Positions 1 to 61,863 of a stretch of 61,863 nucleotides of DNA are shown piece after piece. The position numbers were made by a program, and so were the translations under genes. The stretch comes from a virus (taxonomy: Duplodnaviria > Caudoviricetes). The notes under the pieces were generated by a model, which saw only the letters and a program-made list of their open reading frames with translations, made no database searches and had not been told where the DNA came from. The DNA lies in the IMG/VR virus record IMGVR_UViG_3300037247_000311, positions 1 to 61,863 of that record, one strand, 5' to 3'. Each line of letters begins with the position of its first letter. Position 1 is the first letter of the stretch.

Positions 1-127
1 GCACGTGCATGGCCAAACCGTGCTAGCTCCGATTGCTGGCCAAGAAGGTTGGCCGTCTCCTCAAAAGGAGCAGCTTCCTCATCAGCACGTAGCGCCCTAT
101 CGAGCTGGCTTGTAAACCCTGGTGTCA
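1..127. repeat. 127-bp terminal direct repeat (copy 1); circular assembly overlap
   Basis: Bases 1-127 are identical to 61737-61863; 127 is a standard assembler k-mer length, and the repeat falls inside a reading frame that continues across the junction. Confidence 0.95.
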
Positions 128-257
128 GCCGTGGTGGTGGGGGAGGGGGTACAGGCGTAGGCGTAGGCTCATCTGGAGGGCGAATAATAGACTGTGTTGC
201 CCTGCGCCGTGGCCTAGGGAAGACCGTGCGCCCATCTGGAATAAAGCGGAAAGGCGT
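1..257 (-). CDS. N-terminal part of the internal virion protein annotated at 60095-61669 (spans the origin)
   Basis: The frame of 60095..61669 stays open through 61736 and wraps to a TAA at 273-275. An AGGAG SD (266-270) lies 8 nt before an in-frame ACG at 257. The segment encodes a Pro-rich N-terminus. Confidence 0.6.
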
Positions 258-268
258 AGTAGTATCTC

Positions 269-427
269 CTACTTACGTGAACGTCTAGGCTTAAACCCGT
301 GGTCAATCGCCCTCAGAAGACGTGCCTGGCTCTTTGCCTTCTTTTTCGTAGTAGATTTAGCTTTTGTGCCACCTGGCGTACTGACGCGATAACGGCCCTC
401 ATCCGTCTTACGGATTTTAACGGGCAC
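269..427 (-). CDS. small basic protein, 52 aa (MPVKIRKTDEGRYRVSTPGGTKAKSTTKKKAKSQARLLRAIDHGFKPRRSRK)
   Basis: Translated by hand (below the ORF-track cutoff). The GTG start overlaps the stop of the upstream ORF and the gene fills the gap in the operon. Lys/Arg-rich. Confidence 0.75.
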   Translation of the reverse strand: MPVKIRKTDEGRYRVSTPGGTKAKSTTKKKAKSQARLLRAIDHGFKPRRSRK

Positions 428-735
428 TAGGAGACCTTTGCAACGCCCGTCTCACCTGCGCCAACTCCGGCCTCCTGGGGGGAGAACTTGAAACGGGATG
501 CCTTGTGCTCAACCTCTAGCCACTTCTCAATAGTATCCTTCCCGTGGCCCATGACTCCCATGAGTTCCATCTCTGCATCTACTTCTCGCATGAACTCAAC
601 AGCGTCCGCCCGCGTCGGAAGAGATTTCCCAACAGGCGAATTATCACGGGTGTCAAAGACCTGATACCGTGATCCAACCTTGATAACATCAAAGATGTAG
701 TGGTAGTGTACTCCCTCTGGCTGAGCATGTGCCAT
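427..735 (-). CDS. hypothetical protein
   Basis: ORF tightly packed in the minus-strand late operon. Confidence 0.7.
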   Translation of the reverse strand: MAHAQPEGVHYHYIFDVIKVGSRYQVFDTRDNSPVGKSLPTRADAVEFMREVDAEMELMGVMGHGKDTIEKWLEVEHKASRFKFSPQEAGVGAGETGVAKVS

Positions 736-736
736 A

Positions 737-1435
737 TTAAAATCCTTCTGGTCTAGCGGCCTGTTGCTGGAAGATTACGTCCTCAGGGCGCATCCCAAAG
801 CTCTGGAGCAGCCCTAAGAGCGACTGCACAATCACGGGACTCGTATGTCGAAAGAAGGCAGGATCGATCTGATTCAGCAGAGGCGCAACACCCCGCTGAA
901 GTTGCCCCAGGCCCGCGATGCTAATAAATGGGTTGTTTTGCACAGCACCGGCAAGAAGCCGTGCAGCTTCGGCAGTTTGGCCAGTACCCACAGCACGACT
1001 TGGATCAGGGCGGATATACTCTAGAGCCCTTGCATACCCCAAACGGTCGTTCCGTCGTAGGTCCTCTAGTTGGAGAAGCGCAGGATCAACACCAGCCGAA
1101 CGCTGAGCAGCCTCCCCCAAGCTCAATGCATTAATCGTAGGGATATTTGTCGTCCCACCAGTCTGTCCAAAGAAACGGCCTACGGTAAAGGGGTTGTCGC
1201 TCGAAATCAGAAACGGGCCATCAGGGCCAAAAGCTGCCGTTGCCGCAATAGGAGTAGCGGGAGTAGGCAATTGCGGAGGAATAGTTGCCAGCGTACGTGC
1301 GCCACCTGGTCTACTAGGCGCCTGCAAACTAGGTGTCTGAGGCAGCTTCCGAGTAAACGGGGATGTGTCAAAGAGCGCAGTACGTGTCTGCGGGTTCTTG
1401 CTCCGTTGTCGTGCAAGAGATGTCGTATGGGGCAT
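737..1435 (-). CDS. putative internal virion protein
   Basis: Ala/Gly/Pro/Gln-rich ORF coupled to its neighbours, downstream of the portal gene. Confidence 0.5.
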   Translation of the reverse strand: MPHTTSLARQRSKNPQTRTALFDTSPFTRKLPQTPSLQAPSRPGGARTLATIPPQLPTPATPIAATAAFGPDGPFLISSDNPFTVGRFFGQTGGTTNIPTINALSLGEAAQRSAGVDPALLQLEDLRRNDRLGYARALEYIRPDPSRAVGTGQTAEAARLLAGAVQNNPFISIAGLGQLQRGVAPLLNQIDPAFFRHTSPVIVQSLLGLLQSFGMRPEDVIFQQQAARPEGF

Positions 1436-2004
1436 TAGCGGCGGGCCTCTTGTCTCGCCAGTTGGTCTAGCGCAGGCGACACAGATACCGTATACGGGCC
1501 AAACCGGCCCTGCACAGTCTGGAGCCCACCACGCCTACTCTCATCAAGACTAATAATTCCAGTCTCATTACCTCTCCCCTGTCCTGATGGCAGCCTCACC
1601 CTTGCCCACGGCCTTCCATTCCGACGGAACACGCCTATCACCTTGGCCTGCGGTGGTCCTGTAGCAAACATGCCTGCGTTCTGTAAAAGTTGGCTTGCTA
1701 GATCACCAAAGGCAGCCGGTGCTGGACGCCCCGCCCCGCCAGTACGAGCAAGATCAGTCGCAGGAGCGAGCACGCCCCCACCACCTGCCTGCCCTCCAGC
1801 TCCAAAAGCTGTTAACGCGGGAACAATACTAAAAGGATCACGTTGAACATCTAAGAGCTGCTGAAGCAGGCTCCGCCCAAACTCCTGCCGTGAAAGCTCA
1901 CTCTGAAGGGCGAGACGCTGCGCGTCTAGGTCCAACTGTGCTAAGTTGAACCCGCCAGCAATATTAAACGAACCGCTACCGCCGAAGAGATTAGATAGGG
2001 ACAT
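1435..2004 (-). CDS. putative internal virion protein
   Basis: Gly/Ala/Gln-rich with a short coiled-coil segment; coupled to neighbours. Confidence 0.5.
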   Translation of the reverse strand: MSLSNLFGGSGSFNIAGGFNLAQLDLDAQRLALQSELSRQEFGRSLLQQLLDVQRDPFSIVPALTAFGAGGQAGGGGVLAPATDLARTGGAGRPAPAAFGDLASQLLQNAGMFATGPPQAKVIGVFRRNGRPWARVRLPSGQGRGNETGIISLDESRRGGLQTVQGRFGPYTVSVSPALDQLARQEARR

Positions 2005-2005
2005 A

Positions 2006-2695
2006 CTATACTCTTCCTATACCTGCAAGCATTTGAGACACTTGCGGTGACACTGGGCCAGGCTGTGCAAGAGCGCCCACGTCAAACTCCTGCTCAACAA
2101 CAGGAGCACCCCCAAATGGTAGACCAAAGGTCTGTGACACTTGTGCAAGAGCCCCTGTAGGCTCCATTCCAGGAAAGAACTCAGTCCCCTTCGGGGTCAG
2201 AAACCCAGCAAGTTGGCGGGCCTGATCAACCGCACTAAGACGCCGCTGATCTGCAATATCTTGGGCAGTGTTAAAGGCTGTTAGGGAGTTAAGGGCGCGG
2301 TCGAGAGTTATCCGACGGGTCGCAAGAGCCTCTTGTGCGAGGTTTGTCCGCTTCTGTTCAGCCAGTTCTGCTTGGAGAAGCGCGAGTTCACCAGGGCGAA
2401 ATTGGGGCGATCCGCCACCTGGGACTCCTTGGCCAAATGTAGGGTCGCGTATATACTGATAGTTACAAGGGCCTCCAGGGTACTCCTGGTTAGGGATTCC
2501 AACAAGCCCAGCAGCACTATAGTCTAGGGGACACTCGCTACCACCGTCTGCTGGATCATCCCCAGTTCCTCTTAGAGCGTCAAGAAACTCCGCCGCAAGA
2601 CCTCTAGGCTGCTCTCCAGAGACCCCCTGGAAGTCAAACGGGCTCCCTCCTTGCAGAAGGGTGTCAGGCGTAATTCCTGTAGGTGGATGAGACAC
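2006..2695 (-). CDS. putative internal virion protein
   Basis: GTG start with AGGAG SD; Gly/Pro-rich plus a coiled-coil segment. Confidence 0.5.
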   Translation of the reverse strand: MSHPPTGITPDTLLQGGSPFDFQGVSGEQPRGLAAEFLDALRGTGDDPADGGSECPLDYSAAGLVGIPNQEYPGGPCNYQYIRDPTFGQGVPGGGSPQFRPGELALLQAELAEQKRTNLAQEALATRRITLDRALNSLTAFNTAQDIADQRRLSAVDQARQLAGFLTPKGTEFFPGMEPTGALAQVSQTFGLPFGGAPVVEQEFDVGALAQPGPVSPQVSQMLAGIGRV

Positions 2696-2752
2696 AGCAA
2701 CTCCTAATTGCCGCGCCTCCAGAGACTTTTCGTCTCACGGCCTACTATCTAT

Positions 2753-2782
2753 AGTTTAACACAATTAGGGGGTCCGGGTCAA
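2753..2782 (-). promoter_or_regulatory. sigma70-type promoter
   Basis: TTGACC-N18-TAAACT with extended -10 TG, upstream of 2006..2695. Confidence 0.55.
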
Positions 2783-3058
2783 CTGCCTTGGAATCCCCAG
2801 TCTCTCGGCCTCATGAAGAAGCTCAGCCTGTCCGCCCAAGGTCGGCTGCGATTCCAGCATTTCCTGAAACTCCTCAGTACTAAGTTTCTCAATGTCAGGC
2901 TTAGTCACAGAAGTCTCAAGTGGCCCGTAGCCGTCTGCATAGATAGACGCAACCATGCGGTCAATAAGCTGAGTTACCCCATCAAGGACATTGATGAACC
3001 GATCGTTGATCCACGCACTCGTCATTAGCTCGTTGAATCTCCCGACTTTAGATGGCAT
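2765..3058 (-). CDS. hypothetical protein
   Basis: Overlaps the portal stop codon; same operon. Confidence 0.65.
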   Translation of the reverse strand: MPSKVGRFNELMTSAWINDRFINVLDGVTQLIDRMVASIYADGYGPLETSVTKPDIEKLSTEEFQEMLESQPTLGGQAELLHEAERLGIPRQLTRTP

Positions 3059-5138
3059 TTGGCAGCGCCTCTACTGGCTCAGGTGATCGTGGGCCAAAAT
3101 CACTCGTACCTTGCACGACCGGCATCCCAACTCCCGGCAGCCTCACCTGATCCTGCGGTTGTCCTGGCGCACCACCTCCGCCTGCTAAGCCCGTTGCGGG
3201 ATCAATTCCCAAATCAAGTGGCAGCTGATCCCCGCCTTCGGCCGGTACCCCCGCCGGTTCGGGATTAATCATTTCCTGAATGCGCCGCTTGCCCTGTGCA
3301 ATAGCTAGTTCAGCAAGGACAGGTTCAAGGGACTCCATTATACGAATAAGCAGCTTACCCTCGAAGACTCTTGCTATCTCCTCTTCGGGGTCTTCCGTAT
3401 CTGACTGCTCTACGACAGTCTGGTAGCTTGCCGTGCCTTGTTCCATCCGCTGCGCCAGTGCTTGCCACTTGGCGTACTTTGTAATAGGCGTCTCAGCGCC
3501 AAGAGCTACAATTATATCAAAGGGTAAATCTGCCATCTCAGGCGTAATCTTAGCAGGATCGGCGACACGAACCTTATCACCCTTGCGTGCATCATCCGGA
3601 AGCGTTGGGATATAAACCGGAATCCCGTGCTTCCGCACAGCGTAGATAATGCCCTTCATGATCGCCGCGAGAGCCTCAGCCCGCACGTTCTGGTACGGCA
3701 CCATCTGGATGTCAGCCTGTGCAACCTGAATCGCTAACCTGTGCCCAGATGTATCCGACGAAGCCTCACCTACCTGAGACTCTGCCATCTGGTAGAGTTC
3801 GGTCTCTGAGAGTAGCCGCGCTTCAGCCTTGTCTATATCCGCGTTAGGGGTCTCAACACGCTTGATCTCACCTGCAATGGTGGGAATAGCACGGTTCTCC
3901 TGGCCTACCTCTGGAGTCTTCTCCTCGTCCGAAGGCAGCATAGGCTGATCCGAAGACACCTTCACGTACGCAGGCGCGAGAGCTTCCTCAATAGACGCAG
4001 ACAGCCGTGCGGTCATCAACACGTTTAGCGCCTGTGCCGTAGACAGAACGCCCTCAATTACTGGCTGATACTTATAGGCTGGATCATCGTCCGTCGTCAC
4101 ATCGCCAGGCACAAGAGCATAGCCCGTAGTATATGGGCCAAATGGATTCGGAAACGAGAAGACAACACCCCGACCGCCTCGGCGCCTAGACCCCTTACGG
4201 AGCTTCGGGTGCTCGATCATAATAAAGATATTGTCTCGTGTACGAACTTCAGTGTAGGACACCGAGGCGCTCACATTACTTGTGGTAAAGAATCGGGAAG
4301 ACCCCGTATCCTGCGCTGGATAGGTACGTGATCCGACAGCCTCGGTTGTTTCTTCGTCTATAAATATCTTACCTGTGTCTTTGTCAAAGCGGAGCCCATA
4401 ATCACTAAAGGCTTCTAAGAGCGGGTTAAGCGCCTTCTCCCCCGTTTCGACCATGATAGCAATACCATCATCGTCCTCATGCCAGTAGCAGTTCAGCGGG
4501 TCTACGGCAATCAACCTAAACGGGGGGAACTCAGCACGGAGCGCGTCATCGGTGACTGCCTTAAAGGCATCCCCATCATTTTCGGTCTTAGATCGAGCAG
4601 CACGAAAAGCAGCACGGGCCTTGTTCCGCTCAGTGGCCCCCTCAATTGCATCATCCTCATCTGCGGCAACAATGTCGTCCAGGTTAAAGTCCTTTAGAGA
4701 CTGCCCGTGATCTGGCAGGAAGTCTACACGGATAATCCCTAGACCGTCTCCCTGCTGGTGCTGTGTGAGCTTCCAGTCGAAGGTAGGATTCCCACGGCTC
4801 ATCCACTTACCAAGGGCCTTGACACCGTTTTCTAGCTCCTGAGCTAACGTCTGTAGACCACCCCCAGAACGAAGGAGGATCACCTCATATTGAGGCTTGT
4901 TAGCAATAAGGCGCTTGGTACGCTTGTGAGCCTCCTGGTTAGGCAACTCGGTCTGATAGACCATAAGGGCCGTATCTTGTACCCTAGAGTTCAGAGGAAG
5001 TGACTCAAGAGCTGGCCCCATTCGACGGTAGCGTATTTCCCGCCGGTTGTCCCAGAGCGTATCACGAGTAATAAAGTCCTTCTTTATCTCGTCTCTGAGT
5101 TTCCAGAGTTCCGTATCGGAGGCGTTCTTTAGAGTCAT
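3048..5138 (-). CDS. portal (head-tail connector) protein
   Basis: 696-aa, largely helical protein directly downstream of TerL, with a low-complexity Gly/Pro/Gln C-terminal tail typical of podovirus portals. Assigned by synteny and size. Confidence 0.7.
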   Translation of the reverse strand: MTLKNASDTELWKLRDEIKKDFITRDTLWDNRREIRYRRMGPALESLPLNSRVQDTALMVYQTELPNQEAHKRTKRLIANKPQYEVILLRSGGGLQTLAQELENGVKALGKWMSRGNPTFDWKLTQHQQGDGLGIIRVDFLPDHGQSLKDFNLDDIVAADEDDAIEGATERNKARAAFRAARSKTENDGDAFKAVTDDALRAEFPPFRLIAVDPLNCYWHEDDDGIAIMVETGEKALNPLLEAFSDYGLRFDKDTGKIFIDEETTEAVGSRTYPAQDTGSSRFFTTSNVSASVSYTEVRTRDNIFIMIEHPKLRKGSRRRGGRGVVFSFPNPFGPYTTGYALVPGDVTTDDDPAYKYQPVIEGVLSTAQALNVLMTARLSASIEEALAPAYVKVSSDQPMLPSDEEKTPEVGQENRAIPTIAGEIKRVETPNADIDKAEARLLSETELYQMAESQVGEASSDTSGHRLAIQVAQADIQMVPYQNVRAEALAAIMKGIIYAVRKHGIPVYIPTLPDDARKGDKVRVADPAKITPEMADLPFDIIVALGAETPITKYAKWQALAQRMEQGTASYQTVVEQSDTEDPEEEIARVFEGKLLIRIMESLEPVLAELAIAQGKRRIQEMINPEPAGVPAEGGDQLPLDLGIDPATGLAGGGGAPGQPQDQVRLPGVGMPVVQGTSDFGPRSPEPVEALPNAI

Positions 5139-5141
5139 AGT

Positions 5142-5354
5142 TTAGCAGCCGTAGAAGTCCCCATGCGGCGTACGCACCAGAAAAGCCATACATCTATCGC
5201 AGTGGAACTCATGTGCAACATAATCACACTTGCGTACCCCAGGGTGACCAAAAGCCTGATGCCAGCCCCTACGGAGCCACAAGGTAATATTCCTCAGACA
5301 AAAGCCTTGTCGTGTATAGTGTGGCCCAATCTTTACATATGGCATTACAAACAC
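5142..5354 (-). CDS. small Cys/His-containing hypothetical protein
   Basis: Fills the gap between TerL and portal; GGAGG SD upstream; CxxC motif. Confidence 0.55.
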   Translation of the reverse strand: MFVMPYVKIGPHYTRQGFCLRNITLWLRRGWHQAFGHPGVRKCDYVAHEFHCDRCMAFLVRTPHGDFYGC

Positions 5355-5377
5355 CCCTCCACTCTAAGTATAACATA

Positions 5378-7567
5378 TTAGCGCGTAACGATGCCTCCCG
5401 GCCCAATAGCGTACTCTCTCTGGATTCCCCGCCGCCCTGCACCAGAAAACGCGTGTCTCAGCCCATAGCGAGCAGCGTCAGGGGCATGGTCTTCGCCATC
5501 TGAGTCTACGTCCTCTACGTTGTGCTCGTCTACAATGAGCAGCGGAAGCGTCCGCACAAGGTTCACGCAGGTATCAAAAACAAAGAACCTAGGCGGCGAA
5601 CTAACTCTTCCAGTGGGGTCTTCCGTCCAGTCCACCATCTCCCGCATGAGTCGCCAGCCCGGAACACGCTCGTTGTTCCCCTTGAGCACAGGCGCTATGC
5701 CTGCAAAGCCCCTTTTCCAGTCATCGGCCATAGACTCGATCTGTTCTCCCTTTACGTTCACCTTGCTAAAGAGGGACGGATCAAGAACCACCGCACGAAG
5801 AGTCTCAGAGGAGTCTGCTACTACTTGCTTTGCACGATAAATCTGTTCGCTCAGTTTCACGCCTTCCCCATACTGCTCACGGTAGAAGTATGCTACCTGA
5901 GTACCAGGGGGCCTCGCAAACCACAAGGTTGCATGGGGAGCACCATACCCATAGTCATTACAAAGGAACCTATCCCAATCAGGAGGAATATCAAAAGGCT
6001 TCACTACATGAAGCTCCGGACGCCAGCGTACGAAGAACTGGCCCATAAAGACTTCCCAGTCTCCCATTGCAGCGCGATATTCTTCATAGGGAAGTGCTCT
6101 CAGCCGCTCCGTATAGTTTGGGTCAGCCTTCATGAGAGTGTCGTTATCTGTAACCTTAGCAGGGATATATTGACGAGTCATACCGCCTTCAGCTACGGGG
6201 CTTCGCCAGACTTCTCCTGGTTTAGCAGGATCGTACCAACGGGCTTTCACCCAGCCATGTCCACGTCCAAGAGGAGTTGCCCCCGCACGTATACGAGGTC
6301 CCGGCCACCAGGGCTTAGTAGAACGACAACGGCTGGTGAGATACGTGTAGATGAACTGCGTAAAGTGCGTTAGCTCATCTAGGAGGATTGCGTCGAACTC
6401 GGCTGTATCATATGTATTCTGAGACGATAGACCCGATGCAACATAGGTATCACTACTAGACGAAAGGAGTGCCACAGGTCGATCAACGATCTCATCTACG
6501 GCGACAACAACGACTGACTGTGCACGGCTTTGAGGCACAGGAAGAGATTTTCCTAATAGTTTTGCCCACTTATCAAGTAGTCTGGGCGGGCGCGTCTCTA
6601 TAAGAAATCGAATAATCTGATCCATACCAAACAGGCGTACTTGATATGTATTACGGTGAGGAAGACAAGGATCAACTACAGAAATCCTATAACCCCTCTT
6701 AGTAAGCATACTCTTAACTGCACTAAGAAACGAGTTATCCTTCTGTGAGAAAGTTAGCATTGCAGAGCCGCCCGATATTGACAAACACCCGTCTGCATCA
6801 AATGCAGCAGCTAAGAATCCACTCTCATAATCCCGCCCCAAGTCTGTAGGGGGCGCAATCTGCCTAATTGCAACCTTCTCACCTTGCTTTATCCGCTTAT
6901 ATATCTCATCAGTTCGGAGCCAGTGGGGGCCATATCCCCTATCAACAAGCCATTTGTGTTCTGGATTAGCATCAATTGGCTGTCTATCATCAAAGTGTAG
7001 CCGATGTGTTGGCATAGTAACAGTACTATTAGATGTAACTACTGCACGGCTTAATCTACGTCGGCCCCCACGCTTTAGCACATTCCTGTCAAACCCTAGG
7101 ATTTCATCCCCCGCTCTTAGTTTGTCCGCTCTGACCCAACGCAAGTCTGCCGTAAGTATTGGAGTGCCTATTCCCACACACCGGGCGTCTTCGTCTTTCT
7201 CACAAAAGCGGAGGTGGAGAATCGACCCATTCTTAAAGATCAGGTCGTGGGACTTAGATGAGTAATGTGCGATGGAGGCCGGTACTTCCTGCTGGATAGA
7301 GATAATGTGAGTCTCTTCCAGTTGCCGGTAGGACTGACGGAAGAGAACCACCCTCGCACCAGGGTACGTCATACAGTATCGTACGGCCCAAGCACGAAGC
7401 GCGTAGGACTTGCCTCCACCCTTAGCTCCACCATAGAGTACTTCTTCTGCTTCACTCTCCATAAAATTAGATTGGGGGCCAACATGTGTTTGGTAAAGCA
7501 CGCGTTTCTTCTCACCTCCACCACGGCGGATAGCGTGCTGCTGAGCTGAGAGCCTAGCTCTGGGCAT
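5378..7567 (-). CDS. terL: terminase large subunit, intein-containing
   Basis: Walker A YGGAKGGGKS, Walker B ILLDELTHF, coupling motif GATP, RNase H-like nuclease motifs CNDYGYGAP and DHAPDAARY. Confidence 0.95.
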   Translation of the reverse strand: MPRARLSAQQHAIRRGGGEKKRVLYQTHVGPQSNFMESEAEEVLYGGAKGGGKSYALRAWAVRYCMTYPGARVVLFRQSYRQLEETHIISIQQEVPASIAHYSSKSHDLIFKNGSILHLRFCEKDEDARCVGIGTPILTADLRWVRADKLRAGDEILGFDRNVLKRGGRRRLSRAVVTSNSTVTMPTHRLHFDDRQPIDANPEHKWLVDRGYGPHWLRTDEIYKRIKQGEKVAIRQIAPPTDLGRDYESGFLAAAFDADGCLSISGGSAMLTFSQKDNSFLSAVKSMLTKRGYRISVVDPCLPHRNTYQVRLFGMDQIIRFLIETRPPRLLDKWAKLLGKSLPVPQSRAQSVVVVAVDEIVDRPVALLSSSSDTYVASGLSSQNTYDTAEFDAILLDELTHFTQFIYTYLTSRCRSTKPWWPGPRIRAGATPLGRGHGWVKARWYDPAKPGEVWRSPVAEGGMTRQYIPAKVTDNDTLMKADPNYTERLRALPYEEYRAAMGDWEVFMGQFFVRWRPELHVVKPFDIPPDWDRFLCNDYGYGAPHATLWFARPPGTQVAYFYREQYGEGVKLSEQIYRAKQVVADSSETLRAVVLDPSLFSKVNVKGEQIESMADDWKRGFAGIAPVLKGNNERVPGWRLMREMVDWTEDPTGRVSSPPRFFVFDTCVNLVRTLPLLIVDEHNVEDVDSDGEDHAPDAARYGLRHAFSGAGRRGIQREYAIGPGGIVTR
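6416..7180 (-). mobile_element. intein (255 aa) with LAGLIDADG homing endonuclease in TerL
   Basis: Starts CVGIGTPILTAD (block A), contains ANPEHKWL (block B) and FLAAAFDADG (LAGLIDADG), and ends YVASGLSSQN followed by a +1 Thr. Removal restores a contiguous ATPase domain (DEDAR|TYDTAEFDAILLDE). Confidence 0.92.
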
Positions 7568-8003
7568 CTACTTCTTGATACTCTTTGGCTTCTTCTGCTT
7601 CTTCGGATGAGGTAGTCCGTGTTTCGGCATCCATAACTCCATCTACAAGCTGCGGTTTATCGGGTACGCCCGGCAACCAGGGTACGATCTCCAGTGGTCC
7701 GCCCCCCTCCCCTGTCAATTCCTGTCGTTGTGGAACCTTTCCGAGCCCATGCTCAATAAGGAACTCCAATGCCTGACGATCTGGTATCTGCTGATAGATA
7801 CGCGACTCCCCGCTCCGACCGTCCGTCTTCTCCACCCACACGCCTCTGGCAAGCTCTGCAAGCGTACTAATAAACTCCGGAAGATGCTTAATGATCCAGC
7901 TTTCCGTACGGTCAGCAATCTTACGGCGCCGTTTAGGGCTAAGGGCTGCACCCCCTTTATCGAGCATCAACCACTTCCTGCTCAAAATCCTCCACCACGC
8001 CAA
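7554..8003 (-). CDS. terS: terminase small subunit (start uncertain, possibly 7967)
   Basis: Immediately upstream of and overlapping TerL; C-terminal PDRQALEFLIEHGLGKVPQRQELTGEGGGPLEI is typical of TerS. Confidence 0.75.
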   Translation of the reverse strand: MAWWRILSRKWLMLDKGGAALSPKRRRKIADRTESWIIKHLPEFISTLAELARGVWVEKTDGRSGESRIYQQIPDRQALEFLIEHGLGKVPQRQELTGEGGGPLEIVPWLPGVPDKPQLVDGVMDAETRTTSSEEAEEAKEYQEVDAQS

Positions 8004-8148
8004 ACTGCACCATCTCCTGCCAAATCATAGAATGCTTTTCCCTAGAAGATGCACGTGGCCAACGGTTCTCCGAATGTCTAATCATCCCCTCCAGCCGCCT
8101 CTGCTCCTGATCCAACCGCCTCTGTAGTAAGACTAAACGAGACAACAC
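7957..8148 (-). CDS. hypothetical protein (short coiled coil)
   Basis: First ORF after the promoter at 8250-8279; GAGGT SD. Confidence 0.5.
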   Translation of the reverse strand: MLSRLVLLQRRLDQEQRRLEGMIRHSENRWPRASSREKHSMIWQEMVQFGVVEDFEQEVVDAR

Positions 8149-8249
8149 TAGACCTCATAAGAAAGGGTGCTGGGGATTCCGCCCAGGAGGCAAGAGCAAA
8201 ACCCCCAGACTCACAGGCATCGCGCCTATGAGCATGCTTCACCTCTGTT

Positions 8250-8285
8250 ATTATAACACAAGTCTTACCCTCACGTCAAGGTTAG
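8250..8285 (-). promoter_or_regulatory. late promoter with palindromic operator over the -35 box (packaging operon)
   Basis: CTAACC-TTGACG-N18-TATAAT with extended -10 TG; the same motif recurs at 47740, 50632, 53107 and 56923. Confidence 0.8.
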
Positions 8286-8288
8286 AGT

Positions 8289-8780
8289 CTAGGAAATGGC
8301 GATGGGGGGTTCTTCCTCTGGTGGTTCCACCCACCCAGGAGGTTGACCAGGACTATCTGGCGTTAGGGGAAGTTCGTCATCCTTCTTGATACCCTTCAGC
8401 ATCTCACTAGACCACGTAGCGTGGGGGTCGGCTGCAATCTCCGACGTACCAGCAATGTGCTGGCCAATATCAAGATACCAGAACCCACGGAAGAGTTGGA
8501 TGAGCAAATCTGTGCCTACTCCACCAAGGCCGTCAAAGCTAACGCTGGCATCTATCAGCCATGCTTCGGCCTCTGTACAATCAATACCTACTGTAGTTAG
8601 GTCTTCGTCAATCTGACGAAGAATCGTCGTGTTGATCTTCTGGCGCAGGCCACGCATAACTGCATCTATCTTCGCCTGTGGGGCCTCCGTTGGCCAGTCT
8701 ATGTCCATTCCAGGGCGAACAACTCCTCGAATGTACCACGCAGCATCACCAGTAAGGGTAAGTACAAATGTATCACTCAT
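8289..8780 (-). CDS. hypothetical protein
   Basis: ORF coupled to its upstream neighbour by a 1-nt overlap. Confidence 0.7.
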   Translation of the reverse strand: MSDTFVLTLTGDAAWYIRGVVRPGMDIDWPTEAPQAKIDAVMRGLRQKINTTILRQIDEDLTTVGIDCTEAEAWLIDASVSFDGLGGVGTDLLIQLFRGFWYLDIGQHIAGTSEIAADPHATWSSEMLKGIKKDDELPLTPDSPGQPPGWVEPPEEEPPIAIS

Positions 8781-9295
8781 CAGAGAAAGCCCCTCTCTGC
8801 ATCATACTGGCCCTCATATTTCGCCCAGGCACGCTCCCAGCGAGCAACTAGGGCACGTTGGAGAGAGAAAGGAAGCGCCTCTAGGTCTACGCGGAGTAGG
8901 CTTCGACTCTCAAGGTCCTTGAACCCTTTTGGTGTAGATGCGTATTCCTTATATAGCACAATCCATTCACGGTGCCTATCCCGCCAGTCATCATCGAATC
9001 TCCACCCCCATAGCTCCCTTACCCAGCCCATCCACGGGTCTACGGGGAACTCCGGACTACCTATAACAGCAGTAGTATAGCGGGCCAACTCACGGTCTAA
9101 TGCGTACTGGAAGCCCTGTATACGATCACGCGCTTCATCATCAGAGATTTCCCTATCTGTCCAGACAGCTTCAAAGTGAAAATTGGGGTAGAGGTCAGGG
9201 TGGAAGTATTGGCAGACTTCTTGAGCAAGATCGGTTATATCCTGGGCAAGTTCCTCAGGAACGCTTTGATAAGCACGAAGGTTAAAGTCTGCCAT
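8780..9295 (-). CDS. hypothetical protein (Trp-rich)
   Basis: ORF with AAGGGG SD. Confidence 0.7.
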   Translation of the reverse strand: MADFNLRAYQSVPEELAQDITDLAQEVCQYFHPDLYPNFHFEAVWTDREISDDEARDRIQGFQYALDRELARYTTAVIGSPEFPVDPWMGWVRELWGWRFDDDWRDRHREWIVLYKEYASTPKGFKDLESRSLLRVDLEALPFSLQRALVARWERAWAKYEGQYDAERGFL

Positions 9296-9327
9296 TGTGC
9301 CCCCTTATAGTACTCCCTTAGTACGAG

Positions 9328-9477
9328 TTACTTACGAGGGGCTGTTCTGGTAACAGCGTCACGCCGCTGATCTGGACAGAGCCGTTTTGGTTCGTAATAT
9401 CTCTCTGGTGACGGCTTCTTATCTGGAGACTTCTCAGGAGCCTTTGGAGGGGCCTTCACAGGCGCTTCGGTTGGCAT
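9328..9477 (-). CDS. small Pro/Lys-rich protein (MPTEAPVKAPPKAPEK...)
   Basis: ATG at 9477 with a GGGAG SD, directly after the promoter at 9502-9531. Confidence 0.6.
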   Translation of the reverse strand: MPTEAPVKAPPKAPEKSPDKKPSPERYYEPKRLCPDQRRDAVTRTAPRK

Positions 9478-9501
9478 TAGGGTACTCCCTTCGTACCTTC
9501 C

Positions 9502-9531
9502 ATTGTAGCATAAGGTACTACTGTGTGTCAA
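9502..9531 (-). promoter_or_regulatory. sigma70-type promoter
   Basis: TTGACA-N18-TACAAT with extended -10 TG. Confidence 0.75.
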
Positions 9532-9715
9532 TAGGGGGGCTCTCTTCCTGTAATCCTATTTCCTTGTCTACATCCTTTAGCGCCGCACATACCGAACAAG
9601 GGGAATCGTGATACTGCTGACCAATAGGGATCATATCTCCATACTCAAGGGCAAGGCTCGCGTGTTCCTCTAAGAGCGCCACATATAGCTGGCGTAGTAG
9701 ACTATCTTCAGTCAT
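9518..9715 (-). CDS. hypothetical protein (CxxC)
   Basis: Likely start MTEDSLL overlapping the stop of 9712..9933, with a GGAG SD. Confidence 0.55.
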   Translation of the reverse strand: MTEDSLLRQLYVALLEEHASLALEYGDMIPIGQQYHDSPCSVCAALKDVDKEIGLQEESPPIDTQ

Positions 9716-9933
9716 CCAAATACCCTCTCCATTAGCCAGAAACCCAGCCCTGCACTCAGACCCGCTATAAATCCAGCGATTACACGTTCGGTTATGTCCT
9801 TCCAGTTCCAGGCACCACGCCAACGGAGGAAGCCAAGGATATGAGACTCAGTCTTAGGCTCCCAGCGACCATAGACGGGGTCAGGATGTTGAACCCACTC
9901 TAAAGGGTCAGGATCAGGATGCCGTGTAGACAT
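9712..9933 (-). CDS. small protein with C-terminal transmembrane helix
   Basis: GTG start after GGAGG; hydrophobic VIAGFIAGLSAGLGFWLM. Confidence 0.6.
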   Translation of the reverse strand: MSTRHPDPDPLEWVQHPDPVYGRWEPKTESHILGFLRWRGAWNWKDITERVIAGFIAGLSAGLGFWLMERVFG

Positions 9934-10453
9934 CTGGATCCTCCCACGGATTGGCCGCTTTCTCCGGTAATGGGTTCAATGCGTCTGCCCTCTCCAGATC
10001 ACTTAGCCAGAACCCGTCCATGTTCGTGAACCGTCGCTGGTATCTCCCTTGCAGCTTCCATTCCATTAGGTCATCAAGGAGTGTCCCATAGGCTATGCAG
10101 AGTTTCTGCTGGCATTCATAGTCCTCGTGGAACACAGCAGGACACCGGAGGGAAGTCTTCGGTAGGGCCTTAGTACAGTGGAGAAGTCCAACCTTACCAT
10201 ATTCACAGTGAATCCTAAAGGCCCTCTCTGCGTCCTCCAGAGACTTAGGAACATACCGCCGACACTGACGATCCTCCCATATACGAGCGCCCGCCTTTAC
10301 GCGATTCCTGTAGGTACGCATAGAGACTCTCTTCGCATGGCGGTCGTCTATGTATCGCCTAGGAGCGCCAACACGTGGTTCTTCCGTAAAGGACTCACCA
10401 CAACCACAAGCACATATGATCTGCTGGTTCCAGGGTGAGCGTTTGTCAGTCAT
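9914..10453 (-). CDS. Cys-rich putative Zn-binding / DNA-binding protein
   Basis: N-terminal CACGCG...PRRY motif followed by a basic helix; further Cys/His residues. Confidence 0.6.
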   Translation of the reverse strand: MTDKRSPWNQQIICACGCGESFTEEPRVGAPRRYIDDRHAKRVSMRTYRNRVKAGARIWEDRQCRRYVPKSLEDAERAFRIHCEYGKVGLLHCTKALPKTSLRCPAVFHEDYECQQKLCIAYGTLLDDLMEWKLQGRYQRRFTNMDGFWLSDLERADALNPLPEKAANPWEDPDVYTAS

Positions 10454-10733
10454 CAGTACTAAGGGCGTCTATGCGATCACGTAGTTCTTGGATGTCAGAG
10501 TCTCTAGCCCTACCACAAGAGCCGATACATATAGCATCGTTTAATAACTCGCCGAGCAGATCGCGCAGCGCAGGAACCATATCCGTATACCAAAGGGCCA
10601 TGGGGCGAGAAAGCGTACGACGTACCGTTTCCCATGCTTCTTCTAGTTCAGCCAATTGTGTGCCTCCTAAAGTTCCCACCCGATCTCTAGGTATCCCCAG
10701 AAACCATACCAATCCCGTCCGTTCTAGGCCCAT
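10446..10733 (-). CDS. hypothetical protein
   Basis: ORF overlapping the next gene; extended -10 TGCTACAAT just upstream. Confidence 0.55.
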   Translation of the reverse strand: MGLERTGLVWFLGIPRDRVGTLGGTQLAELEEAWETVRRTLSRPMALWYTDMVPALRDLLGELLNDAICIGSCGRARDSDIQELRDRIDALSTDD

Positions 10734-10766
10734 CTAGCAGACCTATTGTAGCACGGATCACACTAT

Positions 10767-10916
10767 TGGGGAGAAGACCTCCCCAGTTTCAACAGGCCCC
10801 GCCTTGGCTAAGCCTGTTAGCTCAGGGTTGTCCTGCCAGACCACACCTGAGGAGAACAATGCGCCCCACACCACACATCCACTACCACTCCAAAAGTGGG
10901 GCGCTTTCCTAGGAAA
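10767..10916 (-). ncRNA. candidate structured ncRNA or leader (five back-to-back stems)
   Basis: Stems at 10905-10916, 10861-10869/10896-10904, 10821-10826/10846-10851, 10791-10797/10812-10818 and 10767-10773/10779-10785, directly after a consensus promoter. Confidence 0.5.
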
Positions 10917-10922
10917 CTACTA

Positions 10923-10952
10923 ATTATACCACGAGCCAATCTCGTTTGTCAA
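10923..10952 (-). promoter_or_regulatory. consensus sigma70-type promoter
   Basis: TTGACA-N18-TATAAT with extended -10 TG; inverted repeat ACGAG-N5-CTCGT in the spacer. Confidence 0.85.
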
Positions 10953-10958
10953 GGGGAG

Positions 10959-11026
10959 TGGAGGCGGTGTGAGTTGAACACACGTTTGACAGCGGATTAC
11001 TCCGTTGCCACTTCCCCGTCGCCCCC
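10959..11026 (-). ncRNA. 68-nt tRNA-like RNA resembling a stand-alone tmRNA tRNA-like domain
   Basis: GGGGGCG/CGCCTCC-A acceptor with G3-U70; T-arm GTGTG-TTCAACT-CACAC; 9-nt unpaired D region; 10-bp stem (one mismatch) closed by a GTAA tetraloop instead of an anticodon loop. Confidence 0.75.
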
Positions 11027-11031
11027 ACATG

Positions 11032-11244
11032 CTACGCCTCTGATTTTACGTATTTTCGTATTTGTACAACCAAATCCGTAAAGGCCTCATCGTCCAATGA
11101 TAACTGAACGCGATCAGTTGCAAGAGTCTGCATTTTATCATCTTCGTAGAAGCCTTCTAGTGGCTTGTCCACCATAACCCCAACCAGCCCCGTTATAGTG
11201 ACAAGTACCGAGTCTTGGTCCTCACGTTCGATTTCCACGCACAT
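11032..11244 (-). CDS. hypothetical acidic protein
   Basis: AGGAGGT SD, own promoter; ends 5 nt before the tRNA-like element. Confidence 0.7.
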   Translation of the reverse strand: MCVEIEREDQDSVLVTITGLVGVMVDKPLEGFYEDDKMQTLATDRVQLSLDDEAFTDLVVQIRKYVKSEA

Positions 11245-11261
11245 AGATACCTCCTACTTAC

Positions 11262-11290
11262 AGTCTACTATATTACTCCCCAGAAGTCAA
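11262..11290 (-). promoter_or_regulatory. sigma70-type promoter
   Basis: TTGACT-N17-TAGACT upstream of 11032..11244. Confidence 0.6.
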
Positions 11291-11455
11291 GGCCCCTTTG
11301 ATCGGTTCTTGACACCAACACGCCCTTCCTGTCCACTGTCCAGCATAGTCAGTATGATCCTTCTTACCACATTTCTGACACTCTCGATGGCAGATGGGCG
11401 GATTTGTGTCTATAAGAATCGGTGACCGCTTCCATTTGTGATCACAATTCTCCAT
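11273..11455 (-). CDS. small Zn-finger-like protein
   Basis: AGGAGG SD; CxHxW...CxxC motif. Confidence 0.65.
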   Translation of the reverse strand: MENCDHKWKRSPILIDTNPPICHRECQKCGKKDHTDYAGQWTGRACWCQEPIKGALTSGE

Positions 11456-11473
11456 GGTTCCTCCTCACATTCC

Positions 11474-11503
11474 ATAGTAACACGGGATACCTCCCAAAGT
11501 CAA
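11474..11503 (-). promoter_or_regulatory. sigma70-type promoter
   Basis: TTGACT-N18-TACTAT with extended -10 TG. Confidence 0.65.
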
Positions 11504-11504
11504 G

Positions 11505-12250
11505 GATAGAGTAGGGGAACATATGTGCTACCCCTTACCCCTCCCCCAAAACCTGAGATTTCTACGACTGAGCAGGCATACATCCTCCTACGTGCGCGCT
11601 CCAGGTGCGCCCCCCTTCGCATGCTCGCTATGTGCATATGGGGGGTGGGGGGGTGTGATCGTACACGGGGGTATAGGGGGGTAGAAAGATGGTCCTCCAG
11701 GGTATATATGTATGTATAGAGAGGACAGCACGATGCCCGCCCTGACCACCCTTCTAGTGTAACATATATAAATGGCTTTGTCAATACCTAGCTTACCTAT
11801 ACATGTCGGTCGTGCTTAGGGGGTTTATCCGGAGAAGCCATGATACCTAGGCTACATAGGTATACCCGTCTATATAGTGATGATGGAAGGGAGGGTATGT
11901 GAGTGAGGCTACACTAACTCCCGTATCTAGCATATACTTACTTAGGCACTTAGGGTGTACTCATTGTAGCTCTTAGTATGTACCTATCTATGAATGGACC
12001 GTATGCTTACCTGGAGACTTAGTATGGACTTCCTTATACGCGCAGGCGCGATTAGAATAGACTAGGAGAACCTTAACGTTGACGTACGGGTTAGGGTCAT
12101 AGGGGGCTGCTTATCTTAGTCGGTGCTTGGCTAGGGGGTACTAAGGATAGGGTAGCATCTGGGAGTATTTAGTAGCATGACTATGGGATTTGACGCATGA
12201 GGGTACCTGCCAGCTATGGTATAACGGATTCCCGGGCTGCGGATGGCTGC
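11505..12250. other. large non-coding region between divergent arms; candidate packaging-start / origin region
   Basis: No credible ORFs; the coding strand switches here; C- and G-tracts at 11531-11547 and 11640-11681; divergent promoters. Confidence 0.5.
11756..11784 (-). promoter_or_regulatory. sigma70-type promoter
   Basis: TTGACA-N17-TACACT with extended -10 TG. Confidence 0.7.
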
Positions 12251-12258
12251 CAACAGGT

Positions 12259-12287
12259 TTGACAAAGCATGGGGGATCAGCTATGCT
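12259..12287 (+). promoter_or_regulatory. early sigma70-type promoter
   Basis: TTGACA-N17-TATGCT upstream of the first plus-strand gene. Confidence 0.75.
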
Positions 12288-12327
12288 GTATCCAGATGGT
12301 CCAGACCAGACGGATAGGAGGTCTCAC

Positions 12328-12561
12328 ATGGGAAGGACGCCAGAACAGGCAGAAGCAGAGGGGCGAGTATTCTACGTCACCGTCCTTGACGCCAAGCGTA
12401 GAGGATTCCTACTTGGCCCATACGATACGCACCAAGAAGCGAGAGCGCACGTAGGTAGAGGGCGAGACTTAGCCTGCGCCAGCAATCTCCAAGCCCACTT
12501 CTACGGCTATGGCACATGCAGTGCACCCCGCAGCTTGGTGATCAATACAGTATTTAACTAG
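12328..12561 (+). CDS. early hypothetical protein
   Basis: ATG at 12328 after AGGAGGT; in frame with track ORF 12190..12561. Confidence 0.75.
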   Translation: MGRTPEQAEAEGRVFYVTVLDAKRRGFLLGPYDTHQEARAHVGRGRDLACASNLQAHFYGYGTCSAPRSLVINTVFN

Positions 12562-12686
12562 CAGCCAAACCATCGACCAAGTCACGCGGCGGAAAGGCTA
12601 GGTGATTAGGGGAATGCCGCTAGACGGTGGTAGGGCTGAATGATTCGCAGTAGACCATGTGCTTACGCACGTGTAGGAGGAATAAC

Positions 12687-13301
12687 ATGGAAAGCAAGAC
12701 AGAGACAGCAATCCTTGAGGCCATCACAGCACAACAAGACGTACTCAAGGGCATCACTACGCGCATGGACGTGCTAGAGGAACAGGCAAGGGTGGTTACG
12801 GTCACGTCGCATGATGTGGCTGTAGCATCGCCGAAGACTATTGACAGACCGCCGAAGAGTAAGGGCCACAAGGTTACGACGATCAAGGCCGACGACCCAG
12901 AACTGCTATCCCTTCGCGGACAGATCACACGCGAGGGCAAGGCTAGGCTGATCGACAAGTGTGCAGCTCACAGCGTAGACGCGCTTCGGACGCTGATTCT
13001 CGCAGGCGGTAGGGCTGCCCGAGAGTTCATGGCCGACAAGCGTACGGCTGCCACAGCGGATGAGGAGTTCCACCTGGTAGACTCAGCCAACGGGCGCTAT
13101 GCCCACGCGCGGCTAGGCCGGATGGAAAGCGGCAAGGGACCGACGGTCGTCATCTCACACACGAAGACAGTGGGCGCGGCCAAGATGACTGCCGACATGA
13201 CAGATGAGCAGCTTCTCGCGCATAGGCCAGTGGGCGCGTCGAACAAGTACGCCGCCCGTCACGCCTGGCTGAAGCGCACGAGGGCTAACCTGGGCTCGTA
13301 G
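12687..13301 (+). CDS. early hypothetical protein (N-terminal coiled coil, basic C-terminus)
   Basis: ATG at 12687 after AGGAGG. Confidence 0.8.
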   Translation: MESKTETAILEAITAQQDVLKGITTRMDVLEEQARVVTVTSHDVAVASPKTIDRPPKSKGHKVTTIKADDPELLSLRGQITREGKARLIDKCAAHSVDALRTLILAGGRAAREFMADKRTAATADEEFHLVDSANGRYAHARLGRMESGKGPTVVISHTKTVGAAKMTADMTDEQLLAHRPVGASNKYAARHAWLKRTRANLGS

Positions 13302-13309
13302 CTAGATGG

Positions 13310-13465
13310 GAAGCCCGCCCGTGCCTTTGGGCCGAAACCCTAGCTAGGTGGGGCGGGCTTCAAGGACAGTTCCGGGCACCTGTATTTGGTAGATTTGGGC
13401 TGTCTACAGGTGTCAGTAGTAGGCGGGCTTCCCCCAGTATATCCCCCCGCCACTGGGGGAGGCCC
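13310..13465 (+). ncRNA. structured intergenic element (three long hairpins, alternative pairing possible)
   Basis: Stems at 13310-13320/13351-13361, 13376-13384/13405-13413 and 13425-13438/13452-13465. Confidence 0.5.
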
Positions 13466-13479
13466 AGCGGAGGTATAAC

Positions 13480-13665
13480 ATGCGGCGACTACTCATTCCA
13501 CTAGTGATCTTTCTGGGTTTAGCAGTATTCCCAATCCAAGCCGACGCCAAGCCCCTACGTGGGGCGTCCGAGTGTGTACGGTTCTACGTGGAGCTGGCAC
13601 AGAACATGGACGGGCCGTCAACCTTTGTGGGACGAAAGGTACAGGCAGGCTGTACGGGGCGCTAA
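13480..13665 (+). CDS. small secreted protein with signal peptide
   Basis: GGAGGT SD; MRRLLIPLVIFLGLAVFPIQADA has n/h/c regions and an AxA site. Confidence 0.65.
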   Translation: MRRLLIPLVIFLGLAVFPIQADAKPLRGASECVRFYVELAQNMDGPSTFVGRKVQAGCTGR

Positions 13666-13668
13666 CGG

Positions 13669-13911
13669 ATGGCGAATGGTAAGGGGCAGGGATGCCCCAT
13701 AGGTACGGAGGTACACATGGATGCCTTTGAGCAGCAGCGCGGGATGACAGCATACACCCAATGGTGGATAGCGCACCCCTGGCATGTTACCGGAACGCTA
13801 GAGAGTGGACAGGTGCCAGCGGACTGCAACTGTGGCTGCCAAGGGGCCACTAAATTGACGACATCGAAGAAGATGGACTCGCAACAAAGACGTGGAGGAG
13901 GACTAACATGA
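13669..13911 (+). CDS. hypothetical protein (CxCxC); start may be 13717
   Basis: GGAGGT precedes the internal ATG (MDAFEQ). Confidence 0.5.
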   Translation: MANGKGQGCPIGTEVHMDAFEQQRGMTAYTQWWIAHPWHVTGTLESGQVPADCNCGCQGATKLTTSKKMDSQQRRGGGLT

Positions 13912-14344
13912 ACATACGCAGGTGCCTTGCCCGATGGCTAACACGCGTGGAGTGGCAGCTTGGTAGGCTGTCTTGGTGGCTTGACAGCCGGGAAGCGGAG
14001 CGAGTTTCACTCGCAGCTTATGATGAGTGGCGGGGACCTGCTGGACGTGGGCGGCGATAGGTGTGGAACAAACGACAGGTCGAAGGGAAGTAACTTCTGT
14101 AGGCCCTGTAGCGACACGTCCCACATGCAAGGAGAGGAAGGAGGACTAACATGATCACACCAGACCTGATATACATGCTTGACGCGATACGCCTAGAAAT
14201 CAAGGCCATGTCGCAGCAATTAGCTATCAGCCTTAGTAGAGGAAGCACCAATCGTAGCGCCTAGTTACGAGCCCATAAAACGGGAGGTTGCTGTACCTGT
14301 GACGCGTGAACCAGTACAGGTGCGGTAAGGAAGGAGAACCATAA

Positions 14345-15385
14345 ATGACTAAACGCACATTTAATTATGGTCGGGTGGTAGCCCGTAGGAGCCTTGTGAG
14401 GTGCCTAGAAAGCTATCAGGCTAGCGTCGGGCAGGCACAAGAAGACCTAGATGCCTATGATCTTCCACGCCCTGAGGGGCCAACGCTTGATGAACTACAG
14501 GAACTTCCAGGTAGATGGCCGGAGCTAATGGGTATAGCCATCCGCAACAGGAAGATTCATGCCAAGTTTATTCCTGTATATTTTAGGAATAGCCGTGGTG
14601 CTAGGGCAATGAGTAGTGATCTACACGTAGTTCTTGACAGGGATGGGGAGCCTCGCCTAAATGGAGCACGTTCTCCCGGCATACATCCACACACACGTGG
14701 GTCTAATATATGTCGAGGAAATGTAACTAAACTTTTCTCCACTATGGTTGCTTCGAACCAAGTGATAGCATCGCTTGATCTCATTCGTCGGTGGCGTCTG
14801 GGCTATAAGTTGTCAGGTGTATATAGGGTAGGCTGGGAGGTGTGTGGGTGGCAATGGCTACATGATGTGCGGCAGGGTGTGGTTAAAACAGCCTGGGACA
14901 ATGGGCTAGTCCAAGATAACCGATCGGGTGTGGTACTCCCCTTAGAGGACGCTCTTGAAGGGAAAGTAGCTGACTATATTCATATGGGCCTACGCCAAGC
15001 GTGGGTACGCCCATCAGAGGTTAGAGACCCTGATGCTGCACCGCGTGAGTGTATTGGATGTCAGGGGCGTACGCTATTGTGCTCGTGTCATGAAGACCGT
15101 ACTTGTGTTGGCTGTCAACAGCGTCAAACTTGGTGCCTCTGTCAGGACTCAAGGTTTATTATAAACCGTGAGTTACGTTCTGGGGAGATACATGCAACTG
15201 GAGTTGTGCCCTCTGGTGAATATGATGGGCCATGTAGAGAATGTGGTGGCCCCGGCCCAAACATAGTTTACACAAGGACTGTGGGTGGTAGGGACAATTC
15301 TTCCTGCTACTATTGTGCCTCGTGTACAACATATGGTGCTGAGGCACTTAAGCTACGTGCAGAGATCGCAGGAGACGCTAAATGA
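14345..15385 (+). CDS. prokaryotic E2-like ubiquitin-conjugating protein with Cys-rich C-terminal extension
   Basis: HPH-x6-C motif (IHPHTRGSNICRGN, Cys123) matches the UBC/Prok-E2 active-site pattern HPN/H...IC; first gene of an operon with JAB, E1 and Ubl. Confidence 0.7.
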   Translation: MTKRTFNYGRVVARRSLVRCLESYQASVGQAQEDLDAYDLPRPEGPTLDELQELPGRWPELMGIAIRNRKIHAKFIPVYFRNSRGARAMSSDLHVVLDRDGEPRLNGARSPGIHPHTRGSNICRGNVTKLFSTMVASNQVIASLDLIRRWRLGYKLSGVYRVGWEVCGWQWLHDVRQGVVKTAWDNGLVQDNRSGVVLPLEDALEGKVADYIHMGLRQAWVRPSEVRDPDAAPRECIGCQGRTLLCSCHEDRTCVGCQQRQTWCLCQDSRFIINRELRSGEIHATGVVPSGEYDGPCRECGGPGPNIVYTRTVGGRDNSSCYYCASCTTYGAEALKLRAEIAGDAK

Positions 15386-16065
15386 TCTTACTCACAAAAG
15401 AAGCTCGTCAAATGATGGCCTTAGCCGTACAGAAGGCACCAGCACTAGAGGTATCTGGCTTTGGGAGAGCAGATATACAGGGGCACATGGTTGTCGTCCG
15501 CAGTATTTTCATTCCGCCACAGGAAGTTGATGCTGCACATACGGCTGTTACGGGCGATAACCTTCGTATAACTCTTGAAGCATTCATCCGTGCGGGCACA
15601 ACGCTTGCACAATGGCCTGTATGGTGGCATTCGCACTGTAGTATGGGCGTTATGCCGTCACCACAGGACTATACAACACTTGAGCTGTTAGCTGAAGAGT
15701 TACCAGACTTAGGCTGGTTTGCGGGTATTGTTACCAACACAAAAGGGGAGTACCACGGCTGGATAGAGATAACGAGACCACTACCGTTGTCTGCCGAAGT
15801 AGACGTAGTACATGATCTAGAACAAGTACCTAAGAAGCTACATACAAGGGTAGACGAGATGATGAAACAGGTTAAGCCAACGGTGTATGCTCCCGCTCGA
15901 AGGGGCATACCGAATGTTACACATCATGATATGTGTACTTGTACCACATGTATGGCTAATGCACAAGCTGACATTGCGGAGGGCCAAAACGAGGAGGAGC
16001 TTATACGAGAGATGCGAGCATCGGGTATGTTCTTAGGAACACGAGCGGGAGAGGATGAAGTATGA
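15382..16065 (+). CDS. JAB/MPN+ (JAMM) metallo-isopeptidase
   Basis: Complete JAMM motif E23...H83-S-H85-x7-S93-x2-D96 (EVSGFG...WWHSHCSMGVMPSPQD); ATGA overlaps on both sides. Confidence 0.92.
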   Translation: MILLTKEARQMMALAVQKAPALEVSGFGRADIQGHMVVVRSIFIPPQEVDAAHTAVTGDNLRITLEAFIRAGTTLAQWPVWWHSHCSMGVMPSPQDYTTLELLAEELPDLGWFAGIVTNTKGEYHGWIEITRPLPLSAEVDVVHDLEQVPKKLHTRVDEMMKQVKPTVYAPARRGIPNVTHHDMCTCTTCMANAQADIAEGQNEEELIREMRASGMFLGTRAGEDEV

Positions 16066-16733
16066 TTGACGAAGGCACACGAGCACTACACTCGGAATCG
16101 AGGTTCCTCCGGCAACACCAGATCATCCATCCTCAGATGGCAGGCATGGAGGTGATTATAGCAGGCGCAGGGATGATAGGAGGATGGACAGCGCATGCGT
16201 TGAGCCGGGCAGTGAGGAGAGTCCACCTCTTTGACCCAGGGGATGTGGAGTTGGTGAATACGGGGAATCAGCCATACTCACCACATCATGTAACTATGTC
16301 TAAGGTAGATGCATTTGACCTACCCAACATTACGCCCCATGTTGAGGCGTTTCCTCGTAGGCGGGCATGGCCTGTTATGGGACAGGAAGTCTTTATCTCT
16401 GCCGTAGACTCCATGTCTGGGCGTAGGGCCAATGCTGAGTGGAGCAAGCATGCGAAACTGCCACTCTTCCTTGATGGCCGCATACGTGGAGAGTTGGCCG
16501 TCCTAGCTGTTGTTACAGACCAGCGGTATGATGAGTACCTAGAGGCGCTCCCCTCCGATGATGATGTTGAAGACGTACCATGTGGTATGGAAGGAAGCGC
16601 GTATGTGGGGATGCACCTTGCCGCCCGCATTGCTGCTACCATCAATGCTTGGTGCAAAGGAACACAGATACCAAGTATGTATGTCTATCATGTGGGGCTT
16701 GACCAGTTAGTGACGAAGAAGTTTCAAGACTAA
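16062..16733 (+). CDS. E1-like ThiF/MoeB-family ubiquitin-like activating enzyme
   Basis: RFLRQ, GAGMIG nucleotide-binding loop, FDPGDVELVNTGNQ, SKVDA, SAVDS, FLDGR, and a candidate catalytic Cys174 (DVPCG). Confidence 0.92.
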   Translation: MIDEGTRALHSESRFLRQHQIIHPQMAGMEVIIAGAGMIGGWTAHALSRAVRRVHLFDPGDVELVNTGNQPYSPHHVTMSKVDAFDLPNITPHVEAFPRRRAWPVMGQEVFISAVDSMSGRRANAEWSKHAKLPLFLDGRIRGELAVLAVVTDQRYDEYLEALPSDDDVEDVPCGMEGSAYVGMHLAARIAATINAWCKGTQIPSMYVYHVGLDQLVTKKFQD

Positions 16734-16825
16734 GGTACTCCACCCTTCGGGGTGTGTATCAAAGCTGCGGAGGGTCGTGATCACGACCAAGAATCTCCCG
16801 AAGAAGATAGTACAGGAGGCAGAGA

Positions 16826-17077
16826 GTGAGTGGAGGAACGGTAACTGTCGGTACACCATCGAAGCAGGAGACCTATGGCATCAACGGTACTATGGAGACT
16901 GTTGGTGATGCACTTGGTAAGTTCTTCGATGGTGGACAAGACCCATTTAAGGACCAGTCCGTCAGTCTGAATAGTAGAGAGTTGACCACGGAAGATACAG
17001 ATCAGCCGCTCCGTAATAGTGACATTATCCTTGTCATGAGCAAGAGGCTCGCTAGTGGGGGCGTAAAGGGCGCATAG
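16826..17077 (+). CDS. ubiquitin-like (beta-grasp, ThiS/MoaD-like) protein
   Basis: 83 aa, AGGAGG SD; pattern TVGDAL...VSLNSREL...QPLRNSDIILVM fits a beta-grasp fold; C-terminus ASGG-VKGA. Confidence 0.85.
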   Translation: MSGGTVTVGTPSKQETYGINGTMETVGDALGKFFDGGQDPFKDQSVSLNSRELTTEDTDQPLRNSDIILVMSKRLASGGVKGA

Positions 17078-17164
17078 TTATTAGCCTTCCGCAGCAATTT
17101 AGGGGCGACCTACCTAGTGAGACATTGTTGGGGGTAGGCGGGGCCAGCAGGGGTATGACTGGCC

Positions 17165-17193
17165 TTGACAGACCGAATCACATCTGCTACCAT
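17165..17193 (+). promoter_or_regulatory. sigma70-type promoter
   Basis: TTGACA-N17-TACCAT with extended -10 TG. Confidence 0.7.
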
Positions 17194-17214
17194 GAAGCCA
17201 GGAGGAATCACACC

Positions 17215-17529
17215 ATGTCCGACTGGCCAACAGAATTGGAGTTAGCTATGACTCAAGCGGGAGTCTCAGGCCCGCCGCCTCCGGTTGATCCGCCATTGCC
17301 TCCGACAAGGCCAGGCGAGCAGCCGACGCATAAAGGCGACCATGTGTATGAGTTCAGGGGCGACTCAAAGACGCAGCCTTATACCCATGTATGGGGGTGT
17401 AGTGTAGTAGGGGTCAAGAGTGGGCGTGCGTGTGGGGAGAGACGGACGCTTCCTTGTACTAAGTTTACGGATCGGTATGCGCCTTGTGAGTGTTTTGGGA
17501 AGGAGGTAAGAGGAGAACAAGATGCCTAA
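17215..17529 (+). CDS. Pro-rich, Cys-containing hypothetical protein
   Basis: ATG at 17215 after AGGAGG and a promoter. Confidence 0.65.
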   Translation: MSDWPTELELAMTQAGVSGPPPPVDPPLPPTRPGEQPTHKGDHVYEFRGDSKTQPYTHVWGCSVVGVKSGRACGERRTLPCTKFTDRYAPCECFGKEVRGEQDA

Positions 17530-17710
17530 GTATAAGTACGAAGTGCAGGTGACGAGCACAGAACGGGGTACAGTAATCGTTGATGCCATTGACGAGGACG
17601 CGGCAGTAGATGCAGCACTTATATCCCCAGACGTGGTGTGGGAGGATGCTTTCTGGGACGATATTGAGGTTCGTGCTGTTAAGAAATTAGACGATGAAGG
17701 GGGCAGTTGA
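17522..17710 (+). CDS. small acidic protein (DpnD/PcfM-like pattern)
   Basis: KYEVQVT...TVIVDAxxEDAAVDAA pattern; GAGGAG SD. Confidence 0.55.
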   Translation: MPKYKYEVQVTSTERGTVIVDAIDEDAAVDAALISPDVVWEDAFWDDIEVRAVKKLDDEGGS

Positions 17711-17961
17711 TGGAGATCATTCGTGATACACAAGGGAGATTGTCTAGTGTCCATTTCGGGAGTGCTCACCGCAACCTGTGGATTGGCAGAACCGGATTAG
17801 GCTTTGGTGGCCCGGTTTGTGGATACAACGCTCATTGGTACGACCTTCGCCATCCATGGGGGCGCTACAGCATAGGAGAGTTTCGCTTTGTTTTCTTTTG
17901 GAAGCAAATCTGGCGCGGGCTGCGGGAGTTCATTGTCGCTCCAGAGCATGTAGATGACTGA
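17707..17961 (+). CDS. hypothetical protein
   Basis: Coupled ORF. Confidence 0.6.
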   Translation: MMEIIRDTQGRLSSVHFGSAHRNLWIGRTGLGFGGPVCGYNAHWYDLRHPWGRYSIGEFRFVFFWKQIWRGLREFIVAPEHVDD

Positions 17962-18361
17962 GGGCGAGCACTACAACGACCGTTACATCCGTTACCACTC
18001 AGATATATACATGCCTGAGCATATCGTTGTTGCTGCATTAGGGTTTCTCCCTCCAGGTAGAATGCAGCTCCCCATGAGCAACCATTACGAGGGGCTGCGT
18101 GATGCTCGGCGGCTACCTCCGAGCCTCTCCATGCCGGACGACTTTGACATAGTAGATGTTACTATCATTCGTGACACGCTGGCCCTCTTTCGCGTGTGCA
18201 TACGTTTCTCGTGGCCAGGAACGGACATGCTTGATTTGATTATGGTACTAGAGGGCGACCACGAGGTCGTGAGCGCGTATTGGAATGCGCGTGATGATCG
18301 GCATGGTACGCTTGATCCGACTATGTATGTAAAGAATCCAGAGGAGTTTGATGACAAGTAA
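17954..18361 (+). CDS. hypothetical protein, possibly RelE/DUF4258-like RNase fold
   Basis: His-led helix followed by a beta-meander (RVCIRF...DLIMVL...VVSAYWN). Confidence 0.4.
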   Translation: MTEGEHYNDRYIRYHSDIYMPEHIVVAALGFLPPGRMQLPMSNHYEGLRDARRLPPSLSMPDDFDIVDVTIIRDTLALFRVCIRFSWPGTDMLDLIMVLEGDHEVVSAYWNARDDRHGTLDPTMYVKNPEEFDDK

Positions 18362-18794
18362 GTTAGTATCGCAAGCATGTATGGTGTGTACGGGCAAGAA
18401 GGTGCTGAAAGGGCGGCTATTGTCGGGGCTCAATATAGGTACTATCGAGTGTAACGAATGTGGTGGCGTAGGTGTCGTACCAACAGAGGGCGCCCTGGCG
18501 TCGTGGCGGGAGGAGATGGAGGCGCTACTGCGTTATCCGAACGCATACAGTTCTCTCTCCGTACTGGGCGATGTCTTGCGCCGCCACCTCGCCGCCATGC
18601 CCCAGCCCGCGAACGCGGAGCTGCCGGAGACGGTGGGCGACGATCTCACCCGCATCGGCCACATATTGAGCATGGCCTACTGGCACATACCAGAGGATGA
18701 CGCCCACTACCGGGGCCTACTTGAGGAAGGTTGCAGGCTTGTGGACAGTATCCGCGCCGCCATCGCCCAGGCCAAGAAGGGGGCGGCGTTATGA
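18348..18794 (+). CDS. protein with DnaJ-type Zn-finger repeats
   Basis: CMVCTGKK...CNECGGVG. Confidence 0.6.
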   Translation: MMTSKLVSQACMVCTGKKVLKGRLLSGLNIGTIECNECGGVGVVPTEGALASWREEMEALLRYPNAYSSLSVLGDVLRRHLAAMPQPANAELPETVGDDLTRIGHILSMAYWHIPEDDAHYRGLLEEGCRLVDSIRAAIAQAKKGAAL

Positions 18795-19216
18795 CTGAAC
18801 TAACGATCCGCATTATGGAGGGGCGGTATTACATAACGCATCCCAACGATGTGCAGGCAAGCTGCCGTATCGTGCTGAAGGTTGGTGACGTAAAGGCGCA
18901 GATCACCCACGTTTTGCTGCCTATCGAAAAAGGTGAGCATCTGCTTGGCCATGATGGCGATGATCCGGAGGAGTTGCTGCATGAAATCGTCAAGGCGGGT
19001 GAAGGTCTCTGGCTCTACTCCCCTGAGTATGACACGGCCAAAGCAATGCTCAAGCGCATCCGCGACAATGGCCAACTGGCACGGGACATCTGCCGCTCAT
19101 GGCTTACGGGAAGAGAGACGGGGCTAAGGAAGCGGCGAACCTCCATAGAAGAAGAGTTAGCCAAGATTGCGCGGTCGCTCGCCTGGCTCACCGAAGAGGA
19201 CCAGGAGCATGCTTAG
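18791..19216 (+). CDS. hypothetical protein
   Basis: ATG at 18791 overlapping the upstream stop (ATGA). Confidence 0.65.
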   Translation: MTELTIRIMEGRYYITHPNDVQASCRIVLKVGDVKAQITHVLLPIEKGEHLLGHDGDDPEELLHEIVKAGEGLWLYSPEYDTAKAMLKRIRDNGQLARDICRSWLTGRETGLRKRRTSIEEELAKIARSLAWLTEEDQEHA

Positions 19217-19394
19217 TACCTACCCCTACTCCCGTTGTGACGACTGTAATACGCTTACGCATATCCACGAACTAGCCCGTATTGAGGGGCCATACAGAGA
19301 GTTCGGTGAACAGGGGACGATCTACTTGTGTTGGAAATGCTACATGGATAGACAAGATGAAGATATAGCAGCGGAGGTCATCGGTGATGAGTAA
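19209..19394 (+). CDS. small Zn-finger protein
   Basis: AGGAG SD; CDDC...CWKC. Confidence 0.6.
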   Translation: MLSTYPYSRCDDCNTLTHIHELARIEGPYREFGEQGTIYLCWKCYMDRQDEDIAAEVIGDE

Positions 19395-19472
19395 CAACAC
19401 CGTAATCCGATTAACGGAGCAGTTGTGTGACTGTGGTTGGTGTGAGGGCGAAGAGGGCCCGGAAGCGCCAGA

Positions 19473-19676
19473 ATGACAACGGATTGCTCTAGGTTTTCAG
19501 ATCAGGGAGAGTGCTGCGACTACTGTCACAGGGAGGGGCGCATATATAAGTCTGCTAGAGTATCTCCCGATATTGTGCGTATCTGTTATTGTCTTGCAGC
19601 AGATATGGGTCAGGGGTTTGTGCTTCACTACGAGAGAAAGTTTAGGAGGAAGCGTGAGTTGTCTGGCCCCGCCTGA
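19473..19676 (+). CDS. small Cys-rich protein
   Basis: CCDYCH...CYC. Confidence 0.5.
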   Translation: MTTDCSRFSDQGECCDYCHREGRIYKSARVSPDIVRICYCLAADMGQGFVLHYERKFRRKRELSGPA

Positions 19677-20220
19677 TCTCCTTAACTGTACGCAATGTCC
19701 TCTCCATGCAACACGGAAGGCCGTTGTACCAGGACACGGAGACATACATGCTCGTATCATGCTAGTAGCAGAAGCGCCAGGAAAAGTAGAAGAGGAACAC
19801 CGCGAACCGCAACCGCTTGTTGGGCCAGCAGGTAGACGGCTTAATATGATCCTGGCAAAGGTACCACTGGATAGGGCAGAACTCTGGCTCTCAAACGTAG
19901 CGAAATGTAGGCCCCCTTCCAATGATCTCCGTCCGTATCCTAACACTGTGATCCTCTGCCCACAGCTATGGTTAGACGGTGAGATACAGATAGTGCAGCC
20001 CGCAGTTATTTTAGCCCTAGGAGCTACAGCAGGGGCACGTTGGTTCCCCGGCTATCAAGCAAGTGAGATGGCCGATATGCAACGTGTGCTCCCAGACGGT
20101 AGGGTTGTATGTGGGGCCTTCCACCCTTCATATGGATTGAGAAGAGGGGGTGATTGGAATAGTATTGATGAGAGTATCCGTAAGTCGTTACTGAGAGCTA
20201 AGGAGTTAGCAAATGCTTGA
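19654..20220 (+). CDS. uracil-DNA glycosylase, family 4 (Fe-S)
   Basis: CTQCPL, VAEAPG, LVGPAG, NVAKCRPPSN, C, ALGATA and HPSY motifs; GTG at 19654 follows AGGAGG. Confidence 0.92.
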   Translation: MSCLAPPDLLNCTQCPLHATRKAVVPGHGDIHARIMLVAEAPGKVEEEHREPQPLVGPAGRRLNMILAKVPLDRAELWLSNVAKCRPPSNDLRPYPNTVILCPQLWLDGEIQIVQPAVILALGATAGARWFPGYQASEMADMQRVLPDGRVVCGAFHPSYGLRRGGDWNSIDESIRKSLLRAKELANA

Positions 20221-20413
20221 ACTAATAGTTGTACCCGGCCAGTATGAGGGCTACTATTATGACGATCTTGTTGCGTCACTGGCGGATAAGAAGGAGCGCC
20301 TAAGGTTTGAGGACTGGATGTGGGGCCAAACGTGTGCGATCCATAACAGTAAGTCTCTTGTGTATCGTTGGGATTGGGAGAGATACCTAGCAGGTTTACC
20401 TGTTATAGATTAG
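20213..20413 (+). CDS. hypothetical protein
   Basis: AAGGAG SD; coupled to UDG. Confidence 0.65.
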   Translation: MLELIVVPGQYEGYYYDDLVASLADKKERLRFEDWMWGQTCAIHNSKSLVYRWDWERYLAGLPVID

Positions 20414-20549
20414 GAGTAGGAGATAGTTGGCTATGGATAGGAAACGCCTATACCCCTATGTAAGGAATGCGAGCGGCAACGATGAGCGGTCCTAGCGCGA
20501 CGGCTCGTGGCTGGCTAGGGGGAAGACTACTTGGCAGAAGGGCAGGCGC

Positions 20550-22928
20550 GTGACCCAGTATATAGACCTTCAATCTCTAGGCCCAACAGACACGCTTGCT
20601 GTTCTACGTGTACGGTTGCTTGGCCTATCGGGCACGCTGCTCCCAAGAAACGAACGAGGCAATGCACTGTATGCACTAAGGCGGGGCGACTCTATTACAT
20701 GTATGCCGTCTACTTACTTGTACTGGCGTCGCCTTTCGTCAGATATTCCGATTGTTAATGCGGAGGACACATCTGTGGAGGATGATCCGCGTAAGCGTAT
20801 CGACTCGTGGTTACAGTGGTGGTTGGCGGGACTGGGTATGTCACAGGGGGGCGCAGTGGCGCTCATGCGGAACCCCCCAAAGACTGACAAGCATCAGCAT
20901 TGGGACCGATGGCAGCTAGCTCTTGTGTTGGCGGAGCAGTATGAGCATGTGTGCCAAGGGCCACTGCCTACGGGTCTAGAGACTGTTGGTACTACAGTAA
21001 AGGTAGAACGGCCTTATCGTTGGACACTTGTACACAATGATGAGGACTACGTACGTGTTGCCTATTTGATAGACCATGAGGCTGTTGTTGGGCTAGATGT
21101 GGAGACAGATATTGCAGGCGCCGCGCCAAATGAGACAAGAGACGCACTAATTGGCGTCGGGCTTGCATTTAGTGATGAGTGCTTCTATGGTGATGCTAAG
21201 GACTGGTATGGGGGGAACCGATGGTTGGAGTTATTGCGCACGAAGCTATTTAGGATACCGCATGTGGCCTGGAATGCCAAATATGATGATGTTGTACTTC
21301 GACAACATGGCATTACCCCTGGTCCACTCCACGGTGATGGTATGCTAGCAGCCTACCTTGTAGGTGAGCACCGTGCGGCACTCAAGCCTTACGTTCTTCG
21401 TACATACGGGGTACGTATGATTGAGTATGACGACGTAATGGGCAGTAATAAGTCGCTACGTGATGTCCCAACAGAAACCGTTGCTGAGTATTGTAGCGGC
21501 GATGCGTTTTGGGCACTGAAGGCTGAAGCAGACCTACGACCGAGACTCAACCCTAAGGCTCTTGCGCTGTACGAGCAGACTGACCTCCCGATGGTGAATA
21601 CTATTGTGGATATGGAACTGGCGGGTATCGTACTGGATAGAAACAGTACGAGTGATGCTCTAACGGATACTAAGACAGAGCTAACACGCCTTAAAACGGC
21701 AATCACGCTACTCGTCGGGGCATCAGGCTTCAATCTTTCATCTACTCGTAAGGTATGTGGGGGCTGTCGTAATGGGAAGAACAAGAAACTTACCTGTACG
21801 GACTGTGATGGCAAGGGGGAGTTCTTCTATGAGAATCCTATTAACCCCGGCCCCTCACACCAACTAGTCCAGTGGTTACATGGACACCTGAAGATACCTA
21901 TCCAGGCTATATCTCAGAAGACACAGCAGCCGTCTGTCTCCTCCTTAGCGCTCCTCCGTATGCAACATAAACATGCGGCCATTCCTATAATCCTACGTTG
22001 GCGTACGCTAGAGAGATACCGGCAGTTCCTTGAGGACTGGTTGGCTGAGGCAGATGAGCAGGGCCGTATACATACGAGCTTCACGTTGGCTCATACCCAT
22101 AGTGGGAGGCTGTCATCTCGTAATCCGAACCTCCAACAGCTGGCTCTTGCATGGCGTAAGCACTTTGTAGCTAGTGATGGGAGGGTGCTTGTTGCGGCAG
22201 ACTACCATGCCTTGGAGATACGCGTGGCAGCATTTGTATCAAGAGACGAGGGCTTGATGTCCATCGTCAACTCTGATCCTGAGACGCCTGCTGGTGACAT
22301 CCATGCACAGAATGTGTATAAGCTCTTTGGGATTCCGTACGAAGATCAGCAAGATCATAAGGCTCTCCGTACTCGTGCCAAAAACTATATGTTTGGTGCG
22401 CTCTACTGGTCAAAGGGTTATGAAGTTGTTGAGGTGCTAGAGAAGCTCATCCTTGCTGACCCGTCTCTTGGTGTGCCTCCTACGTTGAAGGAGATCATGC
22501 GAGGGATACAAGATATACGTGCAACGTATCCACACTACTTCCTTGAGTGGGGGTCGTATATGATTGAACATGCGAGAGAGCAAGGGAATACCTCATATAC
22601 AGCCTTCGGACGCCCGCGTGTGCTACCTGATCTCGTATCACCCGTGAAGAGCCTCCGAGAGGCAGCCGAGCGTGCAACGTTGAACCATATCGTACAGGGT
22701 TCAGCCGCCGACCTCGCACGTATGGCCTGTAATGGGGTCACGAGGCTCGAAGGCGGTACGCTACTGCTCCAGGTGCATGATGAACTCCTATCAGAAGTCC
22801 TAGAATCAGAGGTTGACAGCTACGTCCCGAAGATGGTAGAATGTATGGAACTAGGACAGCCGCTAGAGGGGGTTCCACTGGTGGTGAAGCCACTCGTAGG
22901 GCGGACTTGGGAGGAGACACATGGCTAG
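20550..22928 (+). CDS. polA: family A DNA polymerase with 3'-5' exonuclease domain
   Basis: Exonuclease motifs GLDVET, WNAKYD, YCSGD; polymerase motifs SGRLSSRNPNLQQL, A (ADYHALEIR), B (RTRAKNYMFGALY), NHIVQGSAAD, C (QVHDEL). Confidence 0.96.
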   Translation: MTQYIDLQSLGPTDTLAVLRVRLLGLSGTLLPRNERGNALYALRRGDSITCMPSTYLYWRRLSSDIPIVNAEDTSVEDDPRKRIDSWLQWWLAGLGMSQGGAVALMRNPPKTDKHQHWDRWQLALVLAEQYEHVCQGPLPTGLETVGTTVKVERPYRWTLVHNDEDYVRVAYLIDHEAVVGLDVETDIAGAAPNETRDALIGVGLAFSDECFYGDAKDWYGGNRWLELLRTKLFRIPHVAWNAKYDDVVLRQHGITPGPLHGDGMLAAYLVGEHRAALKPYVLRTYGVRMIEYDDVMGSNKSLRDVPTETVAEYCSGDAFWALKAEADLRPRLNPKALALYEQTDLPMVNTIVDMELAGIVLDRNSTSDALTDTKTELTRLKTAITLLVGASGFNLSSTRKVCGGCRNGKNKKLTCTDCDGKGEFFYENPINPGPSHQLVQWLHGHLKIPIQAISQKTQQPSVSSLALLRMQHKHAAIPIILRWRTLERYRQFLEDWLAEADEQGRIHTSFTLAHTHSGRLSSRNPNLQQLALAWRKHFVASDGRVLVAADYHALEIRVAAFVSRDEGLMSIVNSDPETPAGDIHAQNVYKLFGIPYEDQQDHKALRTRAKNYMFGALYWSKGYEVVEVLEKLILADPSLGVPPTLKEIMRGIQDIRATYPHYFLEWGSYMIEHAREQGNTSYTAFGRPRVLPDLVSPVKSLREAAERATLNHIVQGSAADLARMACNGVTRLEGGTLLLQVHDELLSEVLESEVDSYVPKMVECMELGQPLEGVPLVVKPLVGRTWEETHG

Positions 22929-23183
22929 TGCGATAGAGCGTTTCAAGTGCTACTACTGCTGGACACTACGCTTGACTGAAGTAATGGCCCGCAGCTGTTG
23001 CGCCAGTATCCCTAGCAAGTATCTATGTGCGGAGTGCTCCAGACTGTTTGTCAATCAGGATGAGGCAGACGCATGCTGTACCTAATCCTGATTGACCTCA
23101 CACTGCTTAGCCTAGCGGCCTGGTTACGTGTAGGGAAGGAGTTGCTCAGTTGGCAATAGTCACTATGTACACTATGACCTGGG

Positions 23184-23585
23184 TTGAACTGGAGCGTATT
23201 GAGGGCGGTTGTTGTAGGTGGGGCATATGGTTCGTTGGCCGTTTTGAGCATCAGCAGCATGGGGAACACCTTATACTTAGACAAGGGGCACGCTATTGGT
23301 GCTCTGGTATGGAAGAGTGGAGAGTTCTGTAGTATGACTGCAATGGATTTCCTCAAGTGGATGCGGGATGTGATGTTCTGTTGTCCACATACACGGGAAG
23401 GACCACTTGTGGGGAAGCCGTCTAACTCCGAACTACGGCGTTGGCTACGTAACGGTTCGATCTTGATAAACGACAATAATCCCCAACCAGGAGATGATGT
23501 CACTTGGCCTATTACACAGCTTGTATTCTTCCCAGGAACGGACTTGCAGGTTACGGTTATTGATAATGCCTTGTTACGATTTTGA
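23184..23585 (+). CDS. hypothetical protein
   Basis: Plus-strand ORF filling the operon; start uncertain. Confidence 0.5.
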   Translation: MNWSVLRAVVVGGAYGSLAVLSISSMGNTLYLDKGHAIGALVWKSGEFCSMTAMDFLKWMRDVMFCCPHTREGPLVGKPSNSELRRWLRNGSILINDNNPQPGDDVTWPITQLVFFPGTDLQVTVIDNALLRF

Positions 23586-24045
23586 ATGTCCCGACGGTCA
23601 CGTGTATGAGGCCATTGCTGGGTACGACGATGCCGAGTTGCCCTGTACTTGGGGGGTACTTTCGCTTGGCTCATCACAGTATCATAGGTGCGGGCTACCT
23701 GCAAAGCGTCGTGCTGTCTATCGTGACCAGGGAGTAATCTTCAAAGGGGACGGCTTTACCAAATCAGTAATTGTACCTTCGCCTCCTAACCCACGTTCCA
23801 CACAGGGACTCACACCCGATGAAGCGGTAGAGGTCTGGGATGATACAGCGAAGGAGATATATAAGTACGATCAGAACGACCGACCTTATCTCTATGAAGA
23901 GGAGCAGAAGTTTGTAGCTAAGGAGGGGCTATCCATTGAGCAGGCAGCCGAAGCGGGGGCCAAAGGTAAGGCGCTCCCCAAGAAAGTTAAAGAGACCGCC
24001 AAGACGGCCCGCCGAAAGTACCGAGAGCATCGAGGAGGAACATAG
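23566..24045 (+). CDS. FmdB-like zinc-ribbon protein
   Basis: MPCYDFECPDGH...C...VIFKGDGF matches the FmdB regulatory Zn-ribbon pattern. Confidence 0.75.
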   Translation: MPCYDFECPDGHVYEAIAGYDDAELPCTWGVLSLGSSQYHRCGLPAKRRAVYRDQGVIFKGDGFTKSVIVPSPPNPRSTQGLTPDEAVEVWDDTAKEIYKYDQNDRPYLYEEEQKFVAKEGLSIEQAAEAGAKGKALPKKVKETAKTARRKYREHRGGT

Positions 24046-24193
24046 GGTTTATGTACCAAGACCAACACATGACGAGGAGTGCGACTGCAAGGCGTGTGTT
24101 ACGTCTCTAGCCTTTTGGGAGCATCTAAAGCCCCTGCACGGGGATACGTGCGAGTGTGGTAGGTGTGTGATGGGAAGGCTGCCACATGACTAA
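23936..24193 (+). CDS. small protein with two H-x3-C-x-C-x2-C motifs (start uncertain)
   Basis: HDEECDCKAC and HGDTCECGRC. Confidence 0.5.
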   Translation: MSRQPKRGPKVRRSPRKLKRPPRRPAESTESIEEEHRVYVPRPTHDEECDCKACVTSLAFWEHLKPLHGDTCECGRCVMGRLPHD

Positions 24194-24431
24194 ACCTGCA
24201 CGATGGAGCCTAAGGATGGCGGGGGGTATAACTCTTGTTGAGTGGTACGATGGCGCTCTACTGCCTGAAGTTAGGTTCCCTCCGGACATGTGGAAGCGGG
24301 GCTTTATAATAATTGGCAATAATCCATGCAGGGTGAATAAGTGGGTTAGGCTGTACCGCAATGGGCGTCTTCAGTGGAAGGTAAAGATCGGGGAGTCTCT
24401 AAGAAAGGGGCAGGATATTGAGTCACCCTAA
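24186..24431 (+). CDS. hypothetical protein
   Basis: Coupled ORF. Confidence 0.55.
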   Translation: MTKPARWSLRMAGGITLVEWYDGALLPEVRFPPDMWKRGFIIIGNNPCRVNKWVRLYRNGRLQWKVKIGESLRKGQDIESP

Positions 24432-25125
24432 TAAGCCTCTCGGACATAGGGCCTATGGTAGTATCGGGCATCTCCCTACCAGCCGTCTAGGGCCGGGCGA
24501 TCATGCCGTTCACGAGGGCCAGGCTAGGATTTGTACGGAGAAGGCCCGTGATAAGGCTGATATTATTATTGTGCAGGAGAAGCTGGATGGCAGTTGCGTT
24601 GCTGTAGCTAATCACGATGGTAAGATTATTGCCCTTAGTAGGCGTGGGTATCTTGCTGACACGTCGCCATTCGAGATGCTCCACATGTTTGCCGATTGGG
24701 TGCGTGATAATGAGAGCCGCTTTGCCGCTATCTTGGCCCCCGGCGAGCGTTTAGTTGGTGAGTGGCTGGCTCAGGCCCACGGGACAAGGTATGACTTAAA
24801 ACACGAGCCACTTGTTGTCTTTGATCTGATGACAGCACATGATCGAGTTACGTTACGTGAACTGAGGGCACGTGTGGAGCCAAGTGCATTTATTACATCA
24901 TATCTTGTCCATGAGGGAGAGCCCGTTACTGTTGCTCAGATTCTTCCTTATTTAACTACATGGGGTCACGGGGCGCTTGATCCCGTCGAGGGTGCAGTGT
25001 GGCGGGTCGAACGCCACGGAAAGGTAGACTTCCTTGCTAAGTGGGTGCGTCCTGACAAGGAAGACGGCAGCTATCTGCCAGAGATCAGTGGCGAGGAAGC
25101 CGTGTGGAATTGGCGACCAACATAG
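24418..25125 (+). CDS. ATP-dependent RNA ligase (Rnl2-like nucleotidyltransferase)
   Basis: Motif I QEKLDGS, Ia SRR, III GEW, IIIa VFDL, IV EGAVWR, V AKWVR; no OB domain. Confidence 0.88.
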   Translation: MSHPNKPLGHRAYGSIGHLPTSRLGPGDHAVHEGQARICTEKARDKADIIIVQEKLDGSCVAVANHDGKIIALSRRGYLADTSPFEMLHMFADWVRDNESRFAAILAPGERLVGEWLAQAHGTRYDLKHEPLVVFDLMTAHDRVTLRELRARVEPSAFITSYLVHEGEPVTVAQILPYLTTWGHGALDPVEGAVWRVERHGKVDFLAKWVRPDKEDGSYLPEISGEEAVWNWRPT

Positions 25126-25128
25126 GGC

Positions 25129-25157
25129 TTGACATTACCAGCCAAAGCTGGTAAACT
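25129..25157 (+). promoter_or_regulatory. sigma70-type promoter with inverted repeat across spacer and -10
   Basis: TTGACA-N17-TAAACT; TTACCAGC-CAAA-GCTGGTAA at 25135-25154. Confidence 0.75.
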
Positions 25158-25175
25158 GAATCTAGGAGGCACAGA

Positions 25176-25451
25176 ATGGTTGAACTACCTAGTAATCTGC
25201 ACGCCCCGAAGGGCGGCGGCGCTCTAGCAGGGGCTATCCCGTTGGATTCTCCAGTTGCCCAAGCATTACGGGACTTCACAGGAAAGGCTCTTACGTCCGG
25301 TTGTGTGGCCCTAGTAGCCATCGCAATAACCGAACAAGGGCAGGTTCTGGTAGCCCGTGTTGCACCTGGAGGAGTTGTGCAGTCTCTTGGGATGATCGCA
25401 CTTGGTAAGCATATGGTGCTGGGGAACGCGACACCAGCGGTGCAACAGTAA
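25176..25451 (+). CDS. hypothetical protein
   Basis: AGGAGG SD after the promoter. Confidence 0.7.
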   Translation: MVELPSNLHAPKGGGALAGAIPLDSPVAQALRDFTGKALTSGCVALVAIAITEQGQVLVARVAPGGVVQSLGMIALGKHMVLGNATPAVQQ

Positions 25452-25608
25452 TGGCCGAGATTACTTGCAGTATTTGTTCTGACATAGATGGTGGGCCTGG
25501 CTATTATGCTTCAACCTGTTCTAAGGAGTGTGCTCGTATTGCCCGCCTTGTGGAAAGGCTCGATTGGAGGGCACAGACGTTACGCGAGATACTTATGGGG
25601 GTGCCACA

Positions 25609-25821
25609 ATGAACGCGCTACAAGTAAGCCTATTAGGATTCGAGCGATGCCGCTATCGTTTAGCTTTGGAGACGCTTAAAGATCAGCTATACACACTGGC
25701 CAGCGAGAAAGAGGAGGAACGATTTAACCGTCTCTGGTTAATCGCTGTTGACGCTCTTGATTCTGAGAAGATGGCCGTGTCCGCTGCGAAACAGGGCTTG
25801 TTTCGGGACATGTTTGAATGA
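25609..25821 (+). CDS. hypothetical helical protein
   Basis: Internal ATG (MNALQV) of track ORF 25528..25821, with a GGGGG SD. Confidence 0.5.
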   Translation: MNALQVSLLGFERCRYRLALETLKDQLYTLASEKEEERFNRLWLIAVDALDSEKMAVSAAKQGLFRDMFE

Positions 25822-25918
25822 ATAAGTGCCCACGGGGGAACACAGTGCACTGTTGGCATATCCCTAAGAAGGTCACATTGAAGGATCACTGCTTAGGTGC
25901 CAGCAGGTACTGTTGTAA

Positions 25919-27586
25919 GTGTGGATACGAACAATGAGAGTGCCCTCAACTCCTGCTAGCCTAGGTCTGCCTGCGAACAAGTATCCTACATGGTGGTCAG
26001 GCCAGCAACAGATGATAGACGACGTACTTACTGCCTTTGACGAGTATAAGTATGTGCTCCTCAATGCGCCTTGGGGATCAGGCAAAACGATAGTAGCCAC
26101 GGCTGTACAACGCTTGATGGACGTACGCTCAGTGAACTTAACGCACACGATTCAACTCCAGCGCCAGTATCTCGATACAATGACGTGGGCGAGTGTTGCA
26201 ACAGGGAGACGGAACCATGCTTGCGAACTAGACATATTGAAGGCCACAGGAGTCACTGCTGACGAGGCACCATGCAAAGTGGGAGCGGCGTGTGAGTACA
26301 TTCGGCCTGATGGGTGCTCTTACTACCAAGGGCTTTATGCGGCAGCAGCCAACCCGCAAGCGGTACTTAATTACTCTTACGCCGTGCGAATCCTACAGGG
26401 GCATGGCGTACTAAACGAAATACAGGGCAACCCCTTTCGGAGGGATTTGTTAGTTTGTGATGAGGGTGACTTGGCGGAGGCGGCAATTATTGATGGTGCA
26501 ACAATAGAGTTAGATAAAACATTTGTAGATATGTTCTCCGCACCGCCTCGAACGTCATTATGTGAGCGCTTTATAGCATGGGCACATGACATTAAAGATC
26601 GCGTAATGGCCTGGCTCCGAGGTGAGCAGGAGGGAGTCGTCTGTGACGATCATAGTCTTGTCCTCTGCGATGAATGTGACCACCACCCGTCGAGTAAAAG
26701 GATCAGCGCATTCCACCGTGCAACTGCATTTGTTGCAGGGCTAAGCGCTTTAGCAAAGATCAAACTAGCTAAGGACTGGACTGTTATTAGGGATAACTGG
26801 AAGGTTTGTGTTCGGCCTATCTGGGGTTGGGCAGTAGCACAAGATGTTGTTTTCTGCCACTTTAAGAAGGTGCTAATCATGTCCGCAACGCTGGGCGATC
26901 CAGCTACGCTTGCATGTAAGTTAGACCTAGCACATGGGGATTGGGTGGTTATCAACGTCCCGTGTATATTTCCTGTGGAAAACCGCCCTGTTCTCTACTG
27001 GCCTGTTGCGAAGATGAGCCGAAAGTCAACTGCCGCAGACTTTGACGCGCTCGCGTCAGCAATCAATTGGCTCGCGCACCAGGATGGGCTAGAAAATAAG
27101 AAGGGGATTATTCATACAGGTAGCTTTAGGCTGGCAGAGCAGCTCTTTAGTAGGCTTAAGCAGAGGAGTGCACGTTATATACTTCATGCTGCTGGGGAGC
27201 AAGACGCCAAAGATACTATTATATCCAAGTTGCGACACGACAAGCAGCCGTTAGTTGTTTTGTCTCCATCACTTGCTACGGGATTAGACGTGCCCTATGA
27301 AATAGGCTTTCAGATCGTGGCAAAGGTCCCGTTTGGAAACCTAGCCGACCCTGTTGTACGGGCGCGTAAGGACTATAAGCGTGGCACGGTCCCATTTGGG
27401 CAGATGAACTATGACAATGAGGCGATCAATGCGGTAGTACAGGCGTATGGGCGAGCTGTCCGTGCCCCCGATGATCAAGGGGTGACGTTTATCCTTGATG
27501 GCCACTTTTGGCCACTGTATAAGCGGACGTATACGCCAGAGTACTTTAGTGAGGCGCTGAGATGGTTAAGGAAGGATGGAAATTAG
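25919..27586 (+). CDS. DinG/XPD-family SF2 helicase (Fe-S)
   Basis: Q-motif, NAPWGSGKT, four-Cys cluster after TGRRNHAC, NYSY, CDEGD, MSATL, TGLDVP, KVPF, QAYGRAVRAPDD. Confidence 0.9.
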   Translation: MWIRTMRVPSTPASLGLPANKYPTWWSGQQQMIDDVLTAFDEYKYVLLNAPWGSGKTIVATAVQRLMDVRSVNLTHTIQLQRQYLDTMTWASVATGRRNHACELDILKATGVTADEAPCKVGAACEYIRPDGCSYYQGLYAAAANPQAVLNYSYAVRILQGHGVLNEIQGNPFRRDLLVCDEGDLAEAAIIDGATIELDKTFVDMFSAPPRTSLCERFIAWAHDIKDRVMAWLRGEQEGVVCDDHSLVLCDECDHHPSSKRISAFHRATAFVAGLSALAKIKLAKDWTVIRDNWKVCVRPIWGWAVAQDVVFCHFKKVLIMSATLGDPATLACKLDLAHGDWVVINVPCIFPVENRPVLYWPVAKMSRKSTAADFDALASAINWLAHQDGLENKKGIIHTGSFRLAEQLFSRLKQRSARYILHAAGEQDAKDTIISKLRHDKQPLVVLSPSLATGLDVPYEIGFQIVAKVPFGNLADPVVRARKDYKRGTVPFGQMNYDNEAINAVVQAYGRAVRAPDDQGVTFILDGHFWPLYKRTYTPEYFSEALRWLRKDGN

Positions 27587-27979
27587 ATGGCTAAGAGACA
27601 ACTAACAGCAGAAGAATTGTCTGTACTTCAAACTCTGATGACTACTTTTGTAGATCAGGTGGTAGAACTGGTACAGGAGCTACTTGAACGCAGGTCATTA
27701 GTCCAGAGTAGACCCGACCAAGACGAGCGCGCTGAGGCAGCCGAACACAACTTTGCTGTAGAACATGGTGCGCTCATCGCTTTAGAGGGGGATGTAAGTC
27801 GGGTTTATGATGAGGTTACCTTTGGTATGTTTTCTAAGCCAAACACATCGCCGTCTGCTATTATCGAACGGGTAGAGGAATTGCGGGCTAAGGATATAAA
27901 GGAGGCAGTAGCTCATGCTATAGATGTAGTCATGGATGAGTTTGAGTTGTGCTCCCACGATATAGATGAAAGGAGGTGA
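27587..27979 (+). CDS. hypothetical protein
   Basis: Directly follows the helicase. Confidence 0.7.
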   Translation: MAKRQLTAEELSVLQTLMTTFVDQVVELVQELLERRSLVQSRPDQDERAEAAEHNFAVEHGALIALEGDVSRVYDEVTFGMFSKPNTSPSAIIERVEELRAKDIKEAVAHAIDVVMDEFELCSHDIDERR

Positions 27980-28159
27980 AATAGATGTACGTTAGATGGG
28001 AAGGCAAGAGAGCAGATGGCGAAATCGTTAGTGCAACGCTCCCGCTTGTTATAGCATTGCGAGGCCACGAGCCCATACTCCCTGGGGTTCTAGACGGATC
28101 GGTGTCTGCGAGAATTGTGGACGAGTTAGACGCGAAGTAAGACTAAGGAGGTAACACAA

Positions 28160-28990
28160 GTGACTGAAGACGAGAAGGTATTCGCAGGTATCAGCATTGA
28201 CCCGGATGACTATGAAGAGCCGAGCCAAACATGGCCAGCAGAGATCATTGTCAGTGAGTTTCGTATGGCATCAGAGGAGTATTGTATTGCAAAGCTAACG
28301 AAGTCTCCTGATCCTGCGAAGGAGGAACTCCCGCAGTGGAACCTGCAAGTCAGACGGTTGGACGCCGTTCGGCAGGAGTTGGATGGATCACAGTCGGATG
28401 ACATAGTGTACGGTCGAGGTTTCTATGGGGCTATCGACATGAAGCGGTGGAGCGACCGCACTAACGACGGTAAGGGGGGCCTTATTGCACTTGGCCCTCG
28501 GCACTTGAAGGATTGGTCGATCCTTACAGCGTACAAGGTGGTACTCGGCCAAGTACAGCCACCAAGTCTACTTGTAGGCAAGAAACTGACGTTTGAGTAC
28601 TTTCCGATCAAGGTATTCAATGGGTTCGCGGCTCGCCGCGTGCTCTATCCCCGGACAGTGCTTGATCCAGGTTTCGAGTTTACGGATGAGAAGTTCGTCT
28701 TTGTTGCACGTGAGCAAGAAGATGATGACACGCCGACAGAGGGTACGAACGTTCCAGCCACTGGCGGCTCAACTGATCTACTAAGCGAAGCGGATGCAAT
28801 GGCGCTACTTCCCGGATTGTTCGTTGGACAGAAGAGCGACGACGTAGCGGGCTTGATTGGAGTCATTCCACAGAACGCACGGCTTCCTGTGATTCTCAAC
28901 GCAGTAGCTACAGGAGACCTTGTGAAGCAGCTAGCAGCGGACGGTAAGCTAACCATTAACACTGAGACAGGTGTGATTGGAGCAGCCTAA
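28160..28990 (+). CDS. putative single-stranded DNA-binding / recombination protein
   Basis: Strong AAGGAGGT SD; beta-rich body with an acidic linker; sits in the helicase-nuclease-ATPase module. Context-based call only. Confidence 0.35.
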   Translation: MTEDEKVFAGISIDPDDYEEPSQTWPAEIIVSEFRMASEEYCIAKLTKSPDPAKEELPQWNLQVRRLDAVRQELDGSQSDDIVYGRGFYGAIDMKRWSDRTNDGKGGLIALGPRHLKDWSILTAYKVVLGQVQPPSLLVGKKLTFEYFPIKVFNGFAARRVLYPRTVLDPGFEFTDEKFVFVAREQEDDDTPTEGTNVPATGGSTDLLSEADAMALLPGLFVGQKSDDVAGLIGVIPQNARLPVILNAVATGDLVKQLAADGKLTINTETGVIGAA

Positions 28991-29205
28991 TGCTAAGGAT
29001 TGAGCCATCGCTATGTGAGGGCGGTCCCGTGTACGTCACGCTCGATCAACCAGGGGCGCATGTAGTCGTCGCGTTTCCATCTGACGCCGTTGTACGGGTA
29101 TGCCAATCAGCACGCGGTGCTAAGCAGGCCCCTGATGGATCATGGTACTGCCCGCTAGACGAATACTCCTTCTATTTTGAGAGGCTTGAGGATGGACTGG
29201 ACTGA
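28990..29205 (+). CDS. hypothetical protein
   Basis: Coupled ORF. Confidence 0.6.
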   Translation: MLRIEPSLCEGGPVYVTLDQPGAHVVVAFPSDAVVRVCQSARGAKQAPDGSWYCPLDEYSFYFERLEDGLD

Positions 29206-30139
29206 CGATTATACTATCGAATATGATTTCGAGTACACGGAGTACTCGAACCAGCGCGTCCGTGATAAGTATGGATCGTCTGGGCCGCGCAATGCGACTC
29301 ATGCATCTGACCTGTTTTTCTGTCTCAGGAAGGCGTGGCTCAAGCAGGCTATCTTACGAGGCGACATCGAGGCTACAGTTGATGGAGATGAAATCTCCGA
29401 TGCTACACTAGATGTCGGTGATGATACGATCCTCACCTGGTCAGGTGGGCTGATGTTTGAGGACCTCGTATCAGAAGGGGAACGCCAGCCTGCCTCAACA
29501 TACTGCTGGACATGCGGGGCAGTAGGCCGGATGCCCAATAAGGCTCCTGGTGAGCCTGAACAGGCACACTGTCCCGTATGTCGAAACCGCTGGTTGGTAT
29601 TCACCCCTGATTACATTGCCAATGGTATCGTACATGAAGCAAAGGAGACACGTAAGAGCCGTCGTCAGGGGCCTGCAAACGCTCCCTGGTGGATGGATCA
29701 GCTACGTACGTACTTCGCGTTTGCCAAGCAGGCAGGGTGGACGACGGCGCCGTATGCAAGGCTCGTTGTAAAGTGGCTTATGGGGGATTACGGGCGCAAG
29801 AAGAAGGGCCTGCGCCCACTTCCCCCATCTGCTGCACTAGACGCCTTTCGTATCGTGTTCGATGAGGATCGGCTATCAGAGTGGTTAGTAGAACTACGGC
29901 GAAGGTCAGCGATTACGGAGGGTAGTAAACTGCCGCCCCTCAATGGGATGGGCAGTGGTAGTGAGCAAGTGCCGGCCTACGACTGGGAATGCAGCTCCTG
30001 CCTGGTAGGTAAGGCTGCTGGTTGTGAGATGTGGAAATGGGACGCTGATGATAAGGAGATCACTGGAGTAGAATTGGAGGTAGTAGATGGCCCACGCGAG
30101 ACTGATCAAGACATGTCAGCTATGCCAGAAGACGATTAG
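29192..30139 (+). CDS. PD-(D/E)XK Cas4/RecB-like exonuclease with inserted Zn ribbon
   Basis: HASDLFFCLRK, TPD...EAK, QLRTY and C-terminal CSSC...C; internal CWTC...CPVC. Confidence 0.8.
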   Translation: MDWTDDYTIEYDFEYTEYSNQRVRDKYGSSGPRNATHASDLFFCLRKAWLKQAILRGDIEATVDGDEISDATLDVGDDTILTWSGGLMFEDLVSEGERQPASTYCWTCGAVGRMPNKAPGEPEQAHCPVCRNRWLVFTPDYIANGIVHEAKETRKSRRQGPANAPWWMDQLRTYFAFAKQAGWTTAPYARLVVKWLMGDYGRKKKGLRPLPPSAALDAFRIVFDEDRLSEWLVELRRRSAITEGSKLPPLNGMGSGSEQVPAYDWECSSCLVGKAAGCEMWKWDADDKEITGVELEVVDGPRETDQDMSAMPEDD

Positions 30140-30314
30140 GGTTGACATTGTGCAGAATGGGTGTGAGAACAGCGACTGTAGTGACACACAGCGCGAGACG
30201 TTTGCGTATTGTCCAATCTGCCATAAGACTACTGACCAACTAGCCAGTCTGGTTCATATAGGTACGACTATACACCAGATTGATCAGCCGCTAGGAGGCC
30301 CTAATGTCAGTTGA
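30087..30314 (+). CDS. small Zn-finger protein
   Basis: GGAGGT SD; CQLC...C...C...CPIC. Confidence 0.6.
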   Translation: MAHARLIKTCQLCQKTIRVDIVQNGCENSDCSDTQRETFAYCPICHKTTDQLASLVHIGTTIHQIDQPLGGPNVS

Positions 30315-31143
30315 AGACGTACGATCCAGGTACGGTGCCGTCTCTGGTACGGATGTAGTCACCAATGGTGGGCCACTTACGTTCTCCATATCTGTAGAGG
30401 GCCTCGAAGGTACAGGGAAGACACGGTTCGGGCTCCTAACCTGTCCACGGCCTCTGGTACACGTGAACTTTGGAGACCGCGATGCTACACCATTGCTTTA
30501 TGATGCATCAGAGGAGCGCCGTAAGGACATCACGCTCTACGCTCAACATGCACAGTCGCCTGACGGCTGGACACGCGCAGAGGCTAAGGCATCTCTTGAG
30601 GCTCTAGCAGAGATCGCACGGGGGCACCTATCTGATGGAGGACTTGCCGGTGGAACCTTCATTATTGACTCAGGGTCTACATGGTGGGAAGCCTTACAGG
30701 AGGTGTATGTCGCTCCCGAGCAGGAGAAGCGCGATGCCGAAGGGGGCAAGCGCCGGGGCGGACTAGAGTACACCAAGGCCAATATGATTCTCTCTGGTGT
30801 CCTTAATTGGATCAAGAATCAAGGCGCCTTTCTGGTCATCACCCATACGAAGGCTCAGGAGTGGGACGCACAAGGCCCTGTACCTGGAAAGTATCGCGCC
30901 CGCCTAAACAACCGCGTACCATACATCGTCGAGGTACGCCTGGACTTGACTAAGGAGTGTGCCACCTGCGCTGCACCTGACTGTAAGGCCCACGTGGGGC
31001 GGAAGCACATCGGCCAGCTCATAAAGTTTGGCCGCAATACGGGCCTAGAGGGAATGAAGTTCGAGGGGAAGGCTGTCAGCTTTGAGATGATCTACAAGTT
31101 GTATACAGGTGGTGCGTTTCCAAATGAAGGGGCGTTGGAGTGA
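30304..31143 (+). CDS. Sak4-like / AAA_24 P-loop ATPase
   Basis: Walker A GLEGTGKT, Walker B FIIDS, LVITH; adjacent to a Cas4-like nuclease. Confidence 0.75.
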   Translation: MSVEDVRSRYGAVSGTDVVTNGGPLTFSISVEGLEGTGKTRFGLLTCPRPLVHVNFGDRDATPLLYDASEERRKDITLYAQHAQSPDGWTRAEAKASLEALAEIARGHLSDGGLAGGTFIIDSGSTWWEALQEVYVAPEQEKRDAEGGKRRGGLEYTKANMILSGVLNWIKNQGAFLVITHTKAQEWDAQGPVPGKYRARLNNRVPYIVEVRLDLTKECATCAAPDCKAHVGRKHIGQLIKFGRNTGLEGMKFEGKAVSFEMIYKLYTGGAFPNEGALE

Positions 31144-31961
31144 CTAAGGCTAAGCCTGCCCCCATCTCCCCTGTAGTTCTCGTAGATGACCGCGAGCCTG
31201 ATCATATGCCAGGGCTTCTAAAGTCTTACGGTGTGCAGCCTGTAGTTAGCCGTCTCAAGTACGGAGACTACATGTGCTATCCACATGGACTAACGATGCT
31301 TATAGAGCTAAAGAGCGTGTCTGATCTCCTAGGGTCTATGAGGTCGAAGCGTCTAGTCGCTCAAGCACATGGGATAGCCGAGACCGCCGATCTGGCTTTT
31401 ATCATGGTAAGAGGTCGCTACACAGAGGCTGGGGGCGTAGTCACATACCAAGCGCCGGGACACCCACAAGCCGACAGTGACGGCTGGGTACGCTCTGGCT
31501 GGAACTGGGATGCCTTCCAGGCTATCAAGACAGACATCACGCTACTGGGAGTAGACTTCATAGATTGCCCGAATGAGAACGACGCAGCACGAGAGATCGT
31601 TCGGCTGGTTACTACGCTATCCAAAGATGAACACAAGTGGTTGAAGCAACGGACACGACCAGAAGTCCTGACCCTTGACAAAGCTTACGAAAATGCGGTA
31701 TGGTCATTAGCGGCCTTTGACGGGATAGGGCCAGATACGGCTGAGGCGATGCTAAAGGCTTACGGGTCAGTAGCTGCAATCGTTAATGTAGCCTATGTAT
31801 ATAGTGCAAGTCATGGGTATGTTGAGAGCGCTAAGCAGATGGCTAGAAAGGTAGACGGCCTAGGCCCTAAGCGGGCGCAGCGGTTTATTGAGGAGGTAAC
31901 ACAACAGTGGAGTACAACCAATGAGCTAGGTGAGGCCCATGGCCTGCTGGTGAAACCTTAA
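31140..31961 (+). CDS. ERCC4/XPF-family nuclease with HhH motifs (likely branch resolvase)
   Basis: VLVDDREP, LKYGDY, IELKSVSDLLGS..RL..Q; HhH motifs DGIGPDTA and DGLGPKRA. Confidence 0.88.
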   Translation: MTKAKPAPISPVVLVDDREPDHMPGLLKSYGVQPVVSRLKYGDYMCYPHGLTMLIELKSVSDLLGSMRSKRLVAQAHGIAETADLAFIMVRGRYTEAGGVVTYQAPGHPQADSDGWVRSGWNWDAFQAIKTDITLLGVDFIDCPNENDAAREIVRLVTTLSKDEHKWLKQRTRPEVLTLDKAYENAVWSLAAFDGIGPDTAEAMLKAYGSVAAIVNVAYVYSASHGYVESAKQMARKVDGLGPKRAQRFIEEVTQQWSTTNELGEAHGLLVKP

Positions 31962-32389
31962 TGAGAGTACGAGTCCACATTATTGGGTCTCTCCGTAACC
32001 CAGAAGTGCCTAACCTTGGCAACCGTCTGCGGTTTTTGGGATTTGATGTGTTCGATGACTGGTGGGGTGCAGGCGAACGGGCTGATGACTCCTGGCAGCA
32101 GTATGAGGACATACGAGGGCGCTCCTACAAGGAAGCCCTAGCTGGTGATGCAGCAGACAACATTTTCTCCTGGGATGTAGTCAATCTGAACAAGTCGGAT
32201 GTTGCTGTTCTCTTTCTTCCCGCAGGGAAATCTGGGCATATAGAATTTGGGTACATGGTGGGACAGAACAAGCCAGCGTTTGTGCTCTTTGACGAAGTAC
32301 CGAAGCGATATGACTTGATGTATCGGTTTGCGTCAGATGTCTTCTTTGATGTGGAAGACCTGCTTACTATGTTCGATAGGGAGTTTTAG
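31961..32389 (+). CDS. nucleoside 2-deoxyribosyltransferase-like protein
   Basis: IFSWDVVNLNKSDVAVLFLPAGKSGHIEFGYMVGQNKP matches the NDT-superfamily D...D...S/G..E.G pattern. Confidence 0.8.
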   Translation: MRVRVHIIGSLRNPEVPNLGNRLRFLGFDVFDDWWGAGERADDSWQQYEDIRGRSYKEALAGDAADNIFSWDVVNLNKSDVAVLFLPAGKSGHIEFGYMVGQNKPAFVLFDEVPKRYDLMYRFASDVFFDVEDLLTMFDREF

Positions 32390-32390
32390 T

Positions 32391-33029
32391 ATGTCCTACC
32401 TAGGCTTACAATCTGTACGCCACGGCAACTCTGGTGCCTGCATCGAAGACTGCTTCCGTATCCACTTTCCTGATGCTCAACTCGTCGCTGATCTGACATG
32501 GGGTGATGGGCGGTTCTGGAAGTGGCCGTCGGAAGACATCCAGCAGCCAACCTTAATTGGTCTAGACGCAGTTGCTCGACCAGGCGTAAGTATCCAGTCT
32601 GATTACCGCTGGATACCTCTTCAAGATAACAGTGTAAGCGTAACAGTTTTTGATCCTGCTTATATCTTTTCCCCGGGTCTTCGGGGAATTATAGGCGCGA
32701 AGCGTGGCTTTCGTGGGGGGCCTGATGCGTGCGTGCCTTATAATGCCCCTGATCTCCAAAGACATACGGCCCTTGCAATGGCTCAAATGCGCCGGATCGC
32801 ACGACAGGGGATGATCCTTAAAGGCCAAAACTTGATTACTAGCCAACACCCTAACTGGTGGACATATCAGGTTATGGAAACTGGGCAGAAACTTTTTGGT
32901 GTTTGGCCTGAGGATATACTCATTCAGGTAAGCCCAGCGGCTCGGATGATTGATCCACGATGGAAGAACCAGTATCATTTTAGACGATCTGAAGCATATT
33001 ACCTGATCTACAAGTGGAGCGATGACTAG
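32391..33029 (+). CDS. SAM-dependent DNA amino-methyltransferase-like protein
   Basis: DLTWGDGRFW SAM-binding motif and VFDPAY (DPPY-like). Confidence 0.75.
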   Translation: MSYLGLQSVRHGNSGACIEDCFRIHFPDAQLVADLTWGDGRFWKWPSEDIQQPTLIGLDAVARPGVSIQSDYRWIPLQDNSVSVTVFDPAYIFSPGLRGIIGAKRGFRGGPDACVPYNAPDLQRHTALAMAQMRRIARQGMILKGQNLITSQHPNWWTYQVMETGQKLFGVWPEDILIQVSPAARMIDPRWKNQYHFRRSEAYYLIYKWSDD

Positions 33030-33174
33030 TGGAAGTCCACAAAGAAGAACTCTGTATCGGTTGTAATCAGTTACGTTGGTGTGTCTTACTTGTACCCGAT
33101 CATATACCAACCCTCTGCCTTTGTATGGTCTGCCTCGCAGATGCGATGCTAGCCCTGGCAGATAGGGAGGAGGA

Positions 33175-33471
33175 GTGATAGTAGCTGATGAACACGGCTG
33201 GCAGTGGTCAATTCAGAACGGCGATCCTGTGGCCTCTGCAGGTGCCCGTCTAGCGCGTCTTGGCTACCAGAAGATCATCCTCCCGCGTGTTACAATTATG
33301 CAAGGTATTATGAATGGGGGGCCAACTATAGAAGACCTGGAATCTGACGCACGTGCATACGTGGCACTAGAAGATGTAGTGGACGACGACAGTAGAAAAG
33401 CCCTAGCTGCCGCCTTTCTACAGCGTATGACGCTCTATGACATCTGCAAGGCGCTGCCAGGTGTGCTATAA
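33175..33471 (+). CDS. hypothetical protein
   Basis: GGAGGAGG SD. Confidence 0.65.
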   Translation: MIVADEHGWQWSIQNGDPVASAGARLARLGYQKIILPRVTIMQGIMNGGPTIEDLESDARAYVALEDVVDDDSRKALAAAFLQRMTLYDICKALPGVL

Positions 33472-33486
33472 TTAAGTGGTAGGAGG

Positions 33487-33903
33487 TTGTGTATGGCACG
33501 ACGACGTACGAAGAAGACCCTCAAAGAACGTGTGAATAAGTACCTAGTTGAGTGGGCCGATTTCTTAGGGCTATCACAGACGTGGGAGATTAACTTCCAG
33601 TTTGTTGACGAAATTGAGGGTGAGACCGCAGGTGGTCATGAGGCGGGTGCAGTCATAGCTATATTCTTCCCCTACCAGCGGGCAGAGATACAAATACTTA
33701 AAGCTCTTGACAACCATACAGACTACGATATTGAGCGGTCTATATTACACGAGCTAACGCACATCCCTCTATCGTTTACGCTTGCCTACCTGAAGACTGC
33801 GGCGTCACAGGAAGTGTATGATGTTGTATGGGGTCAGATGGAAACCGTGGCTGACGTTTTTACGCGGCTGCTTCTTCGACAGAAGTATGAGGTGAAGCGC
33901 TAG
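33487..33903 (+). CDS. putative zincin-like metallopeptidase
   Basis: ILHELTH (HExxH) followed by a later Glu; extended -10 TGCTATAAT upstream. Confidence 0.6.
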   Translation: MCMARRRTKKTLKERVNKYLVEWADFLGLSQTWEINFQFVDEIEGETAGGHEAGAVIAIFFPYQRAEIQILKALDNHTDYDIERSILHELTHIPLSFTLAYLKTAASQEVYDVVWGQMETVADVFTRLLLRQKYEVKR

Positions 33904-34433
33904 TGATACTTCCCCCGGGCATGTTTCGTACTATAGTGGCCGATCCCCCTTGGGATTACGATAGAATGGGCAAGCGGCACAGAGGGCGCTCTCCTCGCCC
34001 TCAAGCACAAGACTACTACAACGTAATGACCATGGGCGATCTATTGGCCCTGCCTGTTTCAGAGCTAGCTGACCCAACCGGGAGCCACCTGTATTTATGG
34101 ACAACAAATGCCTTTATGGAGGAGGCACATATCTTAGCAAAGGTGTGGGGCTTTAGACCTATTACGATAGTAACTTGGGTTAAGAACAACATAGGTACTG
34201 GATGGTACTTTCGTGGACAAACGGAACATATGGTATTTGCGGTACGTGGGGTTTTGCCGATAGCGCCTGAAAGCCGTTCCTCTACTGTGTTTTACGCGCC
34301 TGCCGTACGGCATTCGGAAAAGCCCGCTCTAGCCTTTACAACAATCGAGAAGGCAAGTCCTAGTCCCAGAATTGAATTGTTTGCACGCAGTCCACGTGAT
34401 GGTTGGACCGTGTGGGGAGAGGAGGCAGTATGA
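33903..34433 (+). CDS. MT-A70 family adenine methyltransferase
   Basis: IVADPPW, LYLWTTN, WGF...WVK, GWYFRGQTE, HSEKP, IELFAR...GWTVWG. Confidence 0.93.
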   Translation: MILPPGMFRTIVADPPWDYDRMGKRHRGRSPRPQAQDYYNVMTMGDLLALPVSELADPTGSHLYLWTTNAFMEEAHILAKVWGFRPITIVTWVKNNIGTGWYFRGQTEHMVFAVRGVLPIAPESRSSTVFYAPAVRHSEKPALAFTTIEKASPSPRIELFARSPRDGWTVWGEEAV

Positions 34434-35215
34434 GTACAAAACCAATGCGCTGGTGTCAGCACGACCACTGTTGTCAATTTGAACCAGGGTCACATAATGC
34501 ACGCTTTTGCCCTGAACACCGCTGTAAGCGTAAGGCAGAGAGTGCAAGGAAGAGGCTGACTGCCCCTGAGCCTACTGATCTAGAGGAACTATGGCGACTA
34601 CAAGAGAACCGGAAGATTGGTAGGCTAGAGCAGGCCCAAGCAAAAAATGAGTGGCTTCTAGCGAAGTCAACCTTTGGGAGTTTCGACATTGAAAGTTCAA
34701 ACCTGGATGCGAGTATTGGACTAATGATCTGTGCCTGTGTTAAGGATCATCATGGGGCTATTCGTACGTTTATTGCAGGACAGGTGGACGGCGCTATTGA
34801 CGATCACCAGGCCGTGGTTGAGACAAGAGATTATCTTGAGTCTCTTGATTATGTTTATACATACTATGGTACGGGATTTGACATCCCCTTTATCAACACT
34901 CGTTTGATTGTGCATAACGAGCGGCCAATAGACCGCCTCCGTCATATTGACCTCTATTATGTTGCACGACACAGGCTAAAGCTCCACAGTAATCGCCTGG
35001 CAGTAGTAGCGGAGACGCTCTTTGGAGAGTCCGACAAGACCCGTGTGATTGGTCCCATCTGGACAAGAGCACTTGCAGGCAACAAGGAGGCGCTTACCTA
35101 TATCGTAGAACATTGTGAGATTGACACGGAGGTCCTAGAGAGAGTCTTTGACAGGTTGCGCGGATTCGTAAACCTAAGTGCTGTCAGATGGCGCAAGTTT
35201 GGAGCGAGCTACTAG
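34430..35215 (+). CDS. DEDD / RNase H-like (YprB-type) 3'-5' exonuclease with N-terminal Cys/His finger
   Basis: FDIES, YYGTGFDIPF, HIDLY, HCEIDT. Confidence 0.85.
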   Translation: MSTKPMRWCQHDHCCQFEPGSHNARFCPEHRCKRKAESARKRLTAPEPTDLEELWRLQENRKIGRLEQAQAKNEWLLAKSTFGSFDIESSNLDASIGLMICACVKDHHGAIRTFIAGQVDGAIDDHQAVVETRDYLESLDYVYTYYGTGFDIPFINTRLIVHNERPIDRLRHIDLYYVARHRLKLHSNRLAVVAETLFGESDKTRVIGPIWTRALAGNKEALTYIVEHCEIDTEVLERVFDRLRGFVNLSAVRWRKFGASY

Positions 35216-35218
35216 GGC

Positions 35219-35247
35219 TTGACAAACCTACAAATATTTGGTATACT
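35219..35247 (+). promoter_or_regulatory. sigma70-type promoter for the lysis cluster
   Basis: TTGACA-N17-TATACT with extended -10 TG. Confidence 0.85.
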
Positions 35248-35421
35248 AAAGTTTAGGAGGAACACCAGTGCAGTGGGAACGTAACTCCTTTGAGTTTCAG
35301 TCTTGTAGCAAAGAAGACTACCACGAGCCTCACTTTACACCAAAGCCTATACAGCATGCTGGGTCAATCATTCAAGCATGGTACGTCTGTCTAGGCACAA
35401 AAAATACTCTAGGGGGTATGA

Positions 35422-36093
35422 ATGCAGCTAAGTGACAACGGGCTACGGCTCATAGCGAGCTTCGAGGGATTTGTTGATCATCTCTATGATGATCCTGCTG
35501 GGCACTGCACGATTGGGTATGGGCACCTGGTTCATACAGGGCGGTGTGATGGGCGTACTTCTGAATCGTTGTACGCAGGAACGGTTAGCCAAGGCTACGG
35601 CTTGATGGTGCTCCGTGCTGATGTGCTGCGCTTTGAGGACTGCGTTAATCGTCTCGTCATACGAACCCTCAACCAGAACCGCTTTGATGCCCTTGTTAGT
35701 TTCGCCTTTAATATCGGATGTAGTGCCTTTGAGGCATCTACGCTTCTACGTAAACTGAACAATGGCGAGTACCATAGGGTGTGTGACGAGTTAATGCTTT
35801 GGGTTCACGGCGGGGGGAATGTCCTCCCCGGATTGGTTCGGCGCCGTGAAGCTGAGTGTGAGTTATTTAATCGTCCACATAATCCACCCGTTATAATACC
35901 AATAATAGAAGAGGAGAATGACATGGCTGTCTTACTGTTTAATAAGGACAATCCACATGGAACCTATTGGCTGTCCAACTTAGTACACAAGCGGAAGGTA
36001 CTAGACGTACAGGAGCTGAACGAACTACGGTATATAGGAACACGTAGTTGGGGCATCAGCGCAAGGCGTCTGAACGCTATACGAGACGCATAG
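35422..36093 (+). CDS. endolysin, GH24 lysozyme
   Basis: IASFEG-x6-YDDPAGHCTIGYGH (E-x8-D-x5-T), FDALVSFAFNIG, GLVRRREAE. Confidence 0.95.
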   Translation: MQLSDNGLRLIASFEGFVDHLYDDPAGHCTIGYGHLVHTGRCDGRTSESLYAGTVSQGYGLMVLRADVLRFEDCVNRLVIRTLNQNRFDALVSFAFNIGCSAFEASTLLRKLNNGEYHRVCDELMLWVHGGGNVLPGLVRRREAECELFNRPHNPPVIIPIIEEENDMAVLLFNKDNPHGTYWLSNLVHKRKVLDVQELNELRYIGTRSWGISARRLNAIRDA

Positions 36094-36107
36094 GAGATAA
36101 GAAAAAC

Positions 36108-36293
36108 ATGAAACGTATACTAAGCCGTAAGCTAATTGGAGCTGTCGCAGGCATGGCCGCTATTGTAGGTGTTGTGCTTGGATCAGCCGTTGTTGGTAGT
36201 GTACCAGGTGACGTACAGCTCTACGCTATTGCACTCATTGCGGGCCTAGGTGGGTTCCAGATTATGAGGCAAGCACAGATTGATGAACAGTAA
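36108..36293 (+). CDS. putative holin
   Basis: AGGAG SD; SRK followed by two hydrophobic helices; directly after the endolysin. Confidence 0.7.
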   Translation: MKRILSRKLIGAVAGMAAIVGVVLGSAVVGSVPGDVQLYAIALIAGLGGFQIMRQAQIDEQ

Positions 36294-36388
36294 ATGGTAG
36301 ATTGGGGCCTAGTCATTGGACATGCGCTCGCGGGAACCCTTGGTGCAACGATTGCTATTACCTTGTATGAATTTGTAAGGGGGCAGAT

Positions 36389-36817
36389 GTGAACGATTGG
36401 ACGCATTGTCCTCATTGTGGGGTGCCTGATGGCAAGTCTGCATGTGCGGCGTGTGACTGTCTAGTAGAGCAAGGTATGCGTGAAGGGGCGCCGGTTGGCC
36501 GTAAGGACGACTCCTCCAAACTTCGCTACGATCTTATCCCGCCCTATGCTCTTGAAGCTCTTGCACATGTCTACACGATTGGCGCAGCAAGGTACGGCGA
36601 CGGTAATTATCTCAAAGGTATGGATTGGAGTCGTGTAGGGGGTGCTCTCATGCGGCACTATGAAGCGTGGCGCAAAGGGGAGAGTCTTGATAAGGACGAT
36701 GGGCAACATCATCTTGCATCCGTTGCGTGGTGCGCGTTTACTCTAATGGTCTACGAGGATCAGTGTATTGGTAGTGATGATCGCGGCCTAGTTATTGAGG
36801 GGGCTACGGATGGATAA
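36389..36817 (+). CDS. dATP/dGTP diphosphohydrolase-domain protein (DUF5664-like)
   Basis: GRKDDSSKLRYDLIP...GAARYG..NY.KG...ALMRH...GE..D...G.HHLA. Confidence 0.85.
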   Translation: MNDWTHCPHCGVPDGKSACAACDCLVEQGMREGAPVGRKDDSSKLRYDLIPPYALEALAHVYTIGAARYGDGNYLKGMDWSRVGGALMRHYEAWRKGESLDKDDGQHHLASVAWCAFTLMVYEDQCIGSDDRGLVIEGATDG

Positions 36818-37226
36818 AACATACACGTATATCGCTGGTCCCTACCGTGCATCCAATGGTGGACACGACTATCAGTCATACTACGATATTGACCAGCACA
36901 TCAACGAGGCCCGTATGTGGGCAACGAGGTTAGCAAACGAGGGCATCCCGTTCTTCTGTCCACATCTTAACTCAACCCACATGGAGGTTATTGCCCCAAA
37001 TGTTCCACCGGAGTATTGGTATAAGCTCGACATGCTAATCCTTGAACATGCGTCGGCGCTCCTGCTGATACCTGGGTGGAGAGACTCTAAAGGGGCACTA
37101 GCGGAGAGGGATCGTGCTAGAGAGTTAGGCATTACCTGTTACACGACTAGTATATTTGCTATGCTTGTTCAGGACTGGGGAAGTGAGTACGTTGTGAAGG
37201 AGCTGGCAGGTGTCTCCCTACATTGA
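36810..37226 (+). CDS. DUF4406/DUF1937-like NDT-superfamily protein
   Basis: YIAGPY...PH...D...PGWRDSKGA..E...A.ELG. Confidence 0.8.
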   Translation: MDKTYTYIAGPYRASNGGHDYQSYYDIDQHINEARMWATRLANEGIPFFCPHLNSTHMEVIAPNVPPEYWYKLDMLILEHASALLLIPGWRDSKGALAERDRARELGITCYTTSIFAMLVQDWGSEYVVKELAGVSLH

Positions 37227-37491
37227 CCAGAACGCCCGTGACCTTCTTGCGGCTGGCCGTCAGCCAGAGACTCTTGGTGAGCTGAACTATGCCATTACGC
37301 GGCTATGTCTAGGCTGGTTGGCTGACTATGGGGATAACTACGGTGCATATGCCGCTATAGTTGGTGTCCTCGAAACCGCTAAGCTGGAACTATACAGGCG
37401 TGTAGTTGTGCCCTATGAACAGGACAAATGTGAGATCAATGGCGACGTTTATCCGGTCCCAGAGTTTGATGAAGGAGATATAGATGAGTAA
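37210..37491 (+). CDS. conserved phage protein (DUF6899-like)
   Basis: PYI...GELNYAITRL...GVLETAKLELYRR...PYE..K...NGDVY. Confidence 0.7.
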   Translation: MSPYIDQNARDLLAAGRQPETLGELNYAITRLCLGWLADYGDNYGAYAAIVGVLETAKLELYRRVVVPYEQDKCEINGDVYPVPEFDEGDIDE

Positions 37492-37945
37492 GAAAGACCG
37501 CCAAGCTATCCTGGAGGGTCTTGCGTCCCGTATTGATCCAACTGAACACGCACAACACCTAGAGGAACAACTAAAGAGCCTCAAGAACCAGGCATCCCGT
37601 GTGATGGTCGCCGTCCAGCAAATCGAGGAAGACCCCCACGCACAGGAGACTGAGAAATCCCAAGTGGAGGATGGCTACCGTCAGTTGGAGTCGCTTCTGT
37701 GGCGCATTAAGGACATTGAGGAGCGCCTAGAAGGCATGACGCAAGCACATGTGACATCTATCGCAGGCTTGAATCGTGCTCAGCGAAGGAACGCGGAACG
37801 GCAGGCTGCTAAGCAGAGTAAGAAAACTAAGGTAACAAAGACCACAGAAACACGAGCCCTAGCCGAGCGTGATGTACCGGATGACCTCAGCGACGATGAT
37901 GAGGACGCTCGTAATGGCGGCGACGATCCCCCCGCTACGGGCTAG
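37484..37945 (+). CDS. coiled-coil hypothetical protein
   Basis: AAGGAG SD; NRAQRR motif; last plus-strand gene. Confidence 0.7.
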   Translation: MSKKDRQAILEGLASRIDPTEHAQHLEEQLKSLKNQASRVMVAVQQIEEDPHAQETEKSQVEDGYRQLESLLWRIKDIEERLEGMTQAHVTSIAGLNRAQRRNAERQAAKQSKKTKVTKTTETRALAERDVPDDLSDDDEDARNGGDDPPATG

Positions 37946-38116
37946 GGCTAAGCGACTGGGGGAACCATGATGATTATTTTCGTGGACAGTAAGAGAGTCC
38001 ACGATAGACGCTAACAATCGCGTATCTGCGGTGTGTTCATCCTTGTGTTGTACTATCCAGCGCTTGATCTCAGCCAGATCATCTTCAATAAGGCTTAGGA
38101 CATCTTCTATTGCCAT
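37859..38116 (-). CDS. coiled-coil protein with C-terminal TM helix (holin/hemolysin-like)
   Basis: Last gene of the tail operon; C-terminal hydrophobic helix. Confidence 0.6.
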   Translation of the reverse strand: MAIEDVLSLIEDDLAEIKRWIVQHKDEHTADTRLLASIVDSLTVHENNHHGSPSRLALARSGGIVAAITSVLIIVAEVIRYITLG

Positions 38117-38117
38117 C

Positions 38118-38315
38118 TTAAATCCTCAGTATACTCTCCGCTCGGCGCCATACATGATCTGCCTCTAGCACAGCAAAGGCCGCAAGTACGGCAGATGCTA
38201 CCCATTGTAGGTGCCGTTTATATTGTAAGGCTTGGCGAGCATGTTCAGCGCTCATTGCTAGAGTCACCGCAGCAGCAAGAGCGCTAAATGCTCCTCGGAT
38301 CATCTCTGTTCGCAT
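38118..38315 (-). CDS. small membrane-associated protein
   Basis: Two Ala-rich hydrophobic segments; coupled. Confidence 0.55.
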   Translation of the reverse strand: MRTEMIRGAFSALAAAVTLAMSAEHARQALQYKRHLQWVASAVLAAFAVLEADHVWRRAESILRI

Positions 38316-39550
38316 TAGTAAATCCCAGCACTGGCGCTACCCAAAGCACCACTATGGGCTACAGGACGAGCGACGACTGGCGGGTCGTGGCTTAGGCCGA
38401 CTAGGGTGAAGACGATGGCGGCGCACTCGGTGTTTGCCTCGTTGCCACCATTCCCGTTTAGCATTCCAATCTTGAGCCCGTCCGCCTCACTCTGGCTCCA
38501 CGCGCCGCCCGCCGGTGCGTTGGGGAAATAGATATGACGGCTGAAGAAGGTCGTCGATCCGAGGTTGGCAAGGCCCCTGCTCTCTGCACTCGTTCCATCA
38601 TAGATACGGGCAAGCGACGCTACCGTCTTCCCCCCGACGTTCGCCGCGCACACCCCCCGCCAGTATCCACCTCCGATGGTGTGGCCGCTAGTGAACGTCT
38701 TTGTCACGGTATCAACCGTCTGGGAGTCTTCATGTCCCGCCTGATCGCACCAGAAGGTGGACGTAATTACCTTGTCGGAGCCATCCAGCGCTACGTCGCC
38801 TATCTCTGCCGTTGTGCTCCCGGCGGTACAATCTCCGTCGTCGCCCCAGCCCGCCTCAGACTCGCTGCCGCCAGTATCCACCTCGAAGTCATGCACCTCC
38901 GCATCGTCAGAGCCGGGGCGGTCGGTTCCACTAAGGGACATGCTGAGGGAGCCTCCGGCCCAGTAGTGTTCGACGCTGGAGGATGCGGTGGGACGCACTA
39001 GCGTAATCCCCCTGTCATCTATACGATAGACCCAAGCTCCTTGTATCTCCAGCGTTCCGTCTACCCAGAGCTTCCAGGTTGTGCCATTGGTCTCGATGCG
39101 TATATGGTATTTTGTCTCAGTGGTCAGCTCGCTTGTGTTCCCAATGGCCGTACCCCCGCCTGCGCTATCAGTCCTTAGTTGGATCGTATATCTGTCGGTG
39201 CCTGACCCACGAATGATCCGTAGCGCTAGACCAACACCACCAGCCTCATCGGTGAGAAGCTGGAGATAGTCTGCTGCATAGCCAATGGGGATCGTCCCCT
39301 CGATCACGAGGTCTCGCTGCACGTACCAGACATAGGTATCCGGCGAGAAGCTATTAGTACGGCAGAAGATTGTGTTCGCGCCCGCCGTATCGTCTGTCTT
39401 GAACCAGCGTCTCGCATCCGAAGGGCTAAGGCTACTTGTCGTCGTCGTGGGGGCCGATTTACCCGCTGTTGACGCAGAGTCCGTGTTGTTCGCCCAGATG
39501 CGAGGGTCGTCAGCGCCGGGCTCAAAACCACAGAGGACGTTTAGCGTCAT
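38315..39550 (-). CDS. tail / receptor-binding protein (lectin-like beta-sandwich)
   Basis: Beta-rich Gly/Thr/Ser composition; YHIRIETNGTTWKLWVDG is LamG/concanavalin-like; follows the tail fibre. Confidence 0.6.
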   Translation of the reverse strand: MTLNVLCGFEPGADDPRIWANNTDSASTAGKSAPTTTTSSLSPSDARRWFKTDDTAGANTIFCRTNSFSPDTYVWYVQRDLVIEGTIPIGYAADYLQLLTDEAGGVGLALRIIRGSGTDRYTIQLRTDSAGGGTAIGNTSELTTETKYHIRIETNGTTWKLWVDGTLEIQGAWVYRIDDRGITLVRPTASSSVEHYWAGGSLSMSLSGTDRPGSDDAEVHDFEVDTGGSESEAGWGDDGDCTAGSTTAEIGDVALDGSDKVITSTFWCDQAGHEDSQTVDTVTKTFTSGHTIGGGYWRGVCAANVGGKTVASLARIYDGTSAESRGLANLGSTTFFSRHIYFPNAPAGGAWSQSEADGLKIGMLNGNGGNEANTECAAIVFTLVGLSHDPPVVARPVAHSGALGSASAGIY

Positions 39551-40044
39551 CTGGGCCTCTCCGGTATCGCTGCGATCACGGCATCAATAGTGGAGCGGGC
39601 CTCCTGCATCGAGGGGTTGCGTGGACTGACGACGGACGTGACGCCGCCGAGCCAACTAGCATGTTCATCTGCCTGGCGCTTGGAGTCTGCCGAGCGCTCG
39701 GCCTTGGTATCACCAGCCCCCGGAAAGTTACCATAGACAGGCCACGGGCCAGCTACAGGGATTGCTTCTTTCACCGCACGGGCCGTTACACCAAGTATGG
39801 GGAGGTGTCGCCCTGGCCGGAACGCGCCCACCCAAACCCACCAGGGGATCGGTACGTCCTGTTCGGCGCGTCGTGGTGCCATTCGGCAGAGCACCGGCAC
39901 CATCGGATCGATGTAGACGAACTCCATCGGGTCGTCGAGAATGGCCTGGATAGTCTCCTCCTCCTCGTTGGGCGGGTTGGGTGTATCCGCCAACAGGCGA
40001 AGGATGAGCGCAATGTCGGCCTCGGTTGCTTTATGAATTGTCAT
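39547..40044 (-). CDS. hypothetical protein (possibly degenerate GNAT-like N-terminus)
   Basis: MTIHKATEADIALILRL resembles the GNAT first strand and helix, but no acetyl-CoA motif A. Confidence 0.45.
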   Translation of the reverse strand: MTIHKATEADIALILRLLADTPNPPNEEEETIQAILDDPMEFVYIDPMVPVLCRMAPRRAEQDVPIPWWVWVGAFRPGRHLPILGVTARAVKEAIPVAGPWPVYGNFPGAGDTKAERSADSKRQADEHASWLGGVTSVVSPRNPSMQEARSTIDAVIAAIPERPR

Positions 40045-43000
40045 TAGTCGGAAATCGCATTCGTTGTGTAAAGTAGTTTAACTGCTAGAAGTCTTGCATC
40101 CTCAGCCATATCATCGTTGGCATCCGACACGTCACGGAACACGCGAACGAAAAGCATCTCAGGGGCGCTTGCTGTGCCACTAGGGGTAATATCCCCCGAT
40201 GCGGCTGTAACTAGGACATCACCAGCAACACCCTGGACATCATCTGTAACTACAACTGGTGTACTCCATGTGCGATCAATTACGTCGCTATCATCCAGTG
40301 AGATCATTTGGATAGCCCATGCTACGCCATCCGTATCGCTTGCGGTCGTCGTCCAATAGAAGATGGCCGTCATTACGCCACCATCATAGTTTGCGGGCAT
40401 TGGTATCGGCCCCCAAAAGGCGTACTCATCTGCGGATGCGTCGAAGTCCAACACCCAGTAGTCCACGTCGTTTGCTCCTGCTTCTACAACGGTTGCATCC
40501 GCACATGGAGTGGTGGTCGATGGCTGTCCCCCAGCGGCTGTCAACAGGATGGTACGCTTAGGTACTGTGGACACCACATCCGTGCCGTCGCCTCCCACAA
40601 GAGCGCCTGCGGTTTCTGCTGCTAGGCCCTCCCAAGCAGGAGTAGAGTTTACACGGAGAAACATTCCACGGGCTTCTGTGATAGCTGCTACGTCAGTATG
40701 GTCACTGATGGAGGCCGAACTGCCATGTCCGCCTCCTCCACCTGCGCCTGCTACCATTACGTTCCAGACTGTAGCAGTAGCATCATAGATTGCAATAGCC
40801 ATATCGTGATCTTCGTCTAGTGTAACATTAGCCTCACCATTGATCATGAGTGGCTTGCCAGCCGTAACCGTACCATTGTGGATAAGCGTAATGTCCTTAC
40901 CAGCAACGGGAGTAAGAAAGACTATCTGGCCTTCTGTGCCTTCGCCTATGCCGTCAAGGTTATCCGAAGCTCCTGCACTTGTCACGTAGAGCCAAGCAGT
41001 AGTTGGCACCGTAATCTCATCATTTGCATCAATAGTTAGGGTACTCTTCGTGGATATGAGTTCCTCTAGCGTAGTTGTGCCTGTAACAGTAAGCGTGCCA
41101 TCAATTATCATGCTATCGGGTGTTCGTAGAACGTTCTCGGCACTACGATAGATTTGTGCGTCTCCGCCCCATAGCGTACCGCCCCCACTACCAGTCGTAG
41201 GTAGTTTCAACTGCCCTGATGTCTCTACCAGCTCAAACTTCGAGCTAGATCCAAGGAAGACACTCCCCCTCGTTGCATTAGCCGTAGACTGCAACGTAAG
41301 GTCCTCTCCTGAGGCTGTGCCGCCTATAAGGGTCTGACCAGTACTTCGGCCTGCTAGAAGAGCATAAATGCTGTGGTCGTCATCTGAGAGGCCCCCCACT
41401 GCGCCATGATCTGCGGAGTGTACGTGATCCCGATGAGAGAACACCAAGGATGTTCCGGGTGCAAGTGATCCAATAACTGCTGGGTTCGTCCCATCAAGTG
41501 CGGTCTTCCAGGAAGGCCGAGCCTCTCCATTGTCTATCCCTAACACGTTCCGAACGTTGGCTGCTGGGACGGAGATAACCAACTCTGACCAAGCAGGTGT
41601 TACGTTACCAATGACGATTGACCCGTCAGTGACCCCCGCTGCCAAAGTGTCGCTGTGGGGGGTACTGAGTAGGGCATGGGCTTCATTATGATGGTCATCG
41701 GCGGACACATCGCTAATAGAGTCGTGGGAGATATAAGACTGGTCCGTCCATGCAGGCTTCCCAGCCGACACGCCTATAATCTGGTTGGCACCCCCCACAG
41801 CTAAGCGCCCGGCTACACCATTGGAAGAGGCGATGAAGATGTCTCCTGTCGTTGTCAAAATAGAGTGAAGGGCGTACTGCGTATGGTCGTCACCTCCAAG
41901 GCCCGCAAGGTTGCCATGGTCGGTGACGCCAAGAACGGCGAAGGGGGTGTCGAATGCACTTAGTATTTCAGAGGCGGTTCCCGCCAACTTCTGAAATATG
42001 AAGCGAGCCGCTAGAACACCATGTACTTGTAGCCTGTTGGGTAGGGTACTGGGAGATGCTTCTTCCCCCGCCTTGGCGGCGCTTGTGTACTGGGCTGTCC
42101 CGTAGACCATGACCAATTCACCATCTAGTTCCAAGTACCACCAAAGGTTGGCCCACTTACTGCTGCCCATGTTTGTAAGCGTGCCTGAACTGTCGTATTG
42201 CTCGTTTGGCCAGGCTGCCACACCTGTAGCCTCCTGCCCCCCTGCGGAGTACGTGTCAAAGGTAGCGGCTGCACCGCCAGGGTCGGTATCAATAGCACTT
42301 ATTGTGAATGAGGTGAGCCCATGCCATAGAGCCCCAATGGATACAACTACATTGCGCGTCCCTGATTCCGAGAAGATGAGCCCACCTACAACCTTGTCCC
42401 TAGCAATTGGGGATGTCCCACGAGAGCGCTGAATCATGGCACTTGCATGGTCGCCAATCTTCCACGGCGCGTTCTGAATGTGCAGGGTACCGCTCTCATT
42501 AACAACCGTACCCAAGATGAACGCGGTCAGGTCATTGAAGTTGTCGGTTTCACGAATCACAACTTGCGGGGAGCCATCATTGTACTCAACTCCAACATAA
42601 CGAATGTTGTTCGCAGTGATTGCCTGGCCACTAACCGATGACCAGTCAAAGAAGAGAAGTTGAGCGACTGTACTGGGGGAAGACCGCATAGCGCCAGTAC
42701 CCGCCGAAACATTTATAGTGGCTGACCCTGCGTCAGTAATAACTCCCCCACTGAACCACCCGGTTGAGTGGAAGAGGTTGTTCACGTGTTCCAGGTGTGT
42801 ATACGTTGGAGAGCCTATACGAGGGAGTTGCACGTCGTTAGCATCTAGGTAGGCGCTGTTGAGTAGGTCGAGCTTGGTACCGTTAAGTCTCATATATTCC
42901 GTCGAGCCGATACCCCAACTATAGTAGTTCGAGCTACGGTTGTATGTGAGAGAGTCATTGGTATCGAACGTAATAGTTGGATTACTGGCTGCAAGGGCGA

Positions 43001-43559
43001 GAGTGAAACGGTTGTCGTCGATAGCAAACGTGTCGCCGGAGGCCAGCGCAAGAGTATTGGAGGCATAACGGTAGAGTTGCGTATCGCCACCAATGATGAG
43101 GCCAGCGGTACTGCCCTCAGACGGCAGCTTCAGTTGGCCCGTTGTCTCAACCAGTTCAAACCTTATGCTTGACCCCAGGAAGATACTACCATTTACACCA
43201 TTAGAGTTGCCTCTGAGGGTGAAGTCTTCTCCTGATGCGGTGCCCCCCTGGAGAGTCTGCCCCCCACTTCGTCCCGCTAAGAGCGCATAGATACTATGGT
43301 CATCGTCTGAGAGCCCTCCAAGAATACCATGATCCGTACCTGCCATAGCGATCAGTGTCTGCCCGTTACTGTCGAGAAGATACAGCTCAGGGCCAGCCGT
43401 CACGTAGGCAATCGTGGGCTCGGATTTTGTAGCCGGAAGATCGCTGGTAGTAAGAACACGTAGGATTCCACGAGTAAGTGTGAGTTCCCTGTTCCAACTT
43501 TGCCTACGTTGGATGTCCCGTACGGCCTGTGTGAGTTCTAGATAGGTAGAGAAGCTCAC
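40044..43559 (-). CDS. tail fibre protein with internal repeats
   Basis: 1171 aa, Gly/Ser/Thr-rich, with repeated DHGxLxGLxDDDH motifs and a ~95-aa internal duplication. Confidence 0.8.
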   Translation of the reverse strand: MSFSTYLELTQAVRDIQRRQSWNRELTLTRGILRVLTTSDLPATKSEPTIAYVTAGPELYLLDSNGQTLIAMAGTDHGILGGLSDDDHSIYALLAGRSGGQTLQGGTASGEDFTLRGNSNGVNGSIFLGSSIRFELVETTGQLKLPSEGSTAGLIIGGDTQLYRYASNTLALASGDTFAIDDNRFTLALAASNPTITFDTNDSLTYNRSSNYYSWGIGSTEYMRLNGTKLDLLNSAYLDANDVQLPRIGSPTYTHLEHVNNLFHSTGWFSGGVITDAGSATINVSAGTGAMRSSPSTVAQLLFFDWSSVSGQAITANNIRYVGVEYNDGSPQVVIRETDNFNDLTAFILGTVVNESGTLHIQNAPWKIGDHASAMIQRSRGTSPIARDKVVGGLIFSESGTRNVVVSIGALWHGLTSFTISAIDTDPGGAAATFDTYSAGGQEATGVAAWPNEQYDSSGTLTNMGSSKWANLWWYLELDGELVMVYGTAQYTSAAKAGEEASPSTLPNRLQVHGVLAARFIFQKLAGTASEILSAFDTPFAVLGVTDHGNLAGLGGDDHTQYALHSILTTTGDIFIASSNGVAGRLAVGGANQIIGVSAGKPAWTDQSYISHDSISDVSADDHHNEAHALLSTPHSDTLAAGVTDGSIVIGNVTPAWSELVISVPAANVRNVLGIDNGEARPSWKTALDGTNPAVIGSLAPGTSLVFSHRDHVHSADHGAVGGLSDDDHSIYALLAGRSTGQTLIGGTASGEDLTLQSTANATRGSVFLGSSSKFELVETSGQLKLPTTGSGGGTLWGGDAQIYRSAENVLRTPDSMIIDGTLTVTGTTTLEELISTKSTLTIDANDEITVPTTAWLYVTSAGASDNLDGIGEGTEGQIVFLTPVAGKDITLIHNGTVTAGKPLMINGEANVTLDEDHDMAIAIYDATATVWNVMVAGAGGGGGHGSSASISDHTDVAAITEARGMFLRVNSTPAWEGLAAETAGALVGGDGTDVVSTVPKRTILLTAAGGQPSTTTPCADATVVEAGANDVDYWVLDFDASADEYAFWGPIPMPANYDGGVMTAIFYWTTTASDTDGVAWAIQMISLDDSDVIDRTWSTPVVVTDDVQGVAGDVLVTAASGDITPSGTASAPEMLFVRVFRDVSDANDDMAEDARLLAVKLLYTTNAISD

Positions 43560-45737
43560 CTAGAACCTCGGTTCGGCTGCTAGTGATCTCTCTTGTACAG
43601 AGTCTAACTTATCTGGCAGAACCTCAAAGTCGGCCTCGATCTCAGTTAGCGCTGGTTGAGTCAGCCGTGGGGTAGTAGCAGACTGACTCCAGCCCCAAGC
43701 CCATCGGAGACGATAACCACGTTGAGGCTGGTTAATCTCAAAATCTGCTGGAAATCTCTGAACTGTTCCTGCGTGGCTCCAAGGGTTTCCATAGTCCCAC
43801 GTGTAGTAGAATCTTCCCAATAAGTTAGGATCAGCTTCTTGGCCATTTATACGGACGTGCGTGAGGCGACAGAGATGGTTTGAGGCAGGAACTATGGACG
43901 GTGCCTCAACAAGTGCTTTATCATTGATAATCGGCACTTCTTCTGCACCTGGATGGTCCGTTGCGCTAATATCTACACGCCAGACACGGAAGCGTCCGAC
44001 TATAATAAGGCTTCGGTAACGATTGATTTTTGTTCCCCCTACGTTACCGTATAATATAGCTCCGATCTCGTCTGGCTCGTCTAAGGTCACCAGATCGTGC
44101 CATACATTTGTCTGGCGGTCTTTTGTACCTGCGATAACATGTGGAAAGACACCCGATTTGTCTAAACCATCTAGGGGAAAGTTTGTATCGTCCACAGATG
44201 GATGCCAGGGCTGGATACGCAAGTTGGTGGCCACAACGCCGCCTGAGAAACCAGCGCCCCAACTAAACCTTACCCAGTAGAGGTCATCTACGCTGTTTAC
44301 CGTATCGGCTGCCCAGTTTTGAGTCGCTACCGGATCGGCCCTCATTACGATCCTACCCGATTGTCCAAACGACGCGCCTCCTAGTCGCGTAAAGTCTCGC
44401 ACGGCTATGCTGTTCCACCCAGAGGCCCCGTCACTAACCTCTGCTGTGATAGTGCTTGCATTTGTTTGCACTGTACTGAAATCTATAGCGACTGCTACAA
44501 ATGGGCGAGCAAAACCAACATAGATATAGTCAGTTGTCTCATTTATCGTCCATGTTACAGAAGTTGTGAGATTTCCGCCCGCGAGATTACTAGAGCTGTC
44601 TGTATAGGTTGATCCATTATTGTCAAAGTGAAAGATTTTAAGTGCGGCGGCTGCTGCGGTCTCTTTGGTCTTTGGGGATGTTACTCCCATAAGCCAGTAC
44701 TTCATATTGCCGAGGACATCAATATGACTTGTTGTGGTATGAACATTTGGGGCTGCTTCAAAGCCTGCGGGGTCAAACTCTCGTATGTTGAAGCCGTCAA
44801 AGATGACAGCACCACCATCACCAAGAGGGATTACGGCCTGCTCACCAAGACTAAAGGAGCCCTTGCCGGTATCTAGGTGGATGAACGTAACCCAACCAGG
44901 TGTCCGGTTTACCCACCTGTCGAGGTCTTCATCGTACATGAAGATGCCCTCTGGCTTAACTGCTACAGGAAGATGCCGAACGGCTGTAATTGCAGTTATA
45001 TCTGTCGAAGCCAAGCCCACAAGTTGTGCGGCCCCCCAGTTAGCTGCCGTTATTGGATTGGCCCCAATAGGAAGGGTGCTGATCTGGCAGTTGGCCTCTC
45101 CGCTACTTGGTGTGAGCGTTCGGTACGCACGTCCGTTTAGGCTATAGAGCAAGTCGGCACGAAGCGTACCTCCGGCAGCGGTAACCGTAGCGTTAGTTCC
45201 GCCGGGAGTGAACCGTGTAGTACTTCGGATATTTTGTTCGGACGCGCCACCAAAGCCCACGTAGATAAGGGGTATGGCCGATCCATTGTCGTGCAGCATT
45301 GCACTGGTCGCGTTAGCACCAAGGGCATCTGCTACACCATTTTGTGTTAGCGTACCAAAGCGTAGTCCCCATATCTCATCCTGTACAATGATGTAGATCA
45401 TGGGATGGTTACCACCATCAACAGTCGTCCACTCACGGGCGAACACAGGCACTCTGTCCCAGTTGGCGTCGAGTGGTTGTACTTGGAGTCCCGCCCTTAT
45501 CTGATTTGGCCAACGAGCGTCTATGCTCCCATGTATGCGGTTATACCGGAAGTCTCGAACCTTCTGTGCATCACCATAACCAAGATGAGTAGACTCAAAG
45601 AGCTTAACAGTTACACGGGCTGGATCACCACTTGGCCCTCCGCCATCATCTTCCTTACGAGATATATCGCCACGGAGCTGAGCGATCTCTCCTTGCAGTT
45701 TGCGTAAGGTATCTGTTGTTGGGCCTGTAAGGGACAT
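43560..45737 (-). CDS. tail nozzle / tubular-B-like protein
   Basis: 725-aa beta-rich protein between the adaptor-like gene and the fibre; synteny-based. Confidence 0.5.
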   Translation of the reverse strand: MSLTGPTTDTLRKLQGEIAQLRGDISRKEDDGGGPSGDPARVTVKLFESTHLGYGDAQKVRDFRYNRIHGSIDARWPNQIRAGLQVQPLDANWDRVPVFAREWTTVDGGNHPMIYIIVQDEIWGLRFGTLTQNGVADALGANATSAMLHDNGSAIPLIYVGFGGASEQNIRSTTRFTPGGTNATVTAAGGTLRADLLYSLNGRAYRTLTPSSGEANCQISTLPIGANPITAANWGAAQLVGLASTDITAITAVRHLPVAVKPEGIFMYDEDLDRWVNRTPGWVTFIHLDTGKGSFSLGEQAVIPLGDGGAVIFDGFNIREFDPAGFEAAPNVHTTTSHIDVLGNMKYWLMGVTSPKTKETAAAAALKIFHFDNNGSTYTDSSSNLAGGNLTTSVTWTINETTDYIYVGFARPFVAVAIDFSTVQTNASTITAEVSDGASGWNSIAVRDFTRLGGASFGQSGRIVMRADPVATQNWAADTVNSVDDLYWVRFSWGAGFSGGVVATNLRIQPWHPSVDDTNFPLDGLDKSGVFPHVIAGTKDRQTNVWHDLVTLDEPDEIGAILYGNVGGTKINRYRSLIIVGRFRVWRVDISATDHPGAEEVPIINDKALVEAPSIVPASNHLCRLTHVRINGQEADPNLLGRFYYTWDYGNPWSHAGTVQRFPADFEINQPQRGYRLRWAWGWSQSATTPRLTQPALTEIEADFEVLPDKLDSVQERSLAAEPRF

Positions 45738-47048
45738 TTAGACTCTCAATTGCGGAACCCGAATAAGCCGAGCCCGCTCTAGTCGTGCTTTTGGCTTAGG
45801 GCCATAGAGGCGTTCCTTGGCAGCCAGTTCGATGCTTGCCTGTGCAAGTAGATCGTCCCAGAACGCCTGTGCCCACGGCTGCTTCTTTCGGTATTGGCCT
45901 GCAAGAAGTGCAACCATTGCGGGCACTACGTAGTCGTCTGGACAGAGCGTTGTAGCCGCGTCTCCTGTAGCTCGTGCAGTGGCAGTGAGGTACGTAGCGG
46001 ACAGCGCATCATAGTAGGAGCGCTCCGTATAGAAGTACGGGCGATTCTCTAGGGGGTGGTCGAACCGTAGCTGCACATTGTCTGCAACCTGCTCGGCTCT
46101 CACGCCCTGAACCTCCGTCATTTGATCCTGCCCCCAGGTTTCGTCTACAATAGACGGATTGTGCAGAGCCTGTACGGGGCCAACCCACTCACGGCTGATA
46201 ACTCTCGCAGGAAGTCCAATCCGCTGCTGGTTTTGCCAGTGGAAATTGATCGGCCCCCATTCAACAATGTCGCTGGCTCCTTGTCCCGTGAGGCGAACAG
46301 TAATCTCATAGCAATCTGTTGGGATGTTCCCTGTAACCTCAATAGCTGTCCAGCCCCGCCCTGTCACGGTTGCTGTGCCTCCGAGAGTAATATTCGCGCC
46401 GCCTGTCACGTCACGGACAATCACTTGAGCCGTTCCTGTTCGTGCTGATACCGGCACCCAGAGATAGAAGTCTGCCCCTGGTCGTGGATAGATTGACGCC
46501 GATTCAGCAGCACCATTAGCCCCAGAGTTTGTAACTAGGAGGGAGTCCCTAGCAAACTCCTGTGGGAAACTCATCGTCTGCTTAGCAATCGTTGCAGAGT
46601 TGATTAGTTGCCAGTTAGTGGCTGCTAGGGTGTCCACGTAACCCGCATTAGGAAGCTCCGACAGGGGATGCAAGTACCACTGGCTACAAATACTCGTAAG
46701 TGCCTCATCTCTTGCACGATCTACGTCGTCAGGGTCTACGCCTGGCATGTATATTTCGTATGTAACAGCGTTCGTAGGAGCGCTTGTCCAGTCGGGAGTC
46801 ACATAAAGACGCCCATTAACGGTGTCAAGGTAGTCCACGCGGGTTTGCTCACCATCGGCAACACCACCAGCAGCCGACGCTCGCACGTAGGCACCATCAA
46901 AAGCTGTGGATGCCCAAGCGCTTGACTGGAGGCGCGTAGTGTCAGTCAGATAGGCCACTGCACCTGTTGCAGTCGCTTGCCCTAAGAGAGTAATAATCCC
47001 CCAGCGGACGAGTTCCTCGCGGATCGCCTGACCGCTAACTGTTGCCAT
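45738..47048 (-). CDS. head-tail adaptor / tubular-A-like protein with inserted beta domains
   Basis: Helical N- and C-termini flanking beta-sandwich segments; position before the nozzle-like gene. Confidence 0.5.
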   Translation of the reverse strand: MATVSGQAIREELVRWGIITLLGQATATGAVAYLTDTTRLQSSAWASTAFDGAYVRASAAGGVADGEQTRVDYLDTVNGRLYVTPDWTSAPTNAVTYEIYMPGVDPDDVDRARDEALTSICSQWYLHPLSELPNAGYVDTLAATNWQLINSATIAKQTMSFPQEFARDSLLVTNSGANGAAESASIYPRPGADFYLWVPVSARTGTAQVIVRDVTGGANITLGGTATVTGRGWTAIEVTGNIPTDCYEITVRLTGQGASDIVEWGPINFHWQNQQRIGLPARVISREWVGPVQALHNPSIVDETWGQDQMTEVQGVRAEQVADNVQLRFDHPLENRPYFYTERSYYDALSATYLTATARATGDAATTLCPDDYVVPAMVALLAGQYRKKQPWAQAFWDDLLAQASIELAAKERLYGPKPKARLERARLIRVPQLRV

Positions 47049-47733
47049 AGTTACCTACCAGGTCTGGCTTAGCGATTGATGTGTGGGCCTTCGTAAACTC
47101 TATTAGGGACGCACCCAAAACTGTATCAAGCGATGCTGTCTGAACAGTTAGGGGATCAATCTTCTCCCAGAGGTACTCTGCGTCATAGATCATACGAGGG
47201 TACTCCACTGTGACGTGTGGGATATGTGTCTCCTGGATCGTGTCCCAGAGCAGCCCAGAACGCATAGCCTGCCACGTATAGAGGGAGTAATAATCAAGCC
47301 ATTTGGTTTCACGGGTAAACGACATTGCAGTGTCTCGCAATGGGCGCGTGCAGACGATTACAACCTCTGGCCTGATACCACCTGCACGTAGCCAGGTATG
47401 TAACCACTGGGGCATGAGGGGGGACTTTACCACTTCTGGTATGCTCTCTAGAACGGCCTTTATATAAGGGGCCGGCATCTGATCACGAAACCGGAAGAAC
47501 TCGTCAATATGTGCGCCCTGAATATCTCCGTGTTTCGTTCCATATGCAGGTAGTGGGTACGGACTATACTGCATATCCCAATCTGTTAGCAACTGTGCTA
47601 GCGGAAGATGCTCCATACCACGAGGCCGCTCGATGGCATTTAGGCTGTCTCCCAAGTCACACCCTAGCTCCATGAACAGCCCGGCTAGAAACGTCGTACC
47701 ACAGGAGCCTACGCCTGTGATGAGCGTCTTCAT
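47035..47733 (-). CDS. sulfotransferase-like (P-loop) protein
   Basis: LITGVGSCGTTFL (5'-PSB-like), GMEH, VKSP, VIVCTRPLRDTAMSF (3'-PB R...S), VEY..M. Confidence 0.7.
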   Translation of the reverse strand: MKTLITGVGSCGTTFLAGLFMELGCDLGDSLNAIERPRGMEHLPLAQLLTDWDMQYSPYPLPAYGTKHGDIQGAHIDEFFRFRDQMPAPYIKAVLESIPEVVKSPLMPQWLHTWLRAGGIRPEVVIVCTRPLRDTAMSFTRETKWLDYYSLYTWQAMRSGLLWDTIQETHIPHVTVEYPRMIYDAEYLWEKIDPLTVQTASLDTVLGASLIEFTKAHTSIAKPDLVGNYGNS

Positions 47734-47739
47734 ACTCTC

Positions 47740-47758
47740 ACCTTTACGTTAAGGTTAG
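47740..47758. promoter_or_regulatory. copy of the palindromic operator
   Basis: ACCTTTACGTTAAGGT-TAG; overlaps the SD of 47035..47733 and abuts the plus-strand promoter. Confidence 0.65.
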
Positions 47759-47760
47759 AC

Positions 47761-47789
47761 TTGACAAGTGGCGGATTTCGTGGTATACT
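47761..47789 (+). promoter_or_regulatory. near-consensus promoter oriented antisense to the late operon
   Basis: TTGACA-N17-TATACT with extended -10 TG, in an intergenic gap. Confidence 0.75.
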
Positions 47790-47818
47790 TGAGGTAGGAG
47801 ACCCTAAGAAAGCACCCA

Positions 47819-48157
47819 TTAGTCTACATCCGTCCCACGCTTGCTGGCAGTCTTGCTCATCTTGCTCATGTCCAGCTCACCTTGCCCCTGTTCGTTGTAC
47901 CGAAAGGCGTGACGGAGTTCGTCCACAGCGCGATCTCCATCCCAGCCGATCTTATGCATCTCCTTGTCCAGTTCGCCCTGAACTTCTACCATGTCCTCTG
48001 CGGGGGGCATGGCAGGAGATGTGATAATGTTCTGACGATAGACCGAGACGCGCTTAGCCATGCCCTTACAGGTCTTACAAACGACTATCGCATCGTCCAG
48101 ACCTGCCCGCATTTCGTAGGTTCCGCAATCCTTGCAAGTATAATTATACGTAGGCAT
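47819..48157 (-). CDS. FmdB-like zinc-ribbon protein
   Basis: MPTYNYTCKDCG...CKTCKG.AKRV. Confidence 0.8.
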   Translation of the reverse strand: MPTYNYTCKDCGTYEMRAGLDDAIVVCKTCKGMAKRVSVYRQNIITSPAMPPAEDMVEVQGELDKEMHKIGWDGDRAVDELRHAFRYNEQGQGELDMSKMSKTASKRGTDVD

Positions 48158-48159
48158 TC

Positions 48160-48483
48160 CTATAGCCTCAGGAGCCTTCTAATGAGACTCTTAGGCTTCG
48201 GGGGAGGCCCTCCCATACCCATCATTCCAGCAATGGCTGCCCCTGCATTGGGGTTATCAGCAAACTTACCAGGGGCGTACTCCCCGTCCGGATAGACCCA
48301 CCAGTTGATGCGTTCGTCCTTATTCTGTGGACTGCGGCCTGTCTTTTCAGCCTTCGTACCACAGACACACTTTATAAATCTAGCCTCTTCGTTCCGTATT
48401 TTCTGGTCACGAATGGCCTCACAGCCTGGGCACTCGAAGCGAAAGCTCGGATGCTCCGCAACCTTTCTAGGTGCGATACTCAT
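48160..48483 (-). CDS. Zn-ribbon hypothetical protein
   Basis: AAGGAGGAGG SD; CPGC...CVC. Confidence 0.7.
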   Translation of the reverse strand: MSIAPRKVAEHPSFRFECPGCEAIRDQKIRNEEARFIKCVCGTKAEKTGRSPQNKDERINWWVYPDGEYAPGKFADNPNAGAAIAGMMGMGGPPPKPKSLIRRLLRL

Positions 48484-48534
48484 GTCCTCCTCCTTCTGTA
48501 ACGGGGCAGCCTTGCGGCAAGACCGCCCAGTAGT

Positions 48535-49194
48535 CTAGTTAAATGCCGATTCGGCGATCTCTGCCCAGTGGATCAGAGAGAACCCAGTGCCAGTCGCATT
48601 GAACATAACTGTCACAATGGAGCCCGCATCAATTACGATAGGGGCAATCCCACACTTAGCCACGCTCCACCTGATATAAGGATCGAGGTCAATCGTGTCC
48701 AAGTCTTGTGCGCTCGACCAGTGGAAGAGCACCCGCTCTGTAGCGTCCACATTATCTGTTGCGGACGATACTGTGTGCATCGCAGTTGCGCCCGAACTAA
48801 CAGGGTTGTCAACCCGAAGGTTCAACTCAGAAACCTCAGTTTCTGTTCCACCAGTACCATTGAGAGCCGTAGTGACCATAGCGGACATGTGGCTTACAGT
48901 AGCAGCGTTCAGGTTGAAGTTGGTCTCGATGAGCAGCGGAAAAGCCGCTGTAGCATCGGGAATATCCACGGCAAGCGTCTTTGATCCGTCCGCATAGGTG
49001 CCCATCACAGTGACACCCGTAATGTCGTACTCCCCTGGTGCAGCCGCTGAGAAACAACGGCCTTCAAGCACCAGTGCTTGATACCACGGAACAGCAATTA
49101 GAGCACCATCACGAAGCGCGCGAAGGTTAGTCCAATCACCATCCGATGCACGGCTCACGTTTTGCTGTTGTATTTTTACTCGTGCGTCAGACAT
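48535..49194 (-). CDS. virion structural protein, paralog 3 of 3
   Basis: Shares LRALRDGA...PWYQALVLEGRCFSAA and LNLR.DNP..SGAT with the next two ORFs. Confidence 0.7.
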   Translation of the reverse strand: MSDARVKIQQQNVSRASDGDWTNLRALRDGALIAVPWYQALVLEGRCFSAAAPGEYDITGVTVMGTYADGSKTLAVDIPDATAAFPLLIETNFNLNAATVSHMSAMVTTALNGTGGTETEVSELNLRVDNPVSSGATAMHTVSSATDNVDATERVLFHWSSAQDLDTIDLDPYIRWSVAKCGIAPIVIDAGSIVTVMFNATGTGFSLIHWAEIAESAFN

Positions 49195-49209
49195 ATTACT
49201 CCTTTCTAT

Positions 49210-49866
49210 CTAGTTAATAGCAGACTCAGGCAACTCGGCCCAGCCTACAAGGCCAAAGCCCGTACCTGATGTTGCAGCAGTCATGATCAAGGCTAGAGAC
49301 GATGAGTCAATAGCGACAGGGGCGTACCCTACGTCGGCAACTGTCCACGTGCGACGGGGGTTAATAACCGTTGCGTCGAGGTCCTGTGCTGTAGCGAAGT
49401 GGAACAGCACCCGCTCTGTACCGTCAATGACAGTCACGCCAGAGTTACTTGTGTGCTCCACTGTTGCACCAGAGGCAATAGGGTTATCAAGCCTCAAGTT
49501 TAGCGCGTTTGTTGGTGTTGAATCAGCCGTTCCGAATGGCTGAAGTCCAACAAAGAAGGCTGCATTGACAATGACCGCACCTGTAGCAAGGAAGCTGGCC
49601 TCTGCATAAAGAGGAATCGCGGCCAGGCCATCGGGGATGTCCACTGCAAGAGCTGCCTCATCAGTGGTAAGTGCTACCTTCAGCGTCATACCGCTGTGAT
49701 CATATATAGTAGGACCCGCTGCCGAAAAGCAGCGCCCTTCTAGGACAAGCGCTTGATACCAAGGGCAGACAATTGCGGCTCCATCACGAAGAGACCTTAG
49801 TGCTACAAGCTGTCCATCATTTCCACGTGATAGGTTTTGCTGTTGTGCAAATACACGAATATCCAT
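49210..49866 (-). CDS. virion structural protein, paralog 2 of 3
   Basis: Same motifs; TAGAAAGGAGTAA SD context is repeated. Confidence 0.7.
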   Translation of the reverse strand: MDIRVFAQQQNLSRGNDGQLVALRSLRDGAAIVCPWYQALVLEGRCFSAAGPTIYDHSGMTLKVALTTDEAALAVDIPDGLAAIPLYAEASFLATGAVIVNAAFFVGLQPFGTADSTPTNALNLRLDNPIASGATVEHTSNSGVTVIDGTERVLFHFATAQDLDATVINPRRTWTVADVGYAPVAIDSSSLALIMTAATSGTGFGLVGWAELPESAIN

Positions 49867-49884
49867 GTGTTACTCCTTTCTATT

Positions 49885-50553
49885 CTAAGTAATGGCCGAC
49901 TCTGGAAGTTCGGCCCAAGCAACCAGCCCGAAGCCGGTCTCACCACCAGCGGCAGCTACGGTTGCAACAAGGTTTATCGACGCCGCATCCAACACTACGG
50001 GGGCGACTCCAGCCTCCCCTACATACCACGTGATTCGCGGGTCCATAGCAATGCCATCAATCTGCTGTGAAGTTGCAAAGTGAAACAGCACCCGTTCGGT
50101 GCCGTCCACATTATCTGTTGCACCTGAGACGGTCTCCATTGCGGTCGCGCCAGAAGATATGGGGTTATCGAGCCTCAGGTTTAGCTCAGCGAGTTCGTTT
50201 TCTGATCCGCCAAGACCGTTAAGTGCGGTATTAACCATACCAGAGGCGTGGGCAACGGCCCCACCAACAGCAAGGAAGCAGAACTCCATATACAGTGGGA
50301 TACCAGCAGTAGCATCAGGGATATCTACTGCGACAGTCTTTGAGGCGTCCGCATACGTGGTCATAATCGTAAGACCAGCATGGTCATACGTACCGGGGCC
50401 AGCAGCAGAGAAACAACGGCCCTCAAGAACGAGAGCCTGATACCAGGGGCAAAGAACAGCGGCGCCATCACGGAGAGCCCGCAAGCCCAGCCATGACCCA
50501 TCAGGAGACCGTGTTACGCTTCCTTGTCGTACAAGTCCGCGAAAATCAGACAT
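49885..50553 (-). CDS. virion structural protein, paralog 1 of 3
   Basis: Same motifs; first gene after the promoter at 50632-50666. Confidence 0.7.
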   Translation of the reverse strand: MSDFRGLVRQGSVTRSPDGSWLGLRALRDGAAVLCPWYQALVLEGRCFSAAGPGTYDHAGLTIMTTYADASKTVAVDIPDATAGIPLYMEFCFLAVGGAVAHASGMVNTALNGLGGSENELAELNLRLDNPISSGATAMETVSGATDNVDGTERVLFHFATSQQIDGIAMDPRITWYVGEAGVAPVVLDAASINLVATVAAAGGETGFGLVAWAELPESAIT

Positions 50554-50631
50554 ATATTACTCCTTTCTAGTCCTATGTTATATACCTAGGAGCGGGCCGC
50601 ATAACTGGGACTCAGTTACCGCCTCTAGTTA

Positions 50632-50666
50632 ATTATACCAAACCCTGACTCTTACGTCAAGGTTAG
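50632..50666 (-). promoter_or_regulatory. late promoter with operator
   Basis: CTAACC-TTGACG-N17-TATAAT with extended -10 TG. Confidence 0.85.
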
Positions 50667-51349
50667 TGTGATTCTACCTTTCCGTCGATAGGCTGTCCGA
50701 TGGCTCTTAGCCGTAGTTCTTCCTGAGATAAGAGCGTATCGACTTCTGGCACCCCGACGCTTGGTACTTCAAACTCTGCCCAATAGACCTGCGTGCGACG
50801 GGCACCGCCACTACCCCCCACGCGGCTTAGGATAAATCGAAGTTGAATGTCAGTGTAATCTGTAATTAGGGCAGCTTCGGTTGTGGTAAGACGCCTAACG
50901 TAGGTAGTCATACTGTCAGGTGTTGGTACGCTAATAGCAGTAATGAGTGTTCCAAGTCCAGCTACGGTCTCAGCCGAATAGCCCTGCCGTACTTCAACGA
51001 TACAGGCCAGTGTCTCTCCTCCTGAGGAGTTCTTACCAACAGCAACACGGAGGAAGTGATTACGGTCGCTTACAGGTGCTGTTGGGTTGTTGGTTTCCAC
51101 CGCAACAACTCCATGCTGCGCGTCTCCAGACTCAAAGTAGTCGGCGTTACTTCGAGCTACTTCATCAATGACCCCAAAGGCCGATGCGCCCGTAGAAAGT
51201 ACGGGGGCTTGACCTGGGGTAGTCATCATAATGATCTCAAGATTACCGCTGTTATCCCTCGACTGCTGCCGAAAGGGTAGGGTACTTCGTGTAATATCAG
51301 AACTTGGACGTATGAACTGAGCCACTATACGGCCCTCCGTTCTTGCCAC
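50663..51349 (-). CDS. putative virion protein (beta-sandwich)
   Basis: Located in the structural operon; C-terminal DYTDIQLRF...QVYWAEFEVP. Confidence 0.55.
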   Translation of the reverse strand: MARTEGRIVAQFIRPSSDITRSTLPFRQQSRDNSGNLEIIMMTTPGQAPVLSTGASAFGVIDEVARSNADYFESGDAQHGVVAVETNNPTAPVSDRNHFLRVAVGKNSSGGETLACIVEVRQGYSAETVAGLGTLITAISVPTPDSMTTYVRRLTTTEAALITDYTDIQLRFILSRVGGSGGARRTQVYWAEFEVPSVGVPEVDTLLSQEELRLRAIGQPIDGKVESH

Positions 51350-52164
51350 GCCTGTACGTAGTCCAACCGTGTGTTATGGGTCACATCAGAAGCCCTATCC
51401 TGTACCATAAACCACAGGTGCATGTTTGCGCCTTCTCCATGGTCAGCAGCTTCAGTCGTAGCCCCATCACCAAAGGTTGCACTTACTGTACGTGGTGCGG
51501 TCTGGACGAACCCTGCCGGAACACCATTGATCCAGTAGCGGACTCCACCACCCTCAGTCATCGCTACCATAATTGAAATCGGCCCAGGAACACTCAATGT
51601 AGGTGCCCCAGACTGGGCGACAGCAGCTACGGTTCCTGCCGTTTGCGTAGTGAGATCACAGTTCGTGTCATCGTCAGTGTCGAAGACGGCAACTGCGAAC
51701 GACCCCACAAGATCGTTGGCCGTTGGCGTAGCCTTCACAAGTACCACGCCTGAGAGGGTCGCGGAATCCAATTCGATAGCCGGATGCACAAACCCGAACT
51801 CAAACTTGGCGCTCGTAAGGCTAGCTATATCAAAGGATGTCTGTGCTACGCACCGTCTCGCAGGAGACCACAATGCGTGCTTACTAAACAGCCGAATGTC
51901 CGAGTCGTCCACCCCGCCTGGATCGCCTTCGATGAACCCGTTGATGGCATCCTCAACGAAGTGGAAGTCTGTAATGTCATCTACTGGGGAGCCAATCTCG
52001 CCATGAGCGACCCCCCAGTAGTCGGAGAGATCATCTTTGTCAAAGTCGTCCTTGAAACTGTAGATGCTATCCGTGCAGAGGAACTCCAAGAGAGGCTCTA
52101 CGTCCTTCTGGAGGAGCTTCCTCGTTAGGTGATCGTTAGGAAGTCTAAATGCTGTTGGCATCAA
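51325..52164 (-). CDS. putative capsid decoration protein, lectin-like, paralog B
   Basis: Shares DDF, KFE.GF, VLVK.TPT, DTDDDT..DL and LDY..AWQER with 52174..53040. Confidence 0.6.
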   Translation of the reverse strand: MMPTAFRLPNDHLTRKLLQKDVEPLLEFLCTDSIYSFKDDFDKDDLSDYWGVAHGEIGSPVDDITDFHFVEDAINGFIEGDPGGVDDSDIRLFSKHALWSPARRCVAQTSFDIASLTSAKFEFGFVHPAIELDSATLSGVVLVKATPTANDLVGSFAVAVFDTDDDTNCDLTTQTAGTVAAVAQSGAPTLSVPGPISIMVAMTEGGGVRYWINGVPAGFVQTAPRTVSATFGDGATTEAADHGEGANMHLWFMVQDRASDVTHNTRLDYVQAWQERRAV

Positions 52165-52173
52165 TCCCTCCCC

Positions 52174-53040
52174 TTAGTTTACGGCTCGCGGCAGACGGAC
52201 ACGCTCTTGCCAGGCTAGGATGTAGTCTAGGTACATGGTCTTGTCATTATCCGTGCCCCTAGACTGAACAAAGGCATAAACACCTAGCGGCTCCAGGTCA
52301 ATGTCAGGACTCGTTCCCCGAATCACGCCACGGAAGGTCGAATCAACCCAGAAGCGACACTCGTTTGCCTCGTTGACGGCAAGCATGAAGTCGTACCAGG
52401 TGTTAGTTACGAACGTAGAGTCCGTGCCCGTGAACACCGGACTGGAGGCGACGCTCGCAACAGTGGTATCTCCGCCGTCCGCGTGAAGGTCTACACTGGT
52501 GTCATCGTCCGTATCATAGACGATACATGCGTAGTCCGTTGCAGTCGAAGTAGGAGTATCCTTCACAAGCACCGCACCGGAGTTCTCACCGTTGTCCCCA
52601 AGGGCTGTCCCCGTGAAGCCTAGCTCAAATTTTGTAGTCGTAATGGAACTGAATATCTGTGCGCGGAAGAGCGCCACAGGGCGATGGTCAGCAGTGAAGA
52701 TTTCCTGTGACCGCATACGGGACGTACCATTATCGGCGTCCCCAGAGTCCAGCTCGATAACACCGTTTACGTCTCCAGTCGATGTAAGAGCCGTAGGATC
52801 GCGTGCGGCATTGCCCTCGTTGCCAGGCGTCCACATGATCTCTGTCTGACCAGAGTTATCAATAACGGTCAGGAAGTCATCAAAGACCGAGAAGACATCC
52901 CGCTTGCACTCAAGCATAAGCAAGTGGTACGTCGGGTCGTCTGGTCCGATCTTATCTCGGAGCATCCGTGCCCGGAAGATTCGTCCCTGAAGGCTGGTCT
53001 GGGGGTTGAGGGTCATCCCCCCTAGTGAACTTGTACTCAT
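52174..53040 (-). CDS. putative capsid decoration protein, lectin-like, paralog A
   Basis: Paralog of 51325..52164; AAGGAG SD. Confidence 0.6.
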   Translation of the reverse strand: MSTSSLGGMTLNPQTSLQGRIFRARMLRDKIGPDDPTYHLLMLECKRDVFSVFDDFLTVIDNSGQTEIMWTPGNEGNAARDPTALTSTGDVNGVIELDSGDADNGTSRMRSQEIFTADHRPVALFRAQIFSSITTTKFELGFTGTALGDNGENSGAVLVKDTPTSTATDYACIVYDTDDDTSVDLHADGGDTTVASVASSPVFTGTDSTFVTNTWYDFMLAVNEANECRFWVDSTFRGVIRGTSPDIDLEPLGVYAFVQSRGTDNDKTMYLDYILAWQERVRLPRAVN

Positions 53041-53106
53041 AATACTCCTTCCCCATCACGGGGAAACCTCGCTAGACTAGCTAGCGGAACTTGCCCCCTC
53101 TCTTAC

Positions 53107-53142
53107 ATTATACCTGAAATCGTACCCTTACGTAAAGGTTAG
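53107..53142 (-). promoter_or_regulatory. late promoter with operator
   Basis: CTAACC-TTTACG-N18-TATAAT; near-perfect palindrome ACCCTTACGTAAAGGT at 53124-53139. Confidence 0.8.
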
Positions 53143-54023
53143 GCTTCCTCTGCTTCTCCCTTTGCGGCGGGCTGAAGATCGCCCGCATTACCGGAAATCT
53201 CCATACGTTTCAGCTCTTCCGAAATCGCAGCAAACCTTCCAGCATTAAAGGGCACTCCCTGTTCCCTCAGAATCAACGTAGCTTCCCGCCTGCTATACTC
53301 GTGGCGCCCATCCTCTGTGTTAGACCTTAGGTGCCGAAAGCAGGCCATCCCTGTCTCTGTGTCATCATCGAGCATCCACATGTCGTAGCGGTCGCAGTCT
53401 TCGCACTCAAAGTGTCGTACACGATCCTTAACGGCTTCATACTGAGGGAACACAACCCCCTCAAGCGGGGGGGCGATGTGCCACTTGTAGGTAAGCACTT
53501 GAGAAGCCGGAAACTCCCTTGCCCCGCCCCGTTCAAGCATCGGGACAAATGGGGCACCTGGGCCTAGGCTGTGGTATGCTGACGGGGGGGCACAGTTTCC
53601 ATAACCAGTAATAGGCTTCATCCCTTTTGTCATGTACTGCACAAAAGCACCACTATCACGCTGGCCCCGCTCGTTTGCCCCGCCAGGAGCGTAGACGATC
53701 CAGTCAGCCTGATCGCCATCACTTGGCCGCTTAAAATACTGCCACGGATAGCCAGACGGCCCTGAGTCTATGACTGCCCCACCACCTGTAGGCGCCTGTT
53801 GAATATCGGAAACCTGTGCACGGAGTTGTGCAATCTCTGCCTGAAGTTTGCCCATAATTTCCGCCGCAGCAGGACTATTAATGTCTAGCCCCTCAAGCGG
53901 ATGAACGGTCTCAGCGGGATTCTTCGTCTGCTTTGATATAGGGGGCCGCGTTAGCTTCTCCTGTAGCTCCTGCATAGCCTCTGCAACTGTGGGCGGCTCC
54001 TCACTAGGAAGAGCATCCAACAT
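53139..54023 (-). CDS. hypothetical protein with C-terminal C2H2-like finger
   Basis: Likely start MLDALP right after the stop of 54025..54654; CEDC...C..H...H. Confidence 0.65.
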   Translation of the reverse strand: MLDALPSEEPPTVAEAMQELQEKLTRPPISKQTKNPAETVHPLEGLDINSPAAAEIMGKLQAEIAQLRAQVSDIQQAPTGGGAVIDSGPSGYPWQYFKRPSDGDQADWIVYAPGGANERGQRDSGAFVQYMTKGMKPITGYGNCAPPSAYHSLGPGAPFVPMLERGGAREFPASQVLTYKWHIAPPLEGVVFPQYEAVKDRVRHFECEDCDRYDMWMLDDDTETGMACFRHLRSNTEDGRHEYSRREATLILREQGVPFNAGRFAAISEELKRMEISGNAGDLQPAAKGEAEEA

Positions 54024-54024
54024 A

Positions 54025-54654
54025 TCAGCCGGAGAGGCTCCTTTGCTCGTCGTCGATGAGTCGCTGGTCTTCGGGGGTCGGTCTTTTGTTGCCACGTGTA
54101 ATTGGTCCTCTCTGTACTCGCGGGTCTGACTTGGGATCACTATCGATCTCAGCCTCTCCCGGATAACTTGGGGTGCCAGGAAGTTGAATCCCCCCTGCAC
54201 CAAACGATGTTGGCTTCTTTGCCAGCCGTTCTTCGTCCCTGGCCTGCCCTGGATGCCTCAGCATCTCAATAGCAGTCTCTGGTGCCCAGAAGATTCCCAC
54301 AATACGGTACTCCACCATACCATCGGTCTCCTCTAGGCTAGTCTCTTTCTTGTTTGCTGTCTCAACTAGCCCCCCAGCAGTTTGTACTTTCTGACGCCGT
54401 TCACCAGTCCAGTCAATAGCATAGTTAGCACTAAGGCGCCCCTGAGAATCAGTAACCCATTGTGGGTTCACCTGACCCGCTGGTACCTTTGCCAGAGTAA
54501 GACCCCGGAGTTCCATCGAACGAATAAACGCTTCCTGTGCGCCTTGGAGGTTCCGTTCGAGTTCGGTTCCCTTGACCCCGTATTCGAGGTCAATAGAGCC
54601 AACCTTGCTTACAAGGCCGTACTCTGGCTCAGCTTCAATGCGAATCTGCGGCAC
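54025..54654 (-). CDS. hypothetical virion-module protein
   Basis: GTG start overlapping the stop of the Arg-rich peptide. Confidence 0.7.
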   Translation of the reverse strand: MPQIRIEAEPEYGLVSKVGSIDLEYGVKGTELERNLQGAQEAFIRSMELRGLTLAKVPAGQVNPQWVTDSQGRLSANYAIDWTGERRQKVQTAGGLVETANKKETSLEETDGMVEYRIVGIFWAPETAIEMLRHPGQARDEERLAKKPTSFGAGGIQLPGTPSYPGEAEIDSDPKSDPRVQRGPITRGNKRPTPEDQRLIDDEQRSLSG

Positions 54655-54791
54655 TAGCGACGCCGCCGTTGGGTAGGCTTCCGTGCAGGGGATGTCCGCA
54701 CAGGGGGTCTAAAAGGCGGAATCGTTCGCCGTCGGCGTGCCTGCCTCGGAAGCGTTCGTGTGTCACGCCCTCTGCCTCGATTGTGTGGCAT
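54654..54791 (-). CDS. Arg-rich protamine-like peptide, 45 aa
   Basis: Hand translation MPHNRGRGRDTRTLPRQARRRRTIPPFRPPVRTSPARKPTQRRRR; start and stop overlap both neighbours by 1 nt. Confidence 0.7.
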   Translation of the reverse strand: MPHNRGRGRDTRTLPRQARRRRTIPPFRPPVRTSPARKPTQRRRR

Positions 54792-54898
54792 TACTTCTTC
54801 CCGCTGTTACGCTTCATACCAGGCTGTTTTGTTGGCCCCTTTGAGGAGTCCTGACGCGTTGCGAGCTTGGTAGAGTTCTCTGTTCCTTTTTGTCCCAT
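54791..54898 (-). CDS. small basic peptide, 35 aa
   Basis: AAGGAG SD right after the capsid stop; MGQKGTENSTKLATRQDSSKGPTKQPGMKRNSGKK. Confidence 0.7.
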   Translation of the reverse strand: MGQKGTENSTKLATRQDSSKGPTKQPGMKRNSGKK

Positions 54899-54909
54899 AA
54901 TACTCCTTA

Positions 54910-55827
54910 TTAGCCGGTGCGGATGTACACACCGCCAACGTCAACCTTGGTCACGTTGGAGTCCCCGGCTGGTGCTTCACGGCTCCAGTTGGCCTCGTCC
55001 ACGGTGTAGAGGTTATACGCCACGATACCATCTGCGAGTTTCCGAATGTCGAACTGCTCACGGAACTGTGGCTTAACCTGCCGAAGCAGAATAATTGCTT
55101 CCTTGTGGAACAATGCACAGTCCTGCTGTCCCGTTGCGGGAACCCTTAACAGGTTCGACGCATAGGCCGTGTAGTTGTACAGCCTCGGAAGCGTAGCATT
55201 CTCGATAACCGAGGCGCCGTCTACGAAATCCTTACTCGTAAACTTGTTGTTCCCAAATAGGGCTGCAACGGCCCCAGGGCCAAAGACCCAAGAAGCGTTA
55301 TCATAGACGCCAGCAGCAGCAAGATACTGCCAACTGCGCCGAAGAACTGCGTCATCAGGGTCAGCGCCTAGGGTTCCAGTAATCTGACTAAAGCTCTGGA
55401 ACAATGCAGCGATACTAACCTCAACACCGCGCATAAGCGCGTAGCCTAGGCCGCGTGCAATGTTCTGTCGTTCGTCATACTTCGACTGCGCGGCAACAAC
55501 TGCATTGAGCAGTGCGGCAGCGTACTCAAAGGTGCTTACCGTTATGGCCTGGAAGTTTGCGCCTGGGCTGTTCCCTGCCATACTCTGGAACTTCACATCG
55601 TTACCGTGTGCTCCAGAAAGGCCCTCAGTCTTCGTCTGCGTGTCGTAGTTTGCACGCAGGGGGATGTTAAGGACTCTCCCAATGCTGAGGTCGTCCTCGT
55701 ACTGGGTGTTCGCCAGCTTTGAGAGAACCTCTGCGTACTTAATAGCATCCCTAGTGTCATTTGCCCAAACGTCGGGCAAAAAGTCTTGGTGTGTGGTGGA
55801 TGTCATCTCTGTGTCTGTGACAGACAT
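54910..55827 (-). CDS. major capsid protein (HK97 fold)
   Basis: FLPDVWA...YEDDLSIGRVLNIP N-terminus typical of P22/T7-like coats; 305 aa; follows the scaffold. Confidence 0.85.
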   Translation of the reverse strand: MSVTDTEMTSTTHQDFLPDVWANDTRDAIKYAEVLSKLANTQYEDDLSIGRVLNIPLRANYDTQTKTEGLSGAHGNDVKFQSMAGNSPGANFQAITVSTFEYAAALLNAVVAAQSKYDERQNIARGLGYALMRGVEVSIAALFQSFSQITGTLGADPDDAVLRRSWQYLAAAGVYDNASWVFGPGAVAALFGNNKFTSKDFVDGASVIENATLPRLYNYTAYASNLLRVPATGQQDCALFHKEAIILLRQVKPQFREQFDIRKLADGIVAYNLYTVDEANWSREAPAGDSNVTKVDVGGVYIRTG

Positions 55828-55884
55828 CTAGCTCACTCTATCTCCATTCAGCCTCCTTTAAATACGTTTAGATATTAGCTAATA

Positions 55885-56910
55885 CTACCTAGAAACAGCA
55901 GCACCAGCTCCTCGCCTTGCGGCCCAGCGGTTGACGTACTCTTGTGTCTTCGCGTCGTCTCCCGCTTCCTTCATCTTCTGGTAGCCATCCTCGGAGAACT
56001 CCGGAACGGCCTGACGAGGTTCAGATTTCGGTGCGCGAGGCGGGCCTTTATCGGCCTCGATCTTAGCCCTGGCAGCCACAACAGCATTACTCCTAGCGAT
56101 GCTCTCTTTTACGGTCTTCTTAGAGCCTACACGGGTACGCTCTTGGGCAGCACCGTGCTCCATCCCCCGGCGGGCAACAAAGTTGAGAAGCTCCGACATC
56201 CAGTAGCCGTCTGCACGGGCGAACTGATTTTGGTCTCCACGCATACGGTTTACTGTGTTCGTAATCGTACCTAGCTCCTCGGCGTGTTCGTCTGACAACC
56301 CTGGTAGCACATCCCCAAAGACCTTATCGAACCCATCCTGGGCAGCGGTCTCAAGTACGTGACGCTCGTACATTGCTGTAGCAGAGCCATATTGCTCTAG
56401 CGATGACACGAACTCTTGGGAATTAAAGACATCTGGGTTGGCCTCTTCGTTCCGTGAGGCTTTCCCAAGTTCTGTCTTCGCATCTTCGGCAAGTTGATGC
56501 ATGTGCTGTGCGGCAGACCGCCCACGGTTGATAAGCTGATCGATCTGGGACTGAGAGTCAGTTGTGGACCGATAGTCCTGTACCTGACGAGCGACTTCTG
56601 CCTTAACCTCCGTTTTGATGGAGGTCTCCATGCCCTTGGTCTTACGGAGGCGCTCCCCATAAGCGTCCACAAGGGCATCAAGTGTCGCATCGTCCAGTTC
56701 TTGATCAGCTTCCTCTTCCTCAGTAGGCGTCTCCACAGGAGCCTCATCCGGAGCGGCTTCTGCACTAACTTCGGTATCCTCTGTCGCAACAGGGGTATCC
56801 TCAGTTGGCGTTTCTTCCGATTCCGGCTTATCGGAGTCCTCTGGAGTCGCCTCCGGAGTATCGAGATCAGCCGTGCTGTCTGGTGTATCGACTGTGTCAC
56901 TAACAGACAT
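55885..56910 (-). CDS. capsid scaffolding protein
   Basis: Highly acidic low-complexity N-terminus and helical body, directly upstream of the capsid gene. Confidence 0.75.
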   Translation of the reverse strand: MSVSDTVDTPDSTADLDTPEATPEDSDKPESEETPTEDTPVATEDTEVSAEAAPDEAPVETPTEEEEADQELDDATLDALVDAYGERLRKTKGMETSIKTEVKAEVARQVQDYRSTTDSQSQIDQLINRGRSAAQHMHQLAEDAKTELGKASRNEEANPDVFNSQEFVSSLEQYGSATAMYERHVLETAAQDGFDKVFGDVLPGLSDEHAEELGTITNTVNRMRGDQNQFARADGYWMSELLNFVARRGMEHGAAQERTRVGSKKTVKESIARSNAVVAARAKIEADKGPPRAPKSEPRQAVPEFSEDGYQKMKEAGDDAKTQEYVNRWAARRGAGAAVSR

Positions 56911-56922
56911 GTTGCTCCTTTC

Positions 56923-56964
56923 ATTGTATCATAACCGTAACCCTTACGTCAAGGTCAAGGTTAG
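56923..56964 (-). promoter_or_regulatory. late promoter with operator and duplicated -35 box
   Basis: CTAACC-TTGACC-TTGACG-TAAGGGT...TATGAT/TACAAT upstream of the scaffold gene. Confidence 0.7.
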
Positions 56965-59900
56965 GGTGGTTGAAGTCGTGGCCTATCAGCCTGTGGTATA
57001 CTGGGTTGCGGCTGTAGTATCCCAGGCCGCCCGATGTCACCCTCGGCAAAGTCTCGATAGCCCCAACGATCCAGTAGTATGAGGATACTCGTGTGCTCTG
57101 CATAGAACCGCTGATTAGCATCTTGCTTTCGCTTCTGGTACTCGTCCAGGGTAGGATCGGCATCCTCAAACGCGTCTTGGTGCAGAGGGTTCGTAGGAAA
57201 GCGCCGTCGAGCTTCCTGTCCAAGCGCAGCCTCGTATTCACGACGCGTCTCTGGAAGTCTCAAATCCGAACGAGCGCGCCGCATCTCGTCCCATACATCT
57301 TGTCCGAGGTCAAACCAGCCTGCCTCACGAATAGTACGACGGTCTGCCTTTAATTGATCATACTCAGGTATCCCCTCCAAATTAAGTCCTAATTGGGCCT
57401 CCACAGCAGCCTCGCGAGCAGGGCTAATCCTGGCAAAGAAGCGCTCAATCTCATCAAACATATCGGAGCGTTGGACAACGTCCACACTAGCATCGGGATA
57501 ACGGTCAAAAATGTCAAAGTAGGCTTCAAGATCATCAAAGACAGGGCCTGCCCGCTCTCGTGCCTCAAGTCCTAACTCGTCACGTAACGTTTGCAGGCCT
57601 GCCCGCAAGCCCCGCTGTTGCTCGATAGTCGCGTCTACGCCCGCACGGAACTCGGCCCCATCTCTCGTTTGGGCAAAGATGTTGGCAGCCGTCTGGATAC
57701 CACTCTGAGCCTGTTCACGTCCAACGCGTCCAAGTTCCCCAAGAAAGGCCTGCTGTGTCCGCTCTCCCGCACGCTCGATAGTTCGTTCTGTGGACTCTTC
57801 TAGTTCTTGTAAGAGATTTGGCGCAAGCTCTCCAAACTGCTTACGGTCTTCTGGGAGTAGGTCCCCCATAGTCTCAGGCAGGTTATCATACTGATTCGGG
57901 TCGATCATGCCTTGCTCAAACATGTCAGCAATAATTTGTGAGGCTGCTGCTGTTCGGGTTTCGTATGTCTGGACCCCTACGCCCACAAAGGAGAGAAGGG
58001 AGATGAGGCTACTTAGCGGGGAACCAGCCTTGCTCAACGACGCCTCCTGAACGTCCTGTAGGAAGATAGGCACAAAGAGGTTTAACATGAGTGCCTCTGG
58101 CCCAAGCGCCTCACCAATGAAGGTCTCCCCTTCGAGTGCGGACCAAATCGTCCCACTCGATGGTGCCATCTTCGACCGTACAAAGTTCAGCACTGCTGCC
58201 TTACGGTCAATATCCTGGATGTCGCCTATCTCCGGCTTTCGTTGGCCACTCATAATCTGAGCCATATACCGGAAAAGGGGCTGCTGGCCACCCGTTATGT
58301 CGATTCGCGTATTACCCACCTTTACCTTTCCCCAGTCAGTTGAGCGCATATCCCATTCTACAGCAGCCACACCACTTGCGCTTATAATCCCCAACATAGT
58401 TGCAAACGTACCATAGAACTGGAGGAGCTTCCGCTGAGCCAATTGGCGCACAGGTTTGGATATACGTGGATCAACAGCAAAGCGTAGGCGTGTCACCTGG
58501 CCTGCCACAAAGCGTGGAGCAAAGAAGATAAAGTTAAGTGGCTGCGACCACCTGTCGAATGGCCCAAGAGCACCCCGTCCTGACGTTTCATTCCTAAACG
58601 CCATAAGATCACGCATAGTGCCCTCATTACCCTCGCCAATCCACTCACGTAGGACGACATCCTTTGCCTCCTCATCTACGGCATCGAGGTAACGTATGCG
58701 AGATTTGGCAGGCATCATATCCGTCCACCACTTCTCAACGATATTCTTACGGCTACCAGATATGTATACTGATGCACTACGGTCTGTTGCATCAAACATT
58801 CGGCCAAGAAGGGGGAACTTTCGTATTTGGGCAGCTAGTATACCCTTCTCTGCACCAGTGAGTAGAAGTTCCTCACCAGTGGTGGCCTGTCCAGATATAG
58901 GCATCGCAAGTCCGTACTCACGTGCTGTCCGGGACGTGGCTGCATCCATCATTTCCCTTGATGCTGCCTGTGCATAGTCTGCACTAGCAAAGGCACGAGG
59001 GTAGCTAGTAACTGTCTTTCGCCATGCGTTTGGTTCCGTAATGGCAGCAAAAAGGTCTTGCCGGAGCATAAACGACCAATCAAACAGCCCCGCCATAAAC
59101 CGTCGGGGGAGGTTCCAGATAGTAAGAGCACCAAAAAGGATTTCGTCTGACACACTGAGATCACGCGCCATCGCCTGAGTGAGAGCCATGTGGAAGTCGA
59201 ATCCAAGAGCTTCCTCAAGAAGTTCTAGTTTTGACTTTACGAGCTTGTCATAGTCACCGTCCAAAACGTTCTTCAGTGCGTCCTTTGCGTTATTCGCAGA
59301 CAGCGGCTGGTTCTTTCCTACCCTAAAGTACTGGTCTAACGCATTGGTGAGCGATTGCGTATCCTCAGGGCTTATACGTACAGCGTCACCAGTAATATCG
59401 GGCCGTAGTTTCCCTCGTAGGGCAGCACCCGTTCGAGCAAGCTGCTCCTCCAGTGTGCCTCCCCTCGCTTGTGCAGCGCCCGCCCGTCCAGCCTGCTGAA
59501 CCCTCCCAACACGCACCTCTGCTTCTGTTAGGGTCAGAGCTTTCTTGGCTGACATAACAGCCTGGGTCAGTCTATCTACGAGTTCCGGCTGCTCATCAAG
59601 AACCCTTGCACGAGCTTCTGAGGATCGGGCCTCTACACGTGCTCGATCCGCACGCCCGCCAACCGCCCTCCCTGCTCCCTCTTGCCTAATCTTTGCATCC
59701 CTAGCGGCACGGTTCGCACGTGTGGCCATCGTTGCACGGGCGCCCAGTACACGTTTGTTGGTCGCCTGAGTTTTCTTAATATCAGCGAGAGCCTCCCGGT
59801 GTAATCTCTTGGCCTTATTTAGTTCCTCCAGACGCTTACCCTTCTGGCCACGGGGCGCATCCGTATGGGCCTTTCTTGCACGATTGACGGCATTGTTAGC

Positions 59901-60095
59901 ACTCTGTACCTTACCCCGAAGAGGCTTCAGATCAGTCTGCTGAAATGTAGCACTGGGACTCCTCCCCTGCTCCAGAGCATCATCAATCTGTGCGTTTACC
60001 CCCCCACGGGTCTTAGCAATAGGGGCTCTATCACCAAGACCACGTAGGAAATCTTCAGCAGCCTGAAGGTCTTCGGGGGTACACTCAGTAGGCAT
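56961..60095 (-). CDS. large internal virion / DNA-ejection protein
   Basis: 1044 aa, helical; DMRSTDWGKVKVGNTRIDITGG segment after a hydrophobic helix resembles large polyvalent/ejection proteins. Confidence 0.6.
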   Translation of the reverse strand: MPTECTPEDLQAAEDFLRGLGDRAPIAKTRGGVNAQIDDALEQGRSPSATFQQTDLKPLRGKVQSANNAVNRARKAHTDAPRGQKGKRLEELNKAKRLHREALADIKKTQATNKRVLGARATMATRANRAARDAKIRQEGAGRAVGGRADRARVEARSSEARARVLDEQPELVDRLTQAVMSAKKALTLTEAEVRVGRVQQAGRAGAAQARGGTLEEQLARTGAALRGKLRPDITGDAVRISPEDTQSLTNALDQYFRVGKNQPLSANNAKDALKNVLDGDYDKLVKSKLELLEEALGFDFHMALTQAMARDLSVSDEILFGALTIWNLPRRFMAGLFDWSFMLRQDLFAAITEPNAWRKTVTSYPRAFASADYAQAASREMMDAATSRTAREYGLAMPISGQATTGEELLLTGAEKGILAAQIRKFPLLGRMFDATDRSASVYISGSRKNIVEKWWTDMMPAKSRIRYLDAVDEEAKDVVLREWIGEGNEGTMRDLMAFRNETSGRGALGPFDRWSQPLNFIFFAPRFVAGQVTRLRFAVDPRISKPVRQLAQRKLLQFYGTFATMLGIISASGVAAVEWDMRSTDWGKVKVGNTRIDITGGQQPLFRYMAQIMSGQRKPEIGDIQDIDRKAAVLNFVRSKMAPSSGTIWSALEGETFIGEALGPEALMLNLFVPIFLQDVQEASLSKAGSPLSSLISLLSFVGVGVQTYETRTAAASQIIADMFEQGMIDPNQYDNLPETMGDLLPEDRKQFGELAPNLLQELEESTERTIERAGERTQQAFLGELGRVGREQAQSGIQTAANIFAQTRDGAEFRAGVDATIEQQRGLRAGLQTLRDELGLEARERAGPVFDDLEAYFDIFDRYPDASVDVVQRSDMFDEIERFFARISPAREAAVEAQLGLNLEGIPEYDQLKADRRTIREAGWFDLGQDVWDEMRRARSDLRLPETRREYEAALGQEARRRFPTNPLHQDAFEDADPTLDEYQKRKQDANQRFYAEHTSILILLDRWGYRDFAEGDIGRPGILQPQPSIPQADRPRLQPP

Positions 60096-61736
60096 TACTT
60101 ACACACTCTATCAAAGAGTTTCTGGGTATTACGTTTTACAGACTTAGGCTGTGATGGGTCATCAAGTATAGCTTGAAGTCGTGCTCTGACAGCCAAGGAG
60201 CGCTCCGTGAACTCCTTTGTTCCAGCAGCAGGTATATCCCGTGGAGTGGCTCTTGCAGGAGCGGCTCCAGGCTCCATGGGGGCGGCGCGAGCGGGCTCCA
60301 CAACAGCCGGTTCTACTGGCGTCTCTGGGCGAACAACAGGAGAAACATCCTCAACAACTTGAACTCGTCCACGAGACCTCAGGAATGCCGGTCCCGTATC
60401 TGGACGAATCGTCACCCCCTGCTCACTTTGAGCAATAACTCTACCAATAGACGCAGAAGGGGCGGTTCGTAGTGCCACAGTGTCACCTGTTCTGATCGAC
60501 ACATCCGGCGCAACACGAACTCCGGCAGGCTCCAGCAGTGATCCTCGTACGGGCGGCGCAATCTCAGCAGCAGGGTGCACAATCGCCGGATCGGCCTTCA
60601 GGTTATCAATTGCACGCCCCAGACCAGATAGTACCTCCGGCCCAAGTCCCCCGACTGCCAGGCCGAAGGCTAACATTGTGAGGTCTTCAACTGGATCAGG
60701 GGGCGGCTCCCTCCGTGCATCCTTCCCGGCACGGTTCTGCATTACATTGATAATGCCCTCCTGGACAGCTCGCGGAGCAGCACGACGGAGGAGACTCACC
60801 CCTTTTGTAGCCCTTGCAAATGGGACAGCCGACGTAGGAACAAGAACCTCCGATCCGTACTTAGCAATAGTTTCTGCATGTGGCACACGCGCTACCAGAA
60901 GGGCCTCTTCTAAGACGGGCCGAGTCAGCACAGCAATGGTCTGTTGCTCAGCCTCAAAGGGCACCTGCGCGAGGTCCTTCACGAACCGTGCTACGGTTGC
61001 TGGCTTGAGGTCTCTTGAGATCGAGAAGATCGGATCAGTAGGACCAGTGGGCTCCGTCAGGCCAGACTCACGTAAGACATCCTGTGGTATTGCTTTAACA
61101 TCACCATACTGATCAATGAGTTCGCCCAAGACTCGTGTTCGTCGTTCTCCCTCCGCTGCCTGGCTCTCATGTGCCGCGTCCCTAACAGCCTGTTCTGCGT
61201 CTGCCCCAGCCTTAGCCTCCCGTCCCTCTTCGAGAGCTTGTGTTGGGTCTTTCTGATCCTCAGGAATAAGTGGTGTCGTAGGATCACGAAAGGCCCTGCC
61301 TTCCCCTGCTTGGGTTTCAAGAATAACTGCAAGAATCTGGTTAGCCTTCTGTCGTTGGTGCTTTGAGAACTGATAGACCGATCCATCTTCCTGTTGTGCT
61401 GCCTCTATAATATCCTTAAAAGGCAAAGACGGCCCCACCTTGAGCAGTGCAGCCGCAAGAGGTCCCAGTGTTGCCCGCTGTGACGGATGCATATCGGCCA
61501 CTTGCCTACTGAACTCTATGGCTCGGCTCGTTCCTTCATTTAGGCGCTCTTCCTCAAGTACCTCGTAATACGGGCGATCCGTAGACCCAGCCCGAAAGGC
61601 GGCGGCCTGTTTCACATGTGTATCTAGGTCTTCAAGACTAGGCGCAAACCCATCACGGATAGCCTCCATCTGATTACGCTGATTCTCTTGTGCTGCCTCA
61701 AGTGCTTCAGCTTCAGCCCGACGCGCCTGGAAACTC
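60095..61736 (-). CDS. internal virion protein (continues across the origin; about 632 aa if started at 257)
   Basis: Track ORF 60095..61669; the frame remains open upstream through the junction. Confidence 0.65.
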
Positions 61737-61863
61737 GCACGTGCATGGCCAAACCGTGCTAGCTCCGATTGCTGGCCAAGAAGGTTGGCCGTCTCCTCAA
61801 AAGGAGCAGCTTCCTCATCAGCACGTAGCGCCCTATCGAGCTGGCTTGTAAACCCTGGTGTCA
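61737..61863. repeat. 127-bp terminal direct repeat (copy 2)
   Basis: Identical to 1-127. Confidence 0.95.

What the first reader, a model, noticed from the sequence alone, without database searches (positions are those of the whole stretch)
10959..11026. Anticodon-less, alanine-identity tRNA mimic: a stand-alone tmRNA-like tRNA domain
Seen: GGGGGCG-ACGGGGAAG-TGGCAACGGA-GTAA-TCCGCTGTCA-AAC-GTGTG-TTCAACT-CACAC-CGCCTCC-A. It has a 7-bp acceptor with G3-U70 and discriminator A, a canonical 5-bp/7-nt T-arm, no D-stem, and a long helix capped by a GNRA tetraloop; CCA is not encoded. Established: G3-U70 is the AlaRS identity element, and this topology (no D-stem, helix 2, short linker, T-arm) is that of the tmRNA tRNA-like domain bound by SmpB and EF-Tu; tag-less tmRNAs are known from some mitochondria. 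Inference: a mini-tmRNA without a message domain that could free stalled ribosomes without tagging, titrate SmpB/EF-Tu/AlaRS, or decoy tRNA-sensing defences while being immune to anticodon nucleases.
Basis: partly seen in the sequence, partly recalled or inferred. Interest (0 to 1): 0.8.

Follow-up and report, generated by a model that had tools for sequence, protein, structure and literature searches.

The report
Phage mini-tmRNA lacking the message part
A marine-sediment phage carries a 68-base RNA gene that copies only the tRNA-like end of the bacterial ribosome-rescue RNA (tmRNA), one of a large and largely unannotated family of such phage genes that probably interfere with or hijack the host's ribosome-rescue system.

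Summary
On the minus strand (11026→10959) lies a 68-nt element with a 7-bp acceptor stem (G3·U70, discriminator A), no D-stem, a 10-bp GNRA-capped hairpin, a 5-bp/7-nt T-arm and no encoded CCA.

ARAGORN and the Rfam tRNA model miss it. Rfam's tmRNA model matches both ends at 33.1 bits, below its cut-off of 47, with the whole message region missing.

It is not an orphan. A pattern scan of viral contigs gave 122 matches. Of these, 102 have perfect acceptor and T stems that the pattern did not require.

A covariance model built from 24 of them, without the window, finds the window element at 56.6 bits. It also finds the published "TLD-only" tmRNA of mycobacteriophage DS6A at 45.6 bits.

The phage has no integrase, SmpB or CCA-adding enzyme.

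Best reading: a phage-encoded TLD-only tmRNA homologue that acts on host SmpB and trans-translation. Its identity is well supported. Its mechanism (competition for SmpB) rests on cited literature and was not tested here.

It is a new member of a known but barely described kind. How common the family is in viromes appears to be unreported.

The parts
10959..11026 (-). Whole 68-nt TLD-only tmRNA-like RNA gene (5' end at 11026, discriminator A at 10959)
   Evidence: Sequence. MFE fold. RF00023 33.1 bits, E 1.3e-11. Family model R1 56.6 bits.
11020..11026 (-). Acceptor stem, 5' strand GGGGGCG
   Evidence: Pairs 7/7 with 10960-10966, including G3·U70. Pairs 5 and 6 covary in the family: 40 and 26 of 99 sequences are changed on both sides.
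11011..11019 (-). 9-nt D-loop analogue ACGGGGAAG, with no D-stem
   Evidence: Unpaired in the MFE fold. The motif AC[AG]GG[GT][AG]AG was written into the pattern that collected this subgroup, so its presence in the 15 distinct sequences says nothing about conservation. What the pattern left free is the central hairpin, which differs throughout.
10987..11010 (-). Central hairpin (10 bp, one A·C mismatch, GUAA tetraloop) in the place of tmRNA helix 2 and of the whole message domain
   Evidence: The central region on its own has z = -2.49. 93 of 99 family members fold this region into a single hairpin.
10984..10986 (-). AAC linker
   Evidence: An AAC/GAC/TAC linker is seen throughout the family.
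10967..10983 (-). T-arm GTGTG-TTCAACT-CACAC
   Evidence: Four of the five T-stem pairs covary, and 99.8% of cells are paired.
10960..10966 (-). Acceptor stem, 3' strand CGCCTCC, followed by discriminator A (10959). The next bases are CTC, so CCA is not encoded.
11032..11244 (-). Upstream 70-aa ORF of no known family. Its stop codon ends 5 nt before the element, so the RNA is probably cut out of this transcript.
   Evidence: No Pfam or PHROG match. No homologue in the related phages.
10923..10952 (-). Consensus sigma-70-type promoter (TTGACA-18-TATAAT, 12/12, with TG), starting 6 nt after the discriminator
   Evidence: This is a consensus match only and was not shown to be functional.

Best explanation
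The element is a phage gene for a 'TLD-only' (CDS-less) tmRNA homologue. It is a small RNA that keeps the tRNA-like domain of tmRNA (alanine-identity acceptor stem, D-loop analogue, T-arm) and closes helix 2 into a short hairpin. It therefore has no resume codon, no tag reading frame and no pseudoknots.

Inferred steps:
1. It is transcribed by host RNA polymerase as the tail of the upstream small-ORF transcript.
2. It is released by the tRNA-processing enzymes (RNase P at the 5' end; an endo- or exonuclease plus the host CCA-adding enzyme at the 3' end).
3. It then binds the host's SmpB, and possibly AlaRS and EF-Tu.
4. Because it cannot supply a message, it competes with the host tmRNA and damps or diverts trans-translation (proteolytic tagging) during infection.

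Shown here: the anatomy, membership of a large covarying viral family that includes the DS6A element, and the absence of phage SmpB, integrase and CCA-adding enzyme.

Taken from the literature: a similar molecule inhibits tmRNA in E. coli.

Inferred and untested: transcription, processing, charging, SmpB binding and the benefit to the phage.
For: 1. Anatomy as described.

2. Only RF00023 tmRNA matches. Model positions 1-18 and 345-374 are aligned and the middle is deleted, at 33.1 bits. The tRNA model has no match at E<=10. ARAGORN finds nothing.

3. Family. Of these, 108 have at least 6/7 acceptor and at least 4/5 T-stem pairs, and 102 are perfect. By my own arithmetic, the chance for the eight free pairs is about 0.375^8, or 4e-4.

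4. Covariation. In the alignment of 24, acceptor pairs 5 and 6 and four T-stem pairs change on both sides with no breaks. In the alignment of 99, 92.2% of cells are paired against 71.0% in shuffles. The covariation score is 0.520 against 0.135, reached by 0 of 500 shuffles. Slid controls give 50-61% paired.

5. Model R1, built from 24 viral elements without the window, scores the window element at 56.6 bits over its full length. It scores the DS6A element at 45.6 bits and finds nothing else above 10 bits in 200 kb.

6. Literature. DS6A is listed as 'TLD only'. [quoted passage not shown] 7. Gene-like context in the family. In 8 of 108 loci the element sits within 1 kb of same-strand tRNA genes, some inside tRNA arrays.

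8. Dependence on host factors. SmpB is found in 0 of 34 carrier viral records, 14 of them at least 90% complete, and not in this phage.

9. Not an att site. This phage has no tyrosine or serine recombinase. Only 4 of 34 carriers have a tyrosine integrase. DS6A integrates at tRNA-Lys, not at the tmRNA gene (PMC10865867, passages).
Against: There is no expression evidence of any kind.

CCA is not encoded (CTC follows the discriminator), whereas three tRNAs of a distantly related phage, G004, do encode CCA. Charging therefore depends on host processing, or does not occur.

The tmRNA-typical D-loop motif (GGnUUCGAC in the Rfam consensus) is replaced by ACGGGGAAG. The score is below Rfam's cut-off. 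Whether SmpB recognises this variant is unknown.

None of the three closer related phages (portal 68-71% identical) has any tRNA-like element in the syntenic region. The gene is therefore dispensable in this lineage.

Sub-threshold tmRNA hits can be ordinary tRNAs, as in relative G004.

The R1 score is partly circular. The training sequences were collected with a pattern modelled on this element and the tmRNA consensus.

The key functional paper (Mao et al. 2009) was not held. I know it only from two citing papers.
Confidence: 0.55

Rival explanations
1. Tag-less ribosome rescue. The RNA is charged with alanine and delivered by host SmpB/EF-Tu to stalled ribosomes. It accepts the nascent chain and lets the ribosome be recycled without adding a degradation tag, as proposed for CDS-less mitochondrial tmRNAs. 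This would help the phage keep ribosomes free without destroying its own truncated products.
For: The anatomy is the same as in the best explanation: G3·U70 and A73, the alanine identity set by established knowledge, plus an intact T-arm. CDS-less tmRNAs in mitochondria and two plastids are conserved together with SmpB and are thought to help with incomplete mRNAs (PMC11915505, passages). 37 of 94 distinct family sequences encode CCA, which suggests that many members are charged.
Against: Here CCA is not encoded. The cited E. coli experiment reports inhibition of tmRNA, independent of chargeability. No mechanism is known for releasing a peptidyl-TLD without a stop codon. The phage encodes no release-factor-like partner that I looked for, but I searched only for SmpB and the CCA-adding enzyme.
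Confidence: 0.2
2. A cis-acting tRNA-like punctuation signal. The fold serves mainly as an RNase P/RNase Z cleavage site. It would define the 3' end of the upstream small-ORF mRNA and separate it from the transcript of the strong promoter 6 nt downstream. The released RNA would have no role of its own.
For: The element starts 5 nt after a stop codon and ends 6 nt before a 12/12 consensus promoter. No terminator-like site was found on this strand. The DS6A element likewise starts 10 nt after the gp33 stop codon.
Against: A processing signal does not need G3·U70 or A73, nor a tmRNA-type D-loop. The G3·U70 pair and the D-loop motif were both fixed by my collecting patterns, so their presence in the collected sequences does not show selection. 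Many members encode CCA (37 of 94), and some sit in tRNA arrays, where punctuation is already provided. This role does not exclude a trans-acting one.
Confidence: 0.1
3. A decoy or alternative substrate for something other than trans-translation. Examples are a bait for tRNA-directed defence nucleases, an AlaRS/EF-Tu sponge, or an alanyl donor for a non-ribosomal reaction.
For: It has no anticodon loop, so anticodon nucleases could not cut it in the usual way. The phage carries an RNA ligase-family gene (PF09414, 24418-25125). DS6A carries an RtcB-like RNA ligase. Both hint at an RNA-damage context.
Against: There is no direct evidence. The RNA ligase is 13 kb away on the other strand. No neighbouring gene is shared between this locus and the other 100+ loci.
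Confidence: 0.1
4. A decaying pseudogene or integration-site remnant: a broken tRNA-Ala or tmRNA fragment, or a former attP, with no function.
For: It scores below Rfam's cut-off. CCA is missing. It is absent from the three closer relatives. It lies in a hypervariable region of ORFans.
Against: All 12 stem pairs of the acceptor and T-arm are intact, and the T-loop is canonical. An attP needs only the 3' part of the gene, yet both acceptor strands are present. There is no integrase. Other metagenomic elements of the same architecture have fully intact stems but completely different central hairpins, which argues for selection on the fold.
Confidence: 0.05

Closest known systems
TLD-only tmRNA of Mycobacterium phage DS6A (tmRNA Website id 11587; 'Phage__Mycobacterium.9')
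   Same: Both are phage-encoded. Both have a 7-bp acceptor with G3·U70 and discriminator A, no D-stem, a closed hairpin instead of the message domain, and a T-arm. Neither encodes CCA. Both start a few nt after the stop codon of an upstream ORF. Both fall below Rfam's tmRNA cut-off (43.2 against 33.1 bits). Both are found by the same family model R1 (45.6 and 56.6 bits).
   Different: DS6A's element is 80 nt and has a longer D-loop that keeps the tmRNA-like GGUCGAC. Its helix has an internal loop and an apical stem. The window element is 68 nt, with D-loop ACGGGGAAG and a plain GNRA hairpin. DS6A is a temperate actinophage with an integrase. This phage has none and no detectable relatives among cultured phages.
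Full-length bacterial and phage tmRNA (Rfam RF00023; one-piece and permuted forms)
   Same: The termini align to the model: GGGGGCGA at the 5' end and ACG-T-arm-CCGCCUCCA at the 3' end. It carries alanine identity elements.
   Different: It has no pseudoknots, no resume codon and no tag ORF. Only 31 nt replace 326 model positions. No permuted-tmRNA or other tmRNA model matches nearby at E<=10. ARAGORN calls no tmRNA.
CDS-less organellar tmRNAs (jakobid/oomycete mitochondria, Rfam RF02544; two ~65-bp plastid genes)
   Same: The reduction to about the TLD is the same, and they presumably depend on an SmpB encoded elsewhere (PMC11915505, passages).
   Different: The mt-tmRNA model does not match the window at E<=10. 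Those are organellar genes co-evolving with an imported SmpB, not viral genes acting on a host system.
Canonical tRNA-Ala
   Same: G3·U70, A73 and the T-arm. ARAGORN calls two family members tRNA-Ala.
   Different: It has no D-stem and no 7-nt anticodon loop. RF00005 gives no match at E<=10, and ARAGORN makes no call in the window.

Membership tests
TLD-only (CDS-less) phage tmRNA, DS6A type | 7-bp acceptor stem with G3·U70 and discriminator A73 | tested here: met
   The same holds in DS6A.
TLD-only (CDS-less) phage tmRNA, DS6A type | tRNA-type T-arm (5 bp, 7-nt loop TTCRANY) and no D-stem | tested here: met
   GTGTG-TTCAACT-CACAC, and a 9-nt unpaired D-loop analogue.
TLD-only (CDS-less) phage tmRNA, DS6A type | Helix 2 closed into a hairpin, with no tag reading frame | tested here: met
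   A 24-nt hairpin. 31 nt lie between the matched ends of RF00023.
TLD-only (CDS-less) phage tmRNA, DS6A type | Detected by one sequence-and-structure model together with the reference member | tested here: met
   R1, built without either sequence, scores the window at 56.6 bits and DS6A at 45.6 bits. Caveat: the training set was collected with a pattern modelled on this element.
TLD-only (CDS-less) phage tmRNA, DS6A type | Binds SmpB and inhibits tmRNA function | not testable with these tools
   Known only from citing papers for 'a similar molecule'. No RNA-protein tool is on hand.
Full-length tmRNA (RF00023) | Score at or above the curated cut-off (47 bits) | tested here: not met
   33.1 bits.
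Full-length tmRNA (RF00023) | mRNA-like domain with resume codon, tag ORF and pseudoknots | tested here: not met
   326 model positions are replaced by 31 nt. ARAGORN finds no tmRNA or tag peptide.
Canonical tRNA (RF00005 / ARAGORN) | Cloverleaf with D-arm and 7-nt anticodon loop | tested here: not met
   No RF00005 match at E<=10 in the genome. ARAGORN finds 0 genes.
Mitochondrial tmRNA (RF02544) | Match to the family model | tested here: not met
   No match at E<=10.
attP / ssrA 3' fragment carried by a temperate phage | Phage integrase present, and only the 3' part of the gene carried | tested here: not met
   No PF00589 or PF00239 match. Both acceptor strands are present.

The most novel reading that the evidence does not exclude
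TLD-only 'mini-tmRNAs' are not a curiosity of one mycobacteriophage. They are a large, diverse, virus-borne RNA family. They occur in phage genomes from 16 to 231 kb, and in most of those checked no tyrosine integrase was found. One subgroup, which includes this element, has its own D-loop motif, is invisible to ARAGORN and falls below Rfam's cut-off. If so, manipulating host trans-translation through an SmpB-binding RNA mimic would be a common phage strategy that has not been studied systematically.
Probability: 0.45. Interest if true: 0.75.

Novelty: new member of a known kind. Interest (0 to 1): 0.55.

Why it matters
Trans-translation is a near-universal bacterial quality-control system. 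Why phages carry tmRNA genes at all is unsettled.

A message-less tmRNA mimic can only bind the system's factors, or rescue ribosomes without tagging. It therefore offers a clean natural probe of what phages gain from touching this pathway.

The family found here gives many natural sequence variants of a minimal SmpB/AlaRS/EF-Tu ligand. Each has intact acceptor and T stems but a different central hairpin.

It also shows that standard annotation misses a whole subgroup. ARAGORN and the Rfam cut-off both miss it.

For this window alone the result is modest: one more member of a kind first noted in phage DS6A.

Tried and rejected
**Standard detectors**
- ARAGORN finds 0 genes in the window.
- Rfam at gathering thresholds finds 0.
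- The tRNA model RF00005 and the mt-tmRNA model RF02544 give no match at E<=10.

**Related phages**
- Four were found through the portal protein.
- The three closer ones have no tRNA-like element genome-wide or in the syntenic region.
- The fourth, G004, has ordinary tRNAs (His, Val, Asp, Met, Pro) elsewhere. Its sub-threshold tmRNA hit is a plain tRNA-Pro. I therefore did not count it as a homologue.

**Other sequence searches**
- A very specific pattern found only a chance match inside a coding region, L009.
- BLAST against cultured phages found nothing. I tried the locus, the portal protein, the element and a family member.
- I looked for genes conserved next to the element across the loci and found none.
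- The neighbouring ORFs have no Pfam or PHROG family. One weak WSC hit is below its cut-off.

**Expression**
- No RNA holder is listed for this stretch. The one DNA run may be the source sample.

**Alignment limits**
- The central-helix pairs in the model alignment are only 61% paired, because helices of different length are not aligned column by column. I used per-sequence folding instead.
- Seven ARAGORN 'tmRNA' calls of 300-490 nt share the 3' end of a mini-element. For L101, Infernal aligns only the 85-nt form, so I take these calls as over-extensions. I did not resolve them.
- Five loci of an 84-85-nt class (L016, L038, L055, L093, L111) look like 3' parts of full-length tmRNAs. I left them out.
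- L025 also matches the permuted-tmRNA model and may be part of a two-piece gene.

**Subsets used**
- A1 used 24 of the 92 distinct viral elements, picked by eye.
- Searches used 34 of the 108 carrier loci, those on contigs of about 16 kb or more.

**Literature**
- Searches found no paper describing many TLD-only tmRNAs in phages.
- Mao et al. 2009 and Jacob et al. 2004 are not held.
- Supplementary tables of PMC11915505, which may list more phage entries, were not opened.

Full report
**1. The observation**

The window is a complete 61,863-bp viral genome record with direct terminal repeats. The quoted sequence is the reverse complement of 10959-11026, so the element is on the minus strand.

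Read 5' to 3', it consists of:
- GGGGGCG, the acceptor 5' strand.
- ACGGGGAAG, unpaired.
- TGGCAACGGA-GTAA-TCCGCTGTCA, a 10-bp hairpin with one A·C mismatch and a GNRA loop.
- AAC, a linker.
- GTGTG-TTCAACT-CACAC, the T-arm.
- CGCCTCC, the acceptor 3' strand, giving G3·U70.
- A, the discriminator.
- The next bases are CTC, so CCA is not encoded.

The minimum-free-energy structure is exactly this fold: -28.9 kcal/mol, z = -2.57, with 5 of 200 shuffles folding as well.

**2. Standard detectors**

- ARAGORN finds no tRNA or tmRNA in the window.
- Rfam finds nothing at gathering thresholds.
- With permissive thresholds on 10700-11300, the only match of 4227 families is tmRNA RF00023. It scores 33.1 bits (cut-off 47) with E = 1.3e-11. 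Both termini are aligned, and 326 model positions are replaced by 31 nt.
- For the whole genome that hit has E = 3.1e-13.
- The tRNA model RF00005 and the mitochondrial tmRNA model RF02544 give no match at E<=10.
- A caution: the same sub-threshold tmRNA hit type can come from ordinary tRNAs. In a distant relative (G004), a 22.7-bit tmRNA hit is a normal tRNA-Pro in a tRNA cluster.

**3. Genomic setting**

The element begins 5 nt after the stop codon of a 70-aa ORF (11032-11244, minus strand). It ends 6 nt before a perfect TTGACA-18-TATAAT promoter with an extended -10 (10952-10923). No terminator-like site is seen on this strand. The RNA would therefore be cut out of a longer transcript.

The flanking small ORFs have no Pfam or PHROG family. 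They also have no homologues in the four related phages found through the portal protein. The genes further out (9914-10453, 12657-13301) are conserved in those relatives. The element thus lies in a variable accessory region next to the divergent-transcription switch at about 12 kb.

The three closer relatives carry no tRNA-like element there or elsewhere.

This phage has no match to:
- tyrosine or serine recombinase,
- SmpB,
- the CCA-adding enzyme family.

It does encode a family-A DNA polymerase, a helicase, an ERCC4 nuclease and an RNA-ligase-family protein. No cultured phage resembles it.

**4. A family**

I scanned viral contigs with a pattern that fixes G1-G4, G7-A8, 'AC' before the T-stem, the T-loop and the 3' CTCCA. 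It leaves the other stem positions free.
- Of 122 matches, 108 have at least 6/7 acceptor pairs and at least 4/5 T-stem pairs. 102 are perfect.
- The pattern does not demand these pairings. By my arithmetic, eight free pairs would all form by chance about 4 times in 10,000.
- The 108 elements make 92 distinct sequences of 56-85 nt.
- Adding the window and DS6A elements gives 94 distinct sequences. CCA follows the discriminator in 37 of these.
- Most fold as acceptor stem, unpaired D-loop analogue, one central hairpin, a 3-4-nt linker and T-arm.
- G3·U70 was imposed by the pattern, so it is not independent evidence.

**5. Covariation and membership**

In an alignment of 24 of these elements (chosen by eye, window excluded), acceptor pairs 5 and 6 and four T-stem pairs change on both sides with no broken pairs.

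I built a covariance model, R1, from it and searched 200 kb: the window, four relatives' loci and 50 kb of DS6A.
- The window element is the top hit: 56.6 bits, E = 1.9e-10, full length.
- The DS6A element is second: 45.6 bits.
- Nothing else scores above 10 bits.

On 99 sources the model finds exactly one element in each. In that alignment:
- 92.2% of cells are paired, against 71.0% in shuffles.
- The covariation score is 0.520 against 0.135, reached by 0 of 500 shuffles.
- Slid controls give 50-61% paired.
- The acceptor stem is 99.7% paired and the T-stem 99.8%.
- The three modelled central pairs are only 61% paired, because helices of unequal length are not aligned.

Folding the central region of each sequence on its own gives a single hairpin in 93 of 99. 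The mean z is -1.53, and the window's is -2.49.

Caveat: the training set was collected with a pattern modelled on this element, so part of the R1 score is circular.

**6. The window's subgroup**

The window's D-loop fits the motif AC[AG]GG[GT][AG]AG. A stricter pattern containing that motif found 40 metagenome loci. Together with the viral loci this gives 15 distinct sequences of 60-82 nt, 14 of them with fully intact stems. The motif was part of the search pattern, so its presence in these sequences is not evidence of conservation. Their central hairpins, which the pattern left free, are completely different from one another.

A slightly relaxed pattern found only two contigs among 185,579 species genomes. 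Both are MAG contigs. One has the same length (42,634 nt) as a viral contig already in hand, L067, and carries an element of the same length, so it is probably the same contig.

This subgroup is missed by ARAGORN (0 calls at these elements). It falls below Rfam's cut-off: 8 of the 15 loci examined had the mini-element at 47 bits or more. The 7 without a hit include all four subgroup members tested.

**7. Family context**

- In 8 of 108 loci, same-strand tRNA genes lie within 1 kb, and some elements sit inside tRNA arrays.
- Of 34 carrier records on longer contigs (14 at least 90% complete, 16-231 kb), none encodes SmpB and only 4 encode a tyrosine integrase.
- These are therefore genes of diverse phages, most without a detected tyrosine integrase, that depend on host factors. 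They are not att-site debris.

**8. What is known**

Hudson, Lau and Williams (2014; PMC4131195, passages seen) list 'Mycobacterium phage DS6A (TLD only)'. [quoted passage not shown]

The 2025 tmRNA database paper (PMC11915505, passages) repeats this. It adds CDS-less tmRNAs in mitochondria and two plastids. It searched RefSeq viruses only.

I located the DS6A element at JN698994 28478-28557. It is 80 nt, scores 43.2 bits with RF00023, has no encoded CCA, and starts 10 nt after the gp33 stop codon. DS6A integrates at a tRNA-Lys gene, not at the tmRNA gene (PMC10865867, passages).

Seven full-text searches found no description of a large viral family of such RNAs. Mao et al. 2009 itself is not held, and supplements could not be read.

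**9. Mechanism**

Shown here:
- the anatomy,
- family membership,
- covariation,
- the lack of a message domain,
- the lack of phage SmpB, integrase and CCA-adding enzyme.

From established knowledge: G3·U70 with A73 is the AlaRS identity set. SmpB and EF-Tu bind the tmRNA TLD.

From the cited literature: a TLD-only molecule inhibits tmRNA in E. coli whether or not it can be charged.

Inferred: the RNA is processed like a tRNA, receives CCA from the host enzyme, and binds host SmpB. It thereby competes with host tmRNA, which lowers tagging of proteins during infection.

Rivals are tag-less rescue, a purely cis-acting processing signal, a decoy for other tRNA-binding systems, and a decaying remnant. 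They are listed with their tests. None is excluded except chance and the att-site reading.

**10. Verdict**

The element is a new member of a known but scarcely documented kind, the phage TLD-only tmRNA. It belongs to a divergent subgroup that current annotation tools miss.

The more interesting result is the size and diversity of the viral family, which I could only sample.

Noticed in passing
window 10734-10918 (minus strand): The 185-nt stretch between the consensus promoter and the next ORF folds into a very stable multi-hairpin structure (-76.7 kcal/mol, z = -2.6, 1 of 200 shuffles as good). It could be a structured 5' leader or a small RNA. No Rfam family matches it at E<=10 over 10734-10918.
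   Followed up: partly
window 5378-7567 (minus strand): The large terminase ORF (729 aa) matches Terminase_6N only at residues 45-133 and carries a LAGLIDADG domain at residues 246-322. This looks like an intein or homing-endonuclease insertion in the terminase.
   Followed up: partly
window 24418-25125 (plus strand): An RNA ligase-family protein (PF09414, E = 7e-16). Phage DS6A, the other phage with a TLD-only tmRNA, carries an RtcB-like RNA ligase. Whether RNA repair and mini-tmRNAs co-occur was not tested.
   Followed up: no
L006 (relative G004, record positions about 26,100-27,440, minus strand): The distant relative carries a cluster of five tRNA genes (His, Val, Asp, Met, Pro). They are interspersed with small ORFs and promoter-like TTGACA/TATAAT sites. 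The Met, Asp and Pro genes that I read encode CCA.
   Followed up: partly
L025 56-235 (minus strand): In one 231-kb viral contig the mini-element overlaps a match to the permuted two-piece tmRNA model RF04321 (62.2 bits). A complete acceptor stem therefore sits in front of what may be a two-piece tmRNA gene.
   Followed up: no
L101, L034, L020, L039, L040 (viral contigs): ARAGORN-490-nt 'tmRNAs' with odd tag peptides that end at the 3' end of a mini-element. For L101, Infernal aligns only the 85-nt form, at 69.9 bits. These are likely over-extended calls and a possible source of mis-annotated phage tmRNAs.
   Followed up: partly
L103 7492-7568 and L095 7286-7362: ARAGORN labels two family members as tRNA-Ala, because the apical loop of their central hairpin contains TGC. 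This hints that some members may descend from, or mimic, tRNA-Ala rather than tmRNA.
   Followed up: no

What the first reader, a model, noticed from the sequence alone, without database searches (positions are those of the whole stretch)
14345..17077. Phage-encoded complete ubiquitin-like conjugation system (E2 - JAB - E1 - Ubl)
Seen: four consecutive early-region genes, the first three joined by ATGA overlaps: an E2-like protein (HPH-x6-C123), a JAMM protease with an intact E/HSH/S/D motif, an E1/ThiF protein with ATP-binding motifs and a lone Cys174, and an 83-aa beta-grasp protein ending G78-G79-V-K-G-A. No thiamine, molybdopterin, cysteine-synthase or tRNA-thiolation genes are present. 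Established: E1+E2+JAB+Ubl operons exist in bacteria (Bil/Bub-type systems, CBASS Cap2/Cap3, PRTRC cassettes), and some ligate Ubl onto phage proteins as defence. Inference: here the virus carries the whole pathway in its host-takeover region, so it may ubiquitin-tag host proteins, reverse or jam host Ubl-based defences, or attack competing phages. I am not aware of an experimentally characterised phage-borne system of this layout.
Basis: partly seen in the sequence, partly recalled or inferred. Interest (0 to 1): 0.95.

Follow-up and report, generated by a model that had tools for sequence, protein, structure and literature searches.

The report
Phage-encoded ubiquitin-like conjugation gene cassette
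A 62-kb phage from marine sediment carries four adjacent early genes that look like a complete ubiquitin-style protein-tagging kit (activating enzyme, carrier enzyme, tag and trimming protease), machinery that in bacteria has so far been studied as a defence against phages.

Summary
The window is a complete phage genome (61,863 bp, terminal repeats). At 14345-17077 (+) lie four genes. (1) A 346-aa protein with no family match. Its model (pLDDT 83.8) has a UBC/E2 fold, and its 22-member family keeps HPH-x6-C-x-G invariant. (2) A JAB/JAMM protease with all motif residues. (3) A 223-aa ThiF-type E1, above Pfam's cut-off, with one invariant Cys (C174). (4) An 83-aa beta-grasp protein (pLDDT 82.9) ending ASGGVKGA. 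A predicted E1 dimer:Ubl complex scores 0.84 against 0.03 for the best control, with the Ubl tail lying in the adenylation site.

The same four genes in the same order are present in all 3 related phage contigs I inspected. None turned up in two pattern scans of 185,579 species genomes. No sulfur, thiamine or molybdopterin gene was found among the 86 ORFs scanned.

A much more distant JAB-ThiF cassette occurs in cultured crAss-like and Flavobacterium phages. Homology of its flanking genes to the E2 and Ubl here is not shown.

Two corrections: C174 is not the only Cys in the E1, and conservation runs through K81-G82, so the mature end could be G79 or G82.

Conjugation, targets and purpose are untested. 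I rate it a new variant of a known kind, interest about 0.8.

The parts
14345..15385 (+). E2-like protein, 346 aa. It consists of a long N-terminal helix, a UBC-fold core and a Cys-rich C-terminal region.
   Evidence: No Pfam, PADLOC, PHROG or NCBIfam match. There are 21 homologues among 1.84 billion representatives. H114, P115, H116, C123 and G125 are invariant in 22 of 22 sequences and in the 4 cassette copies. The AF2 model has pLDDT 83.8.
14462..14899 (+). UBC/E2-fold core (about residues 40-185) with the putative catalytic Cys123. C123 lies 7 residues after the HPH motif and directly before a helix.
   Evidence: VIA-align against 48,161 chains: the first 43 rows shown are E2, UEV or RWD folds by their titles. 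Best is Pex4p, Z 7.4, rmsd 3.5, 127 aligned. In the second look at Foldseek's top 998 chains, 50 of 50 rows shown are E2 enzymes, Z 6.4-7.5, and 113 chains reach Z>=5. Foldseek itself gave no hit at E<=0.001.
15050..15325 (+). Cys-rich C-terminal region of the E2-like protein. Pattern: C236xxC239-x6-C246xC248H249-x4-C254xxC257-x6-C264xC266, then C297xxC300 ... C321xxC324xxC327. Presumed zinc-binding. Proposed target-recognition (E3-like) module.
   Evidence: Cys positions. C236, C246 and C254 are nearly invariant in the family. The region is absent from the L005 copy, which is 246 aa. The model shows beta-hairpins there at pLDDT 74-83. The fold was not searched on its own, so its function is inferred.
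15382..16065 (+). JAB/JAMM (MPN+) metalloprotease, 227 aa. Presumed to trim the Ubl C-terminus and/or remove conjugates.
   Evidence: E23, H83, H85, S93 and D96 are invariant in the 4 cassette copies. The profile matches Rpn11 (E 7.4e-4), PSMD14 and CSN5 across the motif. PADLOC JAB models best 1.9e-4. Pfam Prok-JAB reaches only E 0.08, 13.3 bits against a cut-off of 25.
16062..16733 (+). E1-like adenylyltransferase, ThiF/MoeB size (223 aa), with a single adenylation domain and invariant Cys174.
   Evidence: Pfam ThiF 3.9e-8, 33.2 bits against a cut-off of 28.1. phrog_15670 2.1e-11. Profile against PDB: TcdA 2.7e-12, UBA5 5.7e-8, PaaA, MccB, Uba4, ThiF 6e-5, Cap2 3e-4. Invariant: G35, G37, G40, D58, N66, Q70, K81, D116, R121, R140, C174. 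The N-terminal 25 aa are conserved, so the ATGA-coupled start is the real one.
16826..17077 (+). Ubiquitin-like beta-grasp protein, 83 aa, ending A76-S-G78-G79-V-K81-G82-A83. It contains no Cys.
   Evidence: The AF2 model has pLDDT 82.9. Foldseek PDB gave 3 hits at E<=0.001, all ubiquitin-like, and ThiS at 1.2e-3. VIA: MoaD Z 7.9, Smt3 7.7, SAMP1 7.5. 10 of 20 family members match Pfam ThiS, best 1.7e-5. The tail motif is invariant in 20 of 20. In the E1:Ubl complex model, tail residues 74-83 touch the E1 P-loop and the D116 region.

Best explanation
This is a self-contained, phage-encoded ubiquitin-like protein conjugation cascade, expressed with the early/replication genes.

Proposed steps:
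1. The JAB protease trims the Ubl precursor to expose a C-terminal Gly, either G79 or G82. This step is inferred.
2. A ThiF-type E1 homodimer binds the beta-grasp Ubl, threads its tail into the ATP site and adenylates it. Binding is modelled; the chemistry is inferred from the family.
3. The Ubl passes as a thioester to E1 Cys174, then to Cys123 of a canonical-type UBC-fold E2. This step is inferred from invariant residues and fold.
4. The E2 attaches the Ubl to lysines of a still unknown host or phage protein. Its variable N- and C-terminal domains (here a Cys-rich, probably zinc-binding module) would choose the target, so the E2 would act as an E2/E3 hybrid.
5. The JAB may also reverse the modification.

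The purpose (host takeover, counter-defence or control of phage replication proteins) is open.
For: Phage context. The record is a complete genome with terminal repeats. It encodes terminase, a major head protein, DNA polymerase A, a helicase and a tail fibre. The cassette lies 2 kb into the + strand block that starts at the GC-skew switch near 12 kb.

E2. The UBC fold is recovered by two structure comparisons, covering whole E2 chains. For example, Ube2N residues 1-152 of 152 align to model residues 39-183, Z 7.5. By that offset, Ube2N's HPN and Cys positions (recalled) fall within about 2 residues of H114-P-H116 and C123. HPH-x6-C-x-G is invariant in 22 of 22 sequences.

E1. ThiF scores above Pfam's cut-off. 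The adenylation-site residues and C174 are invariant.

Ubl. Beta-grasp fold, ThiS matches in 10 of 20 members, and an invariant ASGGxKG tail.

JAB. Complete JAMM motif and an Rpn11 match.

E1 dimer + Ubl model. Score 0.84, best of 3 controls 0.03. That mark was reached by 116 of 157 solved complexes and 2 of 215 mismatched pairs. The runs agree in at least 95% of contacts and the partner's pLDDT is at least 88. Ubl residues 74-83 touch E1 residues 35, 37-40, 114-118, 121, 139-149 and 164-177.

Conservation. The four genes stay together in 3 of 3 inspected related phage contigs, although E2 identity is only 23-30%.

No sulfur pathway. No sulfurtransferase, thiamine or Moco gene was found among 86 ORFs.
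Against: There is no biochemical evidence: thioesters, conjugates and targets have not been observed.

The E2 fold matches are of middling size (Z up to 7.5; Foldseek best E 0.27). The tool warns that such Z values can reflect a common arrangement.

The E2 has HPH rather than HPN.

The closest solved relative of the E1 is TcdA (2.7e-12), and PaaA and MccB also score. These E1-like enzymes do not conjugate proteins. In that alignment the position matching TcdA's Arg in its N-R-Q stretch is N, C or V in this family.

E1 + JAB + Ubl trios without conjugation exist in sulfur transfer (Iyer et al. 2006, PMC1779556, passages read).

The complex pass may owe something to memory of solved ThiF-ThiS and MoeB-MoaD complexes (their existence is recalled).

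The E1 has no ubiquitin-fold or other obvious E2-docking domain.
Confidence: 0.6

Rival explanations
1. Activation without protein conjugation. The E1 adenylates the small protein's C-terminus for another chemistry. That could be sulfur carriage (ThiS/MoaD/CysO-like thiocarboxylate, with JAB trimming), or a tail modification of the MccB/PaaA kind. The UBC-like protein would then be a scaffold or adaptor.
For: The E1 is of ThiF/MoeB size with a single domain. Its best PDB relatives are TcdA, and PaaA and MccB are also matched. 10 of 20 Ubl members match Pfam ThiS, and MoaD is the top structural match. JAB + E1 + ThiS/MoaD-like sets in sulfur assimilation are described in PMC1779556 (passages read).
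Against: An invariant Cys sits at the E2 catalytic position, after an invariant HPH, in all 22 family members. That conservation would be unexplained. No rhodanese, cysteine desulfurase, thiazole, Moco or cysteine-synthase gene was found among 86 ORFs. The E1 has no rhodanese domain at 223 aa.
Confidence: 0.12
2. Counter-defence by interference. The cassette exists mainly to neutralise host ubiquitin-like immunity (Bil, type II CBASS/Cap2-Cap3, Bub). The JAB would strip host conjugates, or the phage E1/E2/Ubl would compete with or mis-charge host components. It would not build a phage-specific modification.
For: Bacterial E1/E2/JAB/Ubl operons are anti-phage systems (PMC11601596, passages; 10.1101/2023.09.04.556158, abstract in the search listing). 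The cassette is expressed from the early block. The E1 and JAB weakly match PADLOC's CBASS-type E1-E2 and JAB models.
Against: A deconjugating protease alone would suffice for this. Keeping a cognate Ubl with an invariant tail, an E1 predicted to bind it and an E2 across diverged phages points to a working cascade of its own. The host and its defences are unknown.
Confidence: 0.12
3. A phage-carried exclusion system. The cassette works like Bil, tagging structural proteins of competing phages that superinfect the same cell.
For: [quoted passage not shown] The component set is the same: Ubl, E2, JAB, E1.
Against: The cassette lies in a virulent-looking genome, among replication genes. The same position holds in all three related contigs inspected, and the distant JAB-ThiF cassettes of crAss-like and Flavobacterium phages also sit among replication genes. 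That suggests a role in the phage's own cycle. No integrase was seen among the scanned ORFs.
Confidence: 0.08

Closest known systems
Bil (BilABCD) bacterial ISG15-like anti-phage system
   Same: Four separate genes for a Ubl, an E2, a JAB/JAMM peptidase and an E1. Cysteine-based chemistry is expected. A pro-Ubl or conjugates are handled by the JAB.
   Different: This cassette is phage-borne. [quoted passage not shown] The Ubl here is a single 83-aa ThiS/MoaD-like beta-grasp. The E2 and Ubl match no PADLOC, Pfam or PHROG model. The E2 carries a Cys-rich C-terminal module.
Type II CBASS Cap2 (E1-E2 fusion) / Cap3 (JAB)
   Same: E1 adenylation domain, UBC-like E2 and a JAB in one operon. The E1 profile matches Cap2 at 3e-4. 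The E2 model aligns to Cap2 at Z 4.3.
   Different: Cap2 is a fusion that conjugates the CD-NTase itself, not a free Ubl. No CD-NTase or effector is present here. The phage E2 aligns better, and over their full length, to canonical eukaryotic E2s (Z 7.0-7.5).
Bub operons (oxyester-based bacterial ubiquitination-like pathway)
   Same: E1, E2 and Ubl with a peptidase. A divergent prokaryotic cascade.
   Different: Bub uses Tyr on the E1 and Ser on the E2 and lacks catalytic cysteines (PMC11601596, passages). Here Cys174 (E1) and Cys123 (E2) are invariant.
ThiF-ThiS / MoeB-MoaD / CysO-Mec sulfur-carrier pairs
   Same: E1 size and single-domain architecture. Beta-grasp partner with a Gly-Gly tail. 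Predicted tail-in-active-site binding. JAB trimming in some systems (PMC1779556, passages).
   Different: A conserved UBC-fold protein with a catalytic-type Cys is part of this cassette. No sulfur-transfer or cofactor genes are present. NCBIfam ThiF equivalog scores are far below cut-off, 32 against 159 bits.
JAB-ThiF cassettes of crAss-like phages (crAss001 gp79-gp76, DAC15, cr111_1) and Flavobacterium phages FpV4-like
   Same: The E1 is homologous: tblastn 2e-10 and 4e-8, and both fall in phrog_15670. A JAB gene sits directly upstream of the E1. Upstream of that is a protein of about 420 aa with invariant H-S-H ... C-x-G. Upstream again is a protein whose first ~90 aa end in K-x-[IV]-[KR]-S-G-[AG]. 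The cassette lies in the replication module with a UDG within 0-3 kb.
   Different: Homology of the putative E2 and Ubl could not be shown. hhalign probability was below 1% for both. There were no Pfam or PDB matches. The best BFVD hit of the E2 model is a crAss-like virus protein, but only at E 0.056. Their Ubl-like domain carries a 120-200-aa C-terminal extension, and their JAB proteins are about 415 aa. I could not fold them.
Lambda/T1 tail assembly proteins I (Ubl) and K (JAB+NlpC/P60)
   Same: A phage-encoded beta-grasp Ubl with a C-terminal Gly, next to a JAB peptidase (PMC1779556, passages).
   Different: That pair has no E1 or E2 and sits in the tail morphogenesis module. The present cassette sits among early/replication genes and has the full cascade.
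E2 enzymes of eukaryotic large DNA viruses (e.g. African swine fever virus I215L)
   Same: A virus-encoded UBC-fold E2. I215L appears among the structural matches (Z 5.5).
   Different: Those viruses rely on host ubiquitin and host E1 (recalled). This phage brings its own E1, Ubl and protease.

Membership tests
UBC/E2 superfamily (gene 14345-15385) | UBC fold: N-terminal helix, four-stranded meander, active-site loop, C-terminal helices | tested here: met
   AF2 model pLDDT 83.8. The first 43 rows of the wide VIA search and 50 of 50 rows of the second look are E2, UEV or RWD folds, Z up to 7.5 over 115-128 residues. The Z values are middling and Foldseek alone was not significant.
UBC/E2 superfamily (gene 14345-15385) | Catalytic Cys a few residues after an HPN-type motif | tested here: met
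   H114-P115-H116 and C123 are invariant in 22 of 22 sequences. The third motif residue is His, not Asn. Structural equivalence of C123 to the E2 Cys is inferred from the aligned ranges, not from a residue-level alignment.
UBC/E2 superfamily (gene 14345-15385) | Forms a Ubl~Cys thioester and transfers it | not testable with these tools
   Needs biochemistry.
Pfam Prok-E2_A to E families | Match to one of the curated prokaryotic E2 profiles | tested here: not met
   0 Pfam families for the window protein at E<=1. None of the 22 family members matches a Prok-E2 model at E<=0.1. One Atlas neighbour cluster carries Prok-E2_D on 11% of its members, score 0.89, which is a lead only.
JAB/JAMM (MPN+) metalloproteases | E ... 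HxH-x7-S-xx-D zinc site | tested here: met
   E23, H83, H85, S93 and D96 are present and invariant in the 4 cassette copies. The profile aligns them to the Rpn11 motif, E 7.4e-4. Pfam Prok-JAB scores below its cut-off.
ThiF/MoeB/E1 adenylyltransferase superfamily | Pfam ThiF above the gathering score; Rossmann GxGxxG and Mg/ATP residues | tested here: met
   33.2 bits against a cut-off of 28.1. G35, G37, G40, D58, K81, D116 and R121 are invariant. PDB profile hits to TcdA, UBA5, Uba4, ThiF and Cap2. The position matching the Arg in TcdA's N-R-Q stretch is not Arg.
ThiF/MoeB/E1 adenylyltransferase superfamily | Catalytic Cys in the crossover loop (for conjugating E1s) | tested here: inconclusive
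   C174 is invariant. Its neighbours 164-177 line the Ubl tail in the complex model. Equivalence to ThiF/MoeB crossover-loop cysteines is recalled, not aligned here.
Ubiquitin-like beta-grasp modifiers (ThiS/MoaD/Ub type) | Beta-grasp fold with a flexible tail ending in Gly-Gly | tested here: met
   Model pLDDT 82.9. Foldseek probability 1.00 to Ubl domains and ThiS. MoaD Z 7.9, Smt3 7.7. Pfam ThiS matched in 10 of 20 members. G78-G79 invariant. The true processed end (G79 or G82) is unresolved.
Bil system | E1 with tandem inactive/active adenylation domains and a mobile catalytic domain; ISG15-like Ubl | tested here: not met
   The E1 is 223 aa with one adenylation domain. The Ubl is a single 83-aa beta-grasp. 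Bil features are taken from PMC11601596 (passage).
Type II CBASS | Fused E1-E2 (Cap2) with a CD-NTase and an effector | tested here: not met
   E1 and E2 are separate genes with a JAB between them. PADLOC E1-E2 models match only the Rossmann stretch, residues ~25-85. No CD-NTase was found among 86 ORFs.
Bub operons | Ser on the E2 and Tyr on the E1 instead of Cys; DUF6527 protease | tested here: not met
   Cys is invariant at both positions. No DUF6527 match in the window.
PRTRC cassette | PRTRC-specific ThiF and companion NCBIfam/TIGRFAM models, ParB-related gene | tested here: not met
   NCBIfam listed no PRTRC model for any of the four proteins at E<=1. That such models are in the library is recalled. 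No ParB was found among the scanned ORFs.
ThiS/MoaD sulfur-carrier pathways | Partner sulfur-transfer and cofactor genes (ThiG/H, MoaE, rhodanese, cysteine desulfurase, CysM) | tested here: not met
   None among the 86 ORFs scanned against Pfam at E<=0.001. Host-encoded partners cannot be excluded.

The most novel reading that the evidence does not exclude
The cassette is one face of a widespread, unrecognised class of phage-borne ubiquitin-like conjugation modules. Diverged versions would sit in the replication modules of unrelated lineages, including cultured Crassvirales (crAss001 gp79-gp76, DAC15) and Flavobacterium Fipvunavirus phages, usually near a family-4 UDG.

In this reading a canonical-type E2, fused to interchangeable zinc-finger or N-terminal domains, acts as an E2/E3 hybrid. 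It would tag host or phage replication or defence proteins early in infection. Phages would then use ubiquitin-style signalling offensively, as eukaryotic viruses do, and may have been a vehicle for spreading these enzymes.
Probability: 0.3. Interest if true: 0.9.

Novelty: new variant of a known kind. Interest (0 to 1): 0.8.

Why it matters
Prokaryotic E1/E2/JAB/Ubl operons are currently understood as bacterial immune devices (Bil, type II CBASS, Bub). A virulent-type phage that carries its own complete cascade reverses that picture. It would be the bacterial-virus counterpart of eukaryotic viruses that manipulate ubiquitin signalling.

The E2 is of interest for the origin of ubiquitin machinery. 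Its model aligns over the full length of canonical eukaryotic E2s, including their C-terminal part, and better than to Cap2. It is paired with a minimal ThiF-sized E1.

The question is testable. All four proteins are small. A more distant JAB-ThiF cassette exists in cultured phages of Bacteroides and Flavobacterium, where deletions and tagged-Ubl pull-downs are feasible.

Tried and rejected
Searches for relatives that found nothing:
- DNA and protein searches of 50,697 phage records with the cassette DNA and with the E2.
- Word-based protein search with the E2, which returned only itself.
- Locus scans with the E2: viral contigs, metagenome contigs and the distant E2 subgroup A8. The full alignment A1 was too diverse to scan with.
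- Both genome-contig scans (Ubl pattern; E1 patterns). These are pattern scans, so diverged copies could be missed.

Sequence and fold searches that gave nothing clear:
- The E2 profile against PDB sequences gave nothing significant. The best was 0.041, to zinc-ribbon stretches.
- The Ubl profile against PDB sequences gave nothing significant.
- Foldseek of the E2 model gave no hit at E<=0.001 in PDB or in BFVD.

The link to crAss-type proteins was not shown:
- hhalign A1 against A7 gave probability 0.3%, aligning only the HxH...CxG stretch.
- hhalign A5 against A9 gave probability 0.45%.
- Pfam and PDB searches with A9 and A7 found nothing.
- The Atlas would not take the crAss protein.

Other attempts:
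- Promoter-like sites were no more frequent than in shuffles (10 against 9.0), and terminator-like sites were fewer.
- Sequencing runs: only the probable source DNA run was listed, and no RNA holder was listed. No reads were laid.
- All 10 distant E2 homologues I looked up come from singleton or near-singleton metagenome clusters of 1-3 members. Their contigs could not be fetched, so their neighbourhoods are unknown.

Readings considered and dropped: that the cassette belongs to Bil, CBASS, Bub or PRTRC (see the membership test), and that it makes thiamine or Moco (no partner genes).

Full report
WHAT THE WINDOW IS

The 61,863-bp window is a whole virus record with direct terminal repeats, estimated 100% complete. 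It encodes:
- a large terminase, a major head protein, a tail-fibre-like protein, a family A DNA polymerase and a helicase;
- a family-4 uracil-DNA glycosylase;
- an RNA ligase, an ERCC4 nuclease, an MT-A70 methyltransferase, an RNase H-like exonuclease and a lysozyme.

GC skew and ORF orientation split the genome into a leftward block (1-12 kb), a rightward block (12-38 kb) and a second leftward structural block. The finding lies about 2 kb into the rightward early/replication block. The only public run that holds the stretch is a marine sediment metagenome, which may be its source.

THE OBSERVATION

The first three are joined by ATGA overlaps, and each is preceded by a GGAG-type ribosome-binding stretch. 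The quoted motifs are all present. Two details need correcting:
- The E1 has two cysteines (174 and 198). Only C174 is invariant in the family.
- The Ubl's conserved tail is longer than Gly-Gly (see Gene 4).

GENE 1 (14345-15385)

This protein matches nothing in Pfam, PADLOC, PHROGs or NCBIfam. A word-based search found only itself.

An exhaustive phmmer search of 1.84 billion cluster representatives found 22 proteins at E<=0.001 including itself, 9 at <=1e-10 and 3 at <=1e-30. In their alignment H114, P115, H116, C123 and G125 are invariant, and C236, C246 and C254 nearly so.

An AlphaFold2 model built on that alignment is confident (mean pLDDT 83.8, pTM 0.75). Its order of elements is a helix, a beta-meander, a loop bearing HPH and C123, then three helices.

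Fold comparisons:
- Foldseek against the PDB gave no hit at E<=0.001. Its top rows were UFC1, Ubc13 and UBE2L6, at E 0.27-1.3.
- VIA-align against 48,161 representative chains gave 34 chains at Z>=5. By their titles, the first 43 rows shown are E2 enzymes or the related UEV/RWD folds. Examples: Pex4p Z 7.4 (rmsd 3.5, 127 aligned), UBE2S 7.1, UbcH10 7.0, Ubc13 6.8, ASFV I215L 5.5, Cap2 4.3.
- A second look at Foldseek's top 998 chains gave 113 at Z>=5, and 50 of 50 rows shown were E2 enzymes. They aligned over essentially their whole length. For example, Ube2N 1-152 of 152 aligned to model 39-183, Z 7.5.

These Z values are middling by the tool's own warning. My reasons for accepting a UBC fold are three: the list is uniform, whole chains are covered, and the family's only invariant residues fall on the E2 active-site loop.

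The C-terminal third (residues ~236-327) is Cys-rich: CxxC-x6-CxCH-x4-CxxC-x6-CxC, then CxxC...CxxCxxC. It is modelled as beta-hairpins. It is missing from one related phage's copy (246 aa), and other copies run to 626 aa. Most homologues also have an N-terminal domain of about 85 aa that the window protein lacks. The UBC core is therefore constant and the flanking domains vary. That is what one would expect of target-recognition modules, but this is inference.

GENE 2 (15382-16065)

Database matches are weak. Pfam Prok-JAB reaches E 0.08, below its cut-off. PADLOC JAB models reach 1.9e-4 at best.

The full JAMM signature (E23, H83, H85, S93, D96) is invariant in the four cassette copies. A profile of those four matches Rpn11 (7.4e-4), PSMD14 and CSN5 across exactly that motif.

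GENE 3 (16062-16733)

Pfam ThiF scores above its gathering score, 33.2 against 28.1 bits. The family profile matches TcdA (2.7e-12), UBA5 (5.7e-8), PaaA, MccB, Uba4, ThiF (6e-5) and Cap2 (3e-4).

Invariant residues include the P-loop glycines, D58, K81, D116, R121, R140 and C174. The first 25 residues are conserved, which supports the ATGA-coupled start over a shorter gene call.

Two cautions apply. The nearest solved relative, TcdA, is not a protein-conjugating E1. The position matching the Arg in TcdA's N-R-Q stretch is N, C or V here.

GENE 4 (16826-17077)

No family matches the window copy. Of the 20 members of its family, 10 match Pfam ThiS, best 1.7e-5.

The model (pLDDT 82.9) is a beta-grasp. 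Foldseek gives 3 hits at E<=0.001, all ubiquitin-like domains, and ThiS at 1.2e-3. VIA gives MoaD Z 7.9, Smt3 7.7 and SAMP1 7.5.

All 20 members end A-S-G-G-[VIL]-K-G. That is followed by A, S or N and then 0-4 variable residues. There are two readings of the mature end:
- G79. Structural alignments end at model residue 79, opposite the last residue of MoaD and of mature Smt3. This favours G79 as the reactive end.
- G82. Everything through G82 is invariant and everything after it is variable. This favours G82.

I leave this open.

DO THE PARTS FIT TOGETHER?

A model of two E1 copies with one Ubl scored 0.84, against 0.03 for the best of 3 controls. That mark was reached by 116 of 157 solved complexes and 2 of 215 mismatched pairs. 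The three runs agree in at least 95% of contacts, and the partner's pLDDT is at least 88.

Ubl residues 74-83 contact the E1 P-loop (35, 37-40), the D116 region (114-118, 121), residues 139-149, and residues 164-177 around C174. Solved ThiF-ThiS and MoeB-MoaD complexes exist (recalled). The pass therefore shows likeness to that binding mode and supports binding, but does not prove it.

CONSERVATION AND DISTRIBUTION

Scans with the E1 and Ubl found four distinct related viral contigs of 38.7-63.4 kb. I inspected three of them.
- All three have E2-like, JAB, E1 and Ubl genes in the same order. One has a small membrane-protein gene inserted before the Ubl.
- All three have the same downstream genes, including the UDG.
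- E2 identity is only 23-30%, yet the HPH...C...G residues are kept.

Two pattern scans of one genome for each of 185,579 prokaryotic species found no relative. This cassette is so far seen only in a small phage clade and in metagenome fragments.

A DISTANT COUSIN IN CULTURED PHAGES

The E1 finds 31 phage records by tblastn: 29 Flavobacterium FpV4-type phages at 2e-10 and crAss-like phages at 4e-8. In those phages the ThiF gene is preceded by a JAB-containing gene.

Upstream of the JAB gene is a protein of about 420 aa. It is found in 74 of 50,697 phage records, among them crAss001, DAC15, DAC17, Kehishuvirus and Kolpuevirus. H-S-H ... C-x-G is invariant in four aligned members.

Upstream again is a protein whose first ~90 residues end in K-x-[IV]-[KR]-S-G-[AG], followed by a long extension. 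A UDG lies within 0-3 kb.

This layout is suggestive, but homology of the flanking genes to the window's E2 and Ubl is not demonstrated:
- Profile-profile probabilities are below 1%.
- Family and PDB searches are empty.
- The best BFVD match of the E2 model, a crAss-like virus protein, has E 0.056.

In PHROGs these proteins fall in families of unknown function (15310, 15560, 21448/16107, 15670). The window's E2 and Ubl families are in none of them: 0 of 23 E2-family members and 0 of 3 Ubl members scanned matched.

MOST LIKELY MECHANISM

The cassette is most likely a working Ubl-protein conjugation cascade, as set out in the best explanation (confidence 0.6).
- Shown computationally: the folds, motifs, synteny and E1:Ubl fit.
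- Inferred: every chemical step, the JAB's processing role, the E2/E3-hybrid idea and any target.

The main rivals are:
- activation for non-protein chemistry or sulfur carriage (0.12);
- pure interference with host Ubl-type immunity (0.12);
- a Bil-like exclusion device aimed at other phages (0.08).

Against sulfur carriage, Pfam scans of 86 ORFs of 60 aa or more found no thiamine, molybdopterin, cysteine-synthase, rhodanese or desulfurase gene. Host partners cannot be ruled out.

COMPARISON WITH KNOWN SYSTEMS

The cassette works like Bil but is not a member. Its E1 is a minimal single domain, its Ubl a single ThiS/MoaD-like beta-grasp, and its E2 belongs to an undescribed family.

It is not type II CBASS: the E1 and E2 are separate, a free Ubl is present and there is no CD-NTase. 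It is not Bub: the catalytic positions are Cys, not Ser/Tyr. It is not PRTRC: no such model matched.

Features of Bil and Bub are taken from passages of PMC11601596. The lambda tail Ubl+JAB pair and the sulfur-linked JAB/E1/Ubl sets are taken from passages of PMC1779556.

WHAT IS IN PRINT

Eight full-text searches of the held library found no description of a bacteriophage carrying E1, E2, JAB and Ubl together. The nearest items were:
- A preprint on Asgard archaeal viruses encoding E1-like proteins that might harness host systems (10.1101/2021.07.29.454249, passages).
- A 2026 gut-virome preprint noting in passing a phage protein family that structurally matches UBA5 (10.64898/2026.03.05.709809, passage).
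- The Bil preprint 10.1101/2023.09.26.559546, which holds none of my five phage-genome terms.

The library lacks most subscription-journal papers, and I opened no supplements, so this is not proof of absence.

VERDICT

The component assignments are supported. The purpose is open. I rate it a new variant of a known kind, interest 0.8.

Noticed in passing
window 5381-7567 (-): The large terminase (729 aa) matches Terminase_6N at residues 45-133. It also matches a LAGLIDADG-like domain at residues 246-322, and the PHROG terminase matches are split around it. This may be an intein or a homing-endonuclease insertion in the terminase.
   Followed up: no
window 36389-37488 (+): Three adjacent nucleotide-metabolism-like genes: a dATP/dGTP diphosphohydrolase N-terminal domain (PF18909, 1.2e-28), a DUF4406/DUF1937 protein, and DUF6899 (7.8e-21). 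From recall, diphosphohydrolases of this kind accompany base-substituted phage genomes. No PurZ-like gene was seen among the scanned ORFs.
   Followed up: no
window 30087-30311 (+): A 75-aa ORF with CxxC ... C ... C ... CxxCH matches Pfam Pellino_RING at the cut-off (22.8 against 22.6 bits, E 1e-4) and CEP104_ZnF. It could be just a zinc ribbon. A separate RING-like partner for the cascade cannot be claimed.
   Followed up: partly
window 16741-16754 (+), between the E1 stop and the Ubl start: A small hairpin, CACCC-TTCG-GGGTG, lies in the 92-nt gap before the Ubl gene, with no T-run after it. It might be an RNA processing or stability element that sets the Ubl's dosage apart from the three overlapping enzyme genes.
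   Followed up: no
window 19573-20220 (+); L002 5367-6044; L010 7926-8230; L001 1-588: A uracil-DNA glycosylase lies within 0-3 kb of the cassette in this phage (family 4 here) and its relatives. One also lies that close to the distant JAB-ThiF cassettes of crAss-like and FpV4 phages. This may simply reflect the shared replication module.
   Followed up: partly
proteins P0006, P0010, P0015, P0017, P0018, P0019 (distant E2 homologues): These 530-600-aa homologues end in a conserved His-rich block (R-H-x-H-x-H-x-H ... H-x-H-x-H-E-H ... H ... H), invariant in 6 of 6. This is a second, different putative metal-binding module attached to the same UBC core.
   Followed up: no
L009 6701-7021 (+): In one related phage a 106-aa hydrophobic (membrane-like) ORF is inserted between the E1 and Ubl genes.
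   Followed up: no
L002 824-1459; L010 2714-3391; L011 2688-3428; L001 607-1476: In crAss-like and FpV4 phages the gene two positions upstream of the JAB encodes an N-terminal domain of about 90 aa ending K-x-[IV]-[KR]-S-G-[AG]. It is fused to a 120-200-aa charged, low-complexity extension. If that domain is a Ubl, the extension would have to be cleaved off or would itself be the cargo.
   Followed up: partly
window 17954-18361 (+): A 135-aa protein (phrog_24108, unknown function, 1.1e-5) follows the cassette. It is conserved at the same place in all three related contigs inspected.
   Followed up: no
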